DNA from: Eledone cirrhosa | Lineage: Eukaryota | NCBI GenBank assembly: GCA_964016885.1 | Contig: OZ024751.1 | Coordinates: forward strand, 25,172,001-25,236,000 | Direction: 5' to 3' | Length of the DNA stretch: 64,000 nt | Part shown: piece by piece, positions 1 through 64,000 of the stretch | Layout: every line of letters starts with the position of its first letter | Position numbering within the stretch: position 1 is the first letter of the stretch | Notes under the pieces: generated by a model | Database searches by the model: none | The model's input: only the letters and a program-made list of their open reading frames with translations | Told to the model about the DNA's origin: nothing | Program-made: the position numbers and the translations under genes

Positions 1-16
1 TATACATATATATATG

Positions 17-487
17 TTGTTATACTTTGGGAGGGTCATGCTGCCAATAAGAAACACACGCACCAGTCGATTTCACTCCAATTTATTATAAATTAAATTT
101 TTAAATTTAAGAATTTATAAATTTCTGGTTGGTTGGTTCCACAACCGGACGGTTGTTCATATATTGTCAAATTTCTTTCGTCACACATTAAAAAAAAACA
201 AAAAAAAAACAAGATGGCGTAGTACAGAACAAAGGAGAGGCACAAAACAAAGAAAAGAATCCCCAGTCACTGAAGAAGTCACAGAATGTGTGACGAAAGA
301 ACTTTGACAATATATGAACAACCGTCCGGTTGTGGAACCAACAAACCAACCGGAAATTCAAAATAAATTGGAGTGAAAGCAACTGGTGCGTGTGTTTCTT
401 ATTGGCAACATGACCCTCCCAAAGTATAACAATATCGGTTTCAACACACGTTTTCAGATAAAGAATCTTGCTAAGCAAATTCAGAAA

Positions 488-490
<3 letters not shown>
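17..490 (+). mobile_element. Penelope-like pLTR remnant with inverted 5' duplication between (TA)n tracts
   Basis: Arms 17-189 and 285-432; hammerhead motif at 266-308; 3' part recurs at 53812-53925. Confidence 0.6.
266..308 (+). ncRNA. Degenerate minimal type-I hammerhead ribozyme
   Basis: gtca-CTGAAGA-a-gtcaca/gaatg/tgtgac-GAAA-gaac-TT-tgac. Confidence 0.55.
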
Positions 491-554
<64 letters not shown>

Positions 555-1037
555 GAAACGCATTAATCTATCTCCCTATCGCTGTTATCTGCCTTGATAT
601 ATCCCATCAACACTTTAGTGTTGATGGGATATATACATTCACTTTACATGAACATCTTCATTATATGGTTTACAGACAGCATTATTCTGAATCACGCTGT
701 GTTAGACTGCATTGTTAATTTAATGGATTAATGAGAGATGGACGGGAAGTGCTAAGGTCCCTCTTTCGGAGCCTTTAACATTGCTGGGAAGAAGAGAGTA
801 GGAAAGAAATTATTCTCAGAATAGAGATCTGACATAATTACTTTTATCAGTTATGTAATCCGCTAAAATGCAAACATGGGCCTGATAATAGTGTTGATAA
901 ACCGAACAAGTGATTAAGACTACCAACACTCAGTTTCTTCAACTCCCTAAATGTCCCACACAAAGCTCCAGCTAACTCGGTATAATAACAGAGTGCAGAA
1001 CACAGAAGTCAGAAGTCAGCGAGCTAATATGTTACGC

Positions 1038-1574
1038 AATAAGTTCTCAAACTCTTTGGACCACCGTCCCCCTCACGGCCACGTTATACCCTCAGCGCTC
1101 CTTAACCCTATTTCCAGAGAGAGAGAGAGAGCTGCCTACAGGCAAATTTTAAACAATATATAATACATAAAATCATAGATTTATATATATTAAATAATTG
1201 TTTCTACTTTTTGGCACAAGGCCAGCAATTATTCCAGTGTATAACTGGTAGTTTATTTTATCGACCCCGTGAGGATGAAAGGTAAAGTTAAATTTCGGCG
1301 GGATTTGAACTGAGACCGTAAAGGGCCGTAACTCTATGCTGCAAAGCATGGTGCCCGTCTCTCTACCGATACTGCCAATCCATAATAATGTAATATATTC
1401 TATGTATAAATAAATATATTATATGTATATTTTAATTTTAGTACATTTATATATAATATGTATCATTTGATATTTAATATACATTTATATCATTTCTACC
1501 ACTAGACTCCACCATCGCCTTCTGGACCCCCCCCCCCCCTCCCCTGATAGCAGCGCCCGATTTGAGAACCTCTT
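1038..1574. mobile_element. hAT-type MITE containing a nested SINE
   Basis: TIRs aataagttctcaaac / tttgagaacctctt; perfect 8-bp TSD tgttacgc (1030-1037, 1575-1582); homologous to 54998-55319. Confidence 0.85.
1193..1382 (-). mobile_element. tRNA-derived SINE family A
   Basis: A box tggcagtatcggt, B box gttcaaatcc, 3' end ggccttgtgcc..gtagaaacaattatt. Confidence 0.9.
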
Positions 1575-1920
1575 TGTTACGCTGTAGCATTGGATCTGAA
1601 ACCAAATGCTTACTAAGCAAACCTGTTAACCCCAGAGTTAGGCTTGCGTTTTATAAAGTAGAAATCATTCATATCAAATTCCTCTCAAATATTTTTGAAA
1701 AGAAAGCCGAGAAAATATATCGAACGAAAAAAAAGAAAAAAACGTTATTAATCATCTCCAATGGATTGACATTAATAGTACTAGATCGATAGTAAGTTAC
1801 ATTTAGAAGACTTGACAACCTCTTCATATTTGACTCATTTAACATGTAATGTTAGTACGAATTGACACTTTTGTGTGCATTGTATCTCTACTGTAGTTGA
1901 GCGTTCTTTGTTTAAACTAA

Positions 1921-1971
<51 letters not shown>

Positions 1972-2044
1972 TATGTATGCATAAATATGTATATAACGTA
2001 CATACACACATACATATATATATATATGTATTTATATATGTAAT

Positions 2045-2108
<64 letters not shown>

Positions 2109-3315
2109 TATATGCGCGTGTGTATATATATATACATATACATAGGTATATCTGTTTAACTATCTATTCATATATACATACACATACAACCACCTCCATA
2201 CGTATATTTAAATACATTAAAAATTATATATGTACATACAAACATATATATATGTGTATGTATACATGTATGTTTATATATATATAAATATATATATATA
2301 TTTATATATATATGTATATGCTCACAAACACCGAGGTCAACTTTTCTTTTCAACCTTCTAGGATCGATGAAATTGATAGGAGTTAATTTGATTGGCTCTT
2401 TTTAAATCACCTATAAAGCACATCAATGAATATTATTATGTGTATGTCTGTCTATCTGTGTGTGTGTGTGTGTGTGTGAGTGTGTATCTGCATGTATGTT
2501 TGTGTGTGTGAGAGAGGTTACATGCAACATATTTAATGTCACGACCCAAAATAACAAGAAAATGACTAAATGCTTAATTATATATTAGACAAATAATAAA
2601 AAGGCCTCTGCCGCCACCACCACACCTCTCTCAGGAAGAAGAAGATGACTTGGCGATATCTGAAAGTGTCGCTTTTGACTTGGGAAAATCCGGCTCCAAT
2701 TTGAGCAACACAAAGTATTTCAACAGCTCTACGGGTGAATCATCATACTCTCTTTCTTTAAACCCACGCTCTGCTATTTTCATCATTTCCATTAATTCTA
2801 AATCTTATGTTAAACGGAATAGAAAAAATAAAAGAAGAAATGGTAAAATATCAAATTTTCTAGATTTTATTGTTAATTACGATTTGAACATAAAAATAAC
2901 TCGTATTTCGATTACTTATGTAAAATATTCTAATTGCCTGGAGTGAAATCCCAACACAAAACAGTTTTTCACCATCAGATCTTCCATGAAATAACTATTG
3001 GCCATTTCATCTGGTTCTCATTCATCAGAGCTAGCGTAATTCAATTAAAGATTTTATCATTTTTCCTCCTAATGGATTATACAACAAATGTATGTATACA
3101 TCTCACACACTTTCCTTTCCGAACAAATATACAGCAGAGAGCATTTAAGTATCATTAATACTGCAGCTTGTCAATGGTTACAGAAACTGTCTTACTTTAG
3201 ATTGATTATCGATTCCATGCCCTACAGATTGGAAAGAAACAAAATTTCATTTTCACGTCAAGTATATCTCTGTGTTATAAATTCTGGTACCTAAAACCTA
3301 TCTATTATTAGGTAT

Positions 3316-3384
3316 TGATAAAATAAAGTACCAGTAATGCACTGGGTAATTGCTGGCCTTGTGCCTAAAGTAGAAACAATTATT
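3316..3384 (+). mobile_element. SINE A, 5'-truncated
   Basis: 3' end only; 15-bp TSD attattaggtattga (3304-3318, 3379-3393). Confidence 0.85.
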
Positions 3385-4227
3385 AGGTATTGAACTTGAA
3401 ACCCGACGTTCGATTTCCTTGCAAGACATCTTGTTTATAAGTCTTTAACATAGCCTTGGGTCAACCTAAGACTTGCAAGTATAACTGGCGAGAGGAAAAT
3501 TATGTGTAATGCTGTTGGATGGCTTATACCTGTATATCAAAGGTCCAGCCTTGTTACATATCCTATCATGGTGATTTTTCCCGAGAATTATATTAAGCAT
3601 GTACGTTTCTATGCAATATTCATGGCTGTTGCAGCGGGTGTCGCTTGCCATTGTCTGCAGGAATGCTTTTGCGTCCTTGTCCCCGGGGCAGAGCCCCAAC
3701 AGCATTGCACCCTAGGCCTAGAGCCCATCACCCTACCCTTACTCCTCCCATTCTTCTGTGACCCTAGAGCCCTTGTCTTTCTCTTCCTTTTCTACTTTCA
3801 TAACCACAACAGATTTTACAATAGAACACCTTTCACGTTATTACTCGAATGAAAACGTTCAGTTGATGAAATAATTGTATGTTCATCGTCAAAACCTCCG
3901 GAGGATTCTAATAAATATGCAAGCTGTTAATGATTATAGCACAAGCATTATTATAAATGGTTTATCAGACTATAGGGTGGAAATTCCAATAACAAGTATA
4001 GTTGTTCATTTTAACATCTGATACTTAACAAAAAGAGTTATTGTTAGTCATTAAAACTGAATAGACAAACAATTCCATTCTTCTTGATTGTTCTTTAATA
4101 TTTTCGCTTCGTCAATGACACAATGATTCGAAATACAAGGAACAATTAAATATTTCCACCGTAGCATTCCGACTTTCTTGTCTTTCTTTCTTTATATTCT
4201 TTCTGGTTTTCTTTCTTCTTTCTGTCT

Positions 4228-4270
<43 letters not shown>

Positions 4271-6305
4271 CCTTTTTATGGTATTACCTTGATATTCATA
4301 ACCACTTTTGCATTATAACCAAATCCTAAATCTAACATTCTTTTTTTATATTCCACAATGGTAAAATAAAACTATAACTTTCATATATTAAATATTCTTT
4401 ACTAGCAGGAATCTATTTTTAGTTAAGAAAAGATGTATTTACATTTACATATTTAAATGTTTCCTTTTGTTTCTGTTCTGTTCTTCCTAATTTATTTTAT
4501 TAACTCCTATATTTGTTAAGTTTAGAACTAAAACAAAACGTGCGTTGAATTACTAAAGACAAATAGAAAATCGTGTAATTGTTTAAATAGGAATAATTAA
4601 TTTACTTTAAATGTGGATTTACATATTCATGAACTGTTCATACCAGAAGTTACACTTAACACTTTAATTATAATAGGCAGGGATTTGACAGAGTCATTAG
4701 ATTGTTGGTTTAAATGTCTCATGGTATGTTGTATGGCTCTCTGTATGCTGAGTTCAAATCCCATCAAAACCAAATATAATTTGTTTATGGCGATCGATTT
4801 GCTGAACAGTTGAAGTCAGACAGATCGGTTACTTTGCGGAATCCTTTCTGGCTTTGTCTATTCTGAGATCAATTCTGGCCTCCTCACATCGGAACAGAGA
4901 TAACAATACTTCCAGATGTATTTAACAGATAATATTGCAGCAGAGGTTTCAATTAAAACTTTAAATTTTTCATATGAAAGATGAAATATGTTTTATTACC
5001 AAAAAAAAAAAAAAAGAAATCGTAAACAAATCTATTTAAAATAACAACAACACTACAGATATTTAAAAACAAAAAAAGACGGAAATGGCGAGGGCTCTAG
5101 GGTTACAGAAGAATGGGAAGGGGAAGAGGGAGGTTAATGGGCTCTAGACCTTGGGTATGGCGGTGTTAGGGAGGCACCCAACGGACAAGACTGCAAAAGC
5201 ATACTTTAATTATATAAGCTGTGAATTGATAGTGGCGAGCATTTAGAGCATATGTTTAAATGACTCAATATAATGTTCTGGGGGAAACTCTACTTTCATA
5301 CTTTAGGGGTTCAAAGAGGGGTTGCTTTGAACATTTTCTTTGGTCAGATCAGATGACTGCTTCAGTATGATATTTCTAATAAAACTAAAATAGTTGTAAA
5401 ATATCTACTTTTCAGAGAAAAGCAATTCCTAGTAAATTATCGATTACACTGTAAATGCTAGTATAAGTATTGAAAGTTATTTTCTGAATACAAAAAATCG
5501 GTAATGGCTGACATTTAAGAAGATTTGTTTTATCCATTAATTTCCAGAAAGTAAGAAGACATTCACATTCCATGAATGCAAAAAGGTTAACTAGTTAACT
5601 ATTATACACGGTAACACAATTTTGTTGGTGGTGACGGTTGGTTGTCGACATTGTATTAAACATATTAGTTACCAAAGTAATATGCATGAAATTAAACGTG
5701 AGAATCTTAGTTGATAATAAATCTTTGTATCTTTGCTTGAAGAACTTATGTTTTATTTGCTAAGTTGAGAAAGAAAGGAGAACATTCAGATCGCAAGAAA
5801 GCAAAAGAACTTGACTAATATTCCTACGAAAATAATTTAGGTAAGGGAATAAACTATACACAATAGTTACCATAGTAACATAGTAACATACACACCATTA
5901 TGTGAAAGAATAAACGGTAATTATTTATCTCTATTTTTAGGTTGGATCTAAAGGCCGCCAAAAAAAATACAAATGTATAGATAAGTAAATAAAGTAATAT
6001 ACAGTGTACTTATTTGAACGTATTGAAAATACCAGACAAAATATAATTGAATCTTCCATTGTCTACAGAGAACGTTTGTCGATATCGTTAAGTACCTCAT
6101 AATGCCTTCACTAATGAACTATATTGGTAGAGTGGTTAACCTATCGTTACTATAGAGGCTGTAATGTCACAGAAGGTATCAGTTGGAATCAATCAACTGC
6201 AATTTATATTCATGGCAAAGCAGGAACATTTAGCAGCATCTAATTCAGTTCAACTTCATTTTCACAGGAAGTAGCCTTTCAAAAAAAAGTAATAAAGATA
6301 ATTAA

Positions 6306-6357
<52 letters not shown>

Positions 6358-6439
6358 TAAAAGAATAAAATAAAATAATTTGAAATATCTGATGCTCACA
6401 TCTGTATGGTCTTTTAGTAATTAGTGGCGTAGTAATTTT

Positions 6440-6464
6440 ATGATATATATATGTGTGTGTGTAT

Positions 6465-6544
<80 letters not shown>

Positions 6545-6799
6545 ATATGTATATATGTGTGTATATATATATATGTGTATATATATATATATGTATGTAT
6601 ATATATATATATATATAATGTATATATATATATATATAATGTATATATATATATATATATATAATGTATATATATGTATATATATATGTGTATATACATA
6701 TGTATATGTATATGTATATATATATATATGTATTTATATATATATATATATATATATATAATGTATATATATGTATATATATATGTGTATATACATATG

Positions 6800-6855
<56 letters not shown>

Positions 6856-7070
6856 CATATATCCCAAGGCTCTGATACCATCAACACTATAAACACAGAG
6901 CTGGCATATCTAAGAAATGACTAACTGCCTGATGAGGTCATAGCCATTCAATGGCTATCATCGAAATATATATATAGCAGTAAATAAAGAATTATGAGTT
7001 CATTCAATTGACTTATCTTTCGTCACTATATATATACATATATATATATTGTATATATATATGTATCTAA

Positions 7071-7114
<44 letters not shown>

Positions 7115-7220
7115 CTATATATGTAGGTATATATATATTATGTATATATATATATGCATATACATATATGTATATATACATGTATATATATGTATATATC
7201 TATATGTATATATATATATT

Positions 7221-7251
<31 letters not shown>

Positions 7252-7538
7252 GTATATATATAAGTATGTATATATATATATATGTGTATATATGTATATA
7301 TATATGTCTATATATACATGTATATATGTATATATATATGTATATATATGTATATATAAATGTATATATATATGTGGTGTGTATATATGTATATATGTAT
7401 ATATGTATATATGTATATATATATATGTATAAATAGATATGCATATATATATATGTATGTGTATATATGTGTATATATGTATATATATATATGTATAATG
7501 TATATATATACGTATATATATATGTATATATATATATG

Positions 7539-7571
<33 letters not shown>

Positions 7572-7670
7572 GTGTATATATATACATATATATACATACA
7601 TATATATATACATATATATATATATACATATATATACATACATATATATATACATATATATATCAAATAT
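6440..7670. repeat. Compound (TA)n/(TATG)n microsatellite field interrupted by a hammerhead-bearing insert at 6860-7028
   Basis: Direct reading; representative of dozens of such tracts in the window. Confidence 0.95.
6924..6981 (+). ncRNA. Minimal type-I hammerhead ribozyme
   Basis: actgc-CTGATGA-g..atagccat/tca/atggctat..c-GAAA-tatatata-TA-gcagt; AUA triplet. Confidence 0.8.
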
Positions 7671-7799
7671 ATAAGAACCCTGGAGCAAATATTTATTAAA
7701 ATAACAGATTAAAGTTTAAGCAAAGAATCGCTGCTTTCACCCTTAACGGGATCTTCTGAAACTCATATATATATATATATATATGAGTTTCAGAAGATA

Positions 7800-9060
7800 T
7801 AAATTGAGCAGAAGCAACGGAATCCAGGTACCAACAGGTGAGATGATAAAGGAAATTGATACTGAAGAAGGATACAAATATTTAGGTGTTCTGGAGGTTG
7901 ATGACATCAAGAACAAAAATAAATGAAGGAATTGATAAGATCTGAACAATTGTGGAGAGTAAGGAGCGTATTAAAGTCACATCTGAACAGTAGGAATGCC
8001 ATAAGTGCAGTAAATTCCCGAGCTGTGTCTATTATTAGCTACAGTGGGGGAATTCTGAGGTGGAATGTTGCTGAACAAAAAGAAATGGATAGAAAGACTT
8101 GGAAGCTATTGACTATCTACAACATGTTCCACAAGAGGAGTGATGTCGGATGGAGATGAGGACTGTGTTCAGATGGAGAAAAACAACCTACACAAATACA
8201 TGACTGATAGTAGGGAGCCAATGCTCAGAATTGTACTGTAGGAGTGGACAATTGACCAGGGGATGTCCAAGAAGGAAATAACAACTAGGAGAAAGAGCAA
8301 CCTTCATGAAAAATCCCTTCATAGTACCTTCTTTGAGAACACTGAATTTAGAGATCCACAGACATGGAACTGGTTGAAAAGAGGAGACATTAAAAAGGCT
8401 ACAGAAGGAATGCTAATGGCTGCGCAAGAGCAGGTCCTCAAAACGAAGTGGCTGAAACACCATATTTACAAGGAGGAGGCTAGCCCACTGTGTAGGATCT
8501 GTGGAGAGAGAGAGGAGACTGTGGCTCACATTGTATCCGAGTGTAAACACCTAGCCCAGACTCACTATAAAGGCTGGAGACATGATGTGATGGGCAGGGT
8601 GATCTACTGGCACCTATTAAAAGTAAACAATTTACCACATTCTGAGAAGTGGTATGAGCATAAGCCAGAGTCGGTGATAGAAAACGATCAGGTGAATGTG
8701 CTGTGGGATTTTAGGATACAGACAGACAAGAAACTGGAACACAATAGACCTGACCTGGTGGTTTTGGACAAGGAAAAAAGATCGTGCCTGTTTGTGGATG
8801 TACCCTTAACATTCGACACGAGAGTGCAAGAGAAGGAGAGGGTACTATCTCAAAGATTTTCCAAGGATGGTTAAAGAAAATTGGTCCCGTCCCTCTTTTT
8901 GGAACACTGCAAAAGGCATGCCTGCTGGGAACAGCAAGAACCCTCCGATACGTCCTGAATATCTGAGGCTGCAGGTAGTGGCTTGATATTCATTTCAACA
9001 AACTTTCCAGTTAAATAACATCAATGACTGAGACTCAAAGAACAACAATAATAATAATAA
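7800..9060 (+). mobile_element. 5'-truncated, disrupted R4/Dong-type non-LTR retrotransposon (RT thumb, CCHC knuckle, RLE)
   Basis: GYKYLGV, RVRSVLKSHLN..DRKT, CRICGEREETVAHIVSEC, RHD, NRPDLVV motifs; frameshifts and a stop; 3' UTR runs into (TAA)n. Confidence 0.9.
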
Positions 9061-10036
9061 TACAGAAACATGTTGGTGAAAAACGAAACGATTTGGTACA
9101 ATCGAGAGAAAAGAAGTTAGCAGATGAGATAAGGAATTGATAGAAAAGTTTTAAGAACAGTTAGAAGAATGTAAGAAAAATAAAGGACTGCTAAAATACA
9201 CTTGGATGGGAGAGAGACGAATCTCTTTAAATATTATAATAAAAATCTTGACAATAACAGTGACGTCAATGTTTCCGTTTTCCTCATGTTTATTAGGTCT
9301 TTTTTTCTAAATTTAAATGTACAGCATTAATTTATAAAGAAAATGAAAGTTTAATTTTCTTTTTATTGTAAACACAGCACCTTACTGGGATCTTGTGAGA
9401 AGTGTTATGATGAGACAAAGCCAAAAATCTAAAAAGAACTTGAAAATGGGGCTAGAAGTATATTCATAGATTCACAGAAAAATCAATCGCAACAAGAGTC
9501 TTTCAGATTAGAAGGAGACTGAAAATGGAGACAGAAAGCTATATTTTCTGAGTGTAGCATGGAATATATTCTCAGCTATAATTGGAAAGTAGTATTCAAG
9601 CAGATTGCGATTGTTTTTATTCTTTGTAACCATTCTTAGAAAATGTTAAACAACATAAACCGCAAACCAAGAAGCAAAAAGAGGCAAACGTGTTACAATA
9701 ATGAGACGAAGCTGATATTAGAAGAGATGAAGAAATAATTGTAACAGAAGAACATTTCGAGAAAGAAATGTAAGTACGTGGAATAGGCAGCGAAATAAGT
9801 GCAAAATATAAAGGCAAATATATTGTTGAATGTTATTTTGATATAAATAGAAGGAAATAACAATAGAGTAGTGCGATTAAATTGTTACTTGAAGACAAAT
9901 TCGGAATAATTTCTTTTAATACCCTTTTTTATGGAGTTGAAAACATAACGGCGATTGATTCAGATGCGTTATATTTTGAAAATAAGGAATGGATTTATAT
10001 TAGTTGTTTCAAATTTGTTCTTATATACTTTGATGA

Positions 10037-10071
<35 letters not shown>

Positions 10072-10412
10072 TATATGCGTCACTTTCTCTGTTGTCACAT
10101 GCTCTTCCTTGATAAGTGGTCTGAAGTGAATGTACGAATGGCGGATCGGTTAAAAACTCCATTTCACGATTATAATGTATTGGCTTCGATCCCATTGTTT
10201 GATATCTTTATAAAGTATATTTTACCAGGCCCTTGTCATATAATGTATCACCTCGATTGTGACCGAGAATACTGCATGACATCGCAGGATCGGTCCGACT
10301 GCGTGTAATCTTGTGCAAATATATTTTGCCATAATTGTGGGGAGAACTCAAGACTTTTAATGGAACTGAGTGAACGTAAACCACCTCAAAACACATCGGA
10401 GAGAACATGGTG

Positions 10413-10465
<53 letters not shown>

Positions 10466-10774
10466 ACACACACAGACACACACATATATATTTATATATA
10501 TATATATATAATTATGTATGAATGAATATATATATATATGTGTGTGTGTATGTATGTGTGTATGATATATATATATATAACTATGTATGTATGAATGAAT
10601 ATATATATATGTATGTGTGTGTGTTTGTATGATATATATATAATTATGTATGAATGAATATATATATATGTATCGACAGTCGATCGACTTTTTGTCAAAT
10701 CGGACCGAGGAAACGATGTTTCCATTGATCTTTCTAATTGCTAATACTCTCTATCGGTTGGAACTCCAGGTGGA

Positions 10775-10894
10775 AGGAGCAACGTAAAATAAAGTGTCTT
10801 GCTCAAGGACATAACGCATCGCCTGGTCCGGGAATCGAACTCACATGCTCACGATTGCGAATCCGATTCTCTAACCACTCAGCTACGCGCCTTC
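10775..10894 (-). mobile_element. SINE B head and core fragment
   Basis: tagctgagtggttagag..gagttcgattcccgg..gtccttgagcaagacac on the minus strand. Confidence 0.75.
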
Positions 10895-11210
10895 GCATAT
10901 ATATGTATGTGTGTATGTATGTTTGTATGATATATATATAATTATGTATGAATGAATATATATACGTATGAAAGTGTGTATGTACACACACGCACACATA
11001 TATATATGATGTGTGCGTATGTGTATGTCTGTGTATTTGTATCTGTTTCTGTTTGTGTCATTATGACTGTGGTCACATCCTATAACTTAGCGGTTCGATA
11101 GAAAGAGAGCAATTAAATAAATATCAGCCTTGAAAAGAATAATTACTGGGAGCTATATGAAAGAGTAAAGCCCTTCTAAGTGGTACCTGGCAATAACCGA
11201 CCCCAATAAA

Positions 11211-11400
11211 ATAATTGTTTCTACTTTTGGCACAAGGCCAGCAAATTACCCAGCACATTACTGGTACTTTATTTTATCGACCCCGTAAGGATGAAAGGCA
11301 AAGTTGACCTCGGCGGGATTTGAACTCAGAATGGAAAGGGCCGTAATTCTATGCGTCAAAGCATGACGTCCGACCCTCTATTGATACTGCCAAACCACCG
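11211..11400 (-). mobile_element. SINE A
   Basis: Full-length match to the other copies; flanking repeat accgaccccaataaa. Confidence 0.9.
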
Positions 11401-11987
11401 ACCCCAATAAATTAATAATAGCATAAAAGCCGATAGAACACAGAATCGTGTATTCAATATTGTGTCATATTTACAACGATTCCGAGAACTGAAGTGGGTT
11501 GTGGTAATGATTTCTATCTTCATTAGAGCACTAACATTAAATGGAATTCCAATTATATTTCATGCGAATAGACATGAAATGTTGATTAGATATATTTCTA
11601 TTAGATATATTAGATGAGTAGATAAATCAGCATTTTGAACAGAAACCAAATAAATATCTAGTAATAAAGATTTCAAACATAATACAGTAGAACGATGTAT
11701 AGTTATGGCTTGAAGAAGAAGCAAGTCACGTATATTTAGTGACGTGGGAATAGCATAACATTGCATGAGGCTAATACATCTAAATGCATTAATGGCATAA
11801 GTGCCATTACATATATATAAGATCTTCTTAACTGGCTGAGTCCCTGTATTGAAACTAAACAATTGCATCGTAAAATATTAATTTATTTGTTTTTGAATAG
11901 CTAAAATGATTTCACCACAATTACATAGTTGCTCTCTCTCTCTCACACGTTACACTCCCTGAATACATATGTATATATATATATATG

Positions 11988-12068
<81 letters not shown>

Positions 12069-12105
12069 ATATACATATGTGTGTCTGTGTGTGTGTATGT
12101 ATATG

Positions 12106-12138
<33 letters not shown>

Positions 12139-12939
12139 CCATCTAAATTGGAGTCAGATTCCCGGGTGTCTATGTTTGCTTGACTTCCGTTTAAAACAGA
12201 ATGTATCTAATGAACAGTTAATGTGTCTAACCTGGTTAAATCTAATTGAATTTCGATTTAATGTTAAATGGAGTTTATTTTTCAAAATTAGTAGGACATT
12301 AACAAGAATTTTGTGAAATATTTCTACGAAAATCGTTAGAATATACCAACATAAGAAACCTACCTCTACTTAGAAGCATTTAGATTTGTAGATAAAAATT
12401 AGCTTTATAGAACACCAGTAAATTAAGTAGAATTAGTCTACTAGTGCGTGTTGTGGTCCTTGTAGTTATATATATGTGGCTTATAGACACCAGAAAACAA
12501 TACATGAAAATGACATTGTTGCTGTAAAGCACGTTTAACTGCCAGCGACTTCAACACCCACACTGTAACATGTTACTTTATATACTTCAGTATTTCATTG
12601 GTTCCAAGCCAAATTTTAGCTAAGTACTTCAACGAACTTTATACGAGACAAGAATTCATATCTGTCTTACGAAGGTGGTAGTAGATACGTTAATCATCTT
12701 AATAATCATTTCAATTTTATCACATTAACATGCAGCTTACTTTCCAAATTATTTGACCAATACATCACTTATATAACAATTCGTTCCCTGAAGATAAGAC
12801 TGTGAAAGTATTGAAACGTTAGCAGATACGTGCATTGAAGAACGCTGTTGTTTCAAACCAAACCTAAAGAACTAATAAGAATATATATGAAAAAAGTCTT
12901 AACAAAAAGATTAAACTGAAACACAGTTATGTGCTTTCG

Positions 12940-13039
<100 letters not shown>

Positions 13040-13071
13040 TATAAATATATATAATATATATATATGTCTCT

Positions 13072-13145
<74 letters not shown>

Positions 13146-13357
13146 GGAGAGAGGGAGGAAGACTATCTGATATCTGAAGAAATACCAAATGACCAACAAG
13201 TAGATACCGGAAAAGTAATCTAAAATAAGAAAAACTTCACAAGCATCTTACCCTAGGTGTAAAGAATTTGTTAAGCAACCTAAAGCTTGAGGGCTCAACA
13301 AAAATTCTCCTTATTGCAGTTTCATGAGCAAAGAACAGTACTGACCATCTCAATATA

Positions 13358-13425
<68 letters not shown>

Positions 13426-13648
13426 ACATTCACACACACTCACACACATACTCACACACACATATGATACAGACACACGGAGGTAACATGAAAAACTGCC
13501 TAATTCTTCAGCCGTTCACTATGTGTGACGTAACATCCCAGTTTCGATGAAAACTCACGTATGCTTGCATGCACACACACAAACACACGCAATCACATAC
13601 ACGCACGCAGAAGCATACACCCCCCCCCCCCCCCACACACACACACGC

Positions 13649-13750
<102 letters not shown>

Positions 13751-13985
13751 GTGTATCTCACAAACCTTAGAATAAAAATTGATGAACTCAGCAAAACAAA
13801 ATAAAATAGGGAAAAAACTACCGCAAAACTACTTATGAAAATCTTGAAACCATTAATAGGGAAGCTTTTGAAATTGTTTCTAAACTTGGGATTGAATACA
13901 CGACTGAACCATTCATATCTAAAACACCGAAGTTAAATATGAAAGATCATAAGAAGAATTTTGAATCTGTCAGACTTATAGCTCC

Positions 13986-14153
13986 ATAGGGTCGGACGCC
14001 ATGTTTTCCAGCATAGTTACGCCCCTTTACGATCTGAGTTCAAATCCCGCCGAGGTTGACTTTGCCTTTCATCCTTACGGGGCTCGATAAAATAAAGTAC
14101 CAGTAATGAACTGGGTAATTGCTGGCCTTGTGCCTAAAGTAGAAACAATTATT
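13986..14153 (+). mobile_element. SINE A
   Basis: B box and 3' end match the family. Confidence 0.9.
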
Positions 14154-14735
14154 TTTAAAAACATCTTGGGTAGAATCATACCAGTTCTAAAGTTGACCTC
14201 GGTAATTATTAAATTGATAAATTTGACCTCGGTAATTATTTCCCTTCTTTTGAACTAAATAATTTACCTCATAACATTATAACCTTCTAAGTTATATATA
14301 AAAAGAAAAAAAAATATCAATTATCAAATCGTTTTCCAGTCATATAATTTCAAAATCAAATTATAAATAAACAAATTTTGTAATCCTAATTCTTTCTCCC
14401 CTTTATTATTATATTTTACTACTTTCGTTTCCCAAAATATTTTTTTATTTTTTCCTTTGATATGATATATATATTTTTTAATTTAATACCTATTTTAATT
14501 GATTATAAGCAACATATAAACTAAATAACGGTCAATTTTTTGTTTTATTTTTTTGACCAACCTAAATGCGTCATACTTTAAATAATTTTTTAAAGCGTTT
14601 AAACCAACTGTAATTATTCTTCGACTCATGTAACCTCCGATGTGTTGAGATTTTTCTAGTCATATGCTTGGTAGTCACCAATCTATCCAGCTCGTAGGCT
14701 ATCAGCATATCATAAAAATTCATACATCTCCTATG

Positions 14736-14806
14736 TATTTTGTCTGACGAGGACATGTTCTGTTTTATGTGAGACATAAACCTTGCCTCTTCGAAATATA
14801 TATAAT
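14736..14806 (+). ncRNA. Hammerhead ribozyme disrupted by a SINE
   Basis: tattttgt-CTGACGA-g..tttatgt/gag/acataaa..c-GAAA-tatata-TA; stem I partner atgaaata lies beyond the SINE. Confidence 0.7.
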
Positions 14807-14993
14807 TGTTTCTTCTTTTGGCACAAAGCCAGCATTTAACCCAGTGCATTACTGGTACTTTATTTTATCGACTCCGTAAGGATGAAAGGCAAAGTTAGCC
14901 TCGGAGGGATTTGAACTCAGATCATAAAGGGCCATAACTCTATTCTGCAGCGCATGGGATCCGACCCTCTACCGGTACTGTCAAACTACCGCC
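14803..14993 (-). mobile_element. SINE A inserted into a hammerhead motif
   Basis: 18-bp TSD cttcgaaatat(a/g)tataat at 14789-14806 and 14994-15011. Confidence 0.9.
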
Positions 14994-15057
14994 CTTCGAA
15001 ATATGTATAATGAAATAAATAGAGATGATATAAAGTATATATATTTCGTTTATTACC

Positions 15058-15110
<53 letters not shown>

Positions 15111-15730
15111 ATAAGTGCGGGTACAAACGAATGAAACGAGAATGTTTACACTGTTTCAATACTATGCTATGTTTTAGGTTTTAGCCAATCCTTTATATAA
15201 TAGACAGATTTCCACACCATAACTACACATTTATTACTTCTAGCTATTCAACCGAATGACCAATGCATCAGATTTATAGACTCTTTACCTTAATATTTAC
15301 ATGTTATCTCTTCCATTATAGAAAGAAAGAAAACTAAAAAATAATTAAAATAATGAGTTGTTTGTTTATCGAGAAAAATGAAATATTTCCAATTTCCATT
15401 AATGCGTCTCATTCAATATTTTATTCTAGAATTTCGTTTATATCTCTCTGACTCATTACACTTGCTGAAAGTATATAAAACTTTCAAGAAGTTCTCGCTT
15501 ATATAATATAACAATAGAAGAATTAGTCGGAAATGTTGATTATGAAACATTTGAATAATATTCTTTTCATTTATTATGAAAATAACAATACCATTGTTGG
15601 TTGTTGTTTTTTAATCTTAGGATTTCTAAGAATATTATGTCCATTATCCCCTACACACCCAAAATTAAATTACCATTTTTAGTAAAAATAAGATACAATT
15701 TAAAACATGTTTTATTATACCCCTGCTTAG

Positions 15731-16172
15731 TGCGGTGGGTTGCCAGTATCGGTAGGGTGTCAGACATGATTTGTGGCATATAATTATTTCCCTTTACGTC
15801 CTGATTTTCAAACCCACCGAGGTTAGTTTTGCCTTTCATCCTTGAATGGTTAATTAAATGAAGCACCAGTAATGCACTGGTGTCGATTTAATCGACGTTC
15901 CCCGGCACTAAAATTAATGGCCTTGTGCCTAAAATAAGAAATAATTATAACTCTGCTGACGGTAGTGAATTGCCAGTATCGCCAGCATGTCAGACAACAT
16001 GCTTTGCGGCATATATTCACCTCCTTTTATGTCCTCATTTAAAATCCTGCTGAGGTTGAGCTTTGCCTCTCATCCTTAAGGAGTCGATACAATAAAGTAC
16101 CAGTAACGATTTACTCGACTTTACCCTTCCTTTCAAATTGCGGGCCTTGTACCAAAACAAGAACCATTTATT
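15731..16172 (+). mobile_element. Two tandem SINE A copies (longer subfamily)
   Basis: Two A/B-box heads at about 15731 and 15960 with the shared tttgcct(t/c)tcatcctt core. Confidence 0.8.
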
Positions 16173-16319
16173 ATAATAGACTTATTTTAAAGGCAGTTCT
16201 TAGAATAAATAGAGGATCGGGCAGAATTCTTTCCTAAAGGGAGTTCAAACACTGAAACCAGGCAAATATTGGCAACAATATAATCTAGAAAGCAGGAAAC
16301 ATCATTTAATAATATAAAC

Positions 16320-16880
16320 TGGCACTCCGTCGGTTTCGACACCGGGTGCTTCAGTTGATTCGATCAACGGAACACCCTGTACATGAAATTAACGTGTGGT
16401 TGAACACTTATATAGTTACGTATCCTTAACGTTGTTATCAGGGAGATTCAGCGTGACACAGTATAATCGAGGCTGGCCTTTCGAATTACAGGTACAACTC
16501 TGCAAGATTAGTGGACTGGAGCAACGTGAAATAAAGTATCTTGCTATACAATTATGATAATATTTCATCCATCGTATACACTAACCGCTAAGTCTCGCGT
16601 CTTCACGCTGTGATTATATTAAGATTATATTGGAAAGACGGTAGTTCGTGAGTTCGATTTCCGGCAGCATATTGTATCCTTGGGGAAGATGTTTTATTTC
16701 ATGTTGTTCCTAGAGCATTAAGCTCTACTTGAAATTCATATGACATGTCACGCTGAATCACATAGTGAACTACGCTAAGGATACACGTGTTAGTGGAATG
16801 CCCAGATACTTGGATGACAATTTCATGAGTCAATTTCCGTAGTTCGTACAAGTGAAACTCTCGCCGCCGGAACCGACAGA
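16320..16880. mobile_element. Two divergent, oppositely oriented SINE B-related copies
   Basis: 16320-16545 (-) and about 16640-16880 (+) share the core and tgtcacgctgaatc..taaggatac segments. Confidence 0.6.
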
Positions 16881-17667
16881 GGTCAAACAACCGCTTAATG
16901 GGAGGAAATAGAAAAACTGTAGTTGGGAATCTCCGTTCAATTCTTTAAAATACTCTATTAGAACAAGCAACAGTCAAATCTGTTAAAACGCCCTATAAAT
17001 GAGGATATTATCAGCTACAATCTCTCCCACTTAACCAATATATTAACGGCATTAGAATATCTGGTTTAAATGGATTATTAAAGGCAGCAATGTCCCCTGT
17101 TCCCTCCGGTTTATGTGAAATATTAACTGCACGAAACCTTTCCGGTTGGCACCGATTCAAGTGGAACATTATCTGGCATCAATGGCTCCGGTTTAAGCGA
17201 GACGTTAACGGCATAAATCTATCCGACTCTGTAGAACCAATAAAGATCGTGGGCCCTGCTCCATACCTCAATCCTACGAAGTAAATAAATATGCATAACA
17301 TTTTATGCAGAATAACGTATAGAAAATGTCTTATAATCTATTTAGACATTACAATACTTTAATAAATACGTTTATGTTGCATCCATTGTTGCACGCCTAT
17401 TTAATGTATAAATGTAACATAAATAAATGGAATGTTATTCTGATGTTATACCTGTTTTATAATTAGCAAAACACTGCCAGCTCTGGGGTTATATGTAGTC
17501 TAATTGTTATTTCCTCTATGTATTCTCCGATTACCAAACAAAGCTGTTATATGAACAAAGTTTGCTCTCGTAGTAAACGGGCAACGTCACTTTCGATGGC
17601 AAATCACGCATTATATACATAAATACACACACACACATATATAAATATACATACACACATATTCATA

Positions 17668-17741
<74 letters not shown>

Positions 17742-18172
17742 ACAAATAGTCACATATTCGTATTGCCCAAGGGAAATTACCCTTTAATTTCTTTGTCATA
17801 TAAAATTCTGTTTATTCAGCCGAGTCCAATTGAAATATTTAGCCTAAGATAACTGAATATTAACTGTCTAGAATGATTCCCAAAGATAACGTCATAGGGA
17901 AATCATGAAAACTATACATATATTTAATATAATTGTTTGTCACGCCTCGTAGAGATCTAAAACCAATGTAGCTGTTTCCAATTATTCTGCCATCCCGAAG
18001 AACGTACTTAGCATACAACGTCGCAACGTATTTCATTGGCAGGCGTTACTTTAAAACATTGCCTTGAAGAGATGTAGTTTATATAAAGTCATTTATTGAT
18101 ATCATTTGGTGGAAACGTTAAGTTCCAAGACATGAGACAATAGAGGTAAACGCATATAGACAGACACAGACA

Positions 18173-18305
<133 letters not shown>

Positions 18306-18342
18306 TCTCTCTCTCTCATATATATATATATTTATATATAAA

Positions 18343-18537
18343 AACGAAGGAATTGTGGTAAGGAACCAGATGGACCATAACGCACCAGAGTACTCAATAC
18401 TTAGGGTAGTAGAGTGGGTAATAGGAAAACGTATGACCCCGACGGCAGAGCTAAAGCCGTTTCGATGGCTATTTCTGTTCTGAAATAGCCGTCGAAACGG
18501 CTTGAGCTCTGCCGTCGGGGTCATACTTTTTCCTATT
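18343..18537 (-). mobile_element. Palindromic half-hammerhead element, copy 1
   Basis: Palindrome 18420-18537 plus unique tail; flanked by TA-rich tracts. Confidence 0.8.
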
Positions 18538-18694
18538 TATATATATATATTTTATATATATATATACATATGTAGATATATCAGGATCGAACCAGTTTTA
18601 AACTAGTTAGACCATTACTCGATACGTGGGATAGTAGAGTATAGTTATATTAAAAAGTGCAAATAGATAGATCGATTGGTGGGTAGGTAGATCG

Positions 18695-18784
<90 letters not shown>

Positions 18785-18813
18785 AGATTCTTTGCTTAAA
18801 CTTTAATCTGTTA

Positions 18814-18889
<76 letters not shown>

Positions 18890-19071
18890 TAAAGGTTAAA
18901 CAAGATTCAATCAATAAATCAAAGAATAAAGTTTTACAATAGATTAGAAGCACTCCACAAATATGGTTTTCCGGAGTTATTAATATTAATTCAATTAATA
19001 TTAACAAAAGTAGACATTCGTGTGATCAAGTATATTTTATTATACATATTTCAAAGGTACAGAGTTATCTT

Positions 19072-19114
<43 letters not shown>

Positions 19115-19200
19115 TACACACACACTCACACATATTATATATATATATATATATAGTAACGAAACATAAGTCAATTGCATGGACTCATAATCCTTTATTT

Positions 19201-19256
19201 ATTGCTATATATATTTCGATGATAACCATTGAATGGCTATGACCTCATCAGGCAGT
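19201..19256 (-). ncRNA. Minimal type-I hammerhead ribozyme (same family as 6924)
   Basis: actgc-CTGATGA-stem II-GAAA-tatata-TA-gcaat. Confidence 0.75.
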
Positions 19257-19595
19257 TAGTCAGTTCTTAGATATGTCACCTCTCTGTGTAAAGTGTTGAT
19301 GGTATCAGAGCCTTGGGACATATGAGCTTGTTAGGAATACTTTGATGTTGTCAGCAGGAATAGTCTTGATTCTCATTGGTCAGTTTGTAGATGGTAGTAG
19401 GTTGGTATTTGACCCCAAAGAGGCAGGTGGTTCTGCAAGGTTCAAATGGTCAGGCAAGCTGACAATAGTTCCGCATGACTGATTTTCACAAAAGGCATTC
19501 TTGGTCAGATATATTTTCAAATAAGGTTAATAGTATGAAGTAGATACTACAGGTCATTCTTAAATTGAGGAATTTATGTGGAGTGGTGCTACTGA

Positions 19596-19738
<143 letters not shown>

Positions 19739-20362
19739 GGATATATATATATATATATATATACAAGTGAATGTAAAATTATTTAGTTGTAACAAGTGTG
19801 GAATATGCTTTCTAATTAACACTATATTTTTAGACAGAAAAATGAGAAATGAATAAAAGAAATCAAATAACACAAATATAACGAATATTAAAAAAATATT
19901 TTATTAGCTCATCCTGGATGAATAGATGCTAATGATGTTATTTATCGATAATTATTTTTCCGCTAAGATTTTATTGTAAAATTTATGCCACGTACATTTG
20001 AGGACAAAAAAATGAATGGGGCAAATATATGAAAAAAATAAAAAAACTCCTAGTCAATGAAACGCTGAAAGGAAAATAGTGAACGATTGAAGTTGAAGAA
20101 AATTGTAGCGATGTTGATATAACGAAGTTGGAATAGAATAAGACAGAATGGGAAAAAATAATTGGAACGAAAGATGGTGGAGAGAGAAAATAAGACATGC
20201 GTTTTAAACAGAGGGGGAGAAGACAAAAAGATAGATAGATCAAGACAATTTAGTTAGTGAGAGAGAAAGAAACGGAGCTTGATAATAAGTATATAACGTC
20301 TCATTGAATTTTGAAAACAATTTATTTCACATCGCTCCAAGTCTATCAGCTGCCATAAAATT

Positions 20363-20626
20363 AGTTGTACTTGTAATTCAAACGGGTCCAAACTTGTCCT
20401 ATTCTGTGTCTCACCCAATCTCTCAGAAAATTATATTAAGAGTGCATATGAGTTGCATCTGTAATGCAAACGGGTCTATACTTGTCCCATACTTTGTCTC
20501 ACCCAATCTCTCAGAAAACTAAATTAAGAGTGCATATGAGTTGTACCTGTAGTTCAAACGGGTCTAGACTCGGCCTAGACTTTGTCTCATCCAATCTCCC
20601 AGAAAACCACGTTAAGAGTGCATATG
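20363..20626. repeat. Tandem repeat, 3 x 88 bp
   Basis: Units start agttg at 20363, 20451 and 20539. Confidence 0.9.
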
Positions 20627-21744
20627 TTTGTGGAATACACAGACAGTTTCGTATTTATTTCAGGAGCAAGCTACTTGGCTGTTTGAACAATTAGAACATT
20701 GGCTATCGAGCCGAAGGAAGTCCAACACAGAGACATTCATAACATCTTTCTAAAGCAATAACTATATAGAAGAATTGGTGTAAAATTATATTGGAGTGTG
20801 TGTGGCAGTTTTGGCAGTTATTGTCAATAAAATTCGATAAAGTAGACAGCAGAGAATTGTAAACTTCTTTTTAAAAAATTTGTCTTAACAAATTCCATTC
20901 CAAACAGTAAAATAAAATAATGAAAACATTCAGGAAAAGTTCCGATGATTTTATCATTTTTAAATGGTTGGAAGTAGTATGGAAAAAAAAAATTCGATTT
21001 GCAATCACGTGGTTTGACGTTCGATCATACCTCGCTGTGGCACCATGAAATTTATCATCTAGTCGAGCTTGCTAGCACGCCGTCCATGACGATTAAGCAT
21101 ATGTTTTGAGAGGTCATTAAGGGAGCATCCTGTGTCTCTACATAGTTGTTCGATGTAAGTTAAAGCCGGTCGGCCAACCTTCCTCTGACCGAACTTTATA
21201 CAGAAACCAATTCACAATTAGTAAAATAGTTAACGTACAAATGCAAAGAACCTATTTGTTTTCGTATCGATTAATCGGGGAAGGGGAGTGTGTAGCAGCC
21301 TTGAGCCTTTTCGTCGTGGTATCCGAATCTGTTGGGAGAAAAGATGGAAGGGATGAGAGAAGACGTCTTGAACACGTTGATCCGGCTTGAAACAGTGTAA
21401 ATGACCCTGAAGTTAATCAAGAGCAAAACCAATCAAATGACGGATAAGTCTTCCATTGCAGAAATTAGAACATAAAAAACGGGAAAATACCGCAAAGCAT
21501 CACATTTGATATTGCAACAAATTCGCCAAAACACAACACGACTAGAACTACGAGACCAAAAGGATATAAGGACATAGTAGACTGTGGTAGCATGTTAACC
21601 TGGAGAGAGAGAGAGAAAGAGCTCCTACAAATTCCACATGACATGACATAATAAATCTACCAATCCACTGTCTTGGACTGTTAGTATATTTTATTGACTA
21701 CCGTAAGGATGAAAGACAAAACTAACCACGGTAGCTTTTCAGCA

Positions 21745-21963
21745 AATAATGGTTTCTGATTTAGGCACAAGGCCTGCAATTTGAGGGAGGGCAAATCGAT
21801 TAAATCGACCCCCGTGCGTTACTGGTACTATATTTCATCCACCCCGTATGGATGAAAGGCAAATCTAACTTCGGCGGGATTTGAAATCAGAACGCAGAGG
21901 GACGGAACTCTATGTCATGAAGCATATTATTCGGCGCTCTACCGATACTGCCAATTCACCACC
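21745..21963 (-). mobile_element. SINE A (longer subfamily)
   Basis: Family core and head on the minus strand. Confidence 0.85.
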
Positions 21964-22920
21964 CTCAGCTTTTGAACCAATAATGAAATGAGTCCATAGA
22001 AATTTTACATCAGAAATTCTGCTTCAGACACAAATCTGTCAATCTACTGCCCTGAATTGCTAGCTTATTTTATTAGAAGCAAGATATAACTGACCTCGGT
22101 GACATTTGAACAAAGAACGCAGTGAGATAGAACAAAATGTGAAAAGGCATTTTGTCACACGCTCTAACAATTCTGACGATTCACCGCTGTTTATGTGTAA
22201 TGCTGTGCTAAAATTACTAGGAAAGCTTTACAAGTGTGAAGAACATTAAGATTTATTATTAATATAAATGGGAATAGTGACTGTAGGTGATCACCGATGT
22301 CTGCTCTGTTCGAATCAGAATTGTGAGAATAATGTATAAGACCTTAGAGAAATGAAATATGTTTCTAAATATGAAATGTATACCACTTAAACAGATGTAC
22401 TCTAAATACTTCAATACATCACAAATTTAGTGTGGAATACTCTACATTGTTGGCCACCATATAGAAATTGGAATATAGAAATTGGAATCAGTTGTCACGA
22501 TGTGTGTTTCAGTTGTTCAATCAACGGAACTGCCGACCTCTGAAGTTAAAATGCTGAGGCTGGACATTCCACAGACTCGTGTAACCTAAAACTGATTCTC
22601 AAATAGTTTCACCAGGTCATATTATGTGACAATTCAGACACTTTGAATTACAGGTACAGTTTATTTGACGGGCTTCGAAGTAGTTTCCATATACCCAATT
22701 CCACTCAGTGACAGGGCTTGTGTCGACTTCAGGCTTTGGTAAATGATACTTTCCTAAGATGTCCCGCATTGGGACCAAACCTTGGCCCTAACTATTGTGA
22801 AAGATACTTTTTAACCTTTCTGCTATACTACGTCGACATGCTAAATATATCACAGCAACACCCCTCAAATTACACCATGCAGAAATATACAACATATTCT
22901 AGAGAAATACACCATATTAT

Positions 22921-23262
22921 GTGGAGGTACATGGCTTAGTGGTTAGAGCATTGGGCTTTCAATCGAAAGGTTGTGAGTTCAATTCTCGGACCGGGTGATG
23001 CGTTGTGATTTTGAGCAATACATTTTATTTCACGTTGCCCCAGTTTACTCAGCTGTAGAAATGAGTTGCGATATCACTGGTACCAAGCGGTATCGGCCAT
23101 AGCCTTTCCCTTGGACATCATCGGTGGCGTGGAGAGGGGAGACTGGTAAGTATGGACGACTGTTGGTCTTCCACAAACAATCTTGCCCGGACTTGTGCCT
23201 CGGAGAGAAATGTTCTAGGTGTAAATCCCTTGGTTATTCGTGACCGAAAGAGGTGTTTACCT
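22921..23262 (+). mobile_element. tRNA-derived SINE family B
   Basis: Head tggcttagtggttagag..gagttcaattctc, core ttgagcaa..ttatttcacgttg. Confidence 0.8.
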
Positions 23263-23265
23263 ATT

Positions 23266-23665
23266 TACACACTATTGTAGAGATATACACCATACTGTAG
23301 AGATATACACAATACTGTAGCGATATACACCATACTGTAGCGATATACACTATACTGTAGTCATATACACCATACTGTAGAGATATACACCATACTGTAG
23401 CGATATACATCATATTGTAGAGATATGTACCATATTTAGAGATATATACTATACTGTAGTGATATACACCATACTGTAGCGATATACACCATACTGTAGC
23501 GATATACATCATATTGTAGAGATATGCACCATATTGTAGAGATATACACTATACTGTAGTGATATATACCATATTGTAGAGATATACACCATATTGTAGA
23601 GATATACACCATACTGTAGCGATATACACAATACTGTAGTGATATACACTATACTGTAGTGATAT
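23266..23665. repeat. 20-bp minisatellite, about 20 units
   Basis: Consensus agatatacaccatactgtag; diverged units on both sides. Confidence 0.92.
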
Positions 23666-23754
23666 GTAAAATATACAACAGATTGCAGAGACGTACAACA
23701 CAGTGAAGTAAAGAAAACCATATTGCATTCAAATACACACTATTACACTATTAC

Positions 23755-23822
23755 AGATAAATAAAGTACCAGTAATACACTGTGTAATTGCTGGCCTTGT
23801 GCCAAAAGTAGAAACAATTATT
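23755..23822 (+). mobile_element. SINE A, 5'-truncated
   Basis: 3' end with TSD tattacagataaata. Confidence 0.8.
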
Positions 23823-24645
23823 ACAGATAAATAGATCACATTAATGCCAAATGCTCCATATGACAGTCAAATGTACTACATTGCAATCACGTACATTATA
23901 TTGCAGCGAAATACAGCACAATGCAGCCGATTACATCATGTTGCATCCGAATACACCGTGCTGCAGCGAAACACACCCCACCACATTCAAATACACTACA
24001 ATGCAGTGAAATGCACTATATTCTGTTGAAAACTGCCGTACTACAGTGAAATACACAGTATTGCAGCAGTTTACACCGAATTGCAATCATGCTTGGACAA
24101 ATGCATGTTTGTGTGGATTCATATATGTATCTCGCATTGGCATTTCTGAATACGTTTTTAGCTAAATTCATGGATGTATAAGGGGTGGGCTCGACAAAAC
24201 TCAAGAAACAGTCAGCCATATTAGATACAGTATTCCCATAAATTATCTTTACAACTTCCACCATTCATGAGGGAATGCTCCAACGCACATTGTCAGAAAT
24301 TCAGCAAAGGCTCGATGTCTTGAGTAGAACCAAGGAACTCGACAATGAATAGTTCTGATTCTTTAAATAAAACTATTTGTTTACATATCCTTTCCATTAA
24401 GTCACATACAGTTATCCATCTCTTATTTTATTTTGAATTTTTCAAATTGTAAAGATAATTTATGGGCTCCCTTATTATATTCATCTTATAAATAAGACAC
24501 CCTGCTGCATGTGTGAAATCAGTGCAAGAGTGGATGTTTCTTGTCACTTTTATACTCATAAATCTACAGCCTAACAACAGTAACACCCCTGTCACCCCTC
24601 TCTCTCTGTATATATCTATATATATATATCTATATCTATATATAA

Positions 24646-24704
<59 letters not shown>

Positions 24705-24731
24705 CACACACATATATATATATATACATAC

Positions 24732-24768
<37 letters not shown>

Positions 24769-24792
24769 CATATATAGATTATAAAGTGAAAT

Positions 24793-24980
24793 GGCGGTGG
24801 ATTGGCAGTATCGGTAGAGGGTTGGATGCCATGCTTTACAGCATAGTTACGTCCCTTTACGATCTGAGTTCAAATCCCGCCGAGGTTGACTTTGCCTTTC
24901 ATCCTTACGGGGTCGATAAAATAAAGTACCAGTAATGTACTGGGTAATTGCTGGCCTTGTGCCTAAAGTAGAAACAATTA
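24793..24980 (+). mobile_element. SINE A, full length
   Basis: 16-bp TSD attataaagtgaaatg (24778-24793, 24977-24992); A and B boxes. Confidence 0.92.
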
Positions 24981-25038
24981 TAAAGTGAAATGACAGGACG
25001 CCAAATACATTGAATGTTTTAATTTTTTATTTCTGCAA

Positions 25039-25096
25039 ACACTATACACATTTCAGTGGCCAGGTTGTGTAAGAACCCGGAGACCTCATCAGGTGT
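25039..25096 (-). ncRNA. Type-I hammerhead ribozyme
   Basis: acac-CTGATGA-g..ccgggtt/cttacac/aacctgg..t-GAAA-tgtgta-TA-gtgt. Confidence 0.65.
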
Positions 25097-25318
25097 AAAT
25101 TGCGTAGTAGATGTATACGAATGGAATCGAACGGAGTGATGGTAAACTTTCAGGAAACAAGCAAAGAAAAAGAGAGAGGAAAAAGTGTGTGCAATGTTTT
25201 TGACCCAGAGACGGACGTAGTAGCATGCTTCCACATTGCTCTCCCGCCTCTGAGTTAACGTTGCAGAATGACCAATTCTACCCAATGGTAAACCACCAAA
25301 TTATATATATATATATAT

Positions 25319-25354
<36 letters not shown>

Positions 25355-25455
25355 CCAAAACTGAATACTAACCAATACTATTACTAATTCTCACTTATTC
25401 CTAATTAAACTATTTTTCACTGTGAACAATTTGTTACCATTTTCTTTTCCGTTTA

Positions 25456-25510
<55 letters not shown>

Positions 25511-25831
25511 TGTTCGGTCATAGAATACCACAAGCTTGCGTATTGCGTAAGTTGGATTGATGATTTCGGATTTCATAGAAACATATTGAGCGTATTGCAG
25601 AATATCGTTCGATTTGTCCAGGTCTGTTGTCTAATCTGATTAGTTTCTTCGTTGTTTTGGTATTGAATGGCTGGGTTTTGCCTCCCGCAATTTTCAATTT
25701 GTCAAGCTTTCTAAACGATTGTTATTACTCTGACGGTCTACCCTTATTGAGTGCTTTGATACTCATTCCTAATTGTAGGTCGATTTTGCTTGGCTTCAGC
25801 CAAAGCTTCTATTTTTCTAAGCTTACCCTTG

Positions 25832-25957
<126 letters not shown>

Positions 25958-26072
25958 GTACATGCATACACACTGATTTGTGTCTCATCAAATATTACAA
26001 ATTATTATTCTTTCTAATCTAATATCATTTTTATTTTATTTTAATAGGTGTTCGGCAAAATAAATAAGTGGT

Positions 26073-26252
26073 ATGAATCAACTTCAAGGCATTCACCAGC
26101 GCTACCTGGTGGCGGTGCACCATGAGCGGATGAGTGGATCAAACGCTTATAATAGAGATTCGAAGAAAAGAAGAAACAATAACAATAACAACGATAATGA
26201 AACAGTTATAAGAACTCTTCTGGAATTACTTACACTTGTTGAATTCCCCTAA
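26073..26252 (+). other. Candidate 59-codon upstream ORF in a putative 5' UTR exon
   Basis: ATG-to-TAA ORF MNQLQGIHQRYLVAVHHERMSGSNAY..LVEFP, 25 nt after a T-rich acceptor-like ttttaatag ending 26047. Confidence 0.3.
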
Positions 26253-26351
26253 ATCTTTGTGTCTTGGCGTTGTTGGTGCTTCCCTCCCATTACTTCCTCA
26301 TCTTACTCTTTTTTATTTATTATTTTATTTGTTTATATTCTTCTTCTTCTT

Positions 26352-26417
<66 letters not shown>

Positions 26418-26790
26418 ATCATTTAGAATTTTCATACCGTTTTCTTCTCATTTTCCTTCGTTATTTTATACGCATTTTATTTCCTCTGATAAATTTTTTT
26501 TTTTCAATTTTTAAACCACCCCAAACCTCATCCGCACTGCTTCCTCCTTCACCTCTTCTGCTTCCTAAGCTTCCACTTCCTCTTCCGCCTGCACCTACTA
26601 CTACCGCTACTTTTTTCTTCTTCTGCTTCTCCCGCTTCTGTAGTAGCAATATTAGATAATAATAATAAGTATTATTATTATTATTTTGAAACAAGTATAC
26701 ATATACATACAGACATACACACGTACACAGACACACACACACTCACATAAACGCACACACACATAGACACACAGGTACGCATATATACAT

Positions 26791-26889
<99 letters not shown>

Positions 26890-27046
26890 CCGTATATGTC
26901 TTAGAAAAGACTAAGCCTGGCAGCAGCCTTATTAGAGGGTAGTAACTGAGTATTGGGAACGACTAGCATACTTCCCTTCCCTTCAGATTTCCTGTTTGAT
27001 TGTCGTAGAACCCCTTAATAGGGTTCTGGTATGTCTCAGCCAAGCT

Positions 27047-28186
27047 ATGCCCCGACGTTGTTTACAACAGAAATCAACATTGCCCTTTCAGGCATTGTCT
27101 TCCCCTGCGAGTTCCCCGAAGGTTTTATCTTCAATACCAACCCTGCCTCCCCCCAGCTCACCGCCATCCCCCTCTCCCCCACATTCTCCCACCGCTACAG
27201 CTCTGCTATCTGGCATACCATTAGAACCTCGTCGAAAGGAATCTAAAACGTCTGCTTCCAATATCGTCTCGAACACCATAAATCTCACACCCCCACCTCA
27301 TTTGCCAGCACCGACCCAAGTTTCGAGTACGGCTTCCGGTGGCACCCCTCCCATGACACTGACACCAATAACCGTGAAGACCACAACGACTGCTACGAAT
27401 GCAACTTCCGCTGCAACGACGGGGGCTGCTGCCGTCGCTGCAGCTGCCGCCGTTGTTCTACCTTCATCAGCAACACCCCTGCCCCTGTTGGCCATCCCCC
27501 GGAACTCGCATCCTAACATTAGCACCACTTTATTCCCTTCTAATAAAACTAGTAGCAGTAGCAACAACAACAATAACTGTTCGCTTCAAGCAGCTAGTTC
27601 CTCCTTCACTTCTGCTAACGCTTCTTCCGTTGCGAACGGCAGTAAACTTGCAGCCTTTATCCGGATGTCACATCAATACCAGGACACATCGAAACCAAAA
27701 ATATTTTCGTCGAATTCATCATCTCGCACGATGGGTGGTAGGATATTCCAGCGGCGATCTGCTGTCACCCGATCTAATATGAATACTGGGCGGCGTTATT
27801 CAACGAGAGATAACACCGAAGAGAGAGAAAAAGTCGCCAGAAGTATTTTTGGTGACGTGCCGTTGACAGGCTTGGAGCGGCGTTATTTAACAGCAGCAAC
27901 CGACGGTAACTTAGCACAGATACAGCAGTATATTATGGAAGGTGTTAACGTCAACTGCAGGGATTACCTTGGACGTACTGCACTGCAATTAGGATTACAA
28001 GGAGATCATTATGAAGTAACAAAATTTCTGCTTGGTCATTGTAATTTGGACGTTATCGAAGAAGGTTTGTTGCACGCCATCAAGCTGGAGAATGTACGAA
28101 TATGCGATATGTTTCTCAACCATCCAGTTTACGCCGACGAAAGGAACCGAAGGAGGCTGGAATTCCAGCATGGATTTTACGACCAG
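27047..28186 (+). CDS. TRPC3/6/7-like channel, first coding exon seen (long low-complexity N-terminus plus ankyrin repeats)
   Basis: ATG at 27047 (MPRR) after a pyrimidine-rich acceptor cttcccttcccttcag ending 26986; ERRYLTAATDGN..VNVNCRDYLGRTALQL..HYEVTKFLL matches TRPC ankyrin repeats 1-2; donor CAG|gtaatc at 28186/7, phase 0. The start codon is uncertain because the frame is open from 26987. Confidence 0.88.
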
Positions 28187-28240
28187 GTAATCATAGAAAT
28201 TATTTCTATTATTCTGTTACCCATTTCCTTAGACTATGCC

Positions 28241-28371
28241 CACGCTGGAGCATCGTTTTCATATTATTTATCAGTTTCAATCATTGGACTTTGCACACGC
28301 TGAAGCATCGTTTTCATATTATTTATTGGTATCAATCCTTTGACTTTTCTCACGCTGGAGCATCATTTTCC
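28241..28371. repeat. 55-bp tandem repeat, about 2.4 units
   Basis: cacgctg(g/a)agcatc at 28241, 28296 and 28351. Confidence 0.85.
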
Positions 28372-28679
28372 TAATACAATTAGGACTTATTGGCAATATT
28401 AATATTCTCATCACACGTTTTTAGATATTCTTGACACGTTTGTTCACTAAAGAAATAAATTCATATTTCTCCACTTCTCTTTCAGTTCTGAACTGTATGT
28501 ATTTAAATATTCATGAATGTACTTATTGATCTGTCTATTGTAACGTGTGGACATGACTGTCATTCAAGTATCTCGTTGTTTATATATATATCAAGGGCGG
28601 TGCCCCAGCATGGCTTCAGCCGGATGGCTGAAACAGGTAAAAAAAAAAAAAAGAGTATATATATATATATATATATATA

Positions 28680-29050
28680 TTATTCAAAATGTTAACAAAT
28701 GAAAAATATTCGCATAATCAAAATATATACTTTATTATATATATTTCAAAGGTACTGTGGTGTTTTTTCAGTACGTATTGACTGCCAATACGGGAATTGA
28801 ATAATCAAGACCGTAGCGGTATGTCATATATCAAATCATATATTTTGTCTGATGAGGACGTACTGAAAGAAACAGCACAGTACCTTTGAAATATATATAA
28901 TAAAGTATATATTTTGATAATGCGAATATTTTTCATTTTTTAACATTTTGAACAATATTAAAAACTCCATGAAAACTCTTTTGTTGAGTGCTTCTAATCT
29001 ATTGTAAAACTGTATTCGTTGAGTAATCAATGAACCATATTAACTTTTGG

Positions 29051-29052
<2 letters not shown>
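28680..29052 (+). mobile_element. Penelope-like pLTR remnant with inverted duplication
   Basis: Arms 28680-28776 and 28858-28958; related fragment at about 18885-19073 (-); bounded by (TA)n. Confidence 0.65.
28838..28910 (+). ncRNA. Minimal type-I hammerhead ribozyme, sense in TRPC intron
   Basis: atatattttgt-CTGATGA-g..gtactg/cagtac..t-GAAA-tatata-TA-ataaagtatat; 11-bp stem I with two G-U pairs. Confidence 0.72.
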
Positions 29053-29092
<40 letters not shown>

Positions 29093-29171
29093 TATTCCGG
29101 GTTGAATCGGAGGTAACCACAGTAAGTAAGGTACTCAATAATAGCAGAGTATAAAAGTTTTAATATAGATG

Positions 29172-29222
29172 AGATTCTACAGGACTAGAACTGTTTCATT
29201 CTTTAGAAATCATCAGGAATCT
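29172..29222 (-). ncRNA. Canonical-looking type-I hammerhead ribozyme
   Basis: agattc-CTGATGA-tttctaaagaat-GAAA-cag/ttctagtc/ctg-TA-gaatct; GUA triplet, perfect stems I and III. Confidence 0.82.
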
Positions 29223-29563
29223 GGTTTCCAAAAATAAATGTTGTGGTATTTAAATCTTTTCAGGTGGTAGGAGAGGGTGGGGAGTGGGATGGGTGGCGGT
29301 CATTGGTTGAAAGAAAAGGGAATTCATTAAAAGCTAATTCTTTAAGGCTATAATTTATATTTAGAGTGACAAAGGCAGAAAGAATTCTATAAACAAGATC
29401 AGATTGGGGTGCCACGCCTTATTTTTAAGTTTCTCTTAAGCTAACAATGCCTATATTTCAGGTGTCTATAAGTTGGTTGGGGGTCGGTCATGGTTGATAT
29501 ATATATCGAGGTACATACATACATGCATACACACATGTACACATATATGAACTTATATATGGA

Positions 29564-29646
<83 letters not shown>

Positions 29647-29858
29647 GTTTGTATGTAGACTGTCTGTATGTATGTATGTAGATATATCTACCTACAATCG
29701 ATATTCTTTCAAAGCCAGGCCTGTTTAGATGCTGAAGGTTAAGTGAACGAAGTCAATCTAATTATAGAATAAAAGATCTTTGTCACATCAAAGAACATAT
29801 GCCTACTTACTACTCATGTAATATATTTTATCTTTATATTGGTTGTCTGAAAAGACGA

Positions 29859-29936
29859 ATTGTATCATTGTATACTACATCGATTGATTTGATCCAGATT
29901 GTATCATTGTATACTACATCGATTGATTTGATCCAG
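29859..29936. repeat. Perfect 39-bp tandem duplication
   Basis: attgtatcattgtatactacatcgattgatttgatccag twice. Confidence 0.92.
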
Positions 29937-30071
29937 AATTGCATTTAAGTGAGAAGAGACGTTTACGCAATTTTTTTAATTAAACAAATCCTTATGTCTT
30001 TGTATGATAAACAACCTAAACTTATACTGAAATGCTGTATACAGAAACCAATATAATTGTGTCATTAAGTG

Positions 30072-30119
<48 letters not shown>

Positions 30120-30380
30120 ATAATAATAATAATATATTTTTAGGGCGGGTAAAATTCCCGAGATCCATGGACGAGTTCTCTCCAGCGGTCTCTGTCCCTC
30201 ATTATCGCTGCCATGTCCTGCGTCTCCAACAGACCAGTGTTTGTCCTTAGGGCATCAACATACGTTAACCTTGGTCTTCCTCTTCCAGTGTATCCATGTA
30301 GGGGCTCCCACAGGAGCACTGAGTGCAATGTCAACTCTGGATGTCGGTGAGCATGTGCAGCTAACCTCAGTCTCCTCTGT
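30120..30380 (-). mobile_element. RTE-clade LINE 3' end
   Basis: LLWEP..GRGRPRLTYVD..MRDRDRWR motif followed by an (ATT)n tail. Confidence 0.8.
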
Positions 30381-30387
30381 GTATGTA

Positions 30388-30700
30388 TGTAAATATATGG
30401 TCGGGTCGTCGGCGACTAAACCGGCAACTTCACCAAGTTCACTTGGTGAGGAGGGTGATTTTGGACACCCTGCAGGACAAAAAACTAAACCTGACAAAGG
30501 GCGGAAGAACTCATAAGAGTCCAAAAGTGTGTAAATATGTATATACACATTTACCGCGCGGTTAAACCACTGGGAGTAAAGGACCACTAGCATTTGTCAG
30601 GGCATTCTTCTAGGAGAAGGCAACTCAGGAAACTGGGATAACTCCGATATAAAACCTGCGGCTCTGTAGTTACCAATGATGTTGTTTTTTTCTTCTTTTC
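30388..30700 (+). mobile_element. RTE 5' UTR-like fragment
   Basis: ctaggagaaggcaactc..taaaacc resembles an RTE 5' UTR motif (recalled, not searched); its start is also present inverted near 42660-42693. Confidence 0.45.
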
Positions 30701-30923
30701 GGGTTATAGCTACTGTCGCTCAGAGAGTGGGTGAAGGCATCGCTCACCCACCCGAAAGGCTATTGCAAATATTCCCGTCGGTAGGGAAGAATGGACAGGC
30801 CTGACATACATATATATATATGTAGATTCCCTATTTTTGTCGAGGATGAGGAGGGTAACCACATTTAAAAAAGGTTCTCTATACATTGGTATAGTATAAG
30901 GATCTTTACTATATAGAGAAATT

Positions 30924-30971
30924 ACTCCCACAGGACTAGAACTGTTTCATTTGAATGAAATCATCAAGAAT
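30924..30971 (-). ncRNA. Degenerate hammerhead (family of 29172)
   Basis: ttgatga-tttcattcaaat-GAAA-cagttctagtcctg-TG; core C lost and non-cleavable GUG triplet. Confidence 0.6.
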
Positions 30972-31174
30972 GTTCTGATAATTTCATACGAATGAGACAG
31001 TGCTAGTTATGTAGATGACATTCCTCTTCCCCCTCTCTCTCTCTTTCTCTCTCTTTCTATTTATATATATGTGTGTGTGGGTGTATGTGTGTATGTGTGT
31101 GTGCGTGTGTGTACATGTATATATATATATTAGCCTACCTTTACCTAGGTTTCTCTCTCTTACTCTCTCTCTCT

Positions 31175-31225
<51 letters not shown>

Positions 31226-31761
31226 TATATACATATGCCTGTGTGAGTGTGTTTGTGAATGTGTCTGCGTGTTATAGATTTGTCCAATTTTATGTATGAT
31301 CATTGGTTGTTGATAAACCACAAAGACAAGATGATTTCATTAGCCCAGTTGGCGATTGCCACAAATACATCATCTATATATAAATTTGAGCTACTTCCGT
31401 CCGTCACACAATGTGTGAGTGTGCGTTTGTGTGAATGTATATGTATTTCTGTGAATGTATGTTTGTGTGTGTGTATTTTCGTAAATGTGTCTGAGCATTT
31501 ATATTTATATACTCATTCTTATAAATGTATGCATATATACACATACACACGCGCATACATATAAATGTATGCTTATATACACATACACACGCACATACAT
31601 ATGCGCATATGCACATACACACGCACATACATATGCGCATATGCGTTAGCGTGTTGAAAGAAATTTTAGTTTATATAGAAGTACCTTCTAAACCACGTGC
31701 GCAAACACACAAATACACAGACATATATACACATATATATAAAAGTATTTCTGTGAGTATC

Positions 31762-32125
31762 TATATGTTTGTGTGTACGACTTAATATTCATGATTGTCT
31801 CCCTTCGTGTCGTGGGTATGTTTGTATGGGTCTCTTCCTAAACGTTCATCTAGACTCAATATATTTGCTCTATTGTAGGTATATGTTTGTGTGTACGACT
31901 TAATATAAATGATTGTCTCCCCTCGTGTCGTGGATAATTCTCTATGAATCTCTTCCTAAACTTACATTTAGACTCAATATATTTGCTCTATTATATCGGC
32001 AGACTTGCTGTATTTAAGTGTGAATGTATATGATTGACTGTACGACATAATATACATGGTTGTCTCCCTTCGCGTCGTGGGTATGTCGCTATGGCTCTAT
32101 TCCTAAACATACATTTAATATATTT
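31762..32125. repeat. Tandem repeat of about 118 bp, three diverged units
   Basis: tgtacgac..ttgtctcc..gtcgtgg..ttcctaaac recurring. Confidence 0.85.
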
Positions 32126-32319
32126 CTTTATTAATTTAATATCAGTCGACTTGCAGAAGAAAAATAGAATCTGATTGATAGTAGAAATAGCACTAATATC
32201 TGAAATATGATAAAACTTACTAATTTTAGCTTCTAACTGATCATTTCCTGCTATTGTATTTATACAAAGATACCCTCAAGATACCGAAATTAGACTTACA
32301 TTGAAATATGTTCAGCATG

Positions 32320-32350
<31 letters not shown>

Positions 32351-32450
32351 CTTCTTCTTCTTCTTCTTCTTCTTCTTCTTCTTCTTCTTCTTCTTCTTCT
32401 TCTTCTTCTTCTTCTTCTTCTTCTTCTTCTTCTTCTTCTTCTTCTTCTTC

Positions 32451-32500
<50 letters not shown>
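32320..32500. repeat. (TTC)n(TTA)n microsatellite
   Basis: Direct reading. Confidence 0.97.
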
Positions 32501-32501
<1 letters not shown>

Positions 32502-33302
32502 TGTTCTTTGAGTCTCAGTCATTGATGTTAGTTAACTGGAAAGTTTGTTGAAATGAATATCAAGCCACTACCTGCAGCCTCAGATATTCAGGACGTATCA
32601 GAGGGTTCTTGCTGTTCCCAGCAAGCATGCCTTTTGAAGTGTTCCAAAAAGCGGGGCGGCACCAATTTTCTTTAACCATCCTTGGAAACTCTTTGAGATA
32701 GTACCTAGTGCGCCTATGACAATCGGGACCACTTTGACTTCATGGCAGTTCCAAATCCTTTTTACCACCCACTTTAAGTCCTGGTATCGGTTAATTTTCT
32801 CCCTCTCCTTCTCTTGCACTCTCGTGTCGAATGGGCAGGCTACATCCACAACCAGGCACGATCTTTTTTCCTTGTCCAAAACCACCAGGTCAGGTCTATT
32901 GTGCTCCAGTTTCTTGTCCGTCTGTATCCTAAAATCCAACAGCATCTTCACCTGATCGTTTTCTATCACCGACTCTGGCTTATGCTCATACCACTTCTCA
33001 GAATGTGGTAAATTGTTTACTTTGCATAGGTGCCAGTGGATCACGCTGCCCATCACATCATGTCTCCAGCCTTTATAGTGAGTCTGGGATAGGTGTTTAC
33101 ACTCGGATACAATGTGAGCCACAGTCTCCTCTCTCTCTCCACAGATCCTACACAGTGGGCTAGCCTCCTCCTTGTAAATATGGTGTTTCACCCATTTCGT
33201 TTTGAGGGCCTTCTCTTGCGCAGCCATTAGCATTACTTCTGTAGCCTCTTTAAGGTCTCCTCTTTTCAACCAGTTCCATGTCTGTGGATCTCTATACTCA
33301 GT
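32451..33302 (-). mobile_element. Second 5'-truncated copy of the same R4/Dong-type element
   Basis: 223-aa ORF with CCHC, RHD, RPD..D..EK..Y and PIVIGALG; 3' UTR nearly identical to the 7800-9060 copy; ends in (TAA)n followed by (GAA)n. Confidence 0.92.
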
Positions 33303-35474
33303 TTTTATATTCAGCTGAACTCTTGACGTGCACGTTGTTTACTGTTTCAGGGTCGAAAATGTCCATATTTTCTTTTTTATGGAGAAGCGATTAAAAAAAA
33401 AAAAAAAAAATTTGAATATTCGGGTTTAAAGCCCGAATATTGAGAGATTTCCCCTCCTTGAAACCAAGGTGGGTACCTTATGCTTCGTTATCGACAAGAA
33501 AATGCAAAAAATGATACTTTAATAATAATAATAATGTATTTTATGTTTATTTCAAGATGGCTTCTTAGTCATATGACTCGGATAACTTAAAACAAAACTG
33601 AAATAAACATTTGAAAAAATGAAATAAACTTAGAAGAAAAAAATTTTTTTTTTCCTTTTAATTCATAAAAGTAACTTATTTAACATATTCGTTGGCATTT
33701 CATTTTATATATTTCAATTGAATATAGAAATTATTGAAACGTTATCTATAAAGATTAATACACCATTATTTGTGTGTTGTTGACGTCACTACTTCTGAAT
33801 TTGCTCTGTAGAAATAAAGTTCAGAGGTCAAGCTGAAGTTCATATACTCAGTCATACCTTCTTATCTGAAGCCATCTTGCACACTCGGACATTCGATCAA
33901 ATATATTTTGATAGCAACACAAAATTTGTTTAGCCTACAATATAAAACTCCAAATTGAAGCAATCATTTTAAAAAGAAAGAATAACTAACTTGTTTTAAT
34001 TATATTTTATTCTATGTAAAAATATATCATGTAAATACAATTTAATAGAAAAAGAAGAAAAAAATTAATTGAGAAGAAAAATGGAATGTAAAAAAAGAAA
34101 ATACAAAAAAGCGGAAAAGTAAGGGGATGGCAATGGTTCTGGGGTCAAAGAAGAACGGAGAGGGGAGGGTGTGGGTGATCGGGTTCTTGACCTATGGCGC
34201 GGTAGTAATGGGGCTGTGACCCGCGGGCAAAACCGCAAAAGCATTCCCGTAGGCTAGCATTTTGCTCGAATTAAAATAGTGTGGATATGGAACATGCGGC
34301 TCATTTTTTGGGGGTTAAATGAATGAAAGCAATATTTCTCTTAACGTCCTTTTCCACACGAAATCGCATTATATATTGTATGAGAGAACAATTCAACCTC
34401 CTCCCGCTGTAATTCTTTCCTTCGTTTTATTAACTTCCATAGAAGTTAATGTTAAACTTATACAAATCATCGACGTACCCACGTACTTTTATATAACTCT
34501 TTATAGTAATACAGTGTGCAGGGGAGCAATTGCCCGCGTAAGATGAGGACCCACTTATTTATAGATAGATAGGATAGAATAATGGGAAATATATCATTTT
34601 CTATATAGATAATTTCCAGCTGATTAGATTGGAGTGAAATAAAGTGTCTGCCTCAAAGAGAAAATGAATCATTCGGTTCAAGAAACGAACTCATGACCTT
34701 ACGGTCGAAAGACAAGCACCCTAACCACTAAGATACACATTTTCATTGTGTGCTTTAGTTCATTAAATTTACTGATTTTTAGTTAATAATTAGAAGCAGT
34801 TGGGAAATATAGAACACATTTGTGTTGGATCACAGCTGAGTTGGAAATGAAAGAAAAATATTAGGGATGGGACTGGGATAGGTTTAATAATTATGTGAAA
34901 ATATTGGAAATTATTATTACAAAATGGTCAGCATGTGGGGATTCATTTAACTATAATAGATGCTGCTAATAACGTTACGACGTCATGAATAAAAACGCAA
35001 ACATCCAGAAGTATTGATTATGTTTAGAGAAGTAAATTAGCTTCAAATGAGGGCAGCAAAAAGTTATGCAACAAAATTCAGCTTGGTTTGGTAAAGAAAA
35101 TTTAGTTAATTATTTTTCATAATAAAACCATTTTAAGCAACTGGTATAGCATTCAACCCATTTATTATGAAACTGTGGGTTTATATCTATTTTCTTTCAA
35201 TCAACCAGGTTGTCATATGTCCATATACCACAATCTTCCGTGTATACTGTGTAGTTTTGGGGGTGAGTGGTATACAACATAACTAAATGTTATACACCAA
35301 GGCTAGGCTTTTCTAGACATTGTTCTGGTCAAAAATGAGTGCGCGTTATACACGAATGTGTGCAATACACAGGGGAATACAGCAGATCGTAGGTCACACT
35401 GGATGGACTAGACTATCAGCTGTCCTTATACATCGTCAGTGACATTAGATCTACCAGAATATTAGATCTCCGTA

Positions 35475-35600
35475 TACGAGGGAGTGCTGAAATGTTCCTG
35501 GGTTGAAGGCGCAACATTCCGAGTTCATTTTACAGGGCTTAGAAAAACTGAAGGTCAGATGCAGTAAGTGTGTGAATATATTGAAGAAAATGTGTGTGAG
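35475..35600 (+). mobile_element. Internally deleted mariner-like remnant
   Basis: ta-cgagggagtgctgaaa TIR-like start followed by FILQGLEKLKVRCSKCV, resembling a mariner transposase C-terminus. Confidence 0.5.
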
Positions 35601-35712
35601 TGTATCTACATGTGTGTGTGTGTGTGTGTGTGTGCTTCTACGTATGTGTGAGGGTGAATGTGTATATTTTTATATCTGGGTATATATATATATATATATG
35701 TAAATATATATT

Positions 35713-35803
<91 letters not shown>

Positions 35804-35909
35804 GTATGTATATGTTTAAGCTCATAACACATACACACATACATATACAGACACACAGACAGACATACACACACACACACACAAAACACACAGACAGACA
35901 CACATACAC

Positions 35910-36034
<125 letters not shown>

Positions 36035-37206
36035 TCATTTTCCTCATAAATATACAATTCTAAATATTTGAAGGTCAGCTCCGCATTATTTTTCAATTGT
36101 TTACGATGGAGTTCACCAGATATACGCAATTCTAAATATATTTATTATGCTGAACTGACTTGAATCAATACTACTGCTTGTCAAACAAAAAATATATATT
36201 TTTCCAAAATAGCACTTTAACTATTTCTGAGAATAGGTAATGAATAAATATGCTTTAAAATCATTATCTTGTCAAAATGAATAGTTCTATAGTAATAAAT
36301 TTTAATGTTTTACAAATTTAATGTCTTCTAAATTGCAATGTAGTGTAGTATTAAGAAATTTATTTCCGTTTCTGTTGTGGTAGCGGAGTGGCAGAATCTG
36401 CGGAGCATCCATCAGTATTTTTTGTGGCATTTATTGACGGCTCTTTACACTGAGTTCAAATCTGGCCGAGGACAGTTTTGCCTGTCACCCACCGCAGAGT
36501 TGATACAATAAACTACAAATGAAACACTGGAGTCAATTGAAAATGTTTTTAATTAAACATACAGTATATTATCAAATATACTATGCGTACATTCATACAG
36601 ACATCGCTATTTCAGAGCACCAATAATTTTTGCTGGAGCGGTAACCGCTCTGTTTAATCAGCTCTTAAACATTACTGGAATTCTATAAGAATCCAGCTTC
36701 TATAACTCTCGGCAGAAGCGAAGGGATATGTAATCTTGACAACCACTAACGAGCGAGAAACGCCCGTCGATTACTTCCCTCTGCTTTTGCCGAAACCAAG
36801 TAAGTGACGTACTCACTATTCATAGCGAATCATCTTCAAAATGTTTTAAAATATACATACAGTATTTTATCAAATATACTATACGTACATTCATATATAC
36901 ATCTCTATTTCAGAGGGAGTTGTATCCTTAGTATGGCTACTACTACCACCCCACCGGTTTGGTCTGGGGTTTGTATACCTACTATGCATACTACTACCAC
37001 CATGCCATTCACTGCTATTTGGACACATGTTAGTAGTAAAGGTGATCAGATTACAGAAAAATATGTTCAGTTGGGGTCAGCCTAAAGTTCTATAAAAAAT
37101 ATAGTGGACAGGGGATAAATTCAGAACTAGAACCTAAAATGTTTTAAGGAAATTTTCAAGTTATATATATATATATGTATATATATATAACTTTAAAATT
37201 TCCTTA

Positions 37207-37359
<153 letters not shown>

Positions 37360-37553
37360 GTCAAGGCCGTAGAAGAGATGGCTAGGAGGGCGAGAAGGTT
37401 GAGTAATGTAAGCTATACAGCAGTCACTACACTTCAGTGGTTACTCTACCGTAGCTCTGTTTCTTGACCGCTGTGTCACGTGATGGACTCCCCCTCCGCC
37501 TTTCGGGATTCTATCTCGCATCCTACGGACGTGTTTTGAAACTCTAAATGAGG

Positions 37554-37650
37554 TATCCTCTTGATAAGTCGGCAAACCTCACACAAATACTGCATCTCTG
37601 TGATGTAGTGTTTTTGCATAATATGCCACGAAACTACGTAGTCGAGGATA
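37554..37650 (+). ncRNA. Degenerate hammerhead with long stem II
   Basis: tatcctc-ttgataa-62-nt structured insert-GAAA-ctacgtag-TC-gaggata; perfect 7-bp stem I, two transitions in the core. Confidence 0.7.
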
Positions 37651-37881
37651 GTGAGGAAATTTAGGTATGGTTTATCTTATTAATTATGTCTAATAATTCT
37701 TATTTCTTTATAATGTATTATATAGCTCTGATATTGAATCAATCTAATCCATTCGGATTATTTTGTCCCGATTATTCATAGAGCAACAACGGTTAAGGTT
37801 GGCACCACACAAATTCAGGGATATATGTGGGTATATTCATGTATATGTATGTATTCGCATATGTCTGTGCATTTCTTTATA

Positions 37882-37936
<55 letters not shown>

Positions 37937-38286
37937 AAATAATTCGCTAAACTTGAAAGTAAAAGAAAAACAAAACAAAAATCATTTTCTTTTTTTTTCA
38001 GTGTCTTACTATGTGAGAAGCTAATCAACGCCCATCATGTTCTTTAGTAATATATTACAGTTACATTTATTGTTTCGATAAACAGACACGATTCTCATAA
38101 ATTCAGAAAAGGTTATTGTAAACTCAACTGTGCTATATCACCTTTCCGGCAATTTAATTATTTGAATCAAATAAAGTAATGGGTATATATATATATATAT
38201 ATAATTGTTGTTGGATGCTAAAGCGTCGGTATGCGGTTGGCCGTATGAGCACTCGATGCTCTAATAGAGCAGAGTATGATAGCACA

Positions 38287-38334
<48 letters not shown>

Positions 38335-38397
38335 CACACATATATATATGTGTGTGTACATATATAGATATATATAAGCACACATACACACTCACGT

Positions 38398-38448
<51 letters not shown>

Positions 38449-39508
38449 TATAAAAACTAGTATATTATTAATTACTATTTTCAATTGTCAATTAAATATA
38501 CAATGATTTGCCACATCTCTGTGGAATACATATATCAAACAGATTGTGAATAATGATTCTATTTCATGTAAATATAGAATCAATCTGTTATTCCTGTAGA
38601 CAATAGAATAATGCACCCTATTCTCTTCTTGTCAGATAGTCTCAATCACAGGCTCTACACGAGTGAAAATCACTTGAAATATCATTTATTTAAATCGATA
38701 AAACTCAATTTAATCTATTTCGGATTTGTTTAAAGAAACCTATATTAAAAGTCAGTGCTATGCACTGCTTCCATAACACCGAACGTAGTCAAAGGGAGAT
38801 CTTCCTAATATCCGGATTTCATTGGGCATATAGAACCTGGTGGCAGCTAATCCTTTCCTGGTGGGACCTCAGTATATTTCTTAGAGAGAGAGTGGGATCC
38901 TATACAGATTTTAGAGACTAGGCGGCATTTTCTACATGGCGTGTGCTAACTGCCTACTTTGGAGTCCTACATTTTACATCTGGCTTACATCTGGTTTGTA
39001 TCTATTACCAACGATACACAAGCCTGGCTGCTAACAGAATATTTACTAACTACACTACTGTTAGTCTAATCCTTATTAAATATGAATTAATATTCAGGAT
39101 ATTCTTTGAAACGGTATATATTATGGTTGCTAATAGTAATAATAGCGTGTAGCAAATTACAAAATCTCACTGAAGATGTGACATTCTAAGATAATATCTA
39201 ACAGAAGAAGTAGAGAGAAACATTTTAAATGGGAATTTTCTTGATAAATAATGCAGCTGAAAAGGATTTATTCGGAGGCAATGCTAAAAGTTAATCTATA
39301 AGTTCTCCTTCCATCTAGCCGACATCCTCATCACTTTCTATAAAGTCTTCTCTGAGATGTGAAAAGAAAGATGGCTGAATTGAATATTATCACATATAAT
39401 GGATGATATTAAATTGTAACTATTTTTAGTATATTCCATAACTATTGCATATTGATTATATTTAGAGAAGATTTAGTAAAGTTAACCATTTTGTAGGTAT
39501 ATTAAATG

Positions 39509-39559
<51 letters not shown>

Positions 39560-39939
39560 GTATTGTGTGTGTATGTGTGTGCGTACGTGTGTGTGTATAT
39601 ATGTGTGTGTGTATGTGTGTGTATGTGTGTGTGTGTGTGAACATTCATGTAGATGCATGTATGTTATGAGAAAAGGTGTTCTTTGTGAACGGCACTTTGA
39701 TATATAGTAAGGTAAACAGCTGCTTGTGACATTGCTACAAGCATTGATTCGTCATTGCTATAGAAACTCCCCTTATCTACATCCCCCACCTCACCAATGG
39801 ACGCAAATGTTCTACGCCCTCAGTATTTCTGATATTAGGAATCTCCATATCATCCAGTGAAATATATTAGATACATTCTGGATCAAAATGACATTTCTGA
39901 TCTTAACGCACCAGTAAATTATCACTGGGATTCTCTCTC

Positions 39940-40645
<706 letters not shown>

Positions 40646-41666
40646 ACATTAAGTACACATTTAACTTCAGTATCTTTTTTTTTTGCTTTATTCAATACCA
40701 GCGCAGTTGCTGGTGGTAGTGGTGGGGAATTGTTATAAAGTTGCGCAAAAAACAAAAAGCAAACAAACAAACAAAGAAAAACCTTTGCATTTTACTTTCC
40801 GGCGTTTTACATTCTGATTTTTGCCTGTGTTCATATGTCTATCACCCCCACCCTTTCCTTGACATCATAGCTGAGGGAATGATACATATGCCATGTGCAG
40901 CCACTGGTCTCTATTAAAATATAACATGTGCTGGCCTGCGCTCTGGAGAGGAACTTTCCACATGTAGATACATGGTCTGTCCTTACCAAAGAAATATGCA
41001 CTAACATGACCGTTGAGAAGAAGGAATGGCCTTATTCTTAGAACACAAACCTGTTCGGTTGCTTACAGCATAGTGGTCCCTGCTAAAAACATACAAAAAA
41101 GCCAAGTGCAGTTGTTAAACTGAGTAAAGGATTAAGTCTAACACATACGAGGGAGGATAATATCTCTCACTGATGTTTTTACATAATTTCAGTCAAGCAA
41201 ATTTCAATCACAAGATTCAATGGAAGATAGCTAAGAGTTTTCTGAACAGCACCATCCAATCGAAACGCGCTTCTTAACTACAAAATCTATAGAAGCTCTT
41301 ATATCATTTCATAACTTTATAGCAAAGCTGTACGCCCGAATAATTTCATATCGTGTAGAGATTGTCAGTCAGCTGCCATTTTCTAAACGCTTTCCGTCTT
41401 GGTGTCAGTTTCCAATTAAGAAAAAAATAAATTTTCTATTGAATATTTGATAAGTAATATCAGTTCATGTTATGTAATGAGAAAAAAAACGAACATCTTA
41501 GAATTAAAAGTTTTTATCTACACGAATATTCATAATCCTATAAAATATCAATTTCTACTTCAGCCGAATTTTAAGAAATTATTTCAAAATCTACCAGATC
41601 TACAAATGTTAAGTGGTCACATCTATGGTGTGGTTTTATCTAGGAAATATAATTTTTAATTGGTGT

Positions 41667-41729
<63 letters not shown>

Positions 41730-41741
41730 TAGGTAGGTAGG

Positions 41742-41776
<35 letters not shown>

Positions 41777-42011
41777 GAAAGGCAGTGAGTTAGAGAGGTA
41801 GGTAGGCAATCTGTTAAAGGAGATATATTTTATTGGTATAAAGTGTTATGAAAATATTTAAAGATTTTATAAGGAGAAACCAGTGGTAAATAACTATAAA
41901 TAATTATAACGGTAAATAAATCAAGAAAATTAAACAATTATATAGAATTATGAAAAGTACAAAAGATTACGAAACATGAATAATTCGAATTTTAATGTAA
42001 TTAGTTAAATG

Positions 42012-42135
42012 TCTTCTTCTTCTTCTTCTTCTTCTTCTTCTTCTTCTTCTTCTTCTTCTTCTTCTTCTTCTTCTTCTTCTTCTTCTTCTTCTTCTTCTTC
42101 TTCTTCTTCTTCTTCTTCTTCTTCTTCTTCTTCTT
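42012..42135. repeat. (TTC)n microsatellite
   Basis: Direct reading. Confidence 0.97.
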
Positions 42136-42377
42136 GGTCTCCTGCCAATTAAAGAATAAGTAACTGGTTGACAAAACGTTTCGTGTGTATGGACTTATAT
42201 TTCGAAACAAAATGAATGGTGTGATTTATCACGTGCTTAACTGACAAATCTTTCTCCAATAATTCTTTACACCAATAATATTTATCCCATTTAAGATAGG
42301 TGTATGCTTCCAAATTTATCTATTTCCCATTCAAGAAATACAGTGCAGGATTCCTAATAGCAGTGCGAAGATACTTA

Positions 42378-42405
42378 GATGGATAGATAGATATATAGAT
42401 AGATG

Positions 42406-42456
<51 letters not shown>

Positions 42457-42469
42457 GGATAGTTGGAAG

Positions 42470-42552
<83 letters not shown>

Positions 42553-42585
42553 GGATGGATGGATGGATAGTTGGAAGGATAGATA
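42378..42585. repeat. (GATA)n/(GATG)n microsatellite
   Basis: Direct reading; a LINE-like 3' end (cccctgtggcaaataaag on the minus strand) abuts it at about 42603-42620. Confidence 0.95.
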
Positions 42586-42760
42586 CATAATTAGATATCT
42601 TTCTTTATTTGCCACAGGGGCGTACAAATATCACCCTTCTCAGCATTCAAGCTTGGTGGGGTTGCCGGTTTAGTCACCAACGACCCGACCATGATACAGC
42701 TTTTACAGGGTTACATGTTACCATTAGCACTCGAGAGCGACCTGGCATATATATATATGT

Positions 42761-42806
<46 letters not shown>

Positions 42807-42951
42807 AGGGTTGACGGACCCAGCATATTTATCAATGCCAGTACCGGTTGTATCTCCGCACACTCAATGGGCAATGTAAGATACATTACCAGAGTATACA
42901 CATAGTTATTTGCCTCAACACAACGCACGTAAAACGGGTGCCTATAAGGTT

Positions 42952-43061
42952 CCCGGACTCGAGTTTCTGCCGCACTAATGCAGCAGTAAGGTGCACTGCA
43001 CGATCTGTCTGCATATATTATGCAACAATGCACAATCGGCTTATGCTGCTTCATCAGCGGG
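42952..43061 (-). ncRNA. Hammerhead with about 80-nt stem II domain
   Basis: cccg-CTGATGA-agcagca..tgcggca-GAAA-ctcgag-TC-cggg; palindromic stem III, GUC triplet. Confidence 0.72.
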
Positions 43062-43173
43062 TATCGCCTAATCAATAACCAATCGATCGACATAATCCAC
43101 ACACCGGCCCGAGCCGGTCATGACTGTTTGTGACAACCGACACGGTAAAGCGATTAACTGGCAATATATATAT

Positions 43174-43351
43174 AATGAAGGAGTTGTGGTAAGGAACCAG
43201 GTGGACCATTACGCACCAGATTACTCAATACCTAGGGTAATAGGAAAATGTTTGACCCCGACGGCAGAGCTCAAGCCGTTTGACGGCTATTTCAGTCCAG
43301 AAATAGCCGTCGAAACGGCTTGAGGTCTGCTGTCGGGGTCAAACATTTTCC

Positions 43352-43354
<3 letters not shown>
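43174..43354 (-). mobile_element. Palindromic half-hammerhead element, copy 2
   Basis: Palindrome 43240-43354, same tail. Confidence 0.8.
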
Positions 43355-43413
<59 letters not shown>

Positions 43414-44783
43414 TATATATGTATATGTATGTATACATACATATATACATACACATATATGTGTATATATGTGTGTGTGTATGCCTCTGTATATGCATCC
43501 ATGTTCATATATGACAAATTGGACATTTATATAGATTTGCTTGGCACGCAAGATTATGAGTGAAAATTAGTTCTTGTTTAGGCAAACGTGGCTATTTGAA
43601 AAAACAGTAGGAAAACATACATAAAAACAAAACCAATCAAAATAAATAGAGCGACTATTGATTCTTTGTATTTAGAAATCGACTTTTTACAACTTTTTCT
43701 TTACAATTCTTTATTTAGTAGCTTCATCCACAAGTGATCAGTGGAAATGTGTATTTTCTCAGATAAACGATGTAGACTAAAATCTAGATATTAAGATGAG
43801 AGGTATTGCTCTAACACATTATTACATTAATGGCATTATTCTATTTTTGGTGCTCAGTATATATACATCAATATGTAAAGACAAAAGCCATTAAATGAAC
43901 TGTTTGAGTGGCCAACTAGAAATATATTCAGCGTTGTTCAGTGTTCAGTATTTAGTATTACTAATTCTTTATATTTCCCCATCCCACTTTGGGGATTTAA
44001 AGAATGCTAATGGATGGAAGCAAAGGAAGGAAAGTATTCAACTTAGCCACATACCATTTCCTGCGTATGTAACTGTATGTATGTGTATGTATGAATGTAC
44101 GTACACACAGACACACATACACACACATTATGTATATATATATATATAGAGAGAGAGAGAGTTATCGATATGCATGTATGTATGTATGTATTTATTCAAT
44201 TCCAGTAGGTCAATCCGGTAATCTATACCATTTTGCCATTTGGTTTGTTGTTAAAAGAGAGTGCTGGATGTGTGTTGAATCTAGGATCAATGGAAGAAGC
44301 ATACTTGAATAATTGAGTTAAGTGGGGACGCTTTAGCAATAACGTTAGTCCCCAACCCCTGCCACTGATCGATCGATAAACGTTTCTTATTTTTATTTAA
44401 GTAACGTTTGTAAAATGTGGCGAATTGGTAAAGTCGTTAGAACATCGGGGCAATATTCTCTGAACTCAATTCATGGTGAGGTCAACGTTTCCTTACATAC
44501 TTTTATGGTCACTAAATAAAGTACTTTCCAGTACTGGGATCAATACCTCCTTTATATCTCCCTTACTTTCGTTCTCTTCTTCAATCACTCTCGCTCTCTC
44601 TTCACCTCTCCCTCACTCTCTCATAGTAGGAAATATGCCGTATTCACACCGGGAAATTGCTGGTTTCCTTCTGATTAAATTTCCCAAGATACGTCGTATA
44701 AAACTCCATCGAGTTAATTGTGTACATAAAATAACCGCACTCATCAGAAACTAAAAACTATTGAAACGTCAACCAACTTGACC

Positions 44784-44960
44784 TTTGGCACACGACCAGC
44801 AATTATCCCAGTGCATTACTGGTGCTTTATTTTATCGACCTCGTAAGGATGAAAGGCAAAGTTAACCTCGGCGAGATTTGACCTCAGACCGTAAAGGGCC
44901 GTAGCTCTATGCTGCAAAGTATGGCGTCCGATTCTCTACTGATACTGCCAATCCATCGCC
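44784..44960 (-). mobile_element. SINE A
   Basis: Family match. Confidence 0.9.
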
Positions 44961-46486
44961 CTATATATTACTAGATATAATGACAGCTTATAATAGCGTA
45001 GTTCATAACACCCTGAATATAAATACAAATATATCATTACGAAACTCCCGTCTATCTTTGCAACTGGGTTGAAATCCTTCCCACTAATCACGAGAAAAGC
45101 CAAAATATATTCCTTCTACCAGGTCTTCCACAGAACTCTCTAGTCGTATTTGTTCTCTTTCTTTTCTACACAACACATTTACTTTCATTTCTAAATGCAA
45201 CTACCCAGAACCTTTCAATTATCAAGGTATTGAAATATATTTAATGGAACATCTGTTAACGACACAGAAATACATAAAGGTCCTTGGCATTTGGTCACAA
45301 ACTGATTTGAAATGGGAAATTCGAATGAAGTATTCATTGACAAAAACATGGCCTGCTATTAAAGATATTTCAACGCTTGGCATTATATAATATTAAAGAT
45401 AGTTCAACACTTGGCATTATATAATATGGGATTCATCAACGCTGAATGTGTGTATAGCAGCTGACTAGGGAGATACAGGCGATAGTTATCGAAATGTTTT
45501 GTAAGATAAACTATACTGTGTTGTCTAAGATCTTCTCTAAATACAGCTATTTTTCAAGAAGCAGCTCTATTCATATCTTGATACACAAATCTAGTAAGTG
45601 TAAACTGCTAACTGCTGTGTTTAAGTAGAAACATAACACAGCGTGACATTTGGCTTCGTCCCTATATCGGTGTGAGCCTGTGTGTGTATATTTTTTCACC
45701 ATTGTGTTTAATTGCATGTCAAAGATTCGATAAATAGAGATCAATAAAATAAGTACAAAGCGATTGAAGTAAATACTGAGGTCAGTCTATATGATCAACT
45801 CAAAACCTTAAAGATCCTGAACCAACCTGGCTACAGGCCAAGAGATAAGAGTAGTAAACGTATAAATGAATAAATGAACAAAAAAATATAAGGATAATAT
45901 ATATCAGAACTAATGTAAGGAATGGACATCCATCGCTTTCGACGATGACTATTCCAACATTTTAGTCAATGGAATAAGTTGCTCATGAAATTATTGTGAT
46001 AGGGGCTGAACATTCCCTTAGACACGCATACCTTTAAGTTAATCCTCGGGGAGATTCATGAGGAAAATGTATCAGTGACTTGCACAGAACATCCGATGGG
46101 TTTCCAAACTGTTTTCGTCTACCCAATTTCACACTCAAGGTATGGATCAACCCAAAGTTAATGTAAATAACAATTATTCAAGATGCCATTAATATTGTAA
46201 AGAATCTAAATCACTAATACCCAAATTGTGAACTACAGAACTCAACTACTTTAGTGGGGATGAGAGAACATAAGATAGGGCCACGGAAAGACAAGGGTTT
46301 GGTAGTGGGTTGTTGCTGAGTTTCATCAAATTACTTCTCCAATAACTTCCTATCAGTGCTTCCCAAGGTGAATTCTACCAGTAAATCGCCACTAGAACAA
46401 AGGTAAGGTGTGTTTATAGTAGTGAGGGTAATTGGAAGAGAGTGAGTCAAGTATAAATTACCAGTTGCTTGTAAACTATCACCATT

Positions 46487-46913
46487 TTGGCAGTATCGGT
46501 AGAGGTTCGGCCGCCATGCTTGCAGCAAAGAGTTACGGCCCTTTATGATCTCAGTTCAAATCCCGCCGAGGTTAACCTTGCCTTTCATCCTTACAGGGTC
46601 GATAAAATAAAGTACCAGTAATACACTGGGATAATTGCTGGCCTTGTGCCAAAAGTAGAAACAATTATTTACTGTATAAAACACTTAACTATCTAATGAC
46701 ATTAAATAACACGTGGACTGGCATTAACCGGTAGAGCATCGGACACTATGCTTTGTAGCATATAGTTAAGGTATTTACGTTCTGAGTTCAAATTTTGCTG
46801 AGGTAAACATTGCCTTTCATCTTTACGGGCTCGATAAATAAAGCAGCAGTAATGAACGGGGGCCGAATTAATCTAAAATTGTTAGCCTTGTGCCTAAATC
46901 AGAAACCATTATT
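46487..46913 (+). mobile_element. Two tandem SINE A copies
   Basis: Copies at 46487-46669 and about 46713-46913. Confidence 0.85.
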
Positions 46914-47567
46914 AGTGTGTTTCGACAAGAGCTGATGAAGCAGAAGATGCAGTGATCCAAGTCATTTGCGTTTTGATGCTTGCGCCTACAACATACAAAC
47001 TCCCTCCATTATAGGGATTGGGTATTTTATCTTAAACGATTACTCCTCTGGGTGGAAACTAGGGTTCTATATATTGCCAAACATTCACTCCTGTCGTGTG
47101 TTTGGTAAGGCATTTCTGGAGAGTTAATGGGGCGTTGGAAGGCAGAGTGTCGTTAGGAGTAAATCGGGTAGTCAATAAAAATTACTAGTTGTTCATAAAA
47201 CTGTCGCTCTCATTTATTGTATAAAAGTTTTAACCAAGAATAAAAATAACATTCTTATAATCAAATGTTCAATGTATAATATTTTTATCAACTTTACAAT
47301 AGAAGATGTAATTCCCCTCTCTACATTGTCCATGATATTTTCTTTCCTGTAATGCAGGCTATGATTTAAATTAGAGAATATGTAATACATTGAACTCGAT
47401 CCTACATTACACTGAGAGACGGAGTTGCAATAAAAAATGTTATCGACCCTTAAGTAAGTCGACACCAATGGGAGCATAGCAATGTGTGAATATCGACCAA
47501 GATACTGCGAAGTATTGGATTATATTTGAAACATTTGCTCCCTTCACTACACATATATATATATATG

Positions 47568-47659
<92 letters not shown>

Positions 47660-47682
47660 TATACATATATATACATATATAC

Positions 47683-47757
<75 letters not shown>

Positions 47758-47793
47758 TCACAGGAATCAAAGTTATGTTCAAACCATTTATTA

Positions 47794-47838
47794 GCTTACA
47801 ATTGTTTCATCCAAACCGAGGTTTGGATTCTTCGGAGC
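47794..47838 (-). ncRNA. Hammerhead with U4C core change
   Basis: gct-CCGAAGA-atccaaac/ctcg/gtttggat-GAAA-caattg-TA-agc. Confidence 0.68.
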
Positions 47839-47999
47839 ATTTTTTCAATGTTTGTATACAAAAATGTAGAACAACTGATGTTATTACATTGAGCTATTTA
47901 TCTTACTGGTAATAAGGTAGTAACAAATTACTGTCTTTCACTGTTTAGGGTTTAAAATATATATAACTATATATACATAACCATAAATAGTATCCTTAA

Positions 48000-48039
<40 letters not shown>

Positions 48040-48104
48040 TAGTATACATACATACCAACATATACGCATATATACCAACACACATATCTACATATATAAA
48101 GTTG

Positions 48105-48727
48105 TATTCCTGTCTGTTAGTTTGTTCACGAATTCCTCCTGTGGTTTTGGAGATAGACCCCCATAACCATATATATTCGGAAATTACATTGCCCAGGGTA
48201 TTTGGATAAGTATATTTCATTGTAATCAAAGGGTTCCCCGGGGTCACAAAACCTCCGCTGAAAACCCCCGCTGAAGATTTTTTCCCTTCGATTTATATGA
48301 AATTTAAACCATAGGTAAATGACAAGATATGATGCCTATTCACAAATTTCAATAATATTAAGACACCCTAATGGTGGATAAACCCCCTACTAGGATTACC
48401 CGAGGCACAAAGTCCCGTTGAAAATTGTTTCCCTTCGATTTATATGAAATTCAAACCATAGGTAAATGACAAGATATGATGCCTATTCACAAACGTTTTG
48501 AATTGATATTTTGAAAAAGATTGTTTACAAGAAACAAAATAAGAATAAGATTTAATAATGAAATTTTGATTTGATATATTAGAAAAGATTAAGGTTCTCC
48601 AATTTTTCATGCATTACATTTTGCATTGAGTAATATTGAAATGCAGTTTTTCTCCTGATTTAAAATCAATCATCATTTTCTTACAAAAAAATGTGTGAAA
48701 CGCAGCAAGGCGCGGGTAATTCGGCTA

Positions 48728-48728
<1 letters not shown>
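48105..48728 (+). mobile_element. Non-autonomous Helitron-like element
   Basis: GC hairpin cgcagc-aag-gcgcg followed by terminal CTAG|t at 48725-48728; internal direct repeat of about 65 bp (48282-48346, 48428-48493); 5' end uncertain. Confidence 0.4.
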
Positions 48729-48759
<31 letters not shown>

Positions 48760-48801
48760 GTACATACATACATATATATCTCTCTCTCTATATATATATA
48801 C

Positions 48802-48833
<32 letters not shown>

Positions 48834-48835
<2 letters not shown>

Positions 48836-49020
48836 CGAAGGAGGTGTGGTAAGGAACCAGATGGACCATAACGCACCAGAGTACTCAATACTTAGGGTAG
48901 TAGAGTGGGTAATATGAAAATGTTTAACCCCGACGGCAGAGCTCAAGCCATTTCGACGGCTATTTCAGTCCAGAAATAGCCGTCGAAACGGCTTGAGCTC
49001 TGCCGTCGGGGTTAAACATT

Positions 49021-49027
<7 letters not shown>
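48834..49027 (-). mobile_element. Palindromic half-hammerhead element, copy 3
   Basis: Palindrome 48912-49027, same tail. Confidence 0.8.
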
Positions 49028-49071
<44 letters not shown>

Positions 49072-50149
49072 GATGGCTGCAAACTCTGCTAAGAGTATTG
49101 CAATCGCTTGTCAGATTCAGATGTGTGACGCTTGGATATGGCTTTTTAAGAGTACTATATATTTGCACACCTCCGCACATTGACGACAACTATGAATCAC
49201 CTTCGCTTCAGATCTTGCATCAGGTTGCCTGTATAGTATACACATACTAATACGTATTCTTACTACCATACATGCTTACATTTTTCATAACCACATATAT
49301 ACATGCATATATACATATATACATTCTTCATAAACACATATATAAATGCATACATACTACATACAAGCATACATACATGCATACATACAAACATACGTTC
49401 ATGCCTACATACATACATACATACATACATACATACATACATACATACATACATACATACATACATACATACATACATACAAACGTGCTTCATAGTTAAG
49501 GTTGTTAAAACGTAACACTCGAACACGTGTGATGACAATTGTAACAACACTCTTCGCTAAACACGGAAGAACAGAAAAGTGTCATGGATGCTTCTTTTCT
49601 TTCATTGAATAAACCAATGAAAACAAAACTGAAACACGGCTCCGGAATGTTTCATCGCTTCAGTATTAATAATTCTGTGAATTACTAGCAAGCGAAATGA
49701 TCTAGTTTGGTATGTTTTTAATATTCTTTAACCCTCATTCACCAAAGAAACTTTTACCTTGTTATTGGATGGAATTTTTTAAAGCAACAGACTGTAAAAT
49801 CTTCGTAATCTCCATAATGTAATAGATTTGTATACAACCGTGTAAATCAAGCGAAAATTCAATTAAATGTTTTTGTCATGAAATTTCTTTTTCCCTTTGT
49901 CAGGGAACAATACTGTTTATTCCTTTAACTCAATAGTTTGGAATACAATAGGATTCTGCAAAGAATTTAATGCATTAATAAAACGGCTCTTAGAACACAC
50001 TTGAAGAGTGGCTGAAATGATGTTAGCCATATGCTATAGCCTAGGAGGATGGACAATTATATAAGATTTACGCAAGATGAGACAATTCTTGACAAGTTTT
50101 GCAAATTATTATTAGAAATACATCATGAAAAAATTAGTTATCACATTGG

Positions 50150-50392
50150 TAGTTGTCACGTGTACCAGAAGGTGGAAAATGATTGGTTGAGCAGCGAGGA
50201 GTTATGAAAACGAATATAGAATGAAGGTGAAATGGAGGAACTGGAGGGCGAAGAAGGACATGGCTAAACATAACGGAGGGAGGTGTGTATTTGGTGGGGA
50301 GAGATGTAGAAGAGAGAGCAAAATGGAGAATCTTGTCATGGGTCCCGCACAGGTCTAACTCCTGCTCTAGCATGGAAAACAGCTTTAAAATG
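50150..50392 (+). mobile_element. Degenerate RTE-like 3' end
   Basis: GGRRRTWL and ERAKWR remnants and a ctagcatggaaaac tail. Confidence 0.35.
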
Positions 50393-51135
50393 CTTCTTGT
50401 GTGTGTATATTGTACATATATTTCAGAAATGGAATCAATGAGATCGTTGGATCATGTGATGTGAGGGACGAAAGTGAGCAGGTGAGGGGATAGACGGAAA
50501 TGAATATGGAAGGGAGTAGATGAAGGAGTAGATCTAGAAAGAAGAAAATTATAAAATGCGACTTTGAGAAATATTTTGTAATCAATTAGGGAATATGGTA
50601 AAGCTAGTTAGGAGACCTTGTATGTATAACTCTTGCTTTAGCGGGAAGATGGTATAAAATGTTTGTTGTTGTTGGATATATAGAAATATGGCTAATAGGG
50701 TATTCTACAACTCGATGTTACAATAGAAGAAGGTACAACAGCACGTTTTCTTTAGTAATCAACTACAAAAGAGTAATAAATTGTTTTTATTTAAAACTAG
50801 AAAGGATATGTTTTCAAAATGGAAAATTGGAAATATATACACTGTATGTTAAAGTTTTTAAATAAAAAACCTCAATTTCAAGAGAGAAACTTAGCAAATA
50901 TACAGATTATATTTAAAACTCCATGAAAAATGTAATGTGTATATAACAACACATTGTTTATTGATAGCCTCGCTCTGAAAACCTGAACACATATAGGTTA
51001 TTGCTTTCAAATATAATAGGTTTAATGTAGATACAACTACAGTTTATAAATGAAATATCTCGCTGTTAAAATGTGAACAAACGTTGTGGCTAATAAATAA
51101 ATATAAAAAAAAATAAATATATTATTATTTTGTCC

Positions 51136-51324
51136 GTGGATTGGTAGTATCGGTAGAGGGTCGGACGCCATGCTTTTCAGCAAAGAGTTACGGCCCTTTA
51201 TGGTCTGAGTTCAAACCACGCCGAGGTTAACTGGTACTTTATTTTATCTACCCGATAAGGATGAAAGGCAAAGTTAACCTCGGCGGGATTTGAACTCAGA
51301 ATGGAAAGGGCCGTAACTCTTTGC
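51136..51324. mobile_element. Inverted chimeric SINE A
   Basis: Plus-strand 5' half joined at about 51232 to a minus-strand segment. Confidence 0.85.
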
Positions 51325-53499
51325 ATTCTATAAGTTCTGTTTGTTAATGGAAGGGCAAAGTTACGTTTCTCCTAATGAACCACTAAGTAGATGTGAAACA
51401 TATAAGGGGAACCACTATATTTTTCTACGCTCGAATATTCTAACGAAAATGTCTACGTTTTTTTCCCATTTTCACAGTAAAGATTATAATCTATAAGCTG
51501 TAGATTTTCTAACAAACTGTGTTTTCTCTAAGAATATATACCATTTAATATATTATTTACTATCCATTAATGGACGTTAGAAACTAAAGATTGATTCAGT
51601 CCGGTACTTCTAATCGAAATTAGAAATATTCAGCTAAACTAGATATAGTTTAATCCCTACCGAATTTATAATACAGAAAAAATATTGTTAGGTTGACGTA
51701 TGTAATTTGTAGCTAATTCTGATATTATTTTCTTAGGGAGGCATGCAGAGAAGGCAAGATAATGGATATAAATGCTATTTATCTTGCTACTTACCTAAAG
51801 CCTTTCAAGGAAATTCATTGGAACTTCCTGTTTACACGAAATACGAAACTCACTAGTTCATCCATCTTTCTGTCTACATGTCTCTTACTCGTTCTCTACT
51901 GCTCACTTTCTATCTCCATCTATCTTCTTAGTGCTCCACCCCACTTTTTTCCGACACCTATTTTCTTCTCATAACTATTACTGACTTGAATTTCATTAAA
52001 TCGCTAAAAACCATCTTAATTCATCTCGGACATTATACAACAAGTAGAAAATACTTCTTAAGTATTCTACAAACACTTCCTACATATAAATACATACATA
52101 TATACATATGCATATATATACATACACACACACACACACATATATATACATACATACATACATACATACATACATACATACATACATACATACATAGATA
52201 CATACATACATACATACACACATACATACCTATATACATACATATATACATGCATAAATACATGCCTACGTACATATACATACATACGTACGTACATACA
52301 TATATTGACTAATGTTAGGCCATAGAAGACACTTGCCCAAGGTACTAAAAATTGGGACTGAATCCGAAACCCCGTGTTTGCGAGGAGATCTACTTACACA
52401 TATAATCACGTCTAACAGTCGTATATAAAATTCTATTCTAGGAAGTTAGTTTTACTATAAAATCCGCCTTCAATGAAACTTATCCAGCTTTTTCACTTTA
52501 TTAAAAGATATTCTACACACCAGGAACCACCGTCTTTTATGGCGCCTCTTGGTTACTTGATCATAACACGGGAAAGTTTGATTGAATATCTCTATACACT
52601 AATGTGTAAAATACTTTAACATGCACCAAACATATCACATGATTCGTTTTCAATCCGGTTTATCGTGACCATTTAGCTTTTAGTTGTCTTTAATGAAGCC
52701 CCACATCATTGCAAGCATTTAAATTAGGTCTCCGGATTAAAGGTACATTTGCCCCAACCCTGATCCCAGACTAGTCAGAAGACCTGGAATAGACATGAGC
52801 ACCTCCATGCTCTTATCTGCTTCACTTAAAGGCATAAAAGTTACGAAATTGTTTGTGACCGAAAGAAGTTGAACTTGATAATAACAGAGCTGCATGTCTA
52901 ATAATATCCTTTGTTTATTTGAATGAAATATAATAAATATGCTCAAAAGTCTTTTTTTATTTACGATCAAATGTATGTTTGACAATTTTTATTGTAAAAT
53001 AAAAAATGAAATGTGTTACAAAAAACATATGAGTTCAAACATTTCTGTAATCACAGCTTGAGTAGAAATGATAAATACAGGTTAGATCATAAGTATTGAT
53101 TACACAGATATCTAATAATGGTGTACTTGCAAACGGACAGCTTTTAGATGATTTAATGTAACTATACACGCTTATATGAAGTGCATGTTGCATATATATG
53201 AATGTATGTATGTATTTATGTATGTATATATGTATGTATGAATGTATGTATGTATGTATATATATATGCATAAACTTATGTATGTATGTACCTTCTTCTG
53301 GTTTTATAATTTCACATAGATACAAGACTCTCTCATTGGAATTTACACAACATCAACTAGGTAGATATGTCTGCATCCCTGCATGCATGCATATGTGTGC
53401 AGGTATGGATGTTATTCTATGTGTGGATGTGGATGTTTTGAGTTATATGGGTGCATGTGTATATGCTTTGTTCGTGAAACATGCAGTTATTTGATGCAG

Positions 53500-53811
53500 A
53501 ATGTTTGGAATGTTTTACATATTTTTACTGTTCCATTAATGAATTGTACTTGTAATTTCCTAACTAGTCGTATTCTTTCTGTTTGTGAAACCCAGCTTCT
53601 CAAGATTTGTATTGAGGCAGTTACTAACATAACCCAGTGCCCCAATAATCACAGGTATAAATCTGAAGGTATAGTCAGGGTGGAGTATCTGTAGATTTAT
53701 TATTAGTTCCGCATACATATTCTCCTTTTGGCTAATCTTTGATATTATATTGGCATCTGTTGGGCAGCTGACTTCCACTACTGTGCATGCCTTCTCTTCT
53801 TTTCTGAAGTG
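53500..53811 (-). mobile_element. RLE-domain fragment of a different RLE-type non-LTR family
   Basis: VVEVSCPTD..KENMYAEL..PVIIGALG motif. Confidence 0.75.
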
Positions 53812-54081
53812 AAAACCAACAGGTGCGTGTGTTTTATTGGCAGCATGAGTCTCCCAAAGTATAACAATCTGTTTCAACACACGTTTTCAGATAAGAAATC
53901 TTGCAAAACAAATTCAAAATCGAAGTATATATATATATATTGGGGTGTATATACAGAGAGAGGGGGAGAGAGAGGGGGAGAGAGAGACTGACAGACAGAC
54001 AGACAGACAGACAGACATGCAGTTAGCTAGATAGAAAGATACGTACATAGATAGATATGGATATACATAAGCACAGAAATA

Positions 54082-54518
54082 TGTACAGTGCTACCGGGGA
54101 GCGTTGCCGGTTCGAGATAAGCTCTACAGGCACGGAAGTGCCGTCAGCCGAACCTGTCCGAGATGCGCACAGAGCGACGAAACCGTTGTACACGCACTCG
54201 TTCAGTGTCCGAGCATTGCTGACTTGTTGAGCTATGTCGAACATTTGCTGTCACATGTCTGTCACATGTCTGTCACATGTCTGTCACATCGTCCTGTACT
54301 GTTCTGTGCCGTCTCTAATGTTTTTCTTCATGTTAGCCCTTGTGGCCAACGAACCCTGGGTGGTCATCCCCCCCCCCTATTGGGTAATTTTTCTTGTATT
54401 TTTATTGTTACTTTGTTATTGTTATTCATATTGTTTACTCGATATTTCTGTAAAACCCCACTGTCCCAGTCTTTTGTATTGTCCCCTATATGTCGGCCCT
54501 TGTGGCCAATAAATGAAA

Positions 54519-54575
<57 letters not shown>
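54082..54575 (+). mobile_element. Internally deleted Tx1/L1-like LINE 3' fragment
   Basis: GALPVRDKL..CPRCAQSDETVVHALVQC (zf-RVT-type CCHC); 3' UTR ends ccttgtggccaataaa followed by (ATT)n. Confidence 0.8.
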
Positions 54576-54588
<13 letters not shown>

Positions 54589-54606
54589 TTTTACGTTTCG
54601 TTAAAG

Positions 54607-54924
54607 GATGAAAATAATTCTAATTTCTCGCCGGATATTACACCTATTGTGTTAGCAGCTCAATGCAATAATTTTGATATTGTCCACATGTTGCTTCGAA
54701 AAGGTTTCTCCATTGATATGCCGCACCATTACTTCTGCCTCTGCACTGAGTGTGACAATCACAAGAGATTCGACCGCTTTGTTCACTCTCGCTCACGTTT
54801 GAATGCCTACCGTGGTTTAGCAAGCACAGCTTACATGGCGCTCTCCAGTGATGACCCTGTTTTAACTGCTTTTGAACTAAGTGAACAGCTAAAGGGTTTG
54901 GAAGAGAAAGAGAAGGAGCATAAG
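54607..54924 (+). CDS. TRPC3/6/7-like channel exon (ankyrin 4 and zinc-binding TRP_2 region)
   Basis: aag|DENNSNFSPDITPIVLAAQCNNFDIVHMLLRKG..PHHYFCLCTEC..HSRSRLNAYRGLAS..DDPVLTAFELS..EKEHK|gtaggt; 318 nt, phase 0-0; closely resembles the TRPC3/6/7 motifs PHDYFCKC and HSRSRINAYKGLAS. Confidence 0.95.
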
Positions 54925-54997
54925 GTAGGTGATTTATAATTTCAGTTATATTCTCCATAAAAATATTCAATTAGATTTTCTCTAGATATATTTAAAC

Positions 54998-55319
54998 CAG
55001 AAGGTCTCAAACGTTTTGGGCCACCTCCACCCTCACGAACCTGTAATACCCTAAGCACCACCCCAACCCTATTTCCAGAGAGACCTGCCTACATGCAAAT
55101 TATAAATAATATATAATAAATTAAATCGTTAATATATATATAATAAATAATATATATACTATATATGAATAAATAATTTATATATTTTTATTTTACTCTA
55201 TTTATATATAATATGTATCATTTGATATTTCATATACTATTATATCATCTCCACCGCTCCATCAACTCTTAGGCCCCAGCACCCCTGGATTACGGTAGCG
55301 CCCGCTTTGAGAACTTCTG
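54998..55319. mobile_element. hAT-type MITE
   Basis: TIRs cagaaggtctcaaac / tttgagaacttctg; 8-bp TSD atttaaac/atttagac. Confidence 0.85.
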
Positions 55320-56636
55320 ATTTAGACTAATATATCTATGCCATATATAGAGACTATAATTAAATACATTGCTAATAATTTTCAAATAATTTTGAAAATA
55401 ATGAAGAATTTCAGTGGATGTAGCGGTATAGCCAAATTTCTGACTATCTGGTGTTTAGAGAACTATTTCAAACAGTTTCTTACATAAAATTATGACGGAA
55501 CGTTTGTTTTTAAAGATAAATATAAATATAAACAGTTCTATAGCATAAAAACCAAGGCTGGTTTCATGTTGTTTGGTATCAAAAGAGATAAATGATTAAC
55601 TCTACCAATGTAGATTATGAGAAATATAAGCTGAGAATGAGAAAAGATGTTTGTCTTTGAAAAGAAATAACCAATGCCCAGCTGATTATACGAATTATCT
55701 CTTGAAATACATAGTCCTTTTTGTTTTCGAGCCTAGAAAATACAACCAGCGTTTCATGTAGTCAAACTAATAATCAGTTATTACTTATTGCACTAGAGTG
55801 TCCTTAGAATATATGTGATGTGTTTATTGACCCTGATTATACGTTAGTAAATATCAGAGTGTGAACTCTCTTAGTCAAACATTGCAATTTAGTTAAAGTT
55901 ATAATAAAATATTAGTTAAACTTATAATTGATCATTTTAATTCTAATAAGCATAAAATTATATTAGGAATCATTTCATTTAGAAGTCTGCAACAATGGAA
56001 CTAGAACATTAAGTACGGAAAAAATAACTGTATGACTGGCGTTGAAATCTTACTTTATATATTTTGGGAAAACTAACATTTCCAAGAGAATTAAAAAACT
56101 AAATAGTTGTTTTCGATATATTCCACAATGCTCAACCAAACGAAAATAAATTTCTGTGTAAAATTATAGATTCTGTTTTTTTGTATTTTTCATTATAAAA
56201 ATATTAATTGCATAATTAATCCAAAGACAATATCATTCTTTATCGTGTTGAGTTATATTTATTTGTGATAGACACGTAAACCTTTGTTTAAGAGTCTCAG
56301 AAAATATTCAAATATTATAAAGTATATCAGGAAACTGTAGATTGTTATTATCATCACAAAATATTGAACACAATAAAGTTATGTTTATTACGAACAATAA
56401 GATTTTTCTTTCATCCTAATAAATATCAAAAACGAAAAGAAAAAGCAAGGCACATCCTATAATGAAAGATTAATAATCAAGGAGATATAATTTATTGATA
56501 TTGAAATGACGATAATGAACTTTTAATTGACGTTTTTATAGCAAACATTTTTGAAACTTGTTATTTTCTTCTCTCATAAACATTCTAATATTATTTGATG
56601 ATAAAGTTCTAGTCGTATGATGGTATTTGATTGCAG

Positions 56637-56795
56637 AGTGAGTACAAATCTTTGTGTGAACACTGCAAGAATTATGCAGTCGAATTACTGGAGCTTTGTC
56701 GTACAAATGAGGAAGTGATGGCAGCTTTACATGGAGGTTCAGATATTCATGATTTGTCCAGAGTTCGTATGGCGATTAAATATGAACAGAAGAAG
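56637..56795 (+). CDS. TRPC3/6/7-like channel exon (linker helices)
   Basis: ttgcag|SEYKSLCEHCKNYAVELLELCRTNEEVMAALHG..LSRVRMAIKYEQKK|gtaaat; 159 nt, phase 0-0. Confidence 0.95.
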
Positions 56796-57172
56796 GTAAA
56801 TGATTTTTTTGTGTTGTGGTGAACACCCCTTTAGGATTAAAGAAATGGACTCGGTGGACTATTATAAATAAACAACGTGTCTCATTGTCAGGAGTTCCGT
56901 TGGATTCTCGCTTGAAAGTCTCACGTTTTGTAGTCGGAAGTTACGCCTGAGATAAAATTATTAGTACCCCTGCTCATAGAAAATATAACCAGCCCGAAGG
57001 GTTACAAAGATTTAAAACTAGGCATTCAAAATGGCCACCGGGATTGCTATTAGGAAAGGGTGTGATTCACGGGTTAATTTTAGACGATTAGTTTATATCA
57101 AATCGTGTCTATGTGTCAGATGACAACTATGTCTCATGTGGTATTTTTGCGGCATATGGAGGTCTTCCGCCA

Positions 57173-57368
57173 TATGGATTCACCGAACATTTATTATAAT
57201 GCTCGGTGTGTTTGTAAACAAACATCCCGAATTAAGCCGTACAGTGTCTAGCAACCATCGTTGCCCTTTTTTATTTATTTTTTTGGTTGCTAGACACTGT
57301 ACGGCTTAATTCGGGATGTTTGATTACAAACACATCGAGCATTATAATAAATGTTCGGTGAATCCATA
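57173..57368. repeat. Inverted repeat with 85-bp arms
   Basis: 57173-57257 versus 57284-57368, few mismatches, 26-nt spacer. Confidence 0.92.
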
Positions 57369-58330
57369 CGTACATATATATATATGTGTGCATGTATGTA
57401 TATATATATACATACTACTGTAGGTCTGTATACATAATACATATATGTATGTACGTATGTAAGCACTATGTGTAAGCACTATGTGTCGATAATTGTCACA
57501 AGTGTAGTGTTTGTACCAGAGTTTTCAAGTCGCTGGTTGGACTAAAAAGTCACACTCGTTCAGCGCATCGGTAGGGGTTCTCCTACATGGATATAAAGTA
57601 GTGGCCGTACTCGAAAACGAGTTGGCAGCCACCATGTACGTATACATACTTATATTTATATAAATATATATATGTATGTATATATATATATGTATACGTA
57701 TATATGTCTATCCACATACATACACATACACATACATACGCACATACACACACACACATATACATATAGACCCACGAAAACAATTAACGGTGCTGCGATA
57801 GAATGTGGCTTTTTAGCCCAGCCAATGATCTAAATGTCTTGCACAGACTTGGCAACGAAAACATTCACTGGCAATAGCCCTACATACATACATACATACA
57901 TACATACATACATACATACATACATACATACATACATACATACATACATACATACATACATACAAATATACATTTTTTTATACATGCATACATATGTATA
58001 TATATAAATACTCATCAGCGAATAAATTCATCAAATGTAGTGAATAGTAGAGAATACGTATATACATCGTTGCATGAGAAGAGTAGATAGTATAATTGGA
58101 CTAATACAGCCTTAGGGAGATAACTGAAGTGTATACTTCTGTTAGTTATCATTGCAAATTTGTATTTGATACGTCACCAACGAAATACTGAGATTGAATC
58201 AATAATGTATCTCCTGAAAAACTATTTAATCCTAACCTTAAAAGTAATAAGGTCGTATTTTAAAAAAAGTGCTATAAAAGTGCATATGTATTTGGATGAA
58301 AAAGACTTACACATATACACTCACACACAC

Positions 58331-58389
<59 letters not shown>

Positions 58390-58530
58390 TATATATATAG
58401 TGTATGTAGTACGGTGAAATACTAGTTTTTGGTACCAAATCAACCACTCTATGCACAGACAGAGTGTATATAATAGAAAAAAAAGCGAGGAAATTTCATT
58501 TACATATGGAAAATGTTAATTGCGTATCGA

Positions 58531-58565
58531 CCTGTTACGCACGTTTCGCTGAGGATTGTCTCAAG
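58531..58565 (-). ncRNA. 3' half of a hammerhead, truncated at stem II
   Basis: tgag/acaatc/ctca-gc-GAAA-cgtgcg-TA-acagg; no CUGANGA. Confidence 0.4.
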
Positions 58566-58587
58566 GTAACCCATAGGAGTTATATAG

Positions 58588-58653
<66 letters not shown>

Positions 58654-58723
58654 GTAAACATTGATGCAATTCAATTCAAGCACTCACGTACTTTTTCCAC
58701 ATAGGAGTGACGGAGTAAATATC

Positions 58724-58956
58724 GAATAAGTAAAAGCGAAGTAGTTTCAGATGTTCAAGTTCTTTAATAATAATGCTGTGATATATATTTCAATGACGAC
58801 ACTGGCCACACTGTTCTGTGTGCGAGTGTCGTGACATCATCTGATGATGTCACGACACTCGCACACAGAACAGTGTGGCCAGTGTCGTCATTGAAATATA
58901 TATCACAGCATTATTATTAAAGGACTTGAACATCTGAAACTACTTCGCTTTTACTT

Positions 58957-58960
<4 letters not shown>
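58724..58960. repeat. 237-bp palindrome centred on a hammerhead core
   Basis: 117-bp arms, one mismatch seen, 3-nt loop ctg = start of CTGATGA (58841-58847). Confidence 0.92.
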
Positions 58961-59035
<75 letters not shown>

Positions 59036-59142
59036 GTATATATATACGTATATATGTAAACATATATATGTTTATGTAGATACATTTATATATATATATA
59101 TACATGCATTTATGCATATATTTATACATATACATGTATATA

Positions 59143-59191
<49 letters not shown>

Positions 59192-59279
59192 GTGTGTGTG
59201 AGTGTGTATAAGTCTTTTTCATCCAAATACATATGCAGTTTTATAGCACTTTTTTAAAATACGACCTTATTATACGACT

Positions 59280-59390
<111 letters not shown>

Positions 59391-59673
59391 TAGGCTGTGC
59401 ACTGAAGAAAGAATCAATATCCTGAGAAGTTGGCGTAATAGCGCTTGTTCAAACACCTATTACGTAATTACAAAGCTTCAGTTTGACTAACATGGAAAAT
59501 CTATAATAAATTTTCTGGATTGAATAACATGAATAATCTATTATTCTTCTAAGTATGCACAGTTATCTCCCTCGAACCGATGTAACCTTGGCTTACATCA
59601 CCTTGGGCGGTGACTATTTCTGCACATGCGTATTCGTACAGTAGTTTTTCTTTTTCGATACAAGCTCATTTAA

Positions 59674-59716
59674 ATTGAGCTGATGATCCGAATAAGGTGA
59701 AACAATTGTTCTTGGT
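59674..59716 (+). ncRNA. Degenerate minimal hammerhead
   Basis: attgag-CTGATGA-tcc/gaataa/ggt-GAAA-caattg-TT-cttggt; stem I relies on three G-U pairs. Confidence 0.6.
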
Positions 59717-59810
59717 AATGGTGTACTGAATGTTGTGGAACTACTTCTACCAAACTATTCCCATGGACTGAGTGCTTTCTTACTACGGATATAACCTACC
59801 AGTGGTCTAC

Positions 59811-59875
<65 letters not shown>

Positions 59876-60033
59876 TATATGTATATGTATATATACATGT
59901 GCACATGCATCATGTTTCATGCATAAAAATAAATATCACACAAGTTTTGTATACATTACGCACACACGCAGATACACATACACTCACACACTCACACACA
60001 GAGACACACACAGACACGCACACACACACACCC

Positions 60034-60090
<57 letters not shown>

Positions 60091-60385
60091 AGAGGGAAAT
60101 GTTCATAAAAAAAGAAAAAAGTCCTCAACAAGTGCAGCTGGTATATAAAAAGGGTCTTTAGAACATGTGTATAAAATTGATGTTAGCAAAAACTGCTCCC
60201 TACATTTTGGATTTTCAAAACATTAGTTATTATGTTAAATTGTTTTTGTTTTTTTTAAACTAATGCATGCTGATGTGTGTGCGTGTGTGTGTATATGTGT
60301 GTATGTGTGTATGTATGTGTGTGTATGTGTGTGTATGTGTGTATGTGTATGTGTGTGTATGTGTGTGTGTGTGTATGTGTGTGTA

Positions 60386-60416
<31 letters not shown>

Positions 60417-60575
60417 ATGTGTGTATGCGTGTGTATGCGTGTGTATGTGTGTATGTATGTGATTGGTGTGCATCTTTTAATAGTCAATTAGTTGAACGTA
60501 AATCATATGATGAAAATGTTGCTATAATGAAAATACGGAATTTAATTCTGCCAACTTTGTAATATTTTCCACCAG

Positions 60576-60740
60576 TTTATCGCCCATGCTAGCTGTCAGG
60601 AACATCTAATGAGTATTTGGTATGCTGGTGTCCCTTGGTTCCAACATCAGTCTTTTATGGTAAAACTATTCATTGTTCCACTCGGTATTCTTTTCATACC
60701 TGTTACTGCAATCATCTACGTATTCTTACCCTATTCCAAG
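60576..60740 (+). CDS. TRPC3/6/7-like channel exon (pre-S1 elbow), absent from the ORF track
   Basis: ccaccag|FIAHASCQEHLMSIWYAGVPWFQHQSFMVKLFIVPLGILFIPVTAIIYVFLPYSK|gtaagt; 165 nt, phase 0-0; matches TRPC FVAHPNCQQQLLSIWY. Confidence 0.95.
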
Positions 60741-60853
60741 GTAAGTGCAAATATATTTCAAATATGAAGCATTTTGTAATTGACTAAAGAGAGATAGTGC
60801 GCATCTGTCATCATTCTATCTGTCTGACTGTCTATAAAGTCATCTCTTCCCTA

Positions 60854-61204
<351 letters not shown>

Positions 61205-61523
61205 ATTGTAAACGGACATTATTATTATTAATACTATTATTATTATTATTCTCTACATTCCTTACATCAAACTAAAATATGTTGACAATCTTTTAATAAT
61301 GTCTTCATTGTGAAATTTGTGGTCTTGTTTTGCTTAACTAATGAATATTTCCAGCTCTGCGCACCTAACCTCTGCATGAACCCAGCCACCTAGCTGCTTT
61401 CTACTGCATATTGCATTTTGAGCACATGCCTTTACGCTTTGGCTTCTAACTAACTCACCAATCTTTCCTCTCATATCTCCTCTACTATCTCCATCTCTCT
61501 CTTTAAGATTGGTTACTCTTGAA

Positions 61524-61552
<29 letters not shown>

Positions 61553-61554
<2 letters not shown>

Positions 61555-61709
61555 CAATATTAAATAAATGGAAACTATATTTATAAAACCATATTTATTT
61601 CATTATATATATTTCGGGGATAGCATATTGTTAATATGATATCCCCGAAATATATATAATGAAATAAATATGGTTTTATAAATATAGTTTCCATTTATTT
61701 AATATTGTA
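61553..61709. repeat. 157-bp palindrome centred on hammerhead stem II
   Basis: Axis at 61631 within ggggata-g-catatt/gtt/aatatg-a-tatcccc-GAAA-tatata-TA-atgaaata. Confidence 0.9.
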
Positions 61710-61930
61710 AATATACTCCAAATATTTGTCGAGTGCTTTTATATCAGTTATAAATATTTACTAGTTGTAACCCAACAATTTTAAATATAACTTTCCATAT
61801 ATATATATATATATATATATTTATTAAAATAACAGATTAAAGTGTAAGCAAAGAATCGCTGCTTTCACCCTTAACGGGATCTTCTGAAACTCAGCCTTCT
61901 TTGGATTTTAGTCTTCAAATTTATTATTAT

Positions 61931-62001
<71 letters not shown>

Positions 62002-62228
62002 TATATATATGTGTCTGTGTGTGTATATATTATATTTATATATATTTAATTAAATATATTAGTTTAACTTTTTTCTTACGATATCAAGTATTAAACTGAA
62101 ATATTTCTTCCTTGTACTGTGTTGTTTGCTGTGTTGTTTCCGTTACCAACCATCACAAAGCTCGGGAGATCGAAGGTAAAATTCTATGTCTGATTACAAG
62201 GTATCAACAAAACAATCTATTCGACATT

Positions 62229-62417
62229 GGTGAATTGGTAGTATAGGTAGAGGGTCGGACTTCATGCTTTGACGTATAGAGTTACGGCCCTTGTCATTCT
62301 GAGTTCAAATCCCGCCGAGGTTAACTTTGCCTTTCATCCTTACGGGGTCGATAAAATAAAGTACCAGTAATACACTGGGTAATTTGCTGGCCTTGTGCCT
62401 AACGTAGAAACAATTAT
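62229..62417 (+). mobile_element. SINE A
   Basis: Family match. Confidence 0.9.
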
Positions 62418-62633
62418 AATAATTTTTCTAATTCACCTAGTTGCAAAATGCTGAAAATAAATATTGTTTCAAATAATACAGACTGGTTCATAAGTCACTC
62501 GATGTTTGTAGATTTTACGCCTTACATCATTGTAAAATTCTGAAGAAAATATTTCCAGGTAATGATTAAAGAATCCGCTTCGCAAGTGCCATCCACTCAG
62601 GTCTATGATTTAGTGGAGTCATTTACGGGAATT

Positions 62634-62673
<40 letters not shown>

Positions 62674-64000
62674 GCACATCTCTGATTAATCGGATGAATG
62701 TTTTGAAAACGCAAGACATATTGCGAATACAGAGTCAGGTTCTATCTGTAACAGATCGTGCCTCAAGCTGATCGACGCGGAAACATATGTAATATGTTAA
62801 TAAATTGTCGTTTGATTCCTCATTATCTATAATAATATACTCTGCTCTGCGCGAGCATCGAGTGCTCAAACGACATACCGCCCACGGACGCATTTAATTG
62901 CAACCCTACAACAACTATATATATATAGCCAAGTAAAAAACAAAAACAATAACAAAGAGTGCAGTTATATATATATATATATATATACGTGGTCGGGTCA
63001 ATAATCTCTAATAACCGGTATGAAAAGAAAAAGCTAGAACATTCAAACGAATTTTATTTGAAAATACATTCAATACTAGTAAAGAAAACATTAATAAAGT
63101 TATTTTTCAAAAATATCTCAATTTTCTTCTCTATTGTTTGAATCTCTCCATAATTATTTCTCCTCGGTTTATCTAATATACGCCGTCCATTTTCTTTCAT
63201 AATTTGAAATCTTGATGAAAGTGTGTTCTCTATACACAAAGTAAAGCAGTTACAACACTAACACTAACAACGACAATAATATATGAGTGGGATAAATTAC
63301 TACAAGGTGTCACATGATTTCTTCAGTTTTGTGAACTGTGTCATAAGAAAAACGACGAAGCATCGATGTTATTTTTTCATTATGACCTGATTGATGTGTG
63401 CATTATGTTAAGACATGCTTCAATTCCGGTTAAATGCAAGCAAAAAGAAAATCGAATTACCTTTTGTTCTTATCCAGCAGGTACCTTCTTTCTCTTTGCG
63501 ATCGATCGATATTTGCTTTTTACACGAATATTTTTGCTAGTTGTTTAGTTTATTCAGTACTAATTCATTGAACACAGCTATTGCTAAATTAATTCACATA
63601 ATATACGTTTGCTTTTCATCATGTTTGCACAGCGTATCCAACGTAAACTAGAAGGAGTTTATTACTCAATACCGAAACCTTTGTTTTTTAAGCAATACAT
63701 TAATTCGTCTTTTACAAATCAACACTTTTTCTTCGTCTAAAACGAACAGAACGCAAGATATTCTAAAACAAAAATATTGTTTCCAATCTTTTACACCAAC
63801 GTATCTAATCGATATCTAAGGTATATAATTTAAGATATATATCTAAGATATATAATTTTCATCATGAAATTTAAATAGAGTTTCAAGTGTAGGAAGCAAA
63901 TGAAAACCATTAACATTGAGTAAGTAAAATAATTTATTGTGACATTTTAATTTCATTCTTTACTGTATATAAAAGCAATAAATTTAAAACAGAAAAAAGG

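What the first reader, a model, noticed from the sequence alone, without database searches (positions are those of the whole stretch)
18343..18537. Palindromic element made by fold-back at hammerhead stem II, apparently three independent times
Seen: three copies (18343, 43174, 48834) share a tail and a palindrome of about 115 bp whose arm reads stem II-GAAA-cggc/ttgagctct/gccg-UC-gggg, the 3' half of a GUC hammerhead. The axis is the 6-nt loop of stem II, and CUGANGA is replaced by the mirror arm. Both arms of each copy share private variants: gtatgacccc/ggggtcatac, gtttgacccc/ggggtcaaac, gtttaacccc/ggggttaaac. All mirror arms stop at about the same tat next to the TA-rich flank. Inference: cDNA copied through stem II snaps back on that hairpin, self-primes, and rejoins the target by TA microhomology, so the ribozyme hairpin acts as a DNA-level turning point that also removes the catalytic core. 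Inverted pLTRs are known for Penelope, but I do not know of a description placing the inversion at stem II.
Basis: partly seen in the sequence, partly recalled or inferred. Interest (0 to 1): 0.85.

Follow-up and report, generated by a model that had tools for sequence, protein, structure and literature searches.

The report
Palindromes marking a retrotransposon's RNA ends
These short palindromes are pairs of very short pieces of a Penelope-like retrotransposon joined head to head, found more than 16,000 times in this genome, and their junctions likely record where the element's RNA starts and where its hammerhead ribozyme cuts.

Summary
The three palindromes are real; the genome holds at least 16,516 such centres. 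Their parent is a Hydra-type Penelope-like element with intact ORFs. Its pLTR holds a type I hammerhead with core UUGANAA (U3-A8) and a loop II of about 32 nt. The 6-nt loop is a junction, not the native loop. 66 of 90 consecutive tailed arms stop in a 12-nt zone beside one A in loop II. Untemplated bases follow that A, mostly C on the cDNA, which suggests a cap. A smaller class has both arms starting exactly at the GUC cleavage site (54 of 100 rows). The tail-less arm can be the longer one (window copies 2 and 3), both arms can reach the end, and two-family chimeras occur. A single fold-back therefore fails as the general route, though short snap-backs do occur at junctions. Best reading: two target-primed cDNAs run off the RNA 5' end and are joined. 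Against it: long copies mostly pass that point, and no 5'-end data were available.

The parts
18343..18420 (-). Copy 1 tail: the stretch between the two element 3' ends (inferred RT start sites); it is the 5' UTR in full-length elements
18421..18475 (-). Copy 1 tailed arm: hammerhead 3' half (stem II 3' strand, GAAA, stem III, GUC, stem I 3' strand); predicted cut between 18441 and 18440
18476..18481 (.). Copy 1 junction; on the minus strand it matches the putative +1 hexamer with two substitutions, so the tailed arm likely reached +1 here
   Evidence: inference
18482..18536 (+). Copy 1 tail-less arm, ending at the proximal 3' end before a TA run
43174..43239 (-). Copy 2 tail (12-nt internal deletion relative to copy 3)
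43240..43293 (-). Copy 2 tailed arm, starting 6 nt short of the putative +1
43294..43354 (+). Copy 2 tail-less arm, starting at the putative RNA +1 (A at 43294)
48834..48911 (-). Copy 3 tail
48912..48966 (-). Copy 3 tailed arm, starting 6 nt short of the putative +1
48967..49027 (+). Copy 3 tail-less arm, starting at the putative RNA +1 (A at 48967); predicted ribozyme cut between 49007 and 49008

Best explanation
Each palindrome is two very short pieces of a Hydra-type Penelope-like element joined head to head in a TA repeat, likely made when two target-primed cDNAs ran off the 5' end of the element's RNA, an end that is likely a capped transcription start inside hammerhead loop II. Steps: (1) Shown: the parent has an RT/GIY-YIG ORF, pLTRs and two fixed 3' ends, with and without tail. 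(2) Inferred from the Anolis element in vitro: the protein nicks both strands of a TA run and starts reverse transcription at two internal sites, here about 61 and 141 nt downstream of +1. (3) Inferred: each cDNA reaches the RNA end at the A of TTT-AGTCC and often gains an untemplated C (cap copy) or A-run. (4) Shown as sequence, inferred as process: a cDNA 3' end often snaps back for 3-10 nt, and the two 3' ends are trimmed and joined, which spreads the axis over a 12-nt zone and gives recurrent centres. (5) Inferred: a minority of templates had been cut by the U3-A8 hammerhead, giving the smaller palindromes centred on GUC^GGGG. (6) Inferred, weakest: long copies arise when the run-off cDNA transfers to the downstream pLTR, or from circular or multimeric RNA.
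For: Parent and ends; in the 11 long loci with both ends in view, one end is tailed and one is tail-less (by eye). Arm ends among 90 consecutive tailed arms: 66 stop 12-23 nt upstream of GAAA, 5 earlier, 8 at 25-37 nt, and 11 run on beyond 55 nt. The base before the A is T 76, C 7, A 1, G 0 in 84 native long arms. In 50 of the 686 loci where both arms end at that A, the next cDNA base is C 65, G 32, T 3 of 100 (A excluded by the pattern). Among 36 arms not explained by snap-back it is C 21, G 13, T 2 (p=0.002 against one third), alike for tailed and tail-less arms; 45 of 50 loci carry exactly one tail. Among 115 pooled palindromes, only the tail-less arm reaches +1 in 17, only the tailed arm in 24, both in 21 and neither in 53. 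In 8 of 9 fetched odd loci, units start within about 2 nt of +1, several as direct restarts from +199 to +358. Four head-to-head chimeras with another hammerhead-bearing element and two with a different Hydra-like ORF (30-35% identity) need two templates. Cleavage class: 1,054 short-centre copies. In one subfamily pair, 54 of the first 100 rows of 353 have both arms at the scissile bond, 27 with no linker and 27 with a linker, 21 of which begin with A or T (by eye). Literature: two internal RT starts and cleavage plus extension of both strands (PMC11167929); internal promoter with Inr in Penelope (PMC2377424); untemplated G as cap copy (PMC4859970, PMC9341517); snap-back after full-length cDNA in R2 (PMC11371274).
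Against: 85 of the first 100 of 220 ORF-leading junctions keep native pLTR upstream of the putative +1 (by eye), so long cDNAs mostly do not stop there and a second template type or an efficient jump must be assumed. G is a frequent first base too (32 of 100), and the commonest centre type (window copies 2 and 3) starts its snap-back without a terminal base pair. The lack of T could reflect hairpin geometry, and untemplated A cannot be told from templated A/T. Of the 24 snap-back tracts that span the linker, 22 end on G, but 18 of these can also be read without a terminal C. One native long copy has G before the A (L304). 22 of 34 short tailed arms that reach the A have T before it, so some ends lie further upstream. 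Hammerhead covariation is weak: 3 double changes, each seen in one sequence, 33 of 500 shuffles as high. Rfam finds no hammerhead, and 13 long arms have C3 with A8. The chimeras were picked up by a pattern that happens to match the partner, so their frequency is unknown, and nested insertion is not excluded.
Confidence: 0.68

Rival explanations
1. Twin priming as above, but the cDNAs stop because of RNA structure: the small hairpin inside loop II, or stem II re-forming behind the enzyme and ejecting the cDNA. There is no RNA end at this place.
For: RNAfold predicts a 6-bp hairpin inside loop II whose 3' foot lies at the stop zone. Long copies pass this point seamlessly. Ends spread over 12 nt.
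Against: Stronger stems II and III are read through. Untemplated bases cluster after one exact A with a C excess. Tandem restarts begin at the same A. The inner hairpin differs between subfamilies while the end does not.
Confidence: 0.14
2. One reading: one cDNA folds back at the stem II hairpin, copies itself, and rejoins the target by TA microhomology.
For: Snap-back tracts of 3-10 nt are common at junctions. Arms nearly always belong to the same subfamily (82 of 90). It could account for some copies in which the tailed arm is the longer.
Against: No parent of the predicted form (0 of 36). The native loop II is about 32 nt. Only the tail-less arm reaches +1 in 17 of 115, and likewise in window copies 2 and 3. 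Both arms are complete, with a linker between them, in 686 loci. The tail-less end is the normal element end. Two-family chimeras occur.
Confidence: 0.07
3. Long head-to-head insertions lost their middles after insertion through palindrome (cruciform) instability, leaving short stable palindromes.
For: Long and intermediate palindromic copies exist (L024, L035, L044, L116). A class of centres joined at the 6-nt repeat of stem III looks like deletion (about half of the first 100 rows).
Against: Deletion gives no reason for ends at one A followed by an untemplated C, for a peak at the scissile bond with added A/T, or for direct restarts at +1. Only 8 of 90 arms end in the rest of loop II.
Confidence: 0.06
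4. One or a few ancestral palindromes were amplified as a MITE by a DNA transposase.
For: Palindromic form, TA flanks and high copy number; some identical centres recur.
Against: 58 distinct centres in 61 copies. The same centre recurs in different subfamilies and in both orientations to the tail. The tail is on one side only, and the parent encodes an RT.
Confidence: 0.02

Closest known systems
Hydra clade of Penelope-like elements (Craig et al. 2021, PMC8557442)
   Same: C-terminal GIY-YIG, RW(K/R), DKT and CxCX5C motifs, no CxxC inside the nuclease core, (TA)n targets, partial tandems, inverted 5'-truncated copy, tail at one end.
   Different: RWR instead of RWK; tail of about 78 nt instead of 30-40; U3-A8 core with a long loop II. 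The published cephalopod family Hydra-1_Obim has a different protein and a CUGAAGA ribozyme (supplement passages). Fixed truncation points are not described in the passages I read.
Poseidon element of Anolis in vitro (Frangieh et al. 2024, PMC11167929)
   Same: Two internal RT start sites that define the tail; cleavage and extension of both target strands; AT-rich targets; uncleaved RNA as the main template.
   Different: That work did not trace the joining step and found no RNA-seq reads ending at the ribozyme site. Here genomic copies pile up at the predicted site and at a second, upstream end.
Head-to-head Penelope junction palindromes in Adineta vaga (Arkhipova et al. 2013, PMC3846280)
   Same: Inverted pLTRs with palindromes at the junction, read as self-priming; optional tail; Inr-like motif in the pLTR.
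   Different: That paper inferred self-priming on an antisense template. The copies here fit a sense template with snap-back at the cDNA 3' end.
U3-A8 hammerheads of Schistosoma PLEs (Cervera and de la Pena 2014, PMC4209133)
   Same: Same core covariation, long helix II with an unpaired 5' base, pairs of motifs on opposite strands.
   Different: Here helix III is a full 5-6 bp stem; that paper had no in vivo evidence of cleavage.
L1 cap-derived untemplated G, L1 twin priming, R2 snap-back junctions (PMC4859970, PMC9341517, PMC11371274); retroviral strong-stop DNA (recalled)
   Same: An extra G at full-length 5' ends, two primed cDNAs joined inverted, snap-back before junction formation, and a short cDNA from an internal start to the RNA 5' end.
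   Different: Here both cDNAs copy the same 5'-proximal stretch, so the product is a symmetric palindrome of about 115 bp and is the commonest insertion type.

Membership tests
Penelope-like element (EN+) | Single ORF with RT and GIY-YIG nuclease | tested here: met
   784-aa open frames with FDI/YRDD and YIG motifs; 2,063 homologues, top hit carries PF01541. The Pfam scan of the protein itself gave 0 families.
Penelope-like element (EN+) | pLTRs from partial tandems, inverted 5'-truncated copy, tail at one end | tested here: met
   L116, L272-L291.
Penelope-like element (EN+) | Target-site duplication | tested here: inconclusive
   Flanks are TA runs on both sides, so a duplication cannot be read.
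Hydra clade | RWK, DKT, CxCX5C linker, no CCHH, (TA)n insertion | tested here: met
   RWR (variant), DKT and CNCPDRSIC in most of 22 ORFs; no CxxC between the GIY and YIG halves, by eye (definition).
Hydra clade | Placement in an RT phylogeny with reference Hydra families | not tested
   No tree was built; likeness to Hydra-1_Obim was seen only by eye in supplement passages.
Type I hammerhead ribozyme (parent pLTR) | Three stems around the core, GAAA, UH cleavage triplet | tested here: met
   88.9% of cells paired against 29-54% for slid controls; GUC in 76 of 83 arms.
Type I hammerhead ribozyme (parent pLTR) | Canonical CUGANGA core | tested here: not met
   The core is YUGANAA: U4 82, G5 72, A6 76, A8 77, A9 81 of 83, N7 variable, position 3 U 62 and C 21 (some by register shift). 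U3-A8 is a published variant. No Rfam hit.
Type I hammerhead ribozyme (parent pLTR) | Self-cleavage at the predicted bond | not testable with these tools
   Indirect only: copies pile up at the bond.
Type I hammerhead ribozyme (window palindromes) | Complete core | tested here: not met
   Only the 3' half is present in each arm.
MITE | Uniform copies with symmetric termini and a transposase partner | tested here: not met
   58 centres in 61 copies, one-sided tail, RT-encoding parent.
Non-LTR retrozyme | Tandem units each with a complete type I hammerhead | tested here: not met
   Not met by the palindromes. One derived array, L302, does have this form.

The most novel reading that the evidence does not exclude
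Penelope-like elements replicate through a retrovirus-like strong-stop step on a sense RNA. Transcription starts inside the hammerhead's loop II, so the 5' ribozyme half is missing and can be completed only by pairing with the downstream pLTR. That pairing brings the RNA ends together for strand transfer or for cleavage and circularisation. Failed transfers leave the palindromes, and an off-register transfer gives birth to a retrozyme (L302, where loop II is joined exactly at +1). The genome is then a fossil map of the cap site and of in vivo ribozyme cleavage, readable in any species with short PLE palindromes.
Probability: 0.3. Interest if true: 0.9.

Novelty: new variant of a known kind. 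Interest (0 to 1): 0.72.

Why it matters
How Penelope-like elements make their inverted and tandem structures, which RNA strand they copy, and whether their hammerheads cut in vivo are stated as open in the papers I read (PMC8557442, PMC3846280, PMC4209133, PMC11167929). Here tens of thousands of dead-end insertions give two predictions at single-base resolution: a capped start at one A inside loop II, and cleavage by a U3-A8 hammerhead at GUC. Both can be tested by 5' RACE and a cleavage assay, and intact young ORFs exist for in vitro work. The copies also argue for a sense template with two primers, and they show a retrozyme-like array arising directly from a PLE. As a by-product, at least 16,500 near-perfect hairpins are a likely large source of double-stranded RNA if transcribed (inference), and such repeats are easily mislabelled as MITEs.

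Tried and rejected
Rfam: no hammerhead in the window at gathering score or in the parent pLTR at E up to 10. Pfam: 0 families for four ORF fragments and for the intact ORF. The repeat finder on the whole window was swamped by microsatellites. One search used a gap that left out the main subfamilies and was redone. RNA evidence: no RNA holder listed. Four runs of unrecorded kind, held as contigs only, were laid on L278:3000-3900. Summed contig depth rises about tenfold at 3279 and falls in the bin after 3402 in two of them, but contigs cannot show RNA ends and these runs may include the assembly's own sample; I do not count this as support. RNAfold did not recover the full hammerhead as minimum-energy fold (z -1.1). 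A splice-acceptor explanation (loop II holds a branch-point-like and AG motif, recalled consensus) was set aside because no constant upstream exon appears at junctions. Arm-to-arm gene conversion as the cause of shared variants was rejected: 13 shared against 212 unshared deviations in 104 elements (11 of 115 dropped for short centres or heavy divergence). No tree of arms was built; concordance counts were used instead. Earlier scan findings: nothing shown.

Full report
Observation. Each has a tail of about 78 nt on one side, a palindrome of 116-118 nt and TA runs on both flanks. They fold far better than shuffles (z -18 to -23). They are not a local oddity: the exact centre pattern occurs at 16,516 places in the 3.0-Gb genome with 0 in the reversed control, and 18,189 arms carry the tail. 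Both are lower bounds because they need exact matches.

Parent. Some copies have longer arms. Following these led to L116, an inverted truncated copy plus pLTR-ORF-pLTR, and to young copies with open frames of 784 codons, some in tandem with a period of 3,542 nt. The proteins carry RWR, DKT, RT core motifs, CxCX5C and a C-terminal YIG without an internal CxxC. This matches the Hydra clade as defined in PMC8557442 (section read). No tree was built and Pfam gave no direct hit. The sense strand is the window's minus strand for the tailed arm. Full-length elements end in the same two ways as the palindrome arms, at ..CCTAT or 80 nt further at ..CGTT. In the 11 long loci with both ends in view, one end is tailed and one is not (by eye). 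PMC11167929 (parts 1-2 of 4 read) showed for an Anolis element that such ends are two internal RT start sites and that both target strands are cut and extended.

Ribozyme. The real pLTR reads ACCCC, UUGANAA, a stem II of 9-10 bp, a loop of about 32 nt, GAAA, stem III, GUC, GGGGU. In 83 distinct long arms the core positions are conserved while position 7 varies, as expected of a hammerhead. U3-A8 is a variant already reported for Schistosoma PLEs (PMC4209133, parts 1-2 of 4 read). Covariation is weak, Rfam does not score it, and 13 arms have C3 with A8. The arm in the window is therefore a true 3' half, but the 6-nt loop is a junction.

Where arms stop. I took the first 90 of the 100 listed tailed arms, in order along contig C1. 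Of these, 66 stop 12-23 nt upstream of GAAA, 5 earlier, 8 at 25-37 nt and 11 run beyond 55 nt. Sixty-one are short palindromes with 58 distinct centre strings. The zone surrounds the A of TTT-AGTCC, 231 nt before the ATG, which resembles an initiator element (consensus recalled). Native long arms have T, C or A before it and never G (0 of 84; one exception later, L304). In 686 loci both arms end at this A with a linker between them. In the first 50 the next cDNA base is C 65, G 32, T 3, and C 21, G 13, T 2 where snap-back cannot explain it (A was excluded by the pattern). An untemplated G at a 5' end is the accepted mark of a copied cap in L1 and SVA (passages of PMC4859970 and PMC9341517). 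Eight of 9 odd loci start within about 2 nt of the same A, several as direct restarts. I put an RNA end at this A at about 0.8 and a cap at about 0.7.

Second hotspot. There are 1,054 copies with a centre of at most 22 nt between the stem I strands. About half of the first 100 rows are joined across stem III and the rest mostly at the GUC. A pattern that also admits shorter arms found 353 copies in one subfamily pair. By eye, 54 of the first 100 rows have both arms starting exactly after GUC, and 21 of the 27 linkers begin with A or T (two rows are one locus). Flanks confirm free-standing mini-palindromes in TA runs. A pause at the foot of stem III would be expected one base further on, so cleavage is the better reading (about 0.8). 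PMC4209133 speaks of an absence of in vivo evidence, and PMC11167929 found no reads at the site.

One cDNA or two. Among 115 pooled palindromes (not an unbiased set), only the tail-less arm reaches +1 in 17, only the tailed arm in 24, both in 21 and neither in 53. Window copies 2 and 3 are of the first kind, which a fold-back of one cDNA cannot make. Six loci join a short arm head to head to a different element: four to another hammerhead-bearing family that itself stops near one AGT-starting point, and two to a different Hydra-like ORF. Arms match in subfamily (82 of 90) but share few private changes (13 against 212), so they come from like templates and then diverge separately. Snap-back is real but local: tracts of 3-10 nt copied from the arm's own end fill many linkers, as described for R2 after full-length cDNA (passages of PMC11371274). 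This replaces the antisense-template reading offered for Adineta junction palindromes (passages of PMC3846280).

What does not fit. Of the first 100 of 220 ORF-leading junctions, 85 keep native sequence upstream of +1. Long cDNAs therefore pass the point where short ones stop. Transfer to the downstream pLTR, circular RNA or read-through multimers could explain this; none is shown. The frequent G after the end is not fully explained. Whether short copies are themselves transcribed and serve as templates is open. No RNA 5'-end data were available.

Novelty. Inverted copies, tails, junction palindromes, U3-A8 cores and an internal promoter (passages of PMC2377424) are each known for PLEs. I found no description of fixed truncation at a start site inside loop II, of cap-like bases at PLE junctions, or of genomic copies piled at the ribozyme cut, in ten searches of the open-access library. 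Repbase, Dfam and subscription papers were not searched. Of bioRxiv 10.64898/2026.07.22.740005 I saw part 1 of 5 and passages; its supplements are closed and may bear on the retrozyme point. PMC5625713 (passages) links palindromic repeats to RNA hyper-editing but does not describe this family. Verdict: a new variant of a known kind, valuable because it turns open mechanistic questions into base-exact tests.

Noticed in passing
L302 (G000:C2:356028500-356034500, minus strand): Seven full 299-nt tandem units plus a last partial one, 99-100% identical to the young element over +1..+262. Each unit holds a complete hammerhead with 20 nt of loop II removed exactly up to the putative +1; the array starts at +1 and ends with the tail. 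It looks like a newborn non-LTR retrozyme.
   Followed up: partly
L303, L305, L306, L307, L309, L310: Direct restarts: a piece from about +1 to +199..+358 followed by another piece starting again near +1, which suggests jumps from the RNA 5' end to the 3' end of short RNAs.
   Followed up: partly
window 6908-6995 (+) and about 19175-19275 (-): Two copies of another element with a CTGATGA minimal hammerhead and a palindromic TATATA stem III; the family also appears in L061 and L215.
   Followed up: no
window 14725-14830, 28830-28930, 25020-25110 and 250-340: Further hammerhead-like motifs of other families (CTGACGA, CTGATGA or CTGAAGA cores); many similar ones occur in fetched loci.
   Followed up: no
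window 18583-18640 (-): A short fragment resembling the tail of a related family, also seen in L012 and L019, 45 nt from copy 1.
   Followed up: no
window 13819-13986 (+): Fragment of a Hydra-like ORF, 42% identical to the parent protein over 59 residues.
   Followed up: no
L041, L047, L056, L061: A second hammerhead family whose inverted piece ends near one fixed AGT-starting point about 130 nt upstream of its ribozyme: a possible independent case of the same rule.
   Followed up: partly
L143, L177, L189, L203: Runs of about 15-22 T or A placed at the putative RNA end, as if the RT added poly(A) to the cDNA on running off.
   Followed up: no
G000 rows: Cleavage-site palindromes seem enriched in the youngest (TCTTAC) subfamily and scarcer in the subfamily where many cores are C3 with A8; not counted formally.
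   Followed up: no
run X5, record 19: A 60-nt contig from a differently coded organism is itself a palindrome of this arm; it may be a relative or carry-over.
   Followed up: no
window 22926-22993 (+) and 8338-9062 / 32484-33305: A weak tRNA-like match, possibly a SINE head, and a 730-nt repeat present twice in opposite orientation at 95%.
   Followed up: no
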